From Syntrophales bacterium (GTDB lineage Bacteria > Desulfobacterota > Syntrophia > Syntrophales > UBA2210): a DNA stretch of 64,000 nt. The notes below the pieces were generated by a model, which searched no databases, was not told the origin of the DNA, and saw only the letters and a list, made by a program, of their open reading frames with translations. Of the stretch, positions 1 through 64,000 are shown piece after piece. Location: NCBI GenBank assembly GCA_963662405.2, contig CAXXKT010000001.1:1248001-1312000 (forward strand), in the 5' to 3' direction. Positions within the stretch are counted from its first letter, which is position 1; each line of letters opens with the position of its first letter. The translations under genes were made by a program, and so were the position numbers.

Positions 1-1141
1 CTCGGCCACCCCTCGACTGGGAGCAGAAGCACAGGAACTGGAAGTAGCCGCCGGTACTGGAGATGGGGCGTTTTTTGTAGAAACCTGCGCTCTGTTGTCC
101 CAGGAGGTCGACGGCAATGCAGTTGTTGATGGCGATCATGTTGTCGATCCTGGTCAGGATGTGCAGGTTATTGGTATAATCCACATCATAGACCGCCAGG
201 TGTTGGTTGCGATGGATCGTATCGTAGTACCACTGCGTGTCGACGGGGAAGGCGAAGGTCCAGACACTCCTCCCCTGGTCCAGGGTTTTATACCGATTGG
301 TAACCTGGCCCGATTCGATCAGCTTGAGCAGGCCGTAGTTGAGCATCTCCGTGTGGACACCGAGATCCTTCAGCCCTGCATCCGCCATCGCCGCCACGCA
401 GGCCGACGGGAGCGACCCGATGCCGAGCTGGATAACATCCCGGTCATCCATGATGGAGAGGATATTACGGGCGATCTGTTGCTCCTGCGGGGTGGGGGTC
501 ATGGCCTTCTCGTCGATCTGGGGCCAGGCATATCGCTCGCAGTCCACCTCAACCCAGTAGTCCACGTCATCGATATGGATGGTGTTGAACCGTCCCCCCT
601 CGGCCCACGGGTAGTCTTCCCGCACCTCAACGACGACCTTCTTGGAGGACTCTTGGAATATCTTGGCATTGTTCGTCCCGTACGACCAGTTGAAAAAGCC
701 GTTTTCGTCGACCGGTGTGGCGGCGTTGATCCACCAGTCGATCCCGCGATTCGCGCGGTCTCCGTTGGCGAAACGGTAGTGATGCCACCAACTGCCGATG
801 GTCCATCCCCACTGTGCCCAGCTGGTTACCCCGTGGGTATCCCGTGCCTGACGGTTCCAGGGGAAGAAGAAATAATCATGGAAACAGTGATATCGCTGGA
901 GGGGATCAACCTCTTGGAATCGCAGTTGCGGATAAAACTTGCCGTAATTCCAGATCTCGATGTCTCGAAGATCGGACGGACCATCTCCGAGCCTGTTCGC
1001 CAGGGCCTCCATGCATGCCGTCGGGTCGCCGCCGACCGTCCCGTTGGTAATCCACTCTCCCGGCCGAATCATGTCGGCAATCTGGCCGGGAGTTTTTTTT
1101 CTGTCTCGAATCTTCTGCTGAATCGGCGTTGTCATCCCCAT
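1..1141 (-). CDS. Acetyl-CoA hydrolase/CoA-transferase family protein (4-hydroxybutyrate/butyryl-CoA transferase-like); 3' end runs off the window
   Basis: Not in the ORF track. Manual minus-strand translation from ATG at 1141 (or 1135) gives MGMTTPIQQKIRDRKKTPGQIADMIRPGEW... with family motifs IQLGIGSLP, DLGVHTEM (catalytic Glu) and MIAINNCIAVDLLGQ. The frame stays open to position 1. Confidence 0.88.
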   Translation of the reverse strand, partial: MGMTTPIQQKIRDRKKTPGQIADMIRPGEWITNGTVGGDPTACMEALANRLGDGPSDLRDIEIWNYGKFYPQLRFQEVDPLQRYHCFHDYFFFPWNRQARDTHGVTSWAQWGWTIGSWWHHYRFANGDRANRGIDWWINAATPVDENGFFNWSYGTNNAKIFQESSKKVVVEVREDYPWAEGGRFNTIHIDDVDYWVEVDCERYAWPQIDEKAMTPTPQEQQIARNILSIMDDRDVIQLGIGSLPSACVAAMADAGLKDLGVHTEMLNYGLLKLIESGQVTNRYKTLDQGRSVWTFAFPVDTQWYYDTIHRNQHLAVYDVDYTNNLHILTRIDNMIAINNCIAVDLLGQQSAGFYKKRPISSTGGYFQFLCFCSQSRGGR

Positions 1142-1253
1142 TCTCTACCTTTCTCATCGTTCTGTTGTCTCGCAATGCATGAGCGTCTGATCATGTCAAA
1201 AAGAGCAGCCCGAGCCCCTTCTCGCCTGGCTGCCCAGTGCAAAAAATTCCAAC

Positions 1254-1283
1254 TTTATAAAGGATCTCGGAACGGTTTGTCAA
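1254..1283 (-). promoter_or_regulatory. Candidate sigma70 promoter for the CoA-transferase
   Basis: TTGACA (1283-1278), 18 nt spacer, TATAAA on the minus strand. Confidence 0.5.
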
Positions 1284-1309
1284 TCCAATTTCTGTTTTCA
1301 TTTTTTTTC

Positions 1310-1355
1310 TTGACATTGGAGGCCATCTTGCTTAAAAAAGTGTGACCCTTGGTCA
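1310..1355 (+). promoter_or_regulatory. Candidate sigma70 promoter with an overlapping palindromic operator upstream of tetR
   Basis: TTGACA 1310-1315, 17 nt, TAAAAA 1333-1338; palindrome TGACC-ctt-GGTCA at 1343-1355 near the predicted +1. Confidence 0.55.
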
Positions 1356-1439
1356 TAATCTGACCTTTATCCGCCTCTTTTTACTGTTACAGGATTTAAG
1401 CTGTTGACTTTCAAATACTTTTGAGAAGGAAATTGCGGA

Positions 1440-2099
1440 ATGCCGGGACCCGAAAAGCGTCGGGAGAGAGAAAGAGAACAGAGGAGACAGGTCATTCTCA
1501 AGGCGGCAAAGAAGCTGTTCGTTGAAAACGGTTTCAGATCCGTAACCGTAGCGAATATTGCCGAGAAAGCCGAGCTGAGCAAGGGGGCGATCTATCTTTA
1601 CTTCAGCAGTAAAGAGGAGATATACGCTCAGATTCTTCTGACCGATATTGAAATATTTCATAAAGAGATCTTACAGATATTCGACAATCAAAAAAACACG
1701 ACGGATGTTCTGCTCGATTTCGCCAATGCCTATATCGATATCTTCCTGAAAGAACGCGAACAGTTCAGGATATTGATGAACTTTATGCTCCAGGCGGACA
1801 GTCTCAGCCTCTCAAATGAGACCCGTCGTCAGATCATCCGGGAGATGAACCGGACCATTTCGCTGATCGAAAAGATTCTCCAGCATGGTGTCGAGGCGGG
1901 AAACCTGACACTGAAAAAATCGGATATTCGAAAAATGAGGAATGCCCTGTGGGGACTTCTCAACGGGATCATATCGCTCCACCTCTTTGTCGGGACCGAA
2001 TCGATGCGGGAGGAGAGAATTCGATCCAATGTCAGAGAAGGCATAGAAACCATGATAGAAGGACTAAAGAATAAGCAGGAGGTGGCAGGCAATGAGTAA
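1440..2099 (+). CDS. TetR/AcrR family transcriptional regulator
   Basis: N-terminal HTH ILKAAKKLFVENGFRSVTVANIAEKAELSKGAIYLYFSSKEEI. Confidence 0.95.
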   Translation: MPGPEKRREREREQRRQVILKAAKKLFVENGFRSVTVANIAEKAELSKGAIYLYFSSKEEIYAQILLTDIEIFHKEILQIFDNQKNTTDVLLDFANAYIDIFLKEREQFRILMNFMLQADSLSLSNETRRQIIREMNRTISLIEKILQHGVEAGNLTLKKSDIRKMRNALWGLLNGIISLHLFVGTESMREERIRSNVREGIETMIEGLKNKQEVAGNE

Positions 2100-3903
2100 T
2101 TTGTTGGTGAATACGAGGGATCAGAAATTTGTGCTGTACGAACAGATCGGTATCGATAAGCTGTATGGCTTCGAAAAGTATGCCGATTATTCACAGGAAG
2201 TCGTGGACATGGTGCTCAGCGAAGCCGAGAAGATGGCCGTGGAAGTGATCGCTCCGACCCTTGAGGAAGGTGATAAGGAGGGTGCCCAGTTCAAGGACGG
2301 AAAGGCCTACGCCCCCGCCTGCTTGCACGAGTCGTTCAAGACCTTCTGCGAGGCGGGATGGGTGTGCGCTGCCAAAGATCCGGAGGTGGGAGGACAGAAC
2401 CTGCCCCTGTCGGTACACTCGGCGTGCTGGGAACTTTTTGCCGCCGGCCACATGGCCTTCAGCATGTATTCCAGCCTGACCACCGGGGCCGCGGGGCTGA
2501 TCGATGTCCACGGTACCGAGGAACTCAAGAATAAGTATATGTACAGGATGTATGCGGGCGAATGGGGTGGGACGATGTGTCTCACCGAGCCAGGTGCGGG
2601 GAGCGACGTTGGTGCCCTGCGGACGACGGCAAAGCGGCTTCCCGACGGTACCTACAGCATTACGGGTACCAAGTGTTTCATCTCCTCGGGCGACCACGAC
2701 CTGACGGAGAATATCGTCCACCCGGTCCTGGCGAGGATCGAGGGTGATCCAGCCGGGACAAAGGGGATTTCGATCTTTATCGTTCCGAAGATTCGTGTCA
2801 ACGATGACGGGAGTCTGGGAGAACCGAACGATGTTACCACCGGAAATATCGAGCACAAAATGGGAATTCGGGCATCGGCCACGGCGACCCTGAACTTCGG
2901 CGAGAACGGCAACTGTATCGGCGAACTTCTCGGCAATGAGCGGGAAGGGATGAAGATCATGTTCCAGATGATGAATGAGGCCCGACTCGATGTGGGTATC
3001 CAGGGAATGAGCATCGCCTCGGCCGCCTATGAACATGCCGTCCAGTACGCCAAAGAGAGGATCCAGAGTTCATCCGCCTTGGCCGGGAAAGGTGCAGGGG
3101 CGGTTGCCATTATCAATCATCCCCCGGTGAGAAGGATGTTGCTGTGGATGAAGGCATACCTCGAGGGGATCAGGGCACTCAACTACTTCACGGGGTTCTG
3201 CATCGACATGGCCGAGGCATCGGATTCCGAGGAGGAGCGGCAAAAGTATCACGGATATGCGGGGCTCCTCACCCCGATCTGCAAGGCCTTCTCATCCGAT
3301 AGGGGCGTGGATATCTGCTCCAAGGCGATGGATGTTTACGGCGGATACGGTTTCTGCCAGGAGTACCCTGTCGAACAGTATCTCAGGGATTGCAAGATCA
3401 CCCAGATCTATGAGGGGACGAATCAAATCCAGGCCATGGATCTTGTCGGCAGGAAACTGGGGATGAATAACGGGCAGAATGTGATGAACCTGTTCGCTGA
3501 TATTGCCGCGACGATCGAGAAGCTGAAGGGGGTTGAAGATCTGAAGCCCTCAACCGCGAAGCTGGCGGAGGCCTCCGCCGCCGTGATGGAACTTCCTCCC
3601 GTCTTTACCGACTGTTTCAAGTCCGGCAAGGCGGCCGTTCCGATCCAGAACGTTGAGCCCTTCCTGGCGGTCATGGGTGATGTGATCTGTGGGTGGTTTA
3701 TCCTCCAGGGGGCGGGGATCGCCCTCGAAAAACTGGCCTCCCTGGATCCCGGCGATGTCGATGTCCCCTTCTATCAGGGGAAGGTGATGTCGGCACGCTT
3801 TTTCGCCGCCGAGATCCTTCCGACCGTCAAGACCAGGTGTGAGATCATCAAGGAAAACGAGGCGCTTGCCGTCCAAATCGCGGAGGAATCCTTTGCGATA
3901 TAG
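2092..3903 (+). CDS. Acyl-CoA dehydrogenase (long, ~600-aa FadE5/DmdC-like class)
   Basis: Motifs GTMCLTEPGAGSD, ITGTKCFIS, EHKMGI, MMNEARL, YGGYGFCQEY, QIYEGTN. Confidence 0.95.
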   Translation: MSNLLVNTRDQKFVLYEQIGIDKLYGFEKYADYSQEVVDMVLSEAEKMAVEVIAPTLEEGDKEGAQFKDGKAYAPACLHESFKTFCEAGWVCAAKDPEVGGQNLPLSVHSACWELFAAGHMAFSMYSSLTTGAAGLIDVHGTEELKNKYMYRMYAGEWGGTMCLTEPGAGSDVGALRTTAKRLPDGTYSITGTKCFISSGDHDLTENIVHPVLARIEGDPAGTKGISIFIVPKIRVNDDGSLGEPNDVTTGNIEHKMGIRASATATLNFGENGNCIGELLGNEREGMKIMFQMMNEARLDVGIQGMSIASAAYEHAVQYAKERIQSSSALAGKGAGAVAIINHPPVRRMLLWMKAYLEGIRALNYFTGFCIDMAEASDSEEERQKYHGYAGLLTPICKAFSSDRGVDICSKAMDVYGGYGFCQEYPVEQYLRDCKITQIYEGTNQIQAMDLVGRKLGMNNGQNVMNLFADIAATIEKLKGVEDLKPSTAKLAEASAAVMELPPVFTDCFKSGKAAVPIQNVEPFLAVMGDVICGWFILQGAGIALEKLASLDPGDVDVPFYQGKVMSARFFAAEILPTVKTRCEIIKENEALAVQIAEESFAI

Positions 3904-4038
3904 ATATCGGTAAGAGGGTATGACCGAAAGGGCACCTGAGGGACCGGGTGCGCTTCCGGCCATAATGGAATGCGGATCAATGAGGGGGGGACCTCATCGT
4001 CTTCTCTCTGCTTCAAAAACTGTGCGGAGGTTGTTACA

Positions 4039-5217
4039 ATGAAAGAATGTGTGGTTATCGATGGTATCAGAAGTGCGAATGCCCGGGCTCACAAGGACAA
4101 GGGGTGGTTTCGGAATGTGCGGCCCGAAGAACTGTTGATCCAGGTGTACCAGGAACTCTTCAAACGGAACCCGCAGGTCAAACCAGAAGACGTGGATTCG
4201 GTCTTCTGCGGTACGGCGAATCAGGCGGGAATGCAGAACGATATCGCCAGGCTGGCCTGGCTGGCCGGTGGTTTTCCCGAATCGGTGGCGGCGAACGGCG
4301 TGGGGCAGCAGTGCTGCTCGGGCATGGCGGCGACCGAACATGCCGCCCGGGCGATCATGTGTGGGGAGGGAGATATCTATATAGCATCGGGTGTCGAAGA
4401 TATGCAAAAGGTCCCCATGTCATTTGCCATGGATTTTCCCCCGAAGATGCTCGAACGGTACAAATTCGAGGATATCCCCATGGGAGCCACCGCCGAGAAG
4501 GTCGCCGAACTCTGGAAGGTGGACCGTGTTGACATGGAAAACATGGCCTACTGGAGCAACAAGAAGGCGGCCGAGGCCCGCGATGCGGGAAAATTCAAGG
4601 GTGAAATCGTTCCCATTGAGGGAGAAGAAGAAGACGGAACGAAGTTCATGGTCGACCGTGACCAGTGGATTCGGGATAATGTCTCGATGGAACAAATGGC
4701 GACCATGAAATCTCCCTTCAAGGAGAACGGTATTGTCACTGCTGCCTTATCGTCTCCTCTGACGTCGGGCGCTGCCGCACTGCTCCTCATGAGCCGCGAA
4801 AAGGCCGATGAACTGGGACTGGACTACCACATTAAATATGTCCACGGTGCCATGGCCGGTTGCGATCCCACCGTGATGGGGATCGGGCCCATTGCCGCCG
4901 CCCGGAAGCTCCTCGACCGGACGGGGTTGACGGTACAGGACATCGGCGTCTGGGAACTGAACGAGGCCTTCGGAAGTCAGTCCCTGGCGGTGGTGCGCGA
5001 TCTGGGTATTGCCGAAAACGCCCCCTTCGATAACGTGAATGTCTGGGGCGGTGCCCTGGCGCTTGGTCACCCCCTGGGGGAGTCCGGCCTCAGGATCATC
5101 GTCACGCTGAACAACGTCATGAAGACGGACTTCGCGGATGCCAAGTACGGCGTTGCCATGCTCTGCGGCGGTTTCGGAAATGCCAATGCATCGCTTTGGG
5201 AGAAGGTGGAGAAATAG
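4039..5217 (+). CDS. Acetyl-CoA C-acyltransferase (thiolase)
   Basis: Catalytic motifs QCCSG, ELNEAF, GHPLG, LCGGFG; SD GGAGG before ATG 4039. Confidence 0.95.
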   Translation: MKECVVIDGIRSANARAHKDKGWFRNVRPEELLIQVYQELFKRNPQVKPEDVDSVFCGTANQAGMQNDIARLAWLAGGFPESVAANGVGQQCCSGMAATEHAARAIMCGEGDIYIASGVEDMQKVPMSFAMDFPPKMLERYKFEDIPMGATAEKVAELWKVDRVDMENMAYWSNKKAAEARDAGKFKGEIVPIEGEEEDGTKFMVDRDQWIRDNVSMEQMATMKSPFKENGIVTAALSSPLTSGAAALLLMSREKADELGLDYHIKYVHGAMAGCDPTVMGIGPIAAARKLLDRTGLTVQDIGVWELNEAFGSQSLAVVRDLGIAENAPFDNVNVWGGALALGHPLGESGLRIIVTLNNVMKTDFADAKYGVAMLCGGFGNANASLWEKVEK

Positions 5218-5432
5218 GGGCGCCTGCCGAGGAAGTGGTCAAGCGATAGCCTTTCGGAAGGGTCGTATATGTGCCTGACGATTTCACACGGCGGCGAATA
5301 CAGACAATCATGTAATGGAGTGATGGATGTCCTGCCCTGGGTGGCCAAGCCAGCGCAGGGCAACTGTCGCATGTTCCGGGGGGATGGAGTATCCCCTGAG
5401 CACGGTAACAACACTATTATGAGGAGGGTATT

Positions 5433-7289
5433 ATGAGTAATTCATTGGTGAACACACGTGATCAGCGTTTTGTGCTGTACGAGCAGATCGGTATTGAGAA
5501 CCTCTTTGATTATGAGAAGTATGCCGACTACTCGAAGGATATGGTCGACATGGTCCTGACCGAAGCGGAAAAATTCGCGGTGGAAGAGATCTTGCCCACG
5601 TACGAGATTGCGGACAAAGAGGACCCCGCGGTCTTCAAGGACGGGAATGCTTACGCGCCGAAGTGCTATCACAAGCCCTTCAAGAATCTCCGCGAGGCGG
5701 GGTGGTTCTGTCCCCTCTTCCCGGTCGAGGTAGGCGGGCAGGGGATGCCCAAGGTGATCCATAATTCCATCAGCGAGATGTTCGGTTCCGCCAACTATTC
5801 CTTCATGATGTATGTGGGGCTGACGCTGGGTGCCGCCGGGCTGATCATGGAATACGGGACCGAAGAACAGAAGAACAAATACCTCTACAAGATGTGCGAA
5901 GGCCTCTGGGGCGGGACCATGTGTCTCACCGAGCCCGGAGCCGGGAGTGACGTCGGTGCCTCGCGGACTACGGCCAAACGCCTTCCCGATGGTACCTACA
6001 GCATCACGGGGACCAAGTGTTTCATCTCCTCGGGGGATCATGATCTGACGGAAAACATCATCCATCCCGTTCTGGCGAGGATCGAGGGTGATCCCGCGGG
6101 TACGAAGGGGATATCGATCTTTCTCGTCCCCAAGATCCGCGTCAACGACGACGGGAGCCTCGGAGAGTCGAACGACGTCATCACGGGGAACATCGAGCAC
6201 AAGATGGGGATCAAGGGATCGGCCACGGCGACCCTGAACTTCGGCGAGAACGGCAACTGCATCGGTGAGCTTCTCGGCAACGAGCGGGAAGGGATGAAGA
6301 TCATGTTCCAGATGATGAATGAGGCCCGCCTGGGGACCGGGATGCAGGGACTCGACCACGCCTCTGCCGCCCTGGAACACGCTATCGCGTACGCCAAGGA
6401 GCGTATCCAGAGCCGCGATATGACCTCGCCGTCGCCGGAAGGTGCCCCGATCATCCGACACCCCGATATCCGGCGTTCTCTCCTCTACATCAAGTCACAT
6501 GTCGAGGGGATGCGGTCGATGAACTACTGGATCGGCTACTGCATCGACATGGCGGAGATCGCCGAGACGGAAGAGGAACGGGCGAAGTGGGATGGATACG
6601 TGGAACTGATCACGCCGGTCATCAAGGCCTACTGCTCCGACAAGGGCGTGGAGCTCTGTTCGCTGGCCATGGATATCTACGGCGGCTATGGCTACTGCCA
6701 GGAGTATCCCATCGAGCAGTATATGCGTGACTGTAAGATCGCCCCCATCTACGAGGGGACGAATGCCATCCAGTCCCTCGACCTGGTCTTCCGGAAACTG
6801 GGCCAGCGCAAGGGGCAGAACGCGATGAATCTCCTCACCGACATAGGAGCCACCGTCGAGAAGTGCAAGGCAATCGAAGGGCTGAAGGACTACGCCGGAT
6901 ACCTGGGCGGGGCCTCGGCCGCCTTCGGCGATATGCTGATGCAGTTCGGGACGTGGCTCAAGGGCGGTGAATTTATGGCCCCCCTCATCAACACCCGGCC
7001 CTTCCTGATGGTCATGGGAGATGTCATTACCGGGTGGAGGCTCCTGGATGCGGCGGTCATCGCTTGGGAGAAGCTGGATGCCCTGTTCAAAGAAGCGGGA
7101 GCGGATACACCTGAAGCTCAACGTGAACTTGGTAAAAATAATGGTGAAGTAGCGTTCTATCTGGGAAAGGTTGCCTCGGCGAAATATTTCGCAACGAACA
7201 TTCTGACGACTGTGGAATCTCGGTTCAACGTGATCAAGCTGGCTGATAAGACTCCTGTGGAGATGCTTGAAGAGTCCTTCACGATCTGA
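5433..7289 (+). CDS. Acyl-CoA dehydrogenase, paralog of 2092..3903
   Basis: Same motifs (MCLTEPGAGSD, PIYEGTN); central region nearly identical to the first copy. Confidence 0.95.
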   Translation: MSNSLVNTRDQRFVLYEQIGIENLFDYEKYADYSKDMVDMVLTEAEKFAVEEILPTYEIADKEDPAVFKDGNAYAPKCYHKPFKNLREAGWFCPLFPVEVGGQGMPKVIHNSISEMFGSANYSFMMYVGLTLGAAGLIMEYGTEEQKNKYLYKMCEGLWGGTMCLTEPGAGSDVGASRTTAKRLPDGTYSITGTKCFISSGDHDLTENIIHPVLARIEGDPAGTKGISIFLVPKIRVNDDGSLGESNDVITGNIEHKMGIKGSATATLNFGENGNCIGELLGNEREGMKIMFQMMNEARLGTGMQGLDHASAALEHAIAYAKERIQSRDMTSPSPEGAPIIRHPDIRRSLLYIKSHVEGMRSMNYWIGYCIDMAEIAETEEERAKWDGYVELITPVIKAYCSDKGVELCSLAMDIYGGYGYCQEYPIEQYMRDCKIAPIYEGTNAIQSLDLVFRKLGQRKGQNAMNLLTDIGATVEKCKAIEGLKDYAGYLGGASAAFGDMLMQFGTWLKGGEFMAPLINTRPFLMVMGDVITGWRLLDAAVIAWEKLDALFKEAGADTPEAQRELGKNNGEVAFYLGKVASAKYFATNILTTVESRFNVIKLADKTPVEMLEESFTI

Positions 7290-7314
7290 TCGTATCGGTT
7301 CCGTTTCTTTGCCG

Positions 7315-7348
7315 GAGGGGGATTCCTGAGGAATCCCCCTCTTTTTTT
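7315..7348 (+). terminator. Rho-independent terminator, probably bidirectional
   Basis: GAGGGGGATTCC/GGAATCCCCCTC stem followed by a T7 run, between convergent genes. Confidence 0.85.
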
Positions 7349-7353
7349 GTTCA

Positions 7354-8526
7354 TTACAGGCTCGCGCCGATCAACTGCTGGACCAGTTCATTCGGGCCGA
7401 GGTAGATCTGTACGATCTTGGCATCCCGCATATACTTTTCGACAGGGTACTCACGGGAATATCCGTACGAACCCATCAACTGGACACAGTGTGACGTTAC
7501 CTCCATGGCCGCGTCAGTTGCGAACACCTTGGCCATGTCGGAGTAACGAGCCCGGTGGGGATCGCGCTTTTTGAGCGACCAGGAGGCACGGTAGACGAGG
7601 AGCCGGGCGGCGTCGATCCTGGTTGCCATATCGGCGAACCGAGCCGATATCAGGCTGTGTTCGGTCAGCGGTTTCCCCCCAACGACCCGTGTCTTGCGGT
7701 ACTGGAGGGCATATTCAAAGGCCCCCCGCGCCATCCCGACGGAGATCATTCCCGCACCGAGCCGGTTGTAGGCGACGGTTGTTTGGAGTATCCGCTGTCC
7801 ATCGCCGATTGCCCCCAGCAGATTCTGTTTGGGGACGCGGACATCTTCAAAGATTACCTCCCGGTTCTGGTCTTCCGGCATCCCCATCTTCCGTTCGATC
7901 TTTCCGAAGGAGAGACCCGGTGTTCCGGCCTCGACGACCATGATACAGGATCCCTTCGCCTCCTCTTTCGGGTCAGTCGTGCAGACAACCACATAGTGAG
8001 AGGCGATTCCGGCGTTGCTCGGCCACATCTTGACGCCGTTGATGACGTAGTGATCACCGTCCTCGGTTGCGCTCGTCTTGACCGTTCGGAGATGCATCCG
8101 GGGGTCCTCGATATCCGCCCCCGATGCCGGTTCGGTCATGCAGATACACCCGAGATTGGGTACTTCACGGGAGGCGAGGGGAACGAGAAACCGCCTGCGC
8201 TGCTCCTCGTTTGCCGCAATAACAATCGGTGTCTGGGCAAACCAGGTGTCCCCGATCACACAGGCAACCCCCCCATTGACGGCCGCCAACTCTTCGAGGA
8301 CGACCATCACGGTCATGCCGTCGGCCCCGGAACCGCCGTATTCGGCGGCGACGGGCAGTCCCATGAACCCAAGGGAGGCCGCTTTTTTGAGGACCTGTGA
8401 CATGAGGGTGTGCCTTTCCCAGTCGTCGTCGAATTTATCATTCAGCGGCCTGACCTCCGTTTCGGCGAACCTCCGTGCAATCTTCTGGTACTGCTTTTTC
8501 TCTTCGGAAAGTTCAAAGACATACAT
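7354..8526 (-). CDS. Acyl-CoA dehydrogenase family protein (short class) with atypical active site
   Basis: CMTEPASGAD, INGVKMW, ERKMGM, MGSYGYSREYPVEKYMRDAK; IYLG in place of IYEG. Confidence 0.9.
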   Translation of the reverse strand: MYVFELSEEKKQYQKIARRFAETEVRPLNDKFDDDWERHTLMSQVLKKAASLGFMGLPVAAEYGGSGADGMTVMVVLEELAAVNGGVACVIGDTWFAQTPIVIAANEEQRRRFLVPLASREVPNLGCICMTEPASGADIEDPRMHLRTVKTSATEDGDHYVINGVKMWPSNAGIASHYVVVCTTDPKEEAKGSCIMVVEAGTPGLSFGKIERKMGMPEDQNREVIFEDVRVPKQNLLGAIGDGQRILQTTVAYNRLGAGMISVGMARGAFEYALQYRKTRVVGGKPLTEHSLISARFADMATRIDAARLLVYRASWSLKKRDPHRARYSDMAKVFATDAAMEVTSHCVQLMGSYGYSREYPVEKYMRDAKIVQIYLGPNELVQQLIGASL

Positions 8527-8794
8527 GGTGTTCCTCCTTGTTGGTTGTGAGAGAAAAACCCGGATCGAAAAACCCCATCATTACAACAAAATAAGCAATA
8601 ACATGCCCGGCGATTTCGTTGCAAGGAAGAATCGTCGACCGTAACAGAACGTCGGCATTTGGAGTAACGATTTGTCGAAAGTGGGGAGTGAAGCGACAGG
8701 GAGGTACCGTCTGTTGCAATGAAGACTCTTTTAGGGTACACGAAGCGACAGGCAAAAATCTGGACTGAAAGAACCGATCGGAAGGAATCATCCG

Positions 8795-9640
8795 ATGAAC
8801 TGTCTACAAATCTTGAAGGAAACGGAAACACGGTTTGCGGGGGTATCAACGACACCCGCGCTGGACGCTCAGGTCCTCCTCGCATGCTGTATCAGGAGGG
8901 CTCGTCAGTTTCTCTTTGCTCATCCGGAGTACGAACCCTCTCCTGCGGAAGTGGATCGGTTTCGCTCTATGGCAGCGAGGAGAATGCAGGCCGAACCGGT
9001 TGCATACATCACCGGCGAGAAGGAATTCTGGTCCCTCACCTTTGCGGTGACCCCGGACGTCCTGATACCGCGACCCGACACGGAGATCTTGGTCGAGGAG
9101 GTGGTGAGACTCTGCCGAGGTGAGAGAAAGACCCCCCTCAGACTGCTGGAAATCGGGACGGGGAGCGGGGCAATCAGCATTGCCCTCGCCTCTGAACTGA
9201 GCCGGGTTATTATCACGGCCACCGATCTTTCGCCGAAGGCCCTTGCCGTTGCCGCCGGAAACGCCCTGAACAATGGTGTCCATGGAGCAATCTCATTTGT
9301 CTGTGGGGATCTGTTCGACCCCGTTGGTGAGGCATACGATATCATCGTTTCGAATCCCCCCTATATCTCCGAGGAGGAGTATGATCTCCTTGCTGCGGAG
9401 GTCAGGAAATACGAACCCCGCCAGGCCCTGGTTGCCGGTCCGCAAGGGACGGAGGTACATCGGCATATGATAGAGGGAGCACCGCCGTTCATGAATGATA
9501 GGGGATGGCTTGCCCTGGAGTTGGGGGCGGGGCAGCGGGATGCCGTTGAGAAAATGCTGCATGAGAACGATTACTGTGATATGGTCTTCTGCCGGGATTA
9601 TGCCGGGCTGGAGAGGACCGTCTTGGCACGGAAAAGGTAA
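8795..9640 (+). CDS. prmC: Release factor glutamine methyltransferase
   Basis: EPVAYITG, LIPRPDTE, EIGTGSG, SNPPY. Confidence 0.95.
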   Translation: MNCLQILKETETRFAGVSTTPALDAQVLLACCIRRARQFLFAHPEYEPSPAEVDRFRSMAARRMQAEPVAYITGEKEFWSLTFAVTPDVLIPRPDTEILVEEVVRLCRGERKTPLRLLEIGTGSGAISIALASELSRVIITATDLSPKALAVAAGNALNNGVHGAISFVCGDLFDPVGEAYDIIVSNPPYISEEEYDLLAAEVRKYEPRQALVAGPQGTEVHRHMIEGAPPFMNDRGWLALELGAGQRDAVEKMLHENDYCDMVFCRDYAGLERTVLARKR

Positions 9641-9646
9641 CAAAAA

Positions 9647-10903
9647 ATGGATACAATTGTTCTGCAGGGAGGCGGGAGGCTGCGCGGTGATGTCCACATC
9701 AGCGGCGCCAAAAACGCGGCGCTTCCCGTTCTTGTTTCATCACTCCTCACCGGTGGGTGGAATACGTATCATAATGTTCCCGACCTCGCAGATGTTAGGA
9801 CGATCAAAAAACTCCTGGCCGGGTTCGGTGCCGAGATCGATGAAGGTGAAGCGCTCAGGATCAATACGGATACCATTACGAGTCATGAAGCCCCGTACGA
9901 TCTCGTCAGGACGATGCGGGCCTCGATCCTGGTCCTCGGACCGCTCGTGGCACGGACGGGGAGGGCACGGGTATCGCTCCCCGGGGGATGCGCAATCGGG
10001 GCCCGACCGGTTAATCTGCACCTGAAGGCGCTCCGGGCGATGGGAGCCGAGATCAACCTCCAGGAAGGGTATGTCGAAGTTCGTGCCCCTCGACTCAGGG
10101 GGGCCACCGTCTATTTCGATATATCGACGGTGACCGGGACCGAGAATATCCTGATGGCCGCCACGCTGGCCAAGGGAACGACGGTCCTTGAAAATGCGGC
10201 CAGCGAGCCCGAGGTTGTCAATCTTGCCGATACCCTTATTGGTATGGGGGCGAAGATCAGCGGCGCGGGGACCGATGTGATAGAAATCGAAGGGGTGGAT
10301 GCCCTCCGGGCGGTAGAAGCACGGATCATCCCCGACCGGATTGAGGCGGGGACCTATATGATCGCGACGGGGATCACCGGAGGAGATATCACGATCCGGG
10401 GCTGCCGGCCGGACCATCTCGACACCGTGATCGTGAAGCTGCGTGAGGCGGGAGTGAAGATTATTCCCACGGGAGAGGGGCTTCGAGTTATCAGTGACGG
10501 AAACATAACCAGTGTGGATGTTCAGACACTCCCCTACCCAGGTTTCCCGACGGATCTCCAGGCGCAGATGATGGCCCTCATGTGTCTGGGGAGCGGGAGT
10601 AGTATCATCAAGGAGACGGTTTTTGAAAACAGGTTCATGCATGTCAATGAATTGCTCCGGATGGGGGCTGACATCACCGTCGATGGGGGGACTGCCATCG
10701 TCAGAGGGGTTCCCGGTCTGCGTGGTGCCCCGGTGATGGCAACGGACCTGAGGGCATCTGCATCTCTGATCCTTGCAGGTCTGGTGGCCGAAGGGGCCAC
10801 CGAGATTTCCAGGATCTACCACATAGACCGGGGGTATGAACGGATTGAAGAGAAGCTGTCCGCTCTCGGGGCTGCAATCAGGAGGATAAAGGGAAGATCT
10901 TGA
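9647..10903 (+). CDS. murA: UDP-N-acetylglucosamine 1-carboxyvinyltransferase
   Basis: [35 protein letters not shown]. Confidence 0.97.
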
Positions 10904-12204
10904 AATTGTTCAGAACGCAGGACACGATGTTTGCCGGGGAACTTGACCGCATTGTACACCGGAAAAACCGGACGCCCCGGGAGGTGGTGGATGTTGTTGC
11001 CCGGATCGTAGATGATGTCGAGAAAAGGGGTGACGATGCCCTCTTTACCTACACGCAGCAGCTTGACGGGGTATTGCTCAACGAACGGACGGTCGAGATC
11101 TCTCCGGACGAGGTGGAGGCGGCACTGAAAACAGTCGCTCCCGATGATATCGATATCCTCACGCTGTCCGCGTCGCGGATCAGGGCCTTTCACGAGAGAC
11201 AGCGCACGGAATCGTGGTCGTTCCTCGATGAGGAAGGAATAGAGCTTGGGCAGGTGATACGTCCCCTCTCGCGCGTGGGGATCTACGCACCGGGTGGCCG
11301 GGCAACCTATCCCTCCACGGTACTGATGGCGGCGATTCCTGCCCGGGTTGCGGGCGTCCGAGAGATCATCCTGGCCTCCCCCGCCAAGGAGGGGATCATC
11401 AATCCCCTGCTCCTTGTCGCCGCACACCTTGCCGGTGTCGATCGGATTTTCCGGATCGGGGGTGCCCAGGCCATTGCCGCGCTTGCCTATGGAACAGAGT
11501 CCGTCCCGCGGGTGGACAAGATCGTCGGACCCGGAAACGCCTATGTGGCCACGGCCAAGCGGATGGTCTACGGGACGGTGGGGATCGATATGATCGCGGG
11601 ACCCAGCGAGATCGTGGTTGTCGCCGATGCGACGGCGCAGCCGCCGGTGGTGGCGGCCGATCTGTTATCCCAGGCGGAACATGACCCAATGGCGGGGGCT
11701 ATTCTCCTGACGCCGGAGGGGGATCTTGCACGGCGGGTTTCCTCCGAGGTCGGGATTCAGTTGCGTGCATTGAAGAGTCCGGTTGCCGCGCAAGCCATTG
11801 AGGACTATGGCGCGGCGATTGTCACCGTCGATCTCGATGAAGCGATCGATATTGCGAACCGCCTTGCACCGGAGCATCTTGAACTGATGGTGGCCGATCC
11901 CAAGGCCCTTTTGGAAAAGGTCACGAACGCGGGGGCGGTATTCCTGGGCCCCCATACTCCCGAGGCCCTGGGAGACTATATTGCCGGCCCCAACCATATC
12001 CTCCCCACGGGGGGGACGGCGCGATTTTCCTCCCCCCTCGGGGTCTACGATTTTATCAAGAGGATGAGCGTGCTTTCCTTCTCCGAGGAGGCCCTCGGGA
12101 TTTACGGTTCCCGGACCGTCAGATTTGCCGAAATGGAGGGGCTTGAGGCACACGGGCGGTCCATAACAACCCGATTCCGCGAGGGGAGAGCAAAAAAAAC
12201 TTGA
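10900..12204 (+). CDS. hisD: Histidinol dehydrogenase
   Basis: [46 protein letters not shown]. Confidence 0.97.
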
Positions 12205-12251
12205 CAAAAGACGCGCGGTCGCCTAAATCGCGGTGTGTGCTTGATAAGTGA

Positions 12252-12326
12252 GCGGGCGTAATTCAGGGGTAGAATGTCAGCTTCCCAAGCTGAATGTCGT
12301 GGGTTCGAATCCCATCGCCCGCTCCA
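12252..12326 (+). tRNA. tRNA-Gly (CCC)
   Basis: Cloverleaf GCGGGCG...TCAGC-TTCCCAA-GCTGA...GGTTCGAAT...CGCCCGCTCCA. Confidence 0.95.
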
Positions 12327-12373
12327 ATCTTTTCGGTTGCAAAAGAACCTGTGCTATGTTAGTACCGACCAAG

Positions 12374-12397
12374 AAGTGGGCTATGCCCGCTTTTTTT
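12374..12397 (+). promoter_or_regulatory. rimP leader hairpin / terminator-like element
   Basis: AAGTGGGC-TAT-GCCCGCTT followed by a T-run just upstream of the rimP SD. Confidence 0.65.
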
Positions 12398-12415
12398 ATT
12401 TTTTGAGGGTGCGCG

Positions 12416-12880
12416 ATGGGGTATCGGGAACAAATCGTAAGGCTGGTTGAACCGATCGTCGAATCGGAACGGATGGAGCTGGTCGATGTCGAATGTCTCA
12501 GGGGACCGTCCCGCTGGACAATCAGGATATACATTGATAAAGAGGGAGGAATAACTCTTGATGATTGTGCCCTTATAAGCGGTGAGGTCGGAGATCTCCT
12601 CGATATTCACGAAATCCTCCCGGGTCCGTACAACCTGGAGATATCGTCCCCTGGGCTTGACCGCCCACTGGTGAAAGACAAAGATTTCATTCGGTACGAA
12701 GGTCAGATGATCGCTGTCCGTGTTGAGGAAAAGATTGAAGGAAAGAGGAAATTCACGGGCCGGCTAATCGAATTTGTTGAAAACGAAAGTGAAGGAAGCC
12801 TTGTCGTAGAGGTGAATAAGAAGCGGTATACCATACCACGGGGCATGGTGGTCAAGGCACATCTTGTACATGAATTTTGA
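12416..12880 (+). CDS. rimP: Ribosome maturation factor RimP
   Basis: IYIDKEGGITLDDC, YNLEISSPGLDRPL; upstream of nusA. Confidence 0.95.
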   Translation: MGYREQIVRLVEPIVESERMELVDVECLRGPSRWTIRIYIDKEGGITLDDCALISGEVGDLLDIHEILPGPYNLEISSPGLDRPLVKDKDFIRYEGQMIAVRVEEKIEGKRKFTGRLIEFVENESEGSLVVEVNKKRYTIPRGMVVKAHLVHEF

Positions 12881-12981
12881 TACACTTGCCCGGCTTGGGG
12901 TCGGGTAGTAGCAGGACCCCGATGCAGGGAGAAGGTTGATTGTTTACGAAGTCGTCAATTTGAGTTCGGAGGATCGGTATC

Positions 12982-14250
12982 ATGTCGCCAGATCTGAAAC
13001 GCCTCATTGAGCAGATGGGGAAAGAAAAAGGTATAGATAAACAGATAATCGTGGATGCACTGGAAACAGCCGTCTTGACCGCCGCACGGAAGAAGATGGG
13101 GCTGGACCTGGACATCGAGGTATCGTACAACGAGGAAGCCGGGGAGATGGAAACCTTCCTCTTCAAGACGGTGGTGGAACACGTCATCAATGACGACACG
13201 CAGATCTCTCTGGAAGAGGCGCGTGAGACCATGGATGAAGATGCGGAACTGGGAGACAGCCTCGGGATCAAGGTCGAGACGGATACCTTCGGGAGAATTG
13301 CCGTCCAGACGGCCAAGCAGATCATCATTCAAAAGGTCAAAGACGCCGAGCGGGACAATATTTACGAGGAATACAAGGACCGGAAAGGCGAATTAGTTAA
13401 TGGCTTTGTACAGCGATTCGAGGGGGGGAGTATCATCGTCAGCCTCGGAATCTCCGAAGGAATCATCCTCCCTTCGGAACAGATCAAACGGGAATCGTTC
13501 AGGCGAGGGGAACGAATCCGGGCGTACATCTATGATGTGAAGAGAATATCCAAAGGTCCTCAGATACTCTTGTCTCGAACACACCCGGGATTTGTCAGGG
13601 CGCTCTTTGAAATGGAGGTCCCCGAGATATCCGAGGGGTTGATAGAAATTGTGAATATCGCGAGGGAGCCGGGGAACAGGACCAAGATCTCCGTCCGATC
13701 CGAAGACCGGGATATCGACCCGGTCGGGGCGTGTGTGGGGATGAGGGGGTCCAGGGTCCAGGGGGTTGTGCAGGAACTGAGGGGAGAGAAGATCGATATC
13801 GTTCCCTGTTCCGAGGATCCGGTTCGGTATATATGCAATGCCCTGTCTCCGGCCAAGGTTGACCGGGTGTACATGGATGAAGATGTCCGCACCATGGAAG
13901 TCATCGTCCCGGATGACCAGTTGTCCTTAGCTATCGGGAGGGCCGGTCAGAATGTCAGGCTGGCCGCACGGCTGACCGGTTGGAAGATCGATGTCAAGAG
14001 CGAGACCGGCGTGGAAGAAGCGAAGCATGAAGGGGCTGAATCTCTCATGAAGATTCCCGGCATTGGTGAGCGAACGGCCGAGCTTCTCTATGGGGAAGGA
14101 TTCAAGGGAATCGCGATGATAGCCTCGTCGGATCCCGAAACTCTCGGTTCGGTTAAGGGGATCAGCGAGCAGAAGGCAGCAACCTGGATCGAAGAGGCAA
14201 AGAGGATAATCGATAGTGAAAGTAGCGGGGATCTGTCCGAGAGCAGATAA
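12982..14250 (+). CDS. nusA: Transcription termination/antitermination factor NusA
   Basis: FGRIAVQTAKQ, AREPGNRTK, DPVGACVGMRGSRV, AIGRAGQNVRLA. Confidence 0.97.
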   Translation: MSPDLKRLIEQMGKEKGIDKQIIVDALETAVLTAARKKMGLDLDIEVSYNEEAGEMETFLFKTVVEHVINDDTQISLEEARETMDEDAELGDSLGIKVETDTFGRIAVQTAKQIIIQKVKDAERDNIYEEYKDRKGELVNGFVQRFEGGSIIVSLGISEGIILPSEQIKRESFRRGERIRAYIYDVKRISKGPQILLSRTHPGFVRALFEMEVPEISEGLIEIVNIAREPGNRTKISVRSEDRDIDPVGACVGMRGSRVQGVVQELRGEKIDIVPCSEDPVRYICNALSPAKVDRVYMDEDVRTMEVIVPDDQLSLAIGRAGQNVRLAARLTGWKIDVKSETGVEEAKHEGAESLMKIPGIGERTAELLYGEGFKGIAMIASSDPETLGSVKGISEQKAATWIEEAKRIIDSESSGDLSESR

Positions 14251-14283
14251 ACAGCGCCCGTTTGCTGATCAGGAGTGCCCATC

Positions 14284-16887
14284 ATGTCCAAAATAAGAGT
14301 CTATGAGTTAGCCAAAGAGCTCGGGATAGAGAACAAAGATCTCATTACGCGGCTGGAAAGACTGGGGATCGCTGTCAAGGCGCACTCAAGTTCCCTTGAA
14401 GAGGCCGATGTTGAACGGGTGCGAAAGGAGTTTGCTCTCGGCGAGAAGGACGCGATCGTAGAAAAGAGGGTGAAACGAACGGTCATCAGGAGGAGGGCGG
14501 TTCGCCAGAACGTCCCCGAGGTTGCCGATGAGCCGCCTACGGAGATTTCTCCTGAGCCGGAAGAGGAGCGGATAATACCGACGGAAGAACCGCTGCAGAC
14601 CCCTGAGGAGGGCACACCGGTTGCGGCGGTTCCTGAAAAAGAAGAAATCTCTTCGGCAGAAGCGGTTCCGAGAGCGGAGGAGGCTGCGAAAGCGACTGTG
14701 ACGCAACCGGCGGGCACGGCGGAAAAAGAGATAAAGGAAGAGGAACCGGTTCCGCAGAAAAAACCGCGGAGGACATCCGCCGTTATCGTCCGGGCGGCCG
14801 TCAAAAAGGAAGAAAAAAAGCCCGTGCCGGTGCAGCAGAAAGTCGTCTCCTCACCGGGAGAGGAGGCTCGCAAACCACCCCGGGATAGGGATATTGAACG
14901 AAAGGGCGAAGCAGAAAAGAAGGCCCCGCAGAAGCCGTCCCACAAGATAAAAAAACCGGTCGAAGTACGTGTGGGGGAGAACGATCGACGCAAGAAGACC
15001 TTCTTCAAGCAGCGGTTTGACAAGAAGGGAAAGCGATCCAGGAAAGGGATGTCCGAGGAGGAGCGAAGGAGTTGGAAAGAGGAAAAGGTTATTCCCACCA
15101 CCCGGATCATGGCGACTGAGATTACGACCCCCAAGGCCATCAAGAGGAGGGTAAAGATCGAAGAAGCCATCATGGTCGGTGACCTTGCCAAACGGATGGG
15201 GATCAAGGCCGGTGAACTGATCAGTAAACTGGTTTCTCTGGGCATGATGGTGACGATCAATCAGTCGATCGATATCGATGCCGCGACTCTCGTTGCCGCT
15301 GAATTCGGGTACCAGATCGAATCCGTCGGAGTGGAATATGAGGATATCGTTCACCGAGAGGAATCTCTCCCCGCGAGCCTCAAGCCGCGGGCGCCCGTGG
15401 TGACCGTCATGGGACATGTCGACCACGGGAAGACCTCGCTCCTTGATGTGATACGTGAGACAAACGTCATCGAGGGAGAATCGGGCGGCATTACCCAGGC
15501 CATCGGGGCTTATCATGTCCATATCAAAGGGAAAGACATCGTCTTTCTCGATACGCCGGGACATGAGGCATTCACGGCAATGCGGGCGCGGGGAGCGCAG
15601 GTAACGGATGTAGTCGTCCTCGTGGTTGCCGCCGACGACGGTGTCATGGATCAGACGGTGGAGGCCATTAACCATTCCCGCGCCGCCGGTGTTCCTCTCA
15701 TTATCGCGGTCAATAAGATCGACAAACCGAATGCCGATCCGGAACGAATCAAGCAGCAACTTGCAGAGTATGATCTTGTCCCTGAGGCATGGGGTGGGGA
15801 TACCATATATGCGGAGGTGTCCGCAAAACAGAAGGTCGGGATTGAGGAGCTGATGGAATTGATTCTCCTCCAGGCGGATATCATGGAGCTCAAGGCCGAT
15901 CCTGACCGCCTGGCTCGGGGTATCGTTATTGAAGCGAAACTCGACCGAGGTCGGGGGCCTGTCGCCACGGTCATCGTCCAGGAAGGAACCCTGAAAGAGG
16001 GGGATGCCATTGTCTCGAAAATGGAATACGGCCGGGTGCGCGCCATGATCGATGACAAGGGCCGGAGGGTCGCGGAGGCCGGTCCTTCCATGCCGGTTGA
16101 GGTGGTCGGTTTCTCCGGCGTGCCGCAGGCCGGGATGGATTTTGTGTGTGTGGAGGACGACAAGAAGGCGAGGGTTATCAGTGATCACTGGCTGAGAAAA
16201 GAACGTGAACGGGAGCTCTCACGGACCTCGAAGATCACTCTCGAACAGCTGTATGAGAGGATACAAGAGGGGGTCAAGGAACTGAATGTCATTATAAAAG
16301 CCGACGTGCAGGGATCGGTGGAGGCCCTCTCCGATTCCCTCCTGAAGCTGGGCACCGACGATGTCAAGGTGAAGCTGGTTCATACCTCTGCGGGGGGGAT
16401 CACCGAGACGGATGTGATGCTGGCATCGGCCTCCGATGCGGTTATCATCGGGTTCAAGGTCAGACCCGACGCGCGGGTCTCCGAGATTATCGAGAAGGAG
16501 GGGGTGAGCGTCAAGCTCTACGATGTCATCTACGATGTCATCGCGGATGTCAGGAATGCCATGGAAGGGCTTCTCGAACCAGTGTATGAAGAAACGGTGC
16601 AGGGTCGTGCCGAAGTCCTCCAGGTCTTTAAAGTTTCGAAGGTGGGTACAATTGCAGGGAGCCGCGTGACGGATGGAAAGATAACGAGAAACGCCCGGCT
16701 GAGGCTTCTTCGCGACGGTGTGGTTATCCACGACGGGACGTTCCAGTCGCTCAAGAGGTTCAAGGATGATGCCAAGGAGGTCCTCTCCGGATTCGAATGT
16801 GGTATCGGGGTGGATTCCTTTAACGATATCAGGGAGGGTGACGTCATAGAGACGTATACGCGAGAGGCGGTTGCCCGAAAGCTGTAG
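14284..16887 (+). CDS. infB: Translation initiation factor IF-2
   Basis: RVYELAKE N-terminus, [29 protein letters not shown] before ATG 14284. Confidence 0.97.
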
Positions 16888-16938
16888 CAGCGAGGCCCCT
16901 TCTCTTGTTTTCGCAACAGTGTTGAGGGTTGTTTCCTG

Positions 16939-17280
16939 ATGGTTGTCGGGACGGGAATCGTGGATCTCTTTGTCGAAGGCAGCAGATCTTTGAAAGAGAA
17001 GAGATCGGTGCTGCGAAGAATCCTGGGAAGGACCCGGAACGAATTTAATGTTTCCATTGCGGAAGTAGAAGCGTACAATAGCTGGAAGAGGTGTCGGATC
17101 GGATTCAGCGTCGTGGGAAACGAAAAGGGTTTCGTCAATTCAAAGATGGATAAGATCGTGAATTTTATCGAAGGGCTGAATCTGGCGGATGTGGTTGATA
17201 TCAAAATGGAGATTTATTCCGTCTCAGGGACCTGGGGCGTAGGCGGGGGTAATGGAACCGACCAGTTTCAAGAGATCTGA
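16939..17280 (+). CDS. DUF503 (YlxP-like) protein
   Basis: SRSLKEKRSV...FNVSIAEV; usual position between infB and rbfA. Confidence 0.85.
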   Translation: MVVGTGIVDLFVEGSRSLKEKRSVLRRILGRTRNEFNVSIAEVEAYNSWKRCRIGFSVVGNEKGFVNSKMDKIVNFIEGLNLADVVDIKMEIYSVSGTWGVGGGNGTDQFQEI

Positions 17281-17608
17281 CCGGGTCGCCGATCTGATAA
17301 AGGCGGAGATATCGGATATCCTGCTGCGACAGATCAATGATCCCCAAGTCCGGGGAATCACGGTCACCGGTGTCCGGGTCACGGATGACCTCCGCCAGGC
17401 AAAGGTCTTTTTTGTCCGGATGGGACAGAACATCTGTAGTGACGAGACGATGCAGGGCCTGCGTCGGGCCGCCGGTTTTGTGCGGACGGAACTGGGGAAA
17501 CGGCTGAGGCTTCGCTATGTTCCTGAGATCCGATTTACCTTTGATGAATCGTTCGAGTATGGAGACCGCATCAACCGGCTTTTGGCGGAGATACAGAAAG
17601 ATGTTTGA
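17252..17608 (+). CDS. rbfA: Ribosome-binding factor A
   Basis: RSDRVADLI, DPQV, VTDDLRQAKV, LRYVPEIRF. Confidence 0.95.
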   Translation: MEPTSFKRSDRVADLIKAEISDILLRQINDPQVRGITVTGVRVTDDLRQAKVFFVRMGQNICSDETMQGLRRAAGFVRTELGKRLRLRYVPEIRFTFDESFEYGDRINRLLAEIQKDV

Positions 17609-18554
17609 CGAAATTGCCGAGGTGATAGAATCCTGTGCCACCTTTCTCATCACCTCCCATGTGAGGCCGGACGGTGACGCCCTGGGCTCGGAGCTGGCCC
17701 TGTATCTCGTCTTGCGCGGTATGGGGAAGGAAGCCGTTGTCTATAATCAGGACACGACGCCGGCGGTCTATCAGTTTCTTCCCGGTGCGGGTGTGATTAC
17801 GCATATTCTGGGGTCCCTTGGTGGATTCGATGCGGTCTTTGTTCTTGATTGCAGCGATATCTCGCGGGTCGGAGATGAGCAGGATAAGATAGGGTCCATA
17901 CAAAAGATCGTCAATATCGATCATCATGTCTCCACCGGTACCTTTTCAAAGATCCTGCTGACCGATTCCCGCGCGAGTTCCACGGGGGAGATGGTGCACC
18001 GTCTCCTGACCCATATGGGGGTGCCGATCACCGCTGACATTGCGACAAATCTCTACACGGCCATCATTACGGACACCGGCAGTTTTCAGTACTCCAACAC
18101 AGGGAGCGCCACCTTCCGTGTGGCCGCCGATCTGGTGGAGAAAGGTGCGGACTGTCGACATATAGCGCAAAGCATCTACGAGACCAAACCCGCCGTGCAG
18201 ATTCGCCTGATGGGAAAGGTCTTGGATACGCTGCAACTGTACCGGGGAAGGCGAGTGGGGGTTATATCCGTCACGCAGGAGATGCTCCGCACAGAGGGGG
18301 CACTTCCCGAGCATACGGAGGGTCTTGTCGATATGGTCCGATCGATACAGGGTGTCGAGGTCGCCGTCTGCTGTTATGAGGTCTCCGAGGGTCGCTACAA
18401 GATAAGCCTTCGCTCCAAAGGGGACACCGATGTGGCGCGGATTGCAGGGGCTATGGGAGGAGGAGGACACGTCAATGCCTCCGCCTGTCGGATGGAAGGA
18501 AAATTTGAGGCTGTCCGGGATACCGTCCTCGATGCCGTCGCGGTGTCGCTGTAG
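17601..18554 (+). CDS. nrnA: DHH-family nanoRNase / pAp phosphatase
   Basis: HVRPDGDALGS, NIDHH, TDTGSF, SLRS, GGGGH. Confidence 0.9.
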   Translation: MFDEIAEVIESCATFLITSHVRPDGDALGSELALYLVLRGMGKEAVVYNQDTTPAVYQFLPGAGVITHILGSLGGFDAVFVLDCSDISRVGDEQDKIGSIQKIVNIDHHVSTGTFSKILLTDSRASSTGEMVHRLLTHMGVPITADIATNLYTAIITDTGSFQYSNTGSATFRVAADLVEKGADCRHIAQSIYETKPAVQIRLMGKVLDTLQLYRGRRVGVISVTQEMLRTEGALPEHTEGLVDMVRSIQGVEVAVCCYEVSEGRYKISLRSKGDTDVARIAGAMGGGGHVNASACRMEGKFEAVRDTVLDAVAVSL

Positions 18555-18584
18555 CACGGATCTCCCGGTGAAGAATTGTGTGGT

Positions 18585-19529
18585 ATGGATGGCGTATTGA
18601 TCATTGACAAACCGTCAGGGAAGACGTCCCATGATGTTGTCCATGACGTCAAGAAGCTCATGGGTGCAAAAAAGGCCGGTCATGCGGGGACCCTTGATCC
18701 GCTGGCGACGGGAGTCCTTGCCGTTTGCATTAATGAAGCGACGAAACTCACTCGGTTTCTCTTGGAGGACAACAAGGAATACAGCGCCACCATGCTTCTG
18801 GGTGTCAGGACGGACACCCTCGACAGGGAAGGTACGGTGACGGAACGCCGGGAGCCCCGGTTTTCGGAACAAGAGATACGGGAGGCGGTCGCGGGGTTTG
18901 TCGGTCGGATAGAACAGAGGGTCCCGAAGTATGCCGCCGTCAAATTTAAGGGGAAGCCGCTCTATAAGTGGACGCGTCAGGGAGTCGATATCGAGCCGCC
19001 CGTCCGGATGGTCAGTATACGGCAGATCAGCGTGGCTACAATACGGATGCCCTATGTGACCTTCACCGTCTCCTGCTCGAAGGGTACCTATATCCGGTCT
19101 TTGTGTGCCGACATGGGTGATCTCTTGGGGTGTGGGGCCAGTCTTTTCGATCTCAGGCGGACACGAAGCGGGGCTTTCACCCTGGAGGATGCCGTCTCGA
19201 TGGAGGACATGACAGGGGGGAAAAAACGTTCGGTCCTGGAGGAGAAGATGATCCCCCTGACGGAGATGCTTCCCGAGGCGGGCGCGGTGATTGTTGATGA
19301 ATATACTGAGGACAGGATAAGGAAGGGGTATCAGCCCGGGTGCGGTTTTTTGAGGGATGCACAGGCCCCTTTGCCGGAGGGAGGAGATCTGATAAAATTT
19401 GTTGCGAAGGACGGGAGGATTGTCGCCGTTGCCCGGCTGTTGTTCTCGCCGGAGGAGCTTTTTCGGATGGACGACCAATGTCAGGCGGTCAAGATTTTAC
19501 GGGTTCTTAACCATCAAAATACGATATAA
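18585..19529 (+). CDS. truB: tRNA pseudouridine(55) synthase
   Basis: DKPSGKTSHD, GHAGTLDPLATG, CSKGTYIRSL. Confidence 0.96.
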   Translation: MDGVLIIDKPSGKTSHDVVHDVKKLMGAKKAGHAGTLDPLATGVLAVCINEATKLTRFLLEDNKEYSATMLLGVRTDTLDREGTVTERREPRFSEQEIREAVAGFVGRIEQRVPKYAAVKFKGKPLYKWTRQGVDIEPPVRMVSIRQISVATIRMPYVTFTVSCSKGTYIRSLCADMGDLLGCGASLFDLRRTRSGAFTLEDAVSMEDMTGGKKRSVLEEKMIPLTEMLPEAGAVIVDEYTEDRIRKGYQPGCGFLRDAQAPLPEGGDLIKFVAKDGRIVAVARLLFSPEELFRMDDQCQAVKILRVLNHQNTI

Positions 19530-19553
19530 ACGAATAAGGGAGGATAGGCAGCT

Positions 19554-19820
19554 GTGCTAGATGAAGAAAGGAAAAAAGAGATAATTGCTAATTTCCAGAC
19601 CCATGAGGGAGATACTGGGTCCCCGGAGGTCCAGATTGCCCTTATGAGCGGCAGGATCGAGTATCTGACGGAACATTTCAAGACCCACAAGAAAGACCAT
19701 CATTCCCGAAGGGGACTTCTGAAACTGGTGGGACAGAGGAGGAGTATGCTCGATTACCTCAAGAAGAAGGATATTGAGCGATACCGAGAGCTTATCAAGC
19801 GTCTCGGATTGAGAAGATAA
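19554..19820 (+). CDS. rpsO: 30S ribosomal protein S15
   Basis: [24 protein letters not shown] start. Confidence 0.97.
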
Positions 19821-19847
19821 AAAAAATAAAGGAGAAATCCATTCATT

Positions 19848-21956
19848 ATGAGTGAAGTATTTGCAACGACCTTCGCGGGAAGGGACGTGTCTATCAAGAC
19901 AAACTATCTCGCCGGGCAGGCGGACGGATCCGTCTTGGTTTCCTACGGTGACACGCTTGTTCTGGTGACCGCCGTTTCGCTGAAGACCGCGCGTGAGGGG
20001 GTTGACTTTCTGCCTCTAACCGTTGATTACCAAGAAAAGACGTTCGCCGCGGGGAAGATCCCTGGCGGGTTTTTCAAGAGAGAAGGGCGTCTCAACGAGA
20101 AGGAGATCCTGACATCTCGGATCATTGACCGGTCGATCCGTCCCCTTTTCCCCGAGGGATATGTGTATGAGACCCAGATCGTCGCCACCGTTCTGTCGGT
20201 GGACGATGAACATGACTCCGACATCGCGGCCATGCTGGGGACCTCCGCGGCTCTCGGCATGTCTGACATCCCTTTTAAGGGGCCTGTCGCCGGGGTACGG
20301 GTAGGGAAAGTGGGCGATACGCTGGTGTGCAACCCCTCGGACGAGCAGATGGAACAGAGCGATTTGGAGCTTTTCCTCGTGGGGAGGAAGATCCCTTCCC
20401 CCGATTCGGCGACCAGTTTTGATGTTAACCTCGTCATGCTGGAAGGGGGTGCCTCCGAGGTCCCGGAAGACGAGGTTCTTGAAGCCATTACCTTTGGCTT
20501 GGAATCGATGAGGCCGGTTATTGAATTGCAGGACAAGATCTGTCAGGCGGTTGGAAAGACCAAGAGAGAGGTTCAACCCCCTGAGATCAGCGAAGAACTT
20601 CGCAGAAAAGTCAAAGACGTTGCCTATGCCGGCCTCCAGGATGCCTATGCCGAGGGGAAAAAACTGGAACGTTACGCCAAGAGGGCCGAGGTCAAGAGAA
20701 AGATGGTCGAGGCATTGAATGCCGACGAGGCCGGATTCGATCCCAAGGCCGCGGTTGTCTTTGAGGAACTGGAACAGGAGATCATCCGGCAGATGATATT
20801 GGTCGACAAAAAACGGATTGACGGACGATCCAGTACGGACATCCGGCCGATTACGTCCGAGGCCGGTATCCTTCCGAGGGCACATGGCTCCGGCCTCTTT
20901 ACGAGGGGTGAAACGCAGGCCTTGGTCGCCCTTACGCTGGGGACCTCCTCGGATGAACAGAGGTTGGACTTCATCGATGGGGAAGAGATGCGGACTTTTA
21001 TGGTGCACTACAATTTTCCTCCCTTCTCCGTTGCGGAGGCGCGTCCTCTGAGAGGTCCCGGAAGGCGGGAAATCGGTCATGGGGCACTTGCCCGGAGGGC
21101 GCTGCTTCCTGTTTTGCCCCAGCACGAAGACTTTCCCTATACAATCCGGCTCGTTTCCGAAATATTGTCCTCAAACGGATCATCCTCCATGGCGACGGTA
21201 TGTGGCGGAACGCTCTCGTTGATGGATGCCGGCGTTCCGATCAAAGATACCGTCGCAGGCATCGCGATGGGGCTCTTGAAGGAAGGGGATGACGTCGTGA
21301 TCCTTTCCGATATCCTCGGAGATGAAGATCATGCCGGTGACATGGATTTCAAGGTATGCGGCACGAAAAAAGGGATTACAGCCCTCCAGATGGATATCAA
21401 GGTCGATCGGCTGTCGGAGGCGATTTTGAAGGATGCCCTGTATCAGGCGCGGGACGGTCGCGTCTTTATTATCAACAAGCTGTGCGAGACGATGGATGCA
21501 CCCCGCGGAGATCTTTCTCCCTATGCCCCGAGGATTACTACTATCATGGTGAAACAGGAGAAGATTCGAGACGTCATCGGCACCGGAGGGAAGAATATCC
21601 GTCAAATCATCAGCGAAACGGGAGTGTCGATGGATGTGGAGGATGATGGTACGGTAACCATCGCCTCGAATGACGGTGAGTCGGCGGCACGGGCGATTGC
21701 CATGGTCAAGGCGTTGACCGAAGAGCCTGAGATCGGTAGAATCTACGAGGGAACGGTGAAAAAGATCCTCGATTTTGGGGCCTTTGTGGAGATTCTCCCG
21801 GGGACCGACGGCCTGGTACACATATCCCAGCTGGACAATCGCAGAGTAGAGAAGGTGACCGATGTGCTCAGTGAGGGTGATACCGTACGTGTCAAGGTTA
21901 TTGATATCGACCGAGGCGGCAAGATACGACTGAGCAGGAAAGATGCCCTTGCATAA
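19848..21956 (+). CDS. pnp: Polyribonucleotide nucleotidyltransferase
   Basis: [33 protein letters not shown] and S1 domains. Confidence 0.97.
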
Positions 21957-22395
21957 CAGGGTCGCAATTTCCGTTAAGAGGTTACATGGTTTTGACCTCC
22001 CCCTCCCCCGATATATGACGGAGGATTCGGCGGGGATGGATATCTGTGCTGCGGTGGAGGGTGATATCGCCCTCCACCCCGGTGAGAGAATCCTGATCCC
22101 CACAGGGTTCGCCGTTGCTCTCCCACCCGGATACGAGGCCCAGATCCGACCGCGGAGCGGCCTGGCCGTGGAAGCGGGGGTGACTCTCCTCAACGCTCCC
22201 GGTACCATCGACGCCGATTATCGGGGTGAGGTCCGGGTCCTGATAATCAACCATGGCACCGAGGCCTTTGTAGTCAAGCGAGGTGATCGTATCGCCCAGA
22301 TGGTGATCCAACCGGTGTCTCGTGCCGTGTGGGAGGTGAGTGACGATCTTGATCGGACGAGAAGGGGCGAAGGGGGGTTCGGACACACCGGTTGA
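21943..22395 (+). CDS. dut: dUTP diphosphatase
   Basis: [32 protein letters not shown]. Confidence 0.96.
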
Positions 22396-22429
22396 TCCCT
22401 CCGGATGGAACTTCCGATACAAAACAGCC

Positions 22430-22461
22430 ACCCCTGTCCGTCACCGCGGCAGGGGTTTTTT
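22430..22461 (+). terminator. Rho-independent terminator after dut
   Basis: ACCCCTGTC...GGCAGGGGT followed by TTTTT. Confidence 0.75.
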
Positions 22462-22523
22462 ATTGTTTTATTTACAGATTTGGTGTAATTCGATGTGGCA
22501 TGGGCCAGAGGGGAAGAGAGCGG

Positions 22524-23699
22524 ATGAAAACATATACGGTCAATAAAACCTATCAAGAGATCAACGAGAAGATCAAAAAAGGGAGAGCCGTCGTCGTGAC
22601 CGCGGAAGAGATCATCGGGATCGTCGAGAAAAAGGGGGCGGTTGCGGCGGCCCGAGAAGTCGATGTCGTTACGACCGGGACCTTCAGCCCCATGTGTTCA
22701 TCGGGTGCTTTCCTCAACTTTGGCCATACCTCCCCCAAGATACGGGCTTCGAAGATATCGCTCAATGGTGTTCCCGCCTACGGGGGGCTCGCCGCTGTCG
22801 ATTGCTATATCGGGGCCACCGAGGTGGTCGAAGGGGACCCCCTGAACAGTATCCATCCGGGTGAATTCAACTACGGTGGTGGCCATGTCCTGGAAGACCT
22901 CGTCGCGGGGCGGGTCGTTCGCCTGCACCTCGAATCCTACGGGACCGATTGCTATCCGGCCCGCAGGCACGAAAAGAATATCACCATACACGACCTCAGG
23001 GATGCCATCCTCTTCAATCCCCGGAATGCCTACCAAAATTATAATTGTGCGACAAACCTGTCCGATCGGACGATCTATACCTACATGGGTGTGCTCAGAC
23101 CCGACATGGCCAATGTGACTTATGCCACATCGGGTCAGCTCAGTCCCCTCTTCAATGATCCCTATTTCAAGACCATCGGTGTGGGGACACGGATATTCCT
23201 CTGCGGAGGGCAGGGGTTTGTCGCCGGCCCCGGCACGCAGCACGATCCGCATGTCCTCCGGGGTGAGAACGGCGTCCCGAAGGAAGGGGCGGGAACACTG
23301 GCTGTCACGGGGAATCTGAAGGAGATGGATCCCCGATGGCTGGTGGGAGCGAGTATCCTCGGGTACGGTGTATCGATCTATATCGGCATAGGGATACCCA
23401 TACCGATACTCAACGAAGAGATGGCGCGGTATACGGCTGTTAAAGATGACGATCTCTATGCACAGGTCTACGACTACGGTATTGATTACCCGAACGGTGA
23501 TGCGCAGAGCATCGGGGAGGTCAGCTATCGAGAGCTGAGGAGCGGCAAGGTCAAACTCGCCGGCAGGGTCGTCCCGACCGCTCCCCTGTCCAGTTATTAC
23601 AAGGCACGGGAAATCGCTACCATCCTTAAGGATTGGATTAACAAGGGACAGTTCCTTTTGGGAGAGCCCCAGGATCGTCTCCCGTCCGACGATTCCTGA
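22524..23699 (+). CDS. DUF39 homocysteine biosynthesis protein (aspartate-semialdehyde sulfurtransferase-like), no CBS tail
   Basis: EINEKI..G.AVVVTAEE, DVVTTGTFSPMCSSG, NPRNAYQNY, TIYTYMG, LSPLFNDP. Confidence 0.88.
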   Translation: MKTYTVNKTYQEINEKIKKGRAVVVTAEEIIGIVEKKGAVAAAREVDVVTTGTFSPMCSSGAFLNFGHTSPKIRASKISLNGVPAYGGLAAVDCYIGATEVVEGDPLNSIHPGEFNYGGGHVLEDLVAGRVVRLHLESYGTDCYPARRHEKNITIHDLRDAILFNPRNAYQNYNCATNLSDRTIYTYMGVLRPDMANVTYATSGQLSPLFNDPYFKTIGVGTRIFLCGGQGFVAGPGTQHDPHVLRGENGVPKEGAGTLAVTGNLKEMDPRWLVGASILGYGVSIYIGIGIPIPILNEEMARYTAVKDDDLYAQVYDYGIDYPNGDAQSIGEVSYRELRSGKVKLAGRVVPTAPLSSYYKAREIATILKDWINKGQFLLGEPQDRLPSDDS

Positions 23700-24005
23700 C
23701 CCTGTACTGAAGGCGCAACTCGTTCGAATGGTTGGAAAAAGCACTAAAGACACCGGGGAAACGGTGAAATAAACCGTTTTTTGTGGGGAAAAGAGGGGAG
23801 AGAACGGGGACGCGATTTCCGTATCCGGGGGGAGGAAGAGAAAGCCTCGGTACGGATGGAGGGTTTCCCCCGAACGGAAAAAATGAGAATGCCTATCATA
23901 TCGAATGTTTAGACGGTAGGTGGCTGACACGTTTTTCTCCGGCGGGTGAAGCGGAGCGGGGATGAGAGGCAATCCGGTACAGTGTAGGAAAGTTGGACGT
24001 CAACA

Positions 24006-24021
24006 TGGCATACTTATTGCT
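24006..24021 (+). promoter_or_regulatory. Sigma54 (-24/-12) promoter upstream of ftsB-pilMNOPQ
   Basis: TGGCATACTTATTGCT: GG-N10-GC spacing, close to consensus TGGCAC-N5-TTGCW. Confidence 0.7.
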
Positions 24022-24068
24022 TTTTTCACCAAAGGGGCGAATTTCCTGTGCCGGGGAAGGGGAATTGT

Positions 24069-24335
24069 ATGAAGATCGGTAGAGTGCTCGGAGGGCTGTT
24101 TATTATCTTGGTGCTCCTTATCGTCTTCGGAGAGAGGGGGTTCATGGACTATCGCTCCCTCTTGGAAAAACAGGCCTCCCTGGAAGAGATCAATGCCTCT
24201 CTGATCAAAGAAAATAATGAGCTCAAGGGGGAGATAACCTTGCTCAGCAGTGACGCTCGCTACATCGAAACCGTGGCGAGGCGGGAACTCGGCATGGTCA
24301 GGCGAGGAGACAGGGTATATCAATTTATCGATTAG
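24069..24335 (+). CDS. ftsB: Septum formation initiator (FtsB/DivIC family)
   Basis: TM helix, FGERG, coiled coil, YIETVARRELGMVR. Confidence 0.85.
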   Translation: MKIGRVLGGLFIILVLLIVFGERGFMDYRSLLEKQASLEEINASLIKENNELKGEITLLSSDARYIETVARRELGMVRRGDRVYQFID

Positions 24336-24347
24336 GCGTGGGGATTG

Positions 24348-25415
24348 ATGTTTCTACCAAAAAGATTGTTTCCCGGCAGCAGAAGGGTTGCGGGGATCGA
24401 CATCGGGTCAAGCGCTCTCAAGCTTGTTGAGATCAAAGACACGCCGAAAGGGTGGACTCTCCAGCGCCTCGCACAGATACCCATCGAAAGAGGAGTCATT
24501 CAGAACGGTCTGATCAAGGATCCGGACGCATTAGCCAAGCGGATCAAAGACCTGCTCAAGGTGTCCCGATATCGTGGGAAGTATCTTACCACCGCCCTAT
24601 CGGGGCATGTCGTCATGATCAACAAGGCCGGTTTCCGGAAGATGGAAGAGGAAGAATTGCGGGATGTGATTGTCGATGAAGCCGGCGAGTATTTCCCCTT
24701 CGACGATATACGGGATGTCAACTTCGACTTCCATATATGCAGTGAAGAAAGCAGTGATCCCAACCAGATGGACGTGATTATCGCTGCCGTAAAAAAAGAA
24801 ATAACCGAGAGCTATACCGCTGCAATCGAGAAGGCCGGTTCCCGGGTTACGGTTATGGATGTCGATTCCTTCGCTCTGGAAACGGCCTATGAAGAAAATT
24901 ATGATTTTGAGGCCGACGATATCATTGCCCTGGTCAATATCGGAGCGAGCATCACAAACATCAATATCGTCCGAAATGCGGAATCCGTCTTTACACGAAA
25001 TATTATGGTGGGGGGAGACTCCATCACGGAAACCCTCAAGGAGGAACTCGGCCTTTCCTTCGAAGAGGCTGAGATGGTCAAACTTGAAGGTCGCGGCGGA
25101 GACGACGAGACCGGAGTTGCCGTCCTTGATTATCTCACCCCTCTTTTCCTTGAGATAGGGCGGTCTTTCGATTATTTCAGTTCGACGGCGAGTGGATCAC
25201 CTCTGAGCGGTATCCTCCTGAGCGGTGGGTGTGCGGTGATCCCGGGGATAGTAAACGCCATGAAGGATCGTTTCCACTGTGAGGTGGAGATCTTTAATCC
25301 CTTTAAAAATATCCTGTATAATAAAAACGTCTTCAGCGCTTCGTATCTGCGCGAGGTGGGGGCCACCGCTACGGTCGGCGTCGGTCTTGCCCTCAGGAGG
25401 GTGGAGGAATCATGA
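24348..25415 (+). CDS. pilM: Type IV pilus assembly protein PilM
   Basis: GIDIGSSALKLVE actin-like fold, LSGGCA; first gene of pilMNOPQ. Confidence 0.95.
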   Translation: MFLPKRLFPGSRRVAGIDIGSSALKLVEIKDTPKGWTLQRLAQIPIERGVIQNGLIKDPDALAKRIKDLLKVSRYRGKYLTTALSGHVVMINKAGFRKMEEEELRDVIVDEAGEYFPFDDIRDVNFDFHICSEESSDPNQMDVIIAAVKKEITESYTAAIEKAGSRVTVMDVDSFALETAYEENYDFEADDIIALVNIGASITNINIVRNAESVFTRNIMVGGDSITETLKEELGLSFEEAEMVKLEGRGGDDETGVAVLDYLTPLFLEIGRSFDYFSSTASGSPLSGILLSGGCAVIPGIVNAMKDRFHCEVEIFNPFKNILYNKNVFSASYLREVGATATVGVGLALRRVEES

Positions 25416-25957
25416 TACGGATCAACCTCCTCCCCTATCGAGAAGAACAGAAAAAGGCGAATATCCAGCGCCAGGTTATTGTCGGGGTAACCATCGTTGC
25501 CTTGTTTTTCATCATCGTGGTTGTCTTTCATCTTGACATAGGAAGGGACGTCGCGTCGCTCGATGCAGAGGTCAAGTCGGCAAGCGCCAGACTGAATGCC
25601 CTGACGGGGGTGACGGGTAACCTCGAACGATTTCAAAGAGATAAAGAAACCCTGCAAAAAAAGATCGGGGTTATACAGAACCTCGAAAGAGACCGGAACG
25701 ATTCGGTTCATATCATGGACGAGTTGGCTTCCCGGATTTCTCCGCAGACCGAATGGCTTATGACCGTTACCAAGAAGGAGGGAACCATTCGCATACAGGG
25801 CGTGGCATCCAACAATCCGGCGATCGCACAGTTCATGAAGCGGCTTGAAGCTTCTCCGTATATCGAAACGGTCGACCTGGTCTCGTCACGGCAGACAACC
25901 GTGTCGGGGGCAAAGCTGATGGAGTTTGTTCTCCTCTGTACCCAGAAGCGAGGTTAG
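25412..25957 (+). CDS. pilN: Type IV pilus assembly protein PilN
   Basis: MIRINLLP motif, TM helix, coiled coil. Confidence 0.93.
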   Translation: MIRINLLPYREEQKKANIQRQVIVGVTIVALFFIIVVVFHLDIGRDVASLDAEVKSASARLNALTGVTGNLERFQRDKETLQKKIGVIQNLERDRNDSVHIMDELASRISPQTEWLMTVTKKEGTIRIQGVASNNPAIAQFMKRLEASPYIETVDLVSSRQTTVSGAKLMEFVLLCTQKRG

Positions 25958-25960
25958 CAG

Positions 25961-26563
25961 ATGGCCATAGGATTTGAGGACATACAACGCCTATCCGGCG
26001 GGAAAAAGCTCCTGATCCTTTGCGGTGTTCTGCTCCTGATCGGGTATTTCTACTGGTTTTATCTCTTCCAGCCCACCTTCGAGCGGAAAATCCAGCTGAG
26101 AGACACCCTGGAGACTATCAACGGCCAGATAGCGTCACGGCAGCGGGTGGCCGATCAGATCGAGCGGCACAAGAGCGAAATAGCCAAACTCGAAGAGGAT
26201 CTTGCGATCATCCTGGCCAAGCTTCCCGAACAGAAGGAGATCCCCCGTCTGCTCACCGCCGTCTCCGAAGCGGGGAGAGATGCGGGGCTCGAATTCATCC
26301 TCTTCGAGCCCCTAGAACCCGTCTCGAAAAAATTCTATGCCGAGATACCCGTCAAGATGATTGTTACCGGGGGATACCATGATATCGCCGTTTTTGCCGA
26401 CAGCGTGTCACATCTCCCCCGCATTGCCACCATCACGGAGATAACCATCAAAAAGGGGATTGAACAGCGAGGGGGGGGGGATATCCTGCAGGCTGATTGT
26501 CTGATGAAGATATACATGTTTCTCGAAGAGGCGGAGGAAGGAGCAAATGGGAAGAAGGCGTAA
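25961..26563 (+). CDS. pilO: Type IV pilus assembly protein PilO
   Basis: LPEQKEIPRLL, FYAEIPV, GGYHD, LPRI. Confidence 0.93.
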   Translation: MAIGFEDIQRLSGGKKLLILCGVLLLIGYFYWFYLFQPTFERKIQLRDTLETINGQIASRQRVADQIERHKSEIAKLEEDLAIILAKLPEQKEIPRLLTAVSEAGRDAGLEFILFEPLEPVSKKFYAEIPVKMIVTGGYHDIAVFADSVSHLPRIATITEITIKKGIEQRGGGDILQADCLMKIYMFLEEAEEGANGKKA

Positions 26564-27020
26564 AACTCTCCTTCGATGGACCGCCTTTGGGGTCGCGGTC
26601 TTGTCTCTTATCGCGACAACGGTGACGATCCCGGATGCGCATGCGCAGGGTGCTGATCCCGAAGCCTATCGATACGATTCGGAAGGGAAACCGGACCCCT
26701 TCAAACCCTTTATGACAATCGTGGAAGAGGAAGAAAAAGAAACGGCAACGGTCCCTCTTTCCCCCCTGGAAAGGTTTACCGTGGGCCAATTCCGCCTCAC
26801 GGGCATTGCCTGGACCAGAGCCCAAAAGATTGCTATAGTGAGATCTCCGGAGGGGAAACGACATCTCCTCCACCGGGGCACTCCCATCGGAATCAATGGG
26901 GGAAGGGTAATCGAGATACGCCCCGACAGTGTCGTTATCCTGGAGAAGATCAAGGATTTCTCCGGAAAAATTACGGAGGAACGGGTTGTCCTCGCACTTC
27001 AGAAAAACAGGGGAGATTAA
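26547..27020 (+). CDS. pilP: Type IV pilus assembly protein PilP
   Basis: GKPDPF, PLERF, LTGI, G.PIG.NGG; position between pilO and pilQ. Confidence 0.88.
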   Translation: MGRRRKTLLRWTAFGVAVLSLIATTVTIPDAHAQGADPEAYRYDSEGKPDPFKPFMTIVEEEEKETATVPLSPLERFTVGQFRLTGIAWTRAQKIAIVRSPEGKRHLLHRGTPIGINGGRVIEIRPDSVVILEKIKDFSGKITEERVVLALQKNRGD

Positions 27021-28669
27021 TGAATTCAATGAGAAGTATAACGTTTTGCGTCCTTGTCACCCTGCTCTGCTTTGCGGTGCTGTCCGGTTGCGCAACCGTC
27101 GGTGATCCCTCTGCGGAGGGGGCGTTAACACAAGGCCCGACCGGAGAACGTGCCGCCGGATCCGAAATCAGGGGTCTGGTGTTCGAACGGCTGGAGGGGA
27201 AAGAGAGAATCTCCATAGATCTTTCCGGGCTCGCCGATTGTCACATATCACGTGAATCGGAAAGGACCCTGCTGATCACCCTCGAGGGGGTCTCGATCCC
27301 GGAGGGGGTACAACGCGAGTACGGTCGGGCTGGACTGCGCAATCTCGAAAGGGTTCTTCTCTATCAGGACAGGGCCGGGGCGAAGAACGAAACCGGTGTT
27401 CGGGTGGTGTTAAAACGGCTGGTCCCGTATCGCTATCGGACGGAGGGTACGACGGTCATGGTCGATTTTGATGTCTCGGTGCTCCCTCCTGCCGCGAAAC
27501 CGGACCGAAGTGCCATCGTGGCAACCGCCCCTGCGGAGGCGGGTGCGGCATCCCCCCAGGCTCCCGCCCTCCAGGAACCGGATCAGAAAAAGATGAGGGC
27601 CTACACTGGTGAAACGGTGTCCCTCGATTTCCAGGATGCCGATATCAAAAGTGTTTTCAGACTCCTGTCGGAGGTGAGCGGGTTGAGTATCGTTGCGGGT
27701 CCGAACGTGAAAGGAGACGTGACGGTTCACATGAAAAATGTCCCCTGGGACCAGGCGCTGGACACCGTTTTGGAGATCAACGGCCTGGGGAAGAAACAGG
27801 CGGGACGAGTGATAACGGTTCTCCCCGTCGCGGTACTCAAGCAGGTTGAAGAGGAACAACAAGAAAAGGCCGTGACCCAGGGGAAACTCAAGCAGGTCTC
27901 CATAGAGGCAAAGATAGTCGAGGTTACGACGAATTTCGCCCGAGAACTGGGGATTAAGTGGGGATACGGGTATACCGGTAACTGGGGCGAACGTGACTAC
28001 GGCGTGATGATAGGAACCGGCGCATCCGGAGCCCTCACCAGTCTTCCCAATGGGATCGGCCTGACCAGCAGCAATGTCGCCGTCAATTTTCCCTCCCTTA
28101 CGTCGGTGACGACACCGGCACTTGGGCTCGTGGTAGGGACGAGTAAATTTATCCTGGATGCGCAACTCTCGGCGCTTGAAAAAAGCGGCGACGGGAAGAT
28201 CATCTCATCCCCCAAGGTGACCACTCTCGACGGAGTAAAGGCCACGATCAAACAGGGGGAAGAGATTCCCTATACCGTCACGAGTGATGAAGGAAAACAA
28301 TCAACGGAATTCAAAGAGGCGACACTCAAGCTGGAGGTAACTCCGACGATCACCCCGGAGGGGAGGATCTCCATAGAAATGAGGGCCAGTAACGATTATG
28401 CGGACTGGGAAATCGATCCCCAGACGGGGTTGCGCGTTGATGAACCCCCCATCAATACCAGTTCGGTGGAATCGACCGTCGTCGTCAGGGATGGGGAGAC
28501 GATCGTCATCGGAGGTGTGTACAAAACAACCGCCAGTGAATCGATATCGGGGGTGCCATGGTTGTCGAAGATCCCTGTCCTTGGCTGGTTGTTCAAGTAT
28601 AAAACGGTGAGTAACGAAAAGCGTGAACTCCTGATATTCGTCACCCCGAAGGTGGTGGCGGAAAGTTGA
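27020..28669 (+). CDS. pilQ: Type IV pilus secretin PilQ
   Basis: N0 motif SLDFQDADIK...VPWDQALD; secretin domain QVSIEAKIVE...VPWLSKIPVLGWLF...ELLIFVTP. Confidence 0.93.
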   Translation: MNSMRSITFCVLVTLLCFAVLSGCATVGDPSAEGALTQGPTGERAAGSEIRGLVFERLEGKERISIDLSGLADCHISRESERTLLITLEGVSIPEGVQREYGRAGLRNLERVLLYQDRAGAKNETGVRVVLKRLVPYRYRTEGTTVMVDFDVSVLPPAAKPDRSAIVATAPAEAGAASPQAPALQEPDQKKMRAYTGETVSLDFQDADIKSVFRLLSEVSGLSIVAGPNVKGDVTVHMKNVPWDQALDTVLEINGLGKKQAGRVITVLPVAVLKQVEEEQQEKAVTQGKLKQVSIEAKIVEVTTNFARELGIKWGYGYTGNWGERDYGVMIGTGASGALTSLPNGIGLTSSNVAVNFPSLTSVTTPALGLVVGTSKFILDAQLSALEKSGDGKIISSPKVTTLDGVKATIKQGEEIPYTVTSDEGKQSTEFKEATLKLEVTPTITPEGRISIEMRASNDYADWEIDPQTGLRVDEPPINTSSVESTVVVRDGETIVIGGVYKTTASESISGVPWLSKIPVLGWLFKYKTVSNEKRELLIFVTPKVVAES

Positions 28670-28790
28670 CAAGTGTACGGTGCCGATGGTGATCCGGGAT
28701 TTCCACGGAGTGGTATCAGAGAGATAAGAGAGAAGGTCCTCGACATGAAGCCGGGGGCTGGTTGCGCGAAAAGAGCGGAGGAGTGTCAAG

Positions 28791-31700
28791 ATGAGAGAAT
28801 GGTTCCGTGATCGAGGGCTTGTGCTGATAATTTTCTGTATGGGCGTTGCCCTGATCTCGTGCGGAGGCGGGGGAAGTTCGTCGGGCGGTTCCGGAGGCAG
28901 TACGGCGGGTGCCATTACCCTGACCGCCGATCCGGTGGCGGGGATCCCCGCCGATGGGGCAAGCTCGTCCGCGATTACGGCCACCGTGGTGGACAGTGCC
29001 GGAGAGCCGGCAGTGGTAGGAACCTCGGTGACCTTCTCGACGACCCTCGGGTTTTTCCGTAACGGGAACACATCTTTTACGATGTCGATACAGGGCGATG
29101 CGGGTATTGCCGTCGCCTCGCTCTGCTCACTGATAGCGGGAACGGCGCAGGTCACCGTTACCTCCTCGGGGACGTCGCAGCGGATAACCGTCGGCTTTGT
29201 CGTTCCCACCGATATTCCGGCCACCCTCGCCCTCGCGGCGGACAAGACGACCGTCAAATCGGATGACTCCAACAGCGCCGCCATCACCGCCACGGTCCGG
29301 GCGGAGAGCACCGCCGTCATAACAGGGGTCCCCGTCACCTTCACGGCCACGGGGGGAGAGATCTCGGCATCGAGTGCCGAGACGGACGAAAACGGACGAG
29401 CCCAGGTGACCTTCTCGGCGGGCGATGACCGTCAAAACCATACCGTCACCATCACCGCCTCCGTCTCCGGGCTGGAGGACCGTTTCGTGGAGGTCGCCAT
29501 CGTGGGGACGACGGTGCAGATGACCCCGGAGCGGACCAACATCGAGATCGACGCCGCCCCGGTCCCCCTGGTGATTAATGTCAACGATGCGGGAGGGGGA
29601 GGAATTCCCTATGCCGCCGTCACCATCACCGCCGTCTCCACGGCGGGGGCCGGTGTCCCCCTCACCATGGCTGCGCCCACCGGGATGATCGCTCCGTCCA
29701 CCTATTCGGGAGTGACGGACCTGAACGGTGAACTGACCATGCAGCTCTCGGGGACCCGTGACGGTGGGGTGACGGTGACGGCAGAGGCCCTCGGCGCCGC
29801 GGCGAGCAAGGATTTCGTGGTCGGAGCGGCGGGCTTTGTCTTCGGGATCACCAATGTATATTACGAGGACCCCGCAAAATCGCTGGAAGAGGACCCCGTT
29901 CCCCTCTACGTGGGACAGGACCTCACCATCGAGGTCAACGCCCCCGCCCCCGATCAGGATACGATCCTCTTCGTCACCACGGTGGGGACCTTGACGGGCG
30001 ACATCGGTCTCCAGGTGGGACGGGTGATCACGGAACCGGTGGTGGGAAAAGTGGCCACGGCGGTCCTGAATGCCGCCTCCGCGGGGATGGCCACCATCTG
30101 GGTCATGGACGCCGATGATCCCTACACGACCGATTCGTTGAAGGTCGATATCTCACCGCCCGTGAGCGACGCCGCGCAGATCATTCTCCAGGCGACCCCC
30201 ACGACCATCGAGACGAACGCGGGGGACACCAGTACCTCCACCCTGATCGCGACCGTCACGAATGCGGAGGGACAGGTGATACGCGGCGCCCCCGTCGTAT
30301 TCTCGATGGAAGAGACGACCGGCGGAGGGGAGTTCATCTCCCCCGCCATCGCCTACACGAACAGCCTGGGGCAGGCCACCGCGACCTTCACGGCGGGGGC
30401 GCTTCCCTCGGGGGCGAACGGGGTAAGTGCCTGCGCCGCCGTGGTTGACCGGGCGGACATTCCCGACAGTTGTGTCTCCATCATCATCGGGGGGACCGCC
30501 GGTTCAATGGTCATCTCCCGGGGGACCACCATCGAGTCCGTCAATGACGGCACGGTGTACCGCCTCCCCATGACCGTCCTGGTGACCGACGCGACGGGGA
30601 GTCCCGTGAGCGGGGCCGTCGTTTCCCTCAGTGCGTGGCCGAGTCGCTGTGCCACGGGGTATTGGGAGGAAATCGATGACAATGAATGCCAGCCGGTGTA
30701 CGGATGTGTGCTGGCCAATGAAGATGTGAATAGAAACAATAATCTCGACGACGGCGAGGACCGGAACGGTGACCAGGTCCTGACACCCCCCCAGGCGGCG
30801 GCGGGGGGTCTCACCCCCGATTTTGACGCCGGTGTGGAGGGACAGTTCGAAATCACGGTTACTACCGACGGAAACGGTCTGGCCACCTTCGACCTCATCT
30901 ATCCGAAATCGTCGTCGGCCTGGATCGAGGACCGGATCACCGCCACCACCCTCGTCCTTGGAACGGAGACGACATCGACCACCACCTTCTGGCTCCCCTG
31001 GGAGACGACGGAATCGTGCAACCTCCCGAATTCTCCCTACAGCACCAAGTCGCTGTCCCTCTCCGCCTCCCCCTCCACCCTCACGGCGGACGGGTCCAGC
31101 ACCAGCACGATCACTGCGGTGGTGATCGACGCCCTGAACCAGGCGGCCAGCGGTGAGATCGTTCTCTTCGAGGTGACGTCCGGGGCGGGGACGGTCAGCC
31201 CGGCCATTGTCCTCACCTCGGCGGGGATCGCCCAGACGACCTACACGGCCGCCGCCGTCGCCGGGACCGAGACGGTCGAGGCGTGGGTGTCCGGGACGGA
31301 GTGCGCCTTTCATACGGTCCAGATCACCCTGACCGCGGCCGATTCCCCCACGGCGGTAATGGAGTGGACGGACCTGGGGGATCAGCAGCACGTCCTCTTT
31401 GCCGACGTATCCTATCCCTCAATCGAGACCGGTGCCGCCATCGATTCGTGGTACTGGACCTTCCGGCGGGCGAACGGAGCGCTGATCCGGGTGTCCTCCG
31501 CGCAGAATCCCGGACCGATTGCTCTGGGATCTCCGGGGTGGTACGTGGCGCAGCTCACGGTGACCGATGTCCTCGGCGAGACGGACACCGTCCTGGAGGC
31601 GGTGGAGGTAGAGGCGCAGGACCTCTCGGCGACGATGCCGACGGCCTATTTCGATAATACAACCGGCTTGTGGGACCTGGGGGATGGTGAACACTTCCTC

Positions 31701-32207
31701 TTCGCGGATCAATCGTCCGCCGCCAAGGGGACCCGGCTGGCGAGCTGGCTGTGGCAGTTCCGGCAGGCCGACGGTGACCTTATCTCCACCTCCGGCGTCC
31801 AGCACCCGGGGAGCGTCAGCCTCACGGGCTCCGTCGGTGACTATTTTGCCTCCTTGACGGTGACGAACAACCTGGGAGAGTCGGATACGGTGATGAAGGC
31901 GGTCGTATTGGCGGAGCCAGGCGGCGAACCAACAGACCCGACGGCCGAATTCACCTGGGCGGACCTGGGGGACCATGATCACGTCCTCTTTACGGATCTC
32001 TCCTTCGCGACCCCGTGGACCGAGCTGGTGTCGTGGGTGTGGACGTTCATGCATCTCGACGGGGAGGTCATAGCCACACACTCGGGTCAGACCCCGGGGG
32101 CCGTCAGTCTGGGAGGAGCCGGGACCTATGTGGTCACTCTGACGGTGACGGATGACAATACCCCCGGCCGGTCGGATACGGCGACGCAGATGGTGACGGT
32201 GGAGTAG
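28791..32207 (+). CDS. Large surface lipoprotein with invasin-type Ig (Big_1) repeats and three C-terminal PKD-like repeats
   Basis: Lipobox LISC followed by a G/S linker; repeated IPADG.SS..ITATV units; three repeats ending G.Y...LTVT(D/N). Confidence 0.85.
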   Translation: MREWFRDRGLVLIIFCMGVALISCGGGGSSSGGSGGSTAGAITLTADPVAGIPADGASSSAITATVVDSAGEPAVVGTSVTFSTTLGFFRNGNTSFTMSIQGDAGIAVASLCSLIAGTAQVTVTSSGTSQRITVGFVVPTDIPATLALAADKTTVKSDDSNSAAITATVRAESTAVITGVPVTFTATGGEISASSAETDENGRAQVTFSAGDDRQNHTVTITASVSGLEDRFVEVAIVGTTVQMTPERTNIEIDAAPVPLVINVNDAGGGGIPYAAVTITAVSTAGAGVPLTMAAPTGMIAPSTYSGVTDLNGELTMQLSGTRDGGVTVTAEALGAAASKDFVVGAAGFVFGITNVYYEDPAKSLEEDPVPLYVGQDLTIEVNAPAPDQDTILFVTTVGTLTGDIGLQVGRVITEPVVGKVATAVLNAASAGMATIWVMDADDPYTTDSLKVDISPPVSDAAQIILQATPTTIETNAGDTSTSTLIATVTNAEGQVIRGAPVVFSMEETTGGGEFISPAIAYTNSLGQATATFTAGALPSGANGVSACAAVVDRADIPDSCVSIIIGGTAGSMVISRGTTIESVNDGTVYRLPMTVLVTDATGSPVSGAVVSLSAWPSRCATGYWEEIDDNECQPVYGCVLANEDVNRNNNLDDGEDRNGDQVLTPPQAAAGGLTPDFDAGVEGQFEITVTTDGNGLATFDLIYPKSSSAWIEDRITATTLVLGTETTSTTTFWLPWETTESCNLPNSPYSTKSLSLSASPSTLTADGSSTSTITAVVIDALNQAASGEIVLFEVTSGAGTVSPAIVLTSAGIAQTTYTAAAVAGTETVEAWVSGTECAFHTVQITLTAADSPTAVMEWTDLGDQQHVLFADVSYPSIETGAAIDSWYWTFRRANGALIRVSSAQNPGPIALGSPGWYVAQLTVTDVLGETDTVLEAVEVEAQDLSATMPTAYFDNTTGLWDLGDGEHFLFADQSSAAKGTRLASWLWQFRQADGDLISTSGVQHPGSVSLTGSVGDYFASLTVTNNLGESDTVMKAVVLAEPGGEPTDPTAEFTWADLGDHDHVLFTDLSFATPWTELVSWVWTFMHLDGEVIATHSGQTPGAVSLGGAGTYVVTLTVTDDNTPGRSDTATQMVTVE
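31347..32204 (+). repeat. Three tandem ~90-aa PKD-like repeats
   Basis: PTA...DLGD..H.LF.D.S...SW.W.F...G......Q.PG...L...G.Y...LTVT occurs three times. Confidence 0.8.
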
Positions 32208-32248
32208 AGGAAAAGCCTGCCTTGATTAATATTAATGGCCGGTGAAGA

Positions 32249-32593
32249 TTATTGTTCTGACGTGGTTTCCGGATACCGGGCCTTCACCGTCGTGGAGATC
32301 CCCCCGCGGACGTTGAAGGCCCCCGCCACCTCGACCCGGCGGGGGCGGATGGTCTCAACGAAGTCGTCGAGGATCCGGTTGACCGCCTCCTCGTGGAAGA
32401 TCCCCCGGTCGCGGTAGGAGTGCAGGTATAGTTTGAGAGACTTGAGCTCGACCAGGAAGGCGTCGGGCACGTACGTTATCAGGATCTCGGCGAAGTCGGG
32501 CTGACCCGTCTTCGGGCAGAGGCAGGTGAATTCCGGGGAGCGGATGACTACCTCGTACTCACGCTCTTTGTAGATGTTTTCTATCGCTTCCAT
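32249..32593 (-). CDS. queF: preQ0 (7-cyano-7-deazaguanine) reductase
   Basis: PEFTCLCPKTGQPDFA, VELKSLKLYL, FHEE, VRGGI. Confidence 0.95.
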   Translation of the reverse strand: MEAIENIYKEREYEVVIRSPEFTCLCPKTGQPDFAEILITYVPDAFLVELKSLKLYLHSYRDRGIFHEEAVNRILDDFVETIRPRRVEVAGAFNVRGGISTTVKARYPETTSEQ

Positions 32594-33191
32594 ACCACCT
32601 CACCAGCAGATAACAGAAGGGGGTGTCCAAAAGGGCGATCCCCACCTTGACGATGTACTGACTCATGATCATGACGCCGATCGTCGCCGGGGGGACGGTT
32701 CCCCAGAAGGCGATCCCGATGAAGAGGACCGAATCGATCATCTGCGAGACGATCGTCGAGAGGTTGTTGCGGACCCACAGGTGTCTTCCCGCCGTCCGTT
32801 CCCGCCACCAGTGGAAGGCCCAGATGTCGTGGTTCTGCGCGATCAGATAGGCGATCACCGATGCCAGGACGATCCGCGGTGTCGATCCGAGGATGACATT
32901 GTAGGCCTCCTGATGTCCCCAGAAACCCGCCGGGGGCAGGAGCCTGCCGACCAGGATGGCGATGACCATGAAGAGAGACAGATAGAACCCCGTCATGACC
33001 AGAGAACCGGCGCTCTTCTTACCCTCCACCTCGGCCACGACGTCGGTAAAGAGAAAGGTGAGCGGATACAGGATGATCGCCGCCGGGAGGATCAGTCCTC
33101 CCACCATGATGATCTTCGAGGCCAGGATGTTGGCCAACAGCAGGGAGGCCACGAAGAGATACTTTATCGATTGAATATTTGATGGACCCAT
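32559..33191 (-). CDS. yhhQ: Queuosine precursor transporter (YhhQ/VUT family)
   Basis: ANILASK, YPLTFLFTDV, RIVLAS, LWVRNNLST, SQMIDS; overlaps queF. Confidence 0.9.
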   Translation of the reverse strand: MGPSNIQSIKYLFVASLLLANILASKIIMVGGLILPAAIILYPLTFLFTDVVAEVEGKKSAGSLVMTGFYLSLFMVIAILVGRLLPPAGFWGHQEAYNVILGSTPRIVLASVIAYLIAQNHDIWAFHWWRERTAGRHLWVRNNLSTIVSQMIDSVLFIGIAFWGTVPPATIGVMIMSQYIVKVGIALLDTPFCYLLVRWYGSDRKHLQRA

Positions 33192-33311
33192 ATTACATTT
33201 TCATTGCACAAGCTTCATAAATGAGGGTAAGAGGAATATCACCGCGACAGGAATTATGTCAATTGATTTTTCTGAAGATTACCGGTAATAAGACCCGGAT
33301 TGGCGAGGGAC

Positions 33312-33942
33312 ATGGACGAGACGTATCGTGAGGAGAGGTATAATTACCTGTCGGATGCCGCGGCAGCTATGGATGATGGGCGGTACGACGACGCGATTGC
33401 CCGCGCGGATGCCCGGCTGAAGGACATTCCGGGAGACATGGACGCTCGCCTCGTGAGGGCCGCGTGTCTTGCCCGAATGGGGCATCCGATGGAGGCGTCT
33501 GAAATCGTTGAAGAATGGCAGGCTCTCCTGCGGGAACAGTCCCGGATCTATGAAATCCTTGGAGACTCCTACCGCCGAGGGGGGATGACCGCGGAGGCGA
33601 TCCGTTCCTACGAGCGCTTCATGGGGCTGAATGCCGGGACCGATGAGGCAGAGAGGGTATCCGAAAAGATCGGCGCATTGCGGGTCTCCGATGTGGACAA
33701 TGGTGAAGGGGGAACTTCTCCGCGGTCGGAAGACTTTTACACCATAACCCTGGCCAGGCTGTATGTGAAGCAGGGGACACTTCCTGATGGCCCGGGACGT
33801 GATCGACAAGGTGCTGGAACGGGACCCGGACAGCCCCGATGCCCGCGAATATGCCGGCCTCATCGATCGGTTGGTCGAGCAAGGATGGGATCCGGTGGTT
33901 GATGAATTGAACAGGTGGCTCAGTGTGCTCCACGGACAATGA
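33312..33942 (+). pseudogene. Tetratricopeptide-repeat protein with a +1 frameshift (real or sequencing error)
   Basis: After TLARLYVKQG, removing one G from GGGG (33773-33776) continues HFLMARDVIDKVLERDP...ELNRWLSVLHGQ* and completes the TPR. Confidence 0.75.
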
Positions 33943-35023
33943 AACCCATACGAGCCCGCAGCTGGAGGAGCGGATCCGGCGTGTGCGGGAGATCCTTTCC
34001 CGCTGTGATGTCGAGGGGATCTTTTTCTTCGGGGAGGCCAATATTCGGTACCTGACCGGTTTTACCGGAAGCGACGGGGTCCTCTTTCTGGGGACGGACC
34101 GGTTGGTCCTCCTGGTGGACGGGCGGTATACGACCCAGGCGAGAAGAGAGGTGGCGTGTGATATCAGCGAGTTCAGCGATCGAACGGAGGGAATGGCCCG
34201 ATTGATCGCCGACAGGGGGGTGAAGCGGGTGGGCCTCGAATCCGCGATCATGACCTTGCGCGACTACCACGCCTTCAAAGACCGGGTGGACGGGATCGCC
34301 CTCAAACCCCTGTCGGGAGAGATAGAGCATATACGGGTCGTCAAGGATGCCGGTGAGCGTAAGCTGCTTCGCGAGGCCGCACGGATCGCCGCCGCGGCGC
34401 TGACGGAGATCCTGGGAGATATCTCTCCCGGTATGGCCGAATGGGAGATCGCCGTGCGCCTGGAGCGCGCAATGCGGCAGGGCGGGGGAGAGAGGCCTTC
34501 CTTCGAGACGATTGTGGCCTCCGGAAGCAACTCCGCTCTTCCCCATGCGACCCCCGGTCGCCGGGAGATACGGGAGGGCGATTTCGTCACCATCGACTAC
34601 GGGACCGTCTGGGGCGGGTATCATTCGGATGAGACCTGCACCGTCGCCGTGGGAGAGATAACGGAGGAGCAGGCTGCCGTGTATGCCGTCGTCAGGGAGG
34701 CACATGACCGGGCAATCGATCGGGTAAGGGCGGGGGTCCCCTGTCGCGATATCGATACCGCCGCACGGGGGCATATCGATACAGCGGGGTACGGCGATTA
34801 TTTTGTACATGGAACGGGGCACGGTGTGGGGCTGGAGGTTCATGAGTCTCCCCGACTCTCCGGACGAGCCGATGATATCCTGGAGGAGGGCATGGTCGTT
34901 ACGGTGGAACCGGGGGTCTATATCCCCGGCCGGTGGGGGGTGCGGATCGAAGATACCGTTATGGTGGGGAGGGACGGATGCGAGATCCTGACCAGGATGT
35001 CGAAGGATCTGAAAATACTATAA
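33923..35023 (+). CDS. Xaa-Pro peptidase (M24 family)
   Basis: YLTGFTGS, ALPH, YHSDETCT, HGTGHGVG, TVEPG, GVRIED. Confidence 0.93.
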   Translation: MCSTDNETHTSPQLEERIRRVREILSRCDVEGIFFFGEANIRYLTGFTGSDGVLFLGTDRLVLLVDGRYTTQARREVACDISEFSDRTEGMARLIADRGVKRVGLESAIMTLRDYHAFKDRVDGIALKPLSGEIEHIRVVKDAGERKLLREAARIAAAALTEILGDISPGMAEWEIAVRLERAMRQGGGERPSFETIVASGSNSALPHATPGRREIREGDFVTIDYGTVWGGYHSDETCTVAVGEITEEQAAVYAVVREAHDRAIDRVRAGVPCRDIDTAARGHIDTAGYGDYFVHGTGHGVGLEVHESPRLSGRADDILEEGMVVTVEPGVYIPGRWGVRIEDTVMVGRDGCEILTRMSKDLKIL

Positions 35024-35042
35024 ATGAGTGAGGATTTAACGT

Positions 35043-35438
35043 ATGTCGTTTCCAGATGATTTAATTTACAGTAGCGAGCATACATGGGCGAGGATTGACG
35101 GAGACATAGTGACGGTGGGGATCACCGACTACGCCCAGGACAAACTGGACGAGATCCTCTCGCTGGAATTGTACCCGGTCGATTCGTCGGTCGAACAGGG
35201 GGAACCCTTCGGGGTGATCGAATCCGTCAAGGTAACCACCGAACTGATCTCTCCCGTGAGCGGAGACATCGTCAGTGTCAATGAGGACCTTGCCGACGAT
35301 GTGGGTATCCTCAACAGTGATACGTATGATACGGGATGGATGATCACCGTCGAGATAAGCGATACGGGCGAACTCGATAACCTCATGGATGCGGAGGAAT
35401 ACGCGGATTACATAGAAGCGAATGAGGAGGAAGAGTAA
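35043..35438 (+). CDS. gcvH: Glycine cleavage H-like lipoyl carrier protein
   Basis: EHTW, GITDYAQ, IESVK (lipoyl Lys), SPVSG. Confidence 0.9.
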   Translation: MSFPDDLIYSSEHTWARIDGDIVTVGITDYAQDKLDEILSLELYPVDSSVEQGEPFGVIESVKVTTELISPVSGDIVSVNEDLADDVGILNSDTYDTGWMITVEISDTGELDNLMDAEEYADYIEANEEEE

Positions 35439-35443
35439 GGTCG

Positions 35444-36271
35444 GTGGACACCTGGAGATTGCTCCCGTTCAGGCGATATGATCCCTTTGAGAACATGGCC
35501 ATCGACGAGGCCCTGTTCCGGGTACACCAGCAGGAAGGGGGATCCCCGGTCCTCCGGTTTTTCGGTTGGAAAGACCCGGCCGTCTCACTTGGCTATTTCC
35601 AGGACGTTGAAGCGGAGATTAATGGTGAGTATTGTCGCGACAAAGGAATCAAGATCGTCCGGCGGCCGACGGGGGGGAAGGGGGTGCTCCACGGCGGAGA
35701 CCTGACCTATTCCCTTGTGGCCCGGGAGAACACGCCCCTGTTTTCCCCCGACATCATTGAAACGTACCGAACCGTGAGCAGATGCCTCATACGGGGTCTT
35801 GACCGGTCCGGGGTTGCAGTGGAGATCGTCAAAGAGGGACGGGGCGGGTCCGGGCCGGGAGGCGGGTTCTGCTTTACCACCCCGTACAAGAATGAAATTC
35901 TTGCGGGGGGGAGAAAGATCTGCGGCAGTGCCCAGATACGGGCGCGGGGCGTCTTCCTCCAGCATGGGTCCGTCCTGATTGATTTCGACCTCCACACGGC
36001 CTGCGCGGCAATGGGAAAAAGAGGAGACCCCAACCTCAAGGCGCTAAAAATCGCGTCTGCCGTCACCTCTGTCCGCGAGACGGTCGGGAAGGATATCGGC
36101 ATCGATACCTTGTGCCGGAATATCAGGGCCGGATTCGAAGAGATCCTGCAGGTGAGGCTGGTAGAGGGCGCGCTCTCCCCCGAGGAAGAGGCCCTGAAGG
36201 CCCGGCTTCTTGAAGAGAAATATCACTCTGACGAATGGAATATGAAAGGACGGGGAGGACGTGGATATTGA
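35444..36271 (+). CDS. Lipoate-protein ligase / octanoyltransferase (LplA/LipM family)
   Basis: NMAIDEAL, VRRPTGG, DLTYS, CF, GRKICGSAQ, LQHGS. Confidence 0.9.
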   Translation: MDTWRLLPFRRYDPFENMAIDEALFRVHQQEGGSPVLRFFGWKDPAVSLGYFQDVEAEINGEYCRDKGIKIVRRPTGGKGVLHGGDLTYSLVARENTPLFSPDIIETYRTVSRCLIRGLDRSGVAVEIVKEGRGGSGPGGGFCFTTPYKNEILAGGRKICGSAQIRARGVFLQHGSVLIDFDLHTACAAMGKRGDPNLKALKIASAVTSVRETVGKDIGIDTLCRNIRAGFEEILQVRLVEGALSPEEEALKARLLEEKYHSDEWNMKGRGGRGY

Positions 36272-37322
36272 GAAGGTCATAAAAGAGGGGATACGCTCAC
36301 AGAACGCATACCCCGCCGAGGAGCAGCCCTACCGTATCAAACTTGATGCCAATGAGAACCCGTATCCGCTTCCCCTTTCCCTGAAGCGCGTTATCTTCGA
36401 ACGCCTGGAAGGGGTGTCTCTCAACCGCTATCCAACCCCCGGATCCCCGGGCCTGAGAGCGGCTTTTGCCCGTTACTATGGCGTGGACGAAGAGATGATC
36501 CTCATGGGGAATGGGTCGGACGAGCTGATCCAGATCCTGCTCACGGCCGTCGGTGGTCCCGCGCCCTGCCGTATCCTCTTCCCGACCCCCACCTTCGCGA
36601 TGTACCGGATCGGTGCCCTGAACGCGGGACACGGGGTCGTGGAGATCCCCTTGAACAATCGCTTCGACCTGGATGCGGAGGCCATGCTTGCCGCGATAGC
36701 CGAGACACATCCCCCCCTTACAATCCTCAGCTACCCCAACAATCCCACGGGGGGATGCTTCGACAGGGAGGTAATCGAGCGGATCCTGGCGGCGTCCGAT
36801 GGTCTCGTGGTGATCGATGAGGCCTACGGCAATTTTTCGGGGAAGACCTTTCTTCCCGATCTCGGCCGATGGGATAATCTGGTTATCCTGAGGACCCTCT
36901 CCAAGATAGGGCTGGCGGCCCTGAGGTTGGGGATTCTCGTCGCATCCCCTTCGCTGGTTCATCAGCTGAATAAGGTGCGGCTCCCCTATAATGTGAATAT
37001 CTTCTCGCAGGTGGTCGGTGAGGTCTTTGTCGAATACCGAGAGACATTTCTGGAATCGGTTGACAGAATTCGTGCGGACAGGAAATGGCTTTCGGACGAA
37101 CTGGCGGCGATCGACGGGATCACCCCGTACCCGTCGGACGCAAACTTTATCCTTTTTAGTTGTGCTACGAGAAAAGATGATATATACGAACATTTGGTTG
37201 ATAAGGGGATCCTAGTCAAGACATTTACGTCCCCTGCCGCTCTCGGAGACTGCATGCGGGTCACGGTCGGCACAACGGGGGAAAACAGGGCGTTTATCGA
37301 GGCCCTGAGAGATATTCTGTAG
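36261..37322 (+). CDS. hisC: Histidinol-phosphate aminotransferase
   Basis: KLDANENP, GNGSDELI, PNNPTG, DEAY, RTLSK, LRLG. Confidence 0.93.
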   Translation: MDIEKVIKEGIRSQNAYPAEEQPYRIKLDANENPYPLPLSLKRVIFERLEGVSLNRYPTPGSPGLRAAFARYYGVDEEMILMGNGSDELIQILLTAVGGPAPCRILFPTPTFAMYRIGALNAGHGVVEIPLNNRFDLDAEAMLAAIAETHPPLTILSYPNNPTGGCFDREVIERILAASDGLVVIDEAYGNFSGKTFLPDLGRWDNLVILRTLSKIGLAALRLGILVASPSLVHQLNKVRLPYNVNIFSQVVGEVFVEYRETFLESVDRIRADRKWLSDELAAIDGITPYPSDANFILFSCATRKDDIYEHLVDKGILVKTFTSPAALGDCMRVTVGTTGENRAFIEALRDIL

Positions 37323-37349
37323 GGAGAGTGATAATTACATAGAGAAACA

Positions 37350-37398
37350 GAGAGGGGTGGATGGCGACTGTGTTGCAGGGTCGTTCTGCCCCTTTTTT
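37350..37398 (+). terminator. Terminator-like hairpin between hisC and rpsU
   Basis: AGGGGTGGA...TCTGCCCCT followed by TTTTT. Confidence 0.6.
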
Positions 37399-37480
37399 GT
37401 GTCTCGGCCACTTATTAATCGACACCGGCTGTTGTTCCCGCGGGAAGCATGCCGTGCGATACGGAAGGAGGTGAAGGTGC

Positions 37481-37681
37481 GTGGAGGTACGAGTATTCGA
37501 TAACGATGTCGAAAAGGCATTGAAGGTCTTGAAGAACAAGCTTTCGAAGAGCGGGTTTTTCAAGGAACTCAAGCTGCGCAGGGCGTACGAAAAGCCGTCC
37601 GTCAAGAAGAAGAGGAAGGCCCTGGAAGCCCGGAGGAGAGTTGCCAAGGCGGCGAGGAGACGCAGGTGGTCTTCCCGATAG
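37481..37681 (+). CDS. rpsU: 30S ribosomal protein S21
   Basis: VEKALKVLK, YEKPS; SD AAGGAGGTGA. Confidence 0.93.
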   Translation: MEVRVFDNDVEKALKVLKNKLSKSGFFKELKLRRAYEKPSVKKKRKALEARRRVAKAARRRRWSSR

Positions 37682-37764
37682 CCGACGGCGCCGCTGTCCT
37701 GTGTGCATAACGGCGAGGTGCAGAGAAGGCGTTCGCCGATCTGTAGTCGTGCTCTGGAGGAGAT

Positions 37765-38418
37765 ATGGAAGAAAAGCAATATCTTGTGGATGCCCTGTCT
37801 GTGGATGAGTCGTGGCGTGTCTTCCGGATCATGGCGGAGTTTGTGGACGCCATCGAAGAGCTCTCACGGGTCGGGCATGCCGTGAGTATCTTCGGGTCGG
37901 CCAGAGATGCCCCGGGAGATATCTATTACGAGAAGGCACGGGAGGTTGCCCGTCTTCTCGGTGCAAAGGGATTCAGTGTCATTACCGGTGGGGGACCCGG
38001 GATCATGGAGGCAGCCAATCGAGGGGCCAGTGAGGCGGGGGCCCCCTCGGTCGGGATGAACATCCAGCTTCCCTTTGAACAAACCCCGAATCCCTACACC
38101 ACAATCAGCATTGCCTACAAGTATTTCTTTATCCGGAAGGTCATGTTTGTCAAGTATGCTATGGCCTATGTCATTCTTCCCGGGGGATTCGGGACCATGG
38201 ATGAACTCTTTGAGGCCCTCACCCTCATCCAGACGAAGCGGATACGGAGCTTTCCGGTTGTTCTCATGGGAAGCGACTACTGGGGTGGATTGATCGACTG
38301 GATCAAGAACACCATGCTCCCGAGGGGAAAGATCTCCGAAGAGGACCTCGATCTGATTCAGGTCATTGACGAACCGGATCAGGTGGTACGACATATCCAG
38401 AAATTCGTTGTACTGTAA
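37765..38418 (+). CDS. LOG-family (TIGR00730) nucleotide phosphoribohydrolase
   Basis: SIFGSAR, ITGGGPGIMEAAN, PGGFGTMDE. Confidence 0.92.
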   Translation: MEEKQYLVDALSVDESWRVFRIMAEFVDAIEELSRVGHAVSIFGSARDAPGDIYYEKAREVARLLGAKGFSVITGGGPGIMEAANRGASEAGAPSVGMNIQLPFEQTPNPYTTISIAYKYFFIRKVMFVKYAMAYVILPGGFGTMDELFEALTLIQTKRIRSFPVVLMGSDYWGGLIDWIKNTMLPRGKISEEDLDLIQVIDEPDQVVRHIQKFVVL

Positions 38419-38423
38419 GCGAC

Positions 38424-39770
38424 ATGGACGCAACACTCAAGAAAGTCCTCGGTGATATCAGCAGGGGGGATGTTTCCCCCTGCTATCTGATCTACGGGGA
38501 TGAAGAATTCCTGGTAGCGGACGCCGTGGGCCGGATCATCGACGTCCTCCTTCCCCCTGACCGGCGAGACCTCGGGCTCTTCCATATGGAAGGAGAAAAC
38601 GAGGAAGTGGACGCCCTCTGTGATTCTCTTCTTATGCCCCCCCTCCTCCCCGGTCGGAAGGTTCTGGTGGTGAGAGGGACACGTCTCTTTCAGTCCCGGG
38701 CGTCATCTCCCAACGTCATCGGTGAAATCAAGACACACCTTGCGGACGACCCCCGGCGGGCCGCACGGGCCTTTCTCTCCCTCATGGAGGTGGCGGGCTG
38801 GTCCGTGGGAGATCTCCGGGACGGACAGTGGAAGAGAATCACCGATGATGAGTGGCGGAGTGCGACCGGAAGCCCGGCGACGGACCGGGGAGAGTGGCTC
38901 CCCGCGGTCCTCGAGCTGTGTGAACGGCTGCAGGTATCAGGGGGCAGGGGGCAGGGGGATGTCAGCAGGTTGGAAGAAGTCTTGAGGGATGGGCTGCCTG
39001 CGGACAACTGTCTCGTCATGACCGCCGCCACCGTTGATAAACGGAAGAAGCTCTTCAAGGAGATTCAAGATATAGGAGTTGTCCTTTCCTTTGTGCAGGC
39101 CAGAAGCGAGTCTGGAAGACAGACCCTGCTTGCGGAGAGGGTAAAAGATGTCCTCGCGGAGCGGGGGAAAAAAATAACACCGGAGGCCCTCCGCGCCCTG
39201 GGAGGGAAGACGGGGTTTGTCCTTCGTGATTCGCTGCAGGAGATCGAGAAGCTGATTGCCTATGTGGGTGACCGGGAGACGGTTGACCGGGGCGATGTCG
39301 ACGCGGTTGTTGAAAAGACCGCGGAGGATTCGGTCTTCAACCTTACAAATGCCATCGTGGAACGAGATGCCGTTGCGGCGCTCCGTACTCTTGGAGATCT
39401 CCTCGACCGGGGGACCAACCATATCCTCATCCTGACGATGATTGCCCGGGAGGTGCGATTTCTCCTTCAGGGGCATATCCTCCTCGCGTCGGGGAAAATT
39501 CCTTCATTGCGCCCGCGTATGGACTATGGCGGTTTTCAGACCGGCATCTACCCGGCGGTCAAGGCCTTGGCGAGGAACAAAGGCACATGGCTCGCGAATC
39601 AGCACCCGTACGTCATCTACAACGCCCTCAGGAATGCCGGTCGGTTTTCCCGGGAAGAACTGATCGGGTATATGGAGCGTCTTGCCGATCTGGATCGTGC
39701 CATGAAGTCCTCCGGTGTCGATCCCGGACTGGCACTGAGAAATCTTCTTATCGTGATGTGCCGCCGATGA
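38424..39770 (+). CDS. holA: DNA polymerase III delta subunit (with internal insertion)
   Basis: YLIYGDEEFL, VDKRKKLFK, EIEKLIAY, VFNLTNAI, DRAMKS. Confidence 0.8.
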   Translation: MDATLKKVLGDISRGDVSPCYLIYGDEEFLVADAVGRIIDVLLPPDRRDLGLFHMEGENEEVDALCDSLLMPPLLPGRKVLVVRGTRLFQSRASSPNVIGEIKTHLADDPRRAARAFLSLMEVAGWSVGDLRDGQWKRITDDEWRSATGSPATDRGEWLPAVLELCERLQVSGGRGQGDVSRLEEVLRDGLPADNCLVMTAATVDKRKKLFKEIQDIGVVLSFVQARSESGRQTLLAERVKDVLAERGKKITPEALRALGGKTGFVLRDSLQEIEKLIAYVGDRETVDRGDVDAVVEKTAEDSVFNLTNAIVERDAVAALRTLGDLLDRGTNHILILTMIAREVRFLLQGHILLASGKIPSLRPRMDYGGFQTGIYPAVKALARNKGTWLANQHPYVIYNALRNAGRFSREELIGYMERLADLDRAMKSSGVDPGLALRNLLIVMCRR

Positions 39771-39823
39771 ACGGGTGAGCAGTGGTCGTTACGCGTCGTG
39801 CCTCTCTGCGGGGATGCCTTGTG

Positions 39824-40345
39824 TCACAGCTTGTACAGGATCCTCCGGATCCGTCGCTCCCGCTTTGAGAGCTTCCGCGCGCTCCCCTTCTTTCTGGTCC
39901 CTGATTCCGGGTACCAATTATCGTCTTCCCCGGGGGACTCCTCGACGAGGGGTAACCATGCCGTGTCCATCCGCCCCTCGAATTCGGGTGATGGTATCGC
40001 CACCCCCCCCGCCCGCTCGGTTGCCTGTGCAACCTCCCTGTCGGAGCTGATGACCACCAGTTCTTTCCCCTTTTCCGTCCGGGCCATCCGCTTGATCACC
40101 TCATCCGCCGTCTCTCCCCTCCGTGAGTAGACAACGGTGACCCCATTTTCCCGGAGGCGTTCTTCATGCGCGCCGCCGCCAGCCCATCCGTCGAAGACCA
40201 CCGTTATGGTGTGCCCCCGTGACTTTCGATACGCGGCGAGCCGGCCTATCAGTTCAGTCCTTCCCTCCTCCAGGCTTCGCTTGTCGATACGCCGGAGGGT
40301 GTCGGATTGTCTGATCAGGTTGTAACCGTCGATAATGATATGCAC
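39824..40345 (-). CDS. NYN-domain (YacP/Rae1-like) ribonuclease
   Basis: IIIDGYNLI, VVFDG, TADEVI, VISSDRE; GTG start at 40345. Confidence 0.85.
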   Translation of the reverse strand: MHIIIDGYNLIRQSDTLRRIDKRSLEEGRTELIGRLAAYRKSRGHTITVVFDGWAGGGAHEERLRENGVTVVYSRRGETADEVIKRMARTEKGKELVVISSDREVAQATERAGGVAIPSPEFEGRMDTAWLPLVEESPGEDDNWYPESGTRKKGSARKLSKRERRIRRILYKL

Positions 40346-40431
40346 GGTGGTGCTTCCTTGCGCGAAAAAGGGGGCGTCCTGTCTGCCGTTCGGAACGTCC
40401 CCGAGATGGTTCCTCACCGGAAGATCGAAGA

Positions 40432-41088
40432 TCATGCCCCCAATATGGTTTTCATCTCTCTGATTGTGCGTGTGTAATCATCGCTGAGAAATATGGCGGA
40501 TCCCGCCACGAAGAGGTCGGCTCCGGCCTCACTAACAGTTGCCATGTTCCGAAGGGTGATCCCCCCGTCCACCTCGAGGAGGACACGGGGGAAGGTGCGG
40601 TCCAGCATTTCCCGTGTTCTTCGTATCTTGGGGAGCATGGTCTCGATAAACGCCTGCCCCCCGAATCCGGGGTTGACCGTCATGATGAGGAGGAGGTCGA
40701 TGTCACCGAGGACCTCTTCAACGGCGCTAAGAGGGGTTGCCGGGTTAAGTGAGACCCCTGCCCGCGCCCCCGTCTCCCTGATCAGGTGAACCGTCCGATG
40801 GAGGTGGCGCGCCGCCTCGGCATGCACGGTAATGATGTCGCTCCCCGCCTCCGCGAAGGCGGAGACATATCGATCGGGTTCTTTGATCATCAGGTGGACA
40901 TCAAGGGGAACACGAGCGATCTTTTTGATGGAGGCCACGACGGGAGGACCGATGGTGATGTTCGGGACGAAGTGTCCGTCCATGACATCGACGTGGATCA
41001 TATCCGCCCCGGCTTCCTCAACGGCCCGGATCTCATCGCCGAGTCTGCTGAAGTCGGCGGAAAGTATGGATGGTGCGATCTGTTTCAT
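40432..41088 (-). CDS. rpe: Ribulose-phosphate 3-epimerase
   Basis: APSILSADF, HVDVMDGHFVPN, DVHLM, VNPGFGGQ, EVDGG. Confidence 0.97.
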   Translation of the reverse strand: MKQIAPSILSADFSRLGDEIRAVEEAGADMIHVDVMDGHFVPNITIGPPVVASIKKIARVPLDVHLMIKEPDRYVSAFAEAGSDIITVHAEAARHLHRTVHLIRETGARAGVSLNPATPLSAVEEVLGDIDLLLIMTVNPGFGGQAFIETMLPKIRRTREMLDRTFPRVLLEVDGGITLRNMATVSEAGADLFVAGSAIFLSDDYTRTIREMKTILGA

Positions 41089-41089
41089 A

Positions 41090-41824
41090 TCAGAATTTCA
41101 TGATGAGTACGTGTATCATCCCCGTGTCAACTTCCTTCAGGGCCAGTCGAAGCTCACGTATCTGTTCTTTCACCTCGCCGGGGAAGAAAATAAAACCGTG
41201 CGATATGTCATTGGGGGGAACCGGTCGTTCTTCGAGTGACCGGTTGCGGAGGTCTTCGCCGATCCGGTGCGGTACTGCCTGATTGGCCAGTCCCGTCGCC
41301 CCCCCCATGGTGAGACCGGCGGCGGCCCCGAGGGCGGCTCCCGCCGCCGTCGATTCACCGACACTCCCGCCGGTGACGATTCCGATCGCGGCCCCGATGA
41401 CTGCACCGGCCGCACCCGCCAAGAGACCGGCCCGCGATCCTTCGGGGAGGACCTCTCCGAGATCCGTCTGCCGCGCGATCCGGTCATAGGCCAACTCCTG
41501 GTTCAGGACCGGCCAGAGGTTACTCGTAACATCCACCAGATAGGTCCGGCTCGCGATGACCTGCAGAGGGTGATTCCCTCGGTTGTCGAAAATCACCTGA
41601 ACGGGGAGTACCCCCCAGCCGACGATATCAAACCCGAAGGCGATCTCCGCCTCTTCGCGGGTGTAGCTCCGCGCCGCCACGGTCGTATTCGCCACCTCGA
41701 TCGCATTGATGTAGGCGTCCGGCATCTTGAAGGGGACCACCGTGCGTTCATACCGTGCACACCCGATTGTCGTACATAGCAGGAAAATCATGACGGCAAC
41801 CCATGCCCTGTCTTTTCGTGTCAT
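41090..41824 (-). CDS. Glycine-zipper lipoprotein of unknown function
   Basis: Lipobox TIGC; G/A zipper GAAGAVIGAAIG...GAALGAAAG. Confidence 0.75.
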   Translation of the reverse strand: MTRKDRAWVAVMIFLLCTTIGCARYERTVVPFKMPDAYINAIEVANTTVAARSYTREEAEIAFGFDIVGWGVLPVQVIFDNRGNHPLQVIASRTYLVDVTSNLWPVLNQELAYDRIARQTDLGEVLPEGSRAGLLAGAAGAVIGAAIGIVTGGSVGESTAAGAALGAAAGLTMGGATGLANQAVPHRIGEDLRNRSLEERPVPPNDISHGFIFFPGEVKEQIRELRLALKEVDTGMIHVLIMKF

Positions 41825-41859
41825 TGCCCCGGTTCCTTTTGTCTGTGATATGTTTAAGG

Positions 41860-41931
41860 ATAATAATATCTTTTGTCATCCCTGTCAATCGGATTGTCGT
41901 GCTTGACAGGAACGGAAAAGGCCAGTATGTT
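41860..41931. promoter_or_regulatory. Back-to-back divergent sigma70 promoters
   Basis: Plus strand TTGACA 41903-41908, 17 nt, TATGTT; minus strand TTGACA 41888-41883, 17 nt, TATTAT. Confidence 0.65.
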
Positions 41932-41940
41932 TCAGCGACT

Positions 41941-43245
41941 ATGGCGAACATACTCTACAACGCCCTCCTTTCCGTGGCGGCCCTCTTTATCATCCCCTTT
42001 TTCCTGGTGAAGATTGTCTTCACGGGGAAATATCGCGCGAGCATCGGTGCAAAATTCGGCATATACCCGCCACGGATCTTTGCTCAGATGCACGGGACAC
42101 CGCGGATATGGCTCCACGCCGTATCGGTGGGGGAGGTGACCGCCGCCGCACCCATCATTTCCTCTCTGAGGGAGCGGTATCCGGGGGCCTGTCTCATCCT
42201 CTCCACGGGGACGGAGACGGGGCAGGAGATGGCCCGTCGGATCGTCACGGATGCCACCATATCGATCTATTTTCCCCTCGACATTCCCTCGGTCATCAGG
42301 AAGGTGCTCACCGCCGTGAATCCCGACATCTTTGTGGCGGTCGAGACGGAGATCTGGCCCAATTTCATCCGTGCCTGCAAGGCGCGTGGCATCCCGGTGG
42401 TGATGGTGAACGGGAGGATCTCCCCCCGTTCCTTCAAACGGTACCGCCTGACCCGATTCTTCTGGAAACGGGTGATGAACACGATCGATGCGATGGGGGT
42501 CATATCCGAACTCGATGCCTCCCGGTTGAAGGCCCTGGGGGTGGAGTCGGCGAAGATTCGTGTCAGGGGGAACGCCAAATACGACGGCCTCGCCGCACGG
42601 GCGGATGATGCCATAAAAAAGGAGATAGGAGCACGACTGGATATCGGACCCGGCACGCCGGTTTTTGTGGCGGGGAGTACGCATGAAGGGGAAGAGGCCG
42701 TCGTCATGGAGGTCTATCAGGGGCTCCGAGAGCGATACCCCGAGATGCTCATGGTCATAGTCCCGCGACATCCCGAGAGGAGTGACTCCGTTATGTCTCT
42801 TTTCCACGATGCGGGTTTTCATGACTGTGTGACCATGTCACGGATACGCGTGGGGGAGCGGCGTTGTGGGCGGCGAGTAGTGATCATTGATGTGATCGGG
42901 GAACTCTTTAAGATCTACAGCCTTGCCACGGTGGTCTTCTGCGGCGGGAGCCTCGTTCCCCGGGGGGGACAGAATATACTGGAGCCCGCCGCGTGGGGGA
43001 CGGTCGTTCTCTATGGTCCCTCGATGGAGGATTTTACCGACGAGCGGGAGCGATTGGAAATGGTGGGCGGGGGGATCACCGTCAGCGACGGTAACCGGCT
43101 CATGGACGAGATCCTCCGCCTGATGGAAGACCCGGATGCCCGCCGCAGGAGGGGGGAGGCGGGACGCACCGTCGTTGCCTCAAACAGGGGTGCCGCGCAG
43201 CGGTATGCCGATCTGATATCTGAAGTACTCGAATCGCAGGCCTGA
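41941..43245 (+). CDS. waaA: 3-deoxy-D-manno-octulosonate (Kdo) transferase
   Basis: IWLHAVSVGE, ETEIWPN, GNAKYD, AGSTHEGEE, VPRHPER, GGQNILEP. Confidence 0.95.
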   Translation: MANILYNALLSVAALFIIPFFLVKIVFTGKYRASIGAKFGIYPPRIFAQMHGTPRIWLHAVSVGEVTAAAPIISSLRERYPGACLILSTGTETGQEMARRIVTDATISIYFPLDIPSVIRKVLTAVNPDIFVAVETEIWPNFIRACKARGIPVVMVNGRISPRSFKRYRLTRFFWKRVMNTIDAMGVISELDASRLKALGVESAKIRVRGNAKYDGLAARADDAIKKEIGARLDIGPGTPVFVAGSTHEGEEAVVMEVYQGLRERYPEMLMVIVPRHPERSDSVMSLFHDAGFHDCVTMSRIRVGERRCGRRVVIIDVIGELFKIYSLATVVFCGGSLVPRGGQNILEPAAWGTVVLYGPSMEDFTDERERLEMVGGGITVSDGNRLMDEILRLMEDPDARRRRGEAGRTVVASNRGAAQRYADLISEVLESQA

Positions 43246-43252
43246 CGGGGCA

Positions 43253-44153
43253 CTATCCTTCCGCCCGTTTCAGACACTCCTCCCACCGGTGATTGACCGA
43301 CGCCTGGAGCGTGCCGAGCTGCTCGATGCTCATCTTCTTGAATCTGCTCTGTCGCTCCACGTAATTGACGAGGGGGAGGAGCTTCCCCCGCTCGGCCATC
43401 GTCTTGCTCCTCCCGGTGAAACGGAAGCGGCCATCCTCGATCTCGAAGAGGATAAAAAGCCCCGTCTCCACGGCGAGCTTCCCGATTCGGACCGTATCCT
43501 TTGTGGGATACCCCCACCCGGGGGGGCAGGGTGTGTCGATCTGGATGTACCGGGTTCCCCGTATCTTCTTGGCCTTGACGAACTTGTCGTACAGGTCGAC
43601 CGGGTAGGCGGGGGAGACGGTCGCCAGGTAAGGGATATGGTGCGCCTCCATGATCTTCAGGAAATCCTTCTTGGGGTCCTGCTTCGTCAGGACGGGGGTT
43701 GTCGTGGTAAGGGGCGCCCAGGGGGGTTGCGCCGGAGCGCTGCGTCCCCGTGTTCATGTAGGCCTCGTTGTCGTAGCAGGCGAAGATAAAGTCGGTGTTT
43801 CGCTCGGCCGCACCGCTCAGAGACTGGATCCCGATGTCATAGGTGCCGCCGTCTCCGGAAAGGGCCAGGACGGTGATGTCGGTCTTGTTAAGGGCCCGCA
43901 GGCCGGCCACCATCCCGGCGGCGGATGCCGCGTTCCCGGCGAAGGTGGTATTGAGGGCGGGGACGATGGTCGAGGTAGTGGGGTACAGCCCGTGCAGAAC
44001 ACAGAGGCAGCTCGGGGGGATTCCCACGATCGTGTTTTCGCGCAGTGCTTTGAGGATGTAGCGGTAGGCCAGAGAAAGACCGCACCCCTGACAGGCGCGA
44101 TTTCCCGGGAGGATGTATTCCTTCTCGTTGATCTTGAAGATGGTTTCGTGCAT
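43253..44153 (-). pseudogene. 2-oxoacid:ferredoxin oxidoreductase beta subunit with a +1 frameshift (real or sequencing error)
   Basis: ACQGC, SGDGGTYDIG...YDNEAYMNTG (TPP-binding), PCPPGW; an extra base in the G4 run 43711-43714 splits the gene into two ORFs. Confidence 0.85.
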
Positions 44154-44157
44154 TATC

Positions 44158-45366
44158 TTATCCTGTGTGGCAATTAAGCCATATCGTTTTGTTGTCCCTG
44201 TCGCCCGCTTCGACCGATGCATAGGCCGCCCGCGCCGCCCCCACCAGTTCGCGGGTCTTGACATCCCGACCCCCCAGCCCCGAGATATGGTCATGGATAG
44301 GGGCCGTGATATCCGTACCGTAGAAGGCGGCCTTCAGGTCGGACGCGATCCCCCCCTCGTACCCGTAACTGATGCACTTTTCGAAGATCGCGATGGCGCG
44401 GGCCTTGGCGAAGGCCCGCCGGACCTCTTTCTTCGGGAACGGTCGGTAGACCCTGATCCCGACGACCCCCGCCTTGATCCCCCCGGCGCGGAGCACGTCC
44501 GCGGCCAAGGTCGCCTCGGTGGCGATTGAGCCCATCCCGGTCAGGATCAGCTCGGCGTCGTCCGTGAGGTATTCCCAGAGCATCCCCCCGTGATCACGCC
44601 CCGTCAGTTTCGCCCAGTCATCGCTTGCCGCGGTGATGGTCTTCGGAGATCTCTCAAAGGCATCCTGCATCTTGTAGCGCATCTCCATATACCCGTCACA
44701 GAGGATCCCCTCCGCGTTTTCCCGGCGCGAGGCAAAGAAGACGGGATTGATCGTCACCGGCTTCTCCGGGGAGAGGGTGGTCTGCGGTACGTAGGGAGGG
44801 AGGTATGTCTTAACCGTCTCTTCCTTCGGGATATCCACCGGCATCATCGTGTGAGAGAGGACGAAGCCGTCGTAACAGACCATCACCGGGAGGTAGACCT
44901 CTTCGGCAATCCGGTACGCCTGGAGAACCGTGTCGAGGATCTCCTGGTTGTCCCGGCAGTAGATCTGTATCCACCCCGTGTCCCGTTGCGAGAAAGAGTC
45001 CTGCTGGTCGTTGAAGATGGACCAAGGAGCCCCGACGCCCCGGTTGACGCAGCACATGACGACCGGGAGGCGGGATCCCGCCGCCCAGTGCAGCTGCTCG
45101 TGCATATAAAGGAGCCCATTGGAACTGGTCGCCGTGAAGACACGGGCCCCTACCGTGGATGCCGAGATGCAGACGGTCAGAGAGGAGTGCTCCGACTCCA
45201 CCCGGACATATTCCGCCTTCAGTTCCCCCTTCTCGACGTATTCGGACAGGACCTCGGCCAGTTTGGTTTGTGGTGTGATGGGGTAGGCCGCGATGACGCC
45301 GGGCCGGGCCAATTTTACCGCCAGGGCCGCCGCCTCGTTCCCCATGATGATGCGGACGTCACTCAT
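44158..45366 (-). CDS. 2-oxoacid:ferredoxin oxidoreductase alpha subunit
   Basis: GNEAAA, AAYPITPQT, VESEHS, TATSS. Confidence 0.95.
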   Translation of the reverse strand: MSDVRIIMGNEAAALAVKLARPGVIAAYPITPQTKLAEVLSEYVEKGELKAEYVRVESEHSSLTVCISASTVGARVFTATSSNGLLYMHEQLHWAAGSRLPVVMCCVNRGVGAPWSIFNDQQDSFSQRDTGWIQIYCRDNQEILDTVLQAYRIAEEVYLPVMVCYDGFVLSHTMMPVDIPKEETVKTYLPPYVPQTTLSPEKPVTINPVFFASRRENAEGILCDGYMEMRYKMQDAFERSPKTITAASDDWAKLTGRDHGGMLWEYLTDDAELILTGMGSIATEATLAADVLRAGGIKAGVVGIRVYRPFPKKEVRRAFAKARAIAIFEKCISYGYEGGIASDLKAAFYGTDITAPIHDHISGLGGRDVKTRELVGAARAAYASVEAGDRDNKTIWLNCHTG

Positions 45367-45652
45367 CGATATCCACCTCCCGTACCATCTGTATCGCGTT
45401 GGGGGGGCATTCCTCCGCGCAGATCCCGCATCCCTTGCAGTAGTCCATGTCGATGACCACCGGAATCGTCATGGTGACCACCCCTTCCGGGCAGTAGAGC
45501 CAGCAGAGAAAACAGGCCGCTTTTCCCTTGATCTCGGGGATACATTTGGTCGGATCGATCACGGGACGCAGGTCCCGCCACTCTCCCGTTCTCCCCGCTT
45601 CGCCGGGGGCCGGCGTGCAGACCCCCGATATGTTGGTGTCAATCTTTTCCAT
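45359..45652 (-). CDS. 2-oxoacid:ferredoxin oxidoreductase delta subunit (2x[4Fe-4S])
   Basis: TGEWR..RPVID, CFLCWLYCPEG, YCKGCGICAEECP. Confidence 0.93.
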   Translation of the reverse strand: MEKIDTNISGVCTPAPGEAGRTGEWRDLRPVIDPTKCIPEIKGKAACFLCWLYCPEGVVTMTIPVVIDMDYCKGCGICAEECPPNAIQMVREVDIDE

Positions 45653-46220
45653 TACCCTCCCAGACCTCGGTTCTGTCAAAGGCCGTTTTGATGGCCTGAA
45701 AATTAAAGGCCGCTTTATTTCGCGGCATCTTTTGCTTGATCCCCTCTTCGATGCTATCGAGGGAAACCAGCCCCGATGCCCGGCAGAAGGCCCCGAGGAG
45801 CGGCGTGTTCACGATCGGGGTCCCGCCCATGCTGAGGTGATGTTCCCACGCAATCCGCGCTGCATCGACCGTCGCAACGGAGAAGCACTCCCGGACCCCG
45901 AGCTGTTCCGGATTCAGGGGGGTGTTGATGATAACGATTCCGTTTTTCCTGAGCAGCTCCTCACCGGTCGCCGCCGCAAGGAGGGACGGGTCCAGAACGA
46001 CGGCGATGTCGGCCGGTGCGACCTGTGAGAAGGTCCTGACCGGCTCGTCCGCAATTCGTGTCGAAGCGGTCAGGGGCGCACCCCTGCGCTCCGGGCCGAA
46101 GGTGGGAGCAGAGGTGACACCCCGGAAGCCATGAATATAGGCCGCCTCGGCCAGTATCTGGGCCGCCAGGACCACGCCTTGGCCACCCCTTCCGTGCCAT
46201 AGTATCTCGTGCATTGCCAT
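45639..46220 (-). CDS. 2-oxoacid:ferredoxin oxidoreductase gamma subunit
   Basis: HGRGGQG, FGPERRGAP, NT.LLGA. Confidence 0.95.
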   Translation of the reverse strand: MAMHEILWHGRGGQGVVLAAQILAEAAYIHGFRGVTSAPTFGPERRGAPLTASTRIADEPVRTFSQVAPADIAVVLDPSLLAAATGEELLRKNGIVIINTPLNPEQLGVRECFSVATVDAARIAWEHHLSMGGTPIVNTPLLGAFCRASGLVSLDSIEEGIKQKMPRNKAAFNFQAIKTAFDRTEVWEGNGKD

Positions 46221-46233
46221 TGGATTTCCTCAC

Positions 46234-46268
46234 AAAAAAGGCCATGAAGCATTCGCCCATGGCCTTTT
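46234..46268 (-). terminator. Attenuator terminator (3:4 hairpin) just upstream of the OFOR operon
   Basis: AAAAGGCCATG-GGCGAATGCTT-CATGGCCTTTTTT; the U-run ends 13 nt before the gamma-subunit ATG. Confidence 0.88.
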
Positions 46269-46288
46269 GAACTCTCTCTGCTGTTGCG

Positions 46289-46393
46289 TTACACTCCAGT
46301 GACGACAGGCCGCGGGCGGATTATGAGCCCGCTAAGGACGAGGCCGAGCAAGAACAGTAGATTCAGCAGCACTGCGTACAACCACCCTGTCAT
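46289..46393 (-). CDS. Putative branched-chain amino acid attenuation leader peptide, MTGWLYAVLLNLLFLLGLVLSGLIIRPRPVVTGV (34 aa)
   Basis: SD GAAAGGA, ATG 46393, TAA 46291-46289; 10 Leu, 5 Val, 2 Ile; overlaps alternative RNA hairpins. Confidence 0.8.
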   Translation of the reverse strand: MTGWLYAVLLNLLFLLGLVLSGLIIRPRPVVTGV

Positions 46394-46423
46394 CGGAGAT
46401 ATTCCTTTCAAGAAGTGCTACCC

Positions 46424-46452
46424 CTCCTACACCGGGTGCGTCGAAAAGTCAA
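46424..46452 (-). promoter_or_regulatory. Candidate sigma70 promoter for the leader/OFOR operon
   Basis: TTGACT (46452-46447), 17 nt, TAGGAG. Confidence 0.45.
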
Positions 46453-46504
46453 CGGAAAATGTACGGGTTCCGCTGTCGCATGGAAAATACCGGGCGGGGA
46501 AGGG

Positions 46505-48142
46505 TCATTCGGTAGCCAGATGCCGCATCTCCGCCTCCAGCTTTGCGAGGAGGGGAGGGAAGGTGCGGGGGTTGAGCGCCGACAGCGGAATAGCATCGAA
46601 GCGACGGCAGACGTTATCCAGGATTGCCTCACCGTCGGAGAAGAGATCGATCTTGTTGAAGACGCGCAGATACCGTTTCCCCTGCAGATCAAGTTCCTCG
46701 AGGATCCGGTCCACGGCGTGGATCTGTTGCTCAAAAGAGGGGTTGCTCACATCGATGACGTGGAGGAGGAGATCGGCTTCCTCCAGTTCCTCCAGGGTTG
46801 CGCGGAAGGCGGCGGCAAGCTCTTTCGGGAGATTCCGGATGAATCCCACCGTGTCCGTGATGATCGCCTCCCGATCCCGGGGAAAGCGGAGTCGCGAACT
46901 CTTCGGGTCGAGGGTGGCGAAGAGGAGATCCTCGGTCAGAACACGGCTCTGGGTCAGGGCGTTGAGGAGGGTCGACTTTCCCGTATTGGTATAGCCGACA
47001 ATGGAGATGACGGGGAGCCCCTGTTTGCGCCTGAGTCGACGTCGCTGACCCCTCCCCTTCCGGACATTTTTCAGTTCTTTCTTGAGACGTCCGATTCGTT
47101 CACGGACCCGACGACGGTTGATCTCAAGCTTTGTCTCCCCCGGTCCGGTTCCCCCGATTCCCCCGGTGAGACGGGACATGGCCGTGTTTTTGGTTGCGAG
47201 GCGCGGGAGGAGGTATTGAAGCTGGGCGAGTTCGACCTGGATCTTTCCCTCACGGCTGTGGGCGCGGCGGGCGAAGATATCCAGTATCAACTGGGAGCGG
47301 TCGATCACCTTCAGATCGGTAAAATCGGTGATGGAACGGATCTGGGCGGGGGAGAGCTCGTGGTCGAAGATCAAAAGTCCTGCCCCGATCTGGAGCGCCC
47401 GTATGACGACGTCGGAGAGCCTTCCCCTCCCCATCAGGTACCGGGGGTCGTAGTCATGCCGGTGCTGAACGACGGTGTCGAGAACCTCCACGCCGGATGA
47501 ACGTGCCAGTTCGCGCAGTTCTCCCAGTGAAGCCTTGCTATCGAACAGGGGATCAACGGCAACCCGTATCAGGATGGCCCCTTCGCTCGTACCCACCTTC
47601 CGCGTCCGTCCGCTCCGTGCGAACTCTTCCTCCAGGGCCTGGATGAATTCACTGAAATTCAGATCCACCGTGAAGACGGGGGTCGGGTCCATCAGGAGCC
47701 AGTAAGTACCCCCGGGATTTTCGGGGATGAGATGCGCCGAGTGAATCCTGCCGGGGAGTCCGTCCTGGTCGACCTCGATTGCCGAGACCATATCGAGTCG
47801 CAGGAGGGCAAGATCGGTGAGGTCGTCCTCGGTCAATTCCTCACCGCCGAGGTGGGTGTGGATGAGGCGCAGCCCCTTGAGGCGTGTTGAGGCTGACCGA
47901 ATTCCATCGAGAGCGGGGATAACGATCTGCCGGTGGTCACCGATGATGACCCGTGCGATCTCTCCCCGGCGGCTGACCAGGATGCCGATCTGTCGGTTCA
48001 CCCGGCGAGACAGCGCCGCGATCTCCCGTGCCATCTCGGTCGTCACGATCCTTTCGGGGGGCACCCTTCTGCGATAGAGACGCTGTATGTCCTTCATGTC
48101 CGATGGCTTGATGCCGTCGGTGTTTCCCTGGATTTTTTCTAT
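46505..48142 (-). CDS. hflX: Ribosome-splitting GTPase HflX, long form; probable ATA start
   Basis: LILDIFARRA, GGIGGTGPGETKLE, VGYTNTGKSTL, LFATLDP, DTVGFI, NKID. Confidence 0.93.
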   Translation of the reverse strand: MEKIQGNTDGIKPSDMKDIQRLYRRRVPPERIVTTEMAREIAALSRRVNRQIGILVSRRGEIARVIIGDHRQIVIPALDGIRSASTRLKGLRLIHTHLGGEELTEDDLTDLALLRLDMVSAIEVDQDGLPGRIHSAHLIPENPGGTYWLLMDPTPVFTVDLNFSEFIQALEEEFARSGRTRKVGTSEGAILIRVAVDPLFDSKASLGELRELARSSGVEVLDTVVQHRHDYDPRYLMGRGRLSDVVIRALQIGAGLLIFDHELSPAQIRSITDFTDLKVIDRSQLILDIFARRAHSREGKIQVELAQLQYLLPRLATKNTAMSRLTGGIGGTGPGETKLEINRRRVRERIGRLKKELKNVRKGRGQRRRLRRKQGLPVISIVGYTNTGKSTLLNALTQSRVLTEDLLFATLDPKSSRLRFPRDREAIITDTVGFIRNLPKELAAAFRATLEELEEADLLLHVIDVSNPSFEQQIHAVDRILEELDLQGKRYLRVFNKIDLFSDGEAILDNVCRRFDAIPLSALNPRTFPPLLAKLEAEMRHLATE

Positions 48143-48208
48143 GACTGCCTCCTCCCCGCAGCACCTTGTATCATAAAACGGAGCGAGAAGACATACGTTA
48201 CCCGGTAA

Positions 48209-48239
48209 AGAGCCCCGGGAAGGGGTCCCCCGGGGCTCT
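48209..48239 (-). terminator. Terminator hairpin after the porin genes
   Basis: AGAGCCCCGGG / CCCGGGGCTCT perfect inverted repeat. Confidence 0.7.
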
Positions 48240-48275
48240 GCCATTTTTATTCGTGCGTCGTAGATACACTCGCCC

Positions 48276-49571
48276 TTAGAAGCTCAAAGTCAACTTGTGC
48301 ATGACGAGGTAATCGCTGGCGACTTCTGCGGTTTTGTTAGGGCCTTTGTACCAGTCGCCGGGCCAGAAGTGACCGAAGCCGACCACGTATTCGAGATTGT
48401 CGAAGAGCCGGTATGTCGCGGTGATATCGAGTTCTTCCCCGATATCACGATCGACGGCATTCCCCTGTTCATCGACCCTGGCGTATGTCAGGGACACGAA
48501 GAGGTCGAGCCTCGGCATCGGTGTGATCCCGGCGTAGATCTGATACAACCAGGCGTTGGCCATCGTATCGCCGGTGGTATTGCCGCCGAGGCCCTCACCG
48601 AGGTCATGGCCGGACCATTTTACCAGTTCATCGTTCCAGAGGATCAGGCAGGGGCTGTAGTCCGAACCGGTAAAACCGCCTTCATGCCGGTCGTCTGTGT
48701 TGGGATCGTCTCCCTGGACAAAGGCGATCTGGCCGCCGATATACGCGTTCCCCCTGGTGTACTTCGCGTTGATGTAGGCGGACCAGGAGTCGAGATCGAT
48801 ATCCTCGGCAAGGGGGAAGAGATCCTTGATCCACTGGTCCAACTCCATATAGTTTCCAAAGGAGTAGATCGCCTCCGCTTCGACAGAGAGATTGCCGGCC
48901 CGATACTTGACGTAGGGGAGGAAAGAACAGAGGGACGTGTCGAAGATGGGCTTCATGTCGGCGTAGTCGAAATACCAGACGAGAAGACCGGCCTCTCCCC
49001 CCGCGAAGGGTTTGACGACGTACAGCTGGTATTCGTCCATATCGAGGTCCGTATAGGCTGTTCCCCGGTCACCCTCGTAGTACTTCGCGATGCTGGCGCC
49101 GACGATCCATCCCCTGATCTCGTTTTGCCAGGCGATGAGGGCACCGTCGTATTCTTCATCGCCGAAGGCCGTTCCCCAGAGCCCGTCCTGCTGATAGCCG
49201 ATCCGGAATCGTCCGTACTTCGTGGATGCATCGAGATAGGCACGATCGAAATCGATATTGTCATCGTCCCTTCCCGTATCATATTCACGGGGTCCCCCGG
49301 GGGTGTCCCAGTATCCCTCCAGGGCGTCGAAACGGGTGATCAGTTTGAGGGACGGGCTGATAGTAAATTCCGTCCGGACCCGGAGGCGGGTGTTGTACCA
49401 CGCGCTGGAGGAGCCGTTTGCACCGGCCTCCTCTTTCATCAGGTCACCGTTGTCATCGTACCAGCCTGCGACATAGAAACTGCCGCTGACGCTCAGGTCT
49501 GTCGCCATGGCAGAGGGGGCGAGTGCCGCCATCAGACTCAGTACGACAAATACCCCCAGATATTTTTTCAT
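48276..49571 (-). CDS. Outer-membrane beta-barrel porin, paralog 2
   Basis: Signal peptide ending AMA, amphipathic strands, C-terminal KLTLSF. Confidence 0.85.
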   Translation of the reverse strand: MKKYLGVFVVLSLMAALAPSAMATDLSVSGSFYVAGWYDDNGDLMKEEAGANGSSSAWYNTRLRVRTEFTISPSLKLITRFDALEGYWDTPGGPREYDTGRDDDNIDFDRAYLDASTKYGRFRIGYQQDGLWGTAFGDEEYDGALIAWQNEIRGWIVGASIAKYYEGDRGTAYTDLDMDEYQLYVVKPFAGGEAGLLVWYFDYADMKPIFDTSLCSFLPYVKYRAGNLSVEAEAIYSFGNYMELDQWIKDLFPLAEDIDLDSWSAYINAKYTRGNAYIGGQIAFVQGDDPNTDDRHEGGFTGSDYSPCLILWNDELVKWSGHDLGEGLGGNTTGDTMANAWLYQIYAGITPMPRLDLFVSLTYARVDEQGNAVDRDIGEELDITATYRLFDNLEYVVGFGHFWPGDWYKGPNKTAEVASDYLVMHKLTLSF

Positions 49572-49621
49572 TATCTCTTCCTCCTGTCGTATCGGTGGTT
49601 GCAAACTGTCCGTGCCTCGTT

Positions 49622-49660
49622 AAAAAAAGGCCCCGGAGGATGATTCCCCCGAGGCCCGTT
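49622..49660 (-). terminator. Terminator between the two porin genes
   Basis: GGCCTCGG...CCGGGGCC followed by TTTTTTT on the minus strand. Confidence 0.75.
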
Positions 49661-49703
49661 TTGTGTTTATCGGTGTATCAGGAATACACACCCGGTACCG
49701 ATA

Positions 49704-64000: not shown

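What the first reader, a model, noticed from the sequence alone, without database searches (positions are those of the whole stretch)
46234..46452. Leu/Val/Ile leader-peptide attenuator upstream of a 2-oxoacid:ferredoxin oxidoreductase operon
Seen on the minus strand: a promoter-like element, SD GAAAGGA, and a 34-codon ORF (46393-46289) MTGWLYAVLLNLLFLLGLVLSGLIIRPRPVVTGV. Half its codons are branched-chain (10 Leu, 5 Val, 2 Ile), including CTA, TTG, CTT and ATA. Three mutually exclusive helices follow. 1:2 protector: GCGGGC (46332-46327) with GCCCGC (46317-46312). 2:3 antiterminator: CGCCCGCGGCCU (46318-46307) with AGGCCAUGGGCG (46265-46254), 11 of 12 positions paired. 3:4 terminator: AAAAGGCCAUG/CAUGGCCUUUUUU (46268-46234), ending just before the gamma-subunit SD. 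Established: this is the architecture of ribosome-mediated attenuators such as enterobacterial ilvL, ivbL and leuL. Inference: stalling on Leu/Ile/Val codons masks segment 1, allows 2:3 to form and permits read-through. I am not aware of a leader-peptide attenuator described for an OFOR operon. The ORF is too short for the supplied track.
Basis: partly seen in the sequence, partly recalled or inferred. Interest (0 to 1): 0.92.

Follow-up and report, generated by a model that had tools for sequence, protein, structure and literature searches.

The report
Leucine-sensing attenuator before oxidoreductase operon
A tiny leucine-rich gene and three alternative RNA hairpins form a classic ribosome-read transcription switch in front of a ferredoxin-dependent 2-oxoacid oxidoreductase operon; the same switch sits in front of the leucine-synthesis gene leuA in relatives, which implies that this redox enzyme is turned on to help make leucine when it runs short.

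Summary
In 45 distinct orthologous leaders the uORF, the promoter spacing, the protector, the antiterminator and the terminator recur. All three helices show compensatory changes. None of 45 paralogous OFOR loci has the leader.

Correction: it senses leucine, not Leu/Ile/Val. The control window is 51% Leu, 0.6% Ile and 3% Val. An RNA model built only from OFOR leaders retrieves the same leader in front of leuA at 42 of 90 Syntrophales hits examined, read in another frame. So the RNA, not the peptide, is conserved, and the polarity is 'on when Leu is short'. The OFOR is therefore probably anabolic; isovaleryl-CoA carboxylation is the best guess, untested. The genome has a parallel Trp leader on IOR and an aryl-CoA ligase.

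The mechanism is textbook; the target was not found in my ten paper searches. This scan reported the same element before on other genomes. No expression data were available.

The parts
46447..46452 (-). -35 hexamer TTGACT of a sigma70-like promoter
   Evidence: TTGAC[AT] in 45 of 45 leaders at 54-94 nt before the uORF start
46424..46429 (-). -10 hexamer TAGGAG, 17 nt after the -35 (poor consensus, only TA conserved)
   Evidence: T in 44 of 45 and A in 44 of 45 at positions 1-2; not called by the strict scan
46403..46409 (-). Shine-Dalgarno GAAAGGA of the leader ORF
   Evidence: purine-rich GAAAGG-type sites before most family-f1 leaders
46289..46393 (-). Leader peptide ORF, 34 codons
   Evidence: 31-41 codon orthologues in 45 distinct leaders
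46334..46369 (-). Leu control codons (codons 9-20, 8 Leu); conserved core Leu-Leu-x-Leu-x-Leu ends in CTC GTC CTT at 46342-46334
   Evidence: Leu at -3 in 37 of 44 and at -2 in 40 of 44 (positions not used for anchoring); CTC in 40 of 44 and CTT in 36 of 44 at the anchor
46312..46332 (-). 1:2 protector hairpin (46332-46327 with 46317-46312)
   Evidence: -10.8 kcal/mol; in 41 relatives 82% paired, 5 of 7 pairs with double changes, 28 cells against 9.6 shuffled
46254..46318 (-). 2:3 antiterminator (46318-46307 with 46265-46254)
   Evidence: in 41 relatives 95.6% paired, 4 of 16 pairs with double changes
46234..46268 (-). 3:4 intrinsic terminator with U tract
   Evidence: -18.8 kcal/mol; in 43 leaders 98.7% paired, 4 of 9 pairs with double changes
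46227..46231 (-). SD GAGGA of the gamma subunit gene
45639..46220 (-). OFOR gamma subunit (PorC/KorC-type)
   Evidence: TIGR02175 167 bits, cut-off 81
45359..45652 (-). OFOR delta subunit (ferredoxin-like)
   Evidence: TIGR02179 87.9 bits, cut-off 60
44158..45366 (-). OFOR alpha subunit
   Evidence: best NF040682 PorA_Arch 426 bits, below its cut-off of 550; PDB 9bt4_B E 1e-90
43253..44153 (-). OFOR beta subunit, split in this assembly by one extra base near 43711 (probable assembly error)
   Evidence: two halves hit VorB/PorB models; continuous in 5 relatives shown; one short-read contig lacks the base
46505..48244 (-). hflX, upstream neighbour, not part of the element
   Evidence: TIGR03156 430.6 bits, over cut-off

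Best explanation
This is a leucine-sensing, ribosome-coupled transcription attenuator. RNA polymerase starts at the TTGACT promoter and a ribosome translates the leader. With charged tRNA-Leu plentiful, the ribosome runs to the stop codon and covers segment 2, so 3:4 forms and transcription ends near 46234. When Leu is short, the ribosome stalls on the Leu run. It then covers segment 1 (which starts 4 nt after the first base of the last core Leu codon) and leaves segment 2 free to pair with segment 3 before segment 4 is made. The gamma-delta-alpha-beta OFOR operon is then transcribed. SHOWN: the sequence, the conservation, the covariation, the Leu bias and the shared family with leuA leaders. 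INFERRED: translation, termination and the leucine response. FURTHER INFERRED: the enzyme runs in the reductive, carboxylating direction to supply a Leu precursor (about 0.8), most simply isovaleryl-CoA + CO2 + reduced ferredoxin to 2-oxoisocaproate (about 0.45).
For: The leader is present in 29 of 32 orthologous loci with enough upstream DNA and in 0 of 45 paralogues. All three helices have compensatory changes above shuffles. In a simulated stall scan, the energy holding segment 3 peaks at 13.5 kcal/mol with the A site on the Leu core and falls to 2.7 at the stop codon (44 leaders). The control window is 51% Leu against about 9% genome-wide. The same RNA family precedes leuA at 42 of 90 Syntrophales hits examined, which fixes both the signal and the polarity. 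The conserved segment is read in three frames. The genome uses the same design for trpE, trpB2, ilvB, aroF and cimA-like genes. WWW leaders precede 7 of 9 orthologous IOR alpha loci and 0 of 21 paralogues. A separate POR-like paralogue keeps a PFOR-type loop, while this clade has a different, near-invariant loop. Leucine formation by carboxylation of isovalerate is described for rumen anaerobes (PMC7356843, passages).
Against: There is no expression, ribosome or termination data. At equilibrium the full transcript folds into the terminator even with segment 1 masked (-29.6 against -25.9 kcal/mol), so the switch must be kinetic. In the model, segment 3 is also largely sequestered for stalls upstream of the core (P about 0.8; 9.7-11.3 kcal/mol), so the protector's effect is modest. 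It is weak (above -4 kcal/mol) or absent in 14 of 44 leaders. The antiterminator beats synonymous recoding at the 5% level in only 19 of 45 leaders, and its outer three pairs do not covary beyond shuffles (P 0.23-0.36). The 41-row set was picked with a pattern that partly fixes the inner helix, and the rows are related. The genome has a full de novo Leu route, no acyl-CoA ligase is conserved next to this operon, and no family model assigns the substrate.
Confidence: 0.88

Rival explanations
1. Same Leu attenuator, different substrate: the OFOR makes 2-oxoisovalerate from isobutyryl-CoA, or pyruvate from acetyl-CoA, to feed the LeuA pathway rather than bypass it.
For: The alpha subunit scores equally against the Thermococcales PorA and VorA models (360.7 and 356.9 bits) and best against PorA_Arch, all below cut-off. 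The de novo pathway is complete. No ligase for isovalerate is linked to the operon.
Against: A Val or pyruvate supply enzyme would be expected to respond to Val/Ile too, as the two ilvB leaders of this genome appear to. A POR-like paralogue without a detected leader exists.
Confidence: 0.3
2. A multivalent Leu/Ile/Val attenuator like ilvL.
For: This genome's leader has 5 Val and 2 Ile, one Val inside the core. L061 has extra Ile/Val codons.
Against: Ile is 0.6% and Val 3.1% of the control window, and 30 of 44 leaders have neither there. Stalls at the Ile or late Val positions reduce antitermination in the model. The same family sits on leuA.
Confidence: 0.06
3. The ORF is a small membrane protein and the hairpin is simply its terminator (or hflX's).
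For: The window's peptide is very hydrophobic (maximum 19-residue Kyte-Doolittle 2.69), and 17 of 45 leaders reach 1.6.
Against: 28 of 45 leaders fall below 1.6, and the N-terminal positions share only 7-12% pairwise identity. The conserved segment is read in three frames. The element always lies just before OFOR gamma or leuA. It covaries in helices that a plain terminator does not need.
Confidence: 0.03
4. A catabolic operon induced by leucine through nascent-peptide stalling (tnaC-like), the OFOR oxidising 2-oxoisocaproate.
For: OFORs are reversible and VOR/IOR can be catabolic (PMC13768988, passages). The leaders have a Pro-rich C-terminal part.
Against: A ribosome held near the C terminus covers segment 2 and favours termination. 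The Pro-rich part is not conserved as peptide. The same leader controls leuA.
Confidence: 0.03

Closest known systems
Enterobacterial leuL attenuator (Rfam Leu_leader RF00512), with ilvL, ivbL and trpL (mechanism recalled, no paper read)
   Same: Short uORF with a run of cognate codons just before a protector hairpin, an overlapping antiterminator and an intrinsic terminator ahead of the regulated operon.
   Different: No Rfam match at the gathering score or at E up to 10, so it is a separate sequence family. It controls a ferredoxin oxidoreductase as well as leuA.
leuA leaders of Syntrophales (found here; deltaproteobacterial leuA attenuators were predicted by Lopatovskaia, Seliverstov and Lyubetsky 2010, recalled and not seen)
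   Same: Same RNA family by covariance model (E 1e-17 to 1e-6), same Leu core and terminator.
   Different: The downstream gene is OFOR gamma. The shared segment is read in another frame. In this genome the OFOR copy is the only model hit, and leuA follows cimA behind an Ile/Thr-rich leader.
Four-subunit gamma-delta-alpha-beta OFORs: PFOR of PDB 9BT4, oxalate oxidoreductase 5C4I, Thermococcales POR/VOR
   Same: Subunit set and order; YPITP motif and the Arg of the alpha loop.
   Different: Below every equivalog cut-off. The alpha loop after the Arg and the beta motif after the cluster Cys differ from both solved enzymes. No characterised member of the clade was found.
[quoted passage not shown]
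   Same: It would be the reaction this regulation predicts.
   Different: Described physiologically in rumen bacteria. No link to this enzyme clade or to attenuation was found.
T-box riboswitches (RF00230) on amino-acid genes of Bacillota and deltaproteobacteria
   Same: They also read uncharged tRNA and switch a terminator. T-box control of por-type operons in clostridia is recalled only; the papers were not held.
   Different: No T-box match in the window. Sensing here needs a translated uORF.

Membership tests
Classical leader-peptide transcription attenuator | Short uORF with ribosome-binding site between promoter and first gene | tested here: met
Classical leader-peptide transcription attenuator | Cluster of codons for one amino acid just 5' of segment 1 | tested here: met
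   51% Leu in the control window, 3-8 Leu per leader in 44 leaders
Classical leader-peptide transcription attenuator | Intrinsic terminator 3:4 with U tract | tested here: met
Classical leader-peptide transcription attenuator | Antiterminator 2:3 excluding the terminator | tested here: met
   covariation modest, outer pairs not significant
Classical leader-peptide transcription attenuator | Protector 1:2 excluding the antiterminator | tested here: met
   weak or absent in 14 of 44 leaders
Classical leader-peptide transcription attenuator | Ribosome position switches the structure | tested here: inconclusive
   The folding model gives the expected profile, but the terminator wins at equilibrium; a kinetic test is needed
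Classical leader-peptide transcription attenuator | Translation of the uORF and amino-acid-dependent termination in vivo | not testable with these tools
   needs Ribo-seq, Term-seq or reporters
Rfam Leu_leader RF00512 | Match to the family covariance model | tested here: not met
   no hit at the gathering score or at E up to 10
ilvL-type multivalent (Leu/Ile/Val) attenuator | Conserved Ile and Val control codons | tested here: not met
   Ile 0.6%, Val 3.1%
T-box riboswitch RF00230 | Match to the T-box model | tested here: not met
Pyruvate/2-ketoisovalerate-family four-subunit OFOR | Gamma TIGR02175 and delta TIGR02179 above cut-off, with alpha and beta following | tested here: met
VOR (2-ketoisovalerate oxidoreductase) or POR equivalog | Alpha/beta above the equivalog cut-off | tested here: not met
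   alpha 356.9 against 646 (VorA), 426 against 550 (PorA_Arch)
VOR (2-ketoisovalerate oxidoreductase) or POR equivalog | Substrate specificity and direction | not testable with these tools
   needs enzyme assay

The most novel reading that the evidence does not exclude
The operon encodes a dedicated biosynthetic 2-oxoisocaproate synthase (isovaleryl-CoA reductive carboxylase), an enzyme for the long-known isovalerate route to leucine. It acquired a copy of the leuA attenuator in the Syntrophales ancestor (the sister clade has no leader). It is one arm of an attenuator-run salvage network that rebuilds amino acids from fermentation acids by CO2 fixation: Leu via this OFOR, Trp via IOR plus an aryl-CoA ligase, and Phe via a transporter plus ligases.
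Probability: 0.45. Interest if true: 0.78.

Novelty: new variant of a known kind. Interest (0 to 1): 0.6.

Why it matters
OFOR paralogues are hard to annotate: substrate and direction cannot be read from family models, and this clade is simply labelled pyruvate ferredoxin oxidoreductase in databases. A leucine attenuator shared with leuA gives a genome-encoded prediction that an enzyme found in 61 of 101 Syntrophales genomes searched is biosynthetic and tied to leucine. That names a concrete candidate for reductive carboxylation of a branched-chain acyl-CoA in energy-starved syntrophs. It also shows that leader peptides can be used to assign function to redox enzymes. The switch itself is ordinary.

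Tried and rejected
Negative or uninformative tests:
- Rfam, whole window and at E up to 10 on the leader: no regulatory family, only two chance hits.
- The strict promoter/terminator scan found nothing, and the whole-region folding z-score was not significant.
- RNAalifold on all leaders returned only the terminator, because two registers of the antiterminator exist; the helices were then counted separately. One search had the 3' columns off by two and was redone.
- A first protector search picked long multi-bulge folds and was replaced by a simple-hairpin search.
- Outer antiterminator pairs show no covariation beyond shuffles.
- Sequencing runs: no RNA holder listed.
- The homologue search gave only generic names.
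- Flanking genes of orthologues (hflX, kdtA-like, porins, a dehydrogenase) and of the sister clade gave no substrate clue.
- Phylum-wide model search: none of 25 non-Syntrophales hits examined precedes an OFOR gamma gene.

Literature: ten searches listed no paper describing a leader-peptide attenuator on an OFOR; I saw listings and abstract starts only. Seven look-ups of older papers (T-box surveys, archaeal POR/VOR and aryl-acid papers, Allison 1966) were not held. Russian-group attenuation surveys are outside the library, so a prior in-silico prediction in those papers or their supplements cannot be excluded. I opened no supplements.

Rejected readings: T-box, riboswitch without translation, multivalent sensing, membrane peptide, catabolic induction.

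Full report
Observation. The element lies between hflX and an operon for the gamma, delta, alpha and beta subunits of a pyruvate/2-ketoisovalerate-family OFOR. Taken alone the region is not unusually stable (z -0.82), the strict promoter and terminator scan misses it, and Rfam has no family for it. The closest named relatives are Syntrophaceae/Syntrophales genomes (record titles).

Conservation, first sample. Of the 30 best gamma loci from 61 related genomes, 29 have upstream DNA and all 29 have the terminator. 28 have a 31-41 codon uORF ending 21-36 nt before it, and L013 has the Leu core with an earlier stop.

Conservation, second sample. Among 80 loci from the species-level collection, 35 have at least 53% gamma identity. 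Three of these end at a contig edge and 29 of the other 32 carry the leader (one, L059, with a decayed U tract). L071 keeps only the 3' part, and L049 and L058 lack it. None of the 45 loci at 45% identity or less gave a uORF plus terminator (four have under 400 nt upstream). That includes the six nearest sister-clade loci, five of which show a -35-like site directly upstream. For statistics I used 45 distinct leaders out of 65 loci, dropping 9 duplicates, 9 without a match to my terminator pattern and 2 without a qualifying uORF. All 45 have TTGAC[AT] 54-94 nt before the start. The alpha subunit of this clade is found in 61 of 101 Syntrophales genomes searched.

Structures. Terminator, 43 leaders: 98.7% of cells paired, 14 cells with double changes against 3.3 in shuffles. 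The antiterminator comes in two registers. In the larger group (41 rows, chosen by a pattern that partly fixes the inner helix) the protector is 82% paired with 28 double-change cells against 9.6, and the antiterminator is 95.6% paired with 7 against 1.3. Slid controls are lower for cells paired in all three. These rows are relatives, so the shuffle counts are not probabilities. Against the reading: the outermost antiterminator pairs do not covary, the duplex beats synonymous recoding in only 19 of 45 leaders (mean z -1.5; this window 2 of 200), and the protector is weak or absent in 14 of 44.

Stall simulation. Masking 13 nt from each A-site codon and folding the nascent RNA up to segment 3, the energy that holds segment 3 is 9.7-11.3 kcal/mol for upstream stalls, 13.5 on the Leu core, and 2.5-3 from nine codons later to the stop. 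With segment 4 present the terminator wins at equilibrium, so the decision must be co-transcriptional, as is generally held for attenuators (recalled).

Signal. Anchored on a Leu-x-Leu core (so those two columns are Leu by construction), the unselected positions -3 and -2 are Leu in 37 and 40 of 44 leaders. The window -7 to +3 is 51% Leu, 0.6% Ile and 3.1% Val. The less-used TTG and TTA codons are about three times their genome share. The Ile codons of this leader sit in the hairpin loop and the Val pair after segment 2, too late to help antitermination. The sensor is therefore leucine.

Same family on leuA. A covariance model built from 43 OFOR leaders hits 99 of 101 Syntrophales genomes at E up to 0.01, many weakly. 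I examined 90 hits: the 30 best, 40 further strong ones that I picked (the first 20 partly for not lying at known OFOR positions) and 20 weaker full-length ones. 38 precede OFOR gamma, 42 precede leuA, 1 is at a contig end and 9 precede other genes, several with aromatic leaders. The segment that forms the antiterminator is read in frame 0 in 28 OFOR leaders, frame 1 in 2, and frame 2 in 7 leuA leaders. The RNA, not the peptide, is what is kept. This outweighs the high hydrophobicity of this window's peptide. Outside the order, 3 of 25 hits examined precede leuA and none an OFOR. The simplest history is duplication of the leuA leader onto the OFOR operon within Syntrophales (inference; no tree made).

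Genome context. A scan of the genome for uORF plus terminator gave 16 candidates. They include Trp leaders before trpE- and trpB2-like genes, Ile/Val leaders before two ilvB-like genes and a Tyr/Phe leader before an aroF-like gene (these gene names are from recognisable N termini, recalled). Trp leaders also precede a PaaK-like ligase and an IOR alpha gene. The IOR leader recurs in 7 of 9 orthologous loci and 0 of 21 paralogues. So a second OFOR is under amino-acid attenuation, next to the ligase needed for salvage. The de novo Leu route is complete (ilvC, ilvD, leuA, leuB, leuCD and an ilvE-like gene below cut-off), so the OFOR is a parallel or feeder route.

Enzyme. No equivalog cut-off is reached. 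The alpha loop after the conserved Arg is near-invariant in the clade and differs from the solved PFOR 9BT4 and from a POR-like paralogue in the same genome; the beta motif differs too. This argues for a substrate other than pyruvate but does not name it. The beta gene has an extra base near 43711. It is continuous in relatives and one short-read contig (depth 2.3) lacks the base, so this is probably an assembly error.

Mechanism and odds. Leu-sensing attenuator: 0.88. Anabolic role of the OFOR: about 0.8. Isovaleryl-CoA as the substrate: about 0.45, against about 0.3 for isobutyryl-CoA or acetyl-CoA. Leucine synthesis by carboxylation of isovalerate is known physiology in rumen anaerobes (PMC7356843, passages). 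A 2026 PFOR review (PMC13768988, passages) does not contain 'attenuat' or 'Syntroph'.

Novelty. It works like leuL but is not a member of RF00512. The mechanism is known and the target is new as far as ten searches of an incomplete library show. Older comparative-genomic surveys could not be read. Four earlier reports of this scan describe the same element on other genomes; they are not independent support. Verdict: new variant of a known kind, interest 0.6.

Noticed in passing
G000:C1:2013132-2017167 (L111): Two tandem WWW leader attenuators, one before a PaaK-like acyl-CoA ligase and one before IOR alpha/beta followed by TRAP transporter genes; the IOR leader recurs in 7 of 9 orthologous loci.
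   Followed up: partly
G000:C1:2712783 onward (L113); also L217: Phe-rich leader with terminator before an ABC transporter operon containing a fatty-acid CoA ligase and a PaaK-like ligase; a similar Phe leader occurs in another Syntrophales genome.
   Followed up: partly
G000:C1:2209665 (L114): Tyr-rich leader with terminator before an amino-acid ABC permease.
   Followed up: no
G000:C3:185300-191622 (L112): Ile/Thr-rich short ORF and hairpin before citramalate synthase-leuA-leuC-leuD, with leuB on the opposite strand; here leuA lacks the Leu leader that it has in most Syntrophales.
   Followed up: partly
window 43253-44153: Beta subunit frameshift near 43711 and a second extra base at 43385, both absent from one short-read contig: likely assembly errors.
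   Followed up: yes
L238 (G167) and L237 (G237): Leu-rich leaders of similar build outside Syntrophales: one before a FabK-like flavoprotein, one with no long downstream gene and an acyl-CoA dehydrogenase-like ORF upstream.
   Followed up: partly
L242, L253, L244, L245, L254, L256: In other Desulfobacterota: a Tyr-rich ORF plus terminator before a PRK06836 aminotransferase (L253; L242 has the same gene), Lys-rich ORFs before dapA, and aromatic-rich ORFs before probable shikimate kinase genes (name recalled), suggesting further attenuator types.
   Followed up: no
L023, L024, L037, L045, L052; L224: Extra 110-180 nt, in L023 and L024 with inverted repeats, lie between the terminator and the gamma start in several orthologues; in L224 a transposase-like ORF follows the leader.
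   Followed up: no
window 48276-50975: Two tandem paralogous porin-like outer-membrane protein genes upstream of hflX.
   Followed up: no
window 52623-57781: rRNA operon (16S, two tRNAs, 23S, 5S).
   Followed up: no
G000:C1:256922, 1963613, 2354116, 2657676: Four near-identical copies of a repeated element with short TGGACCA repeats.
   Followed up: no
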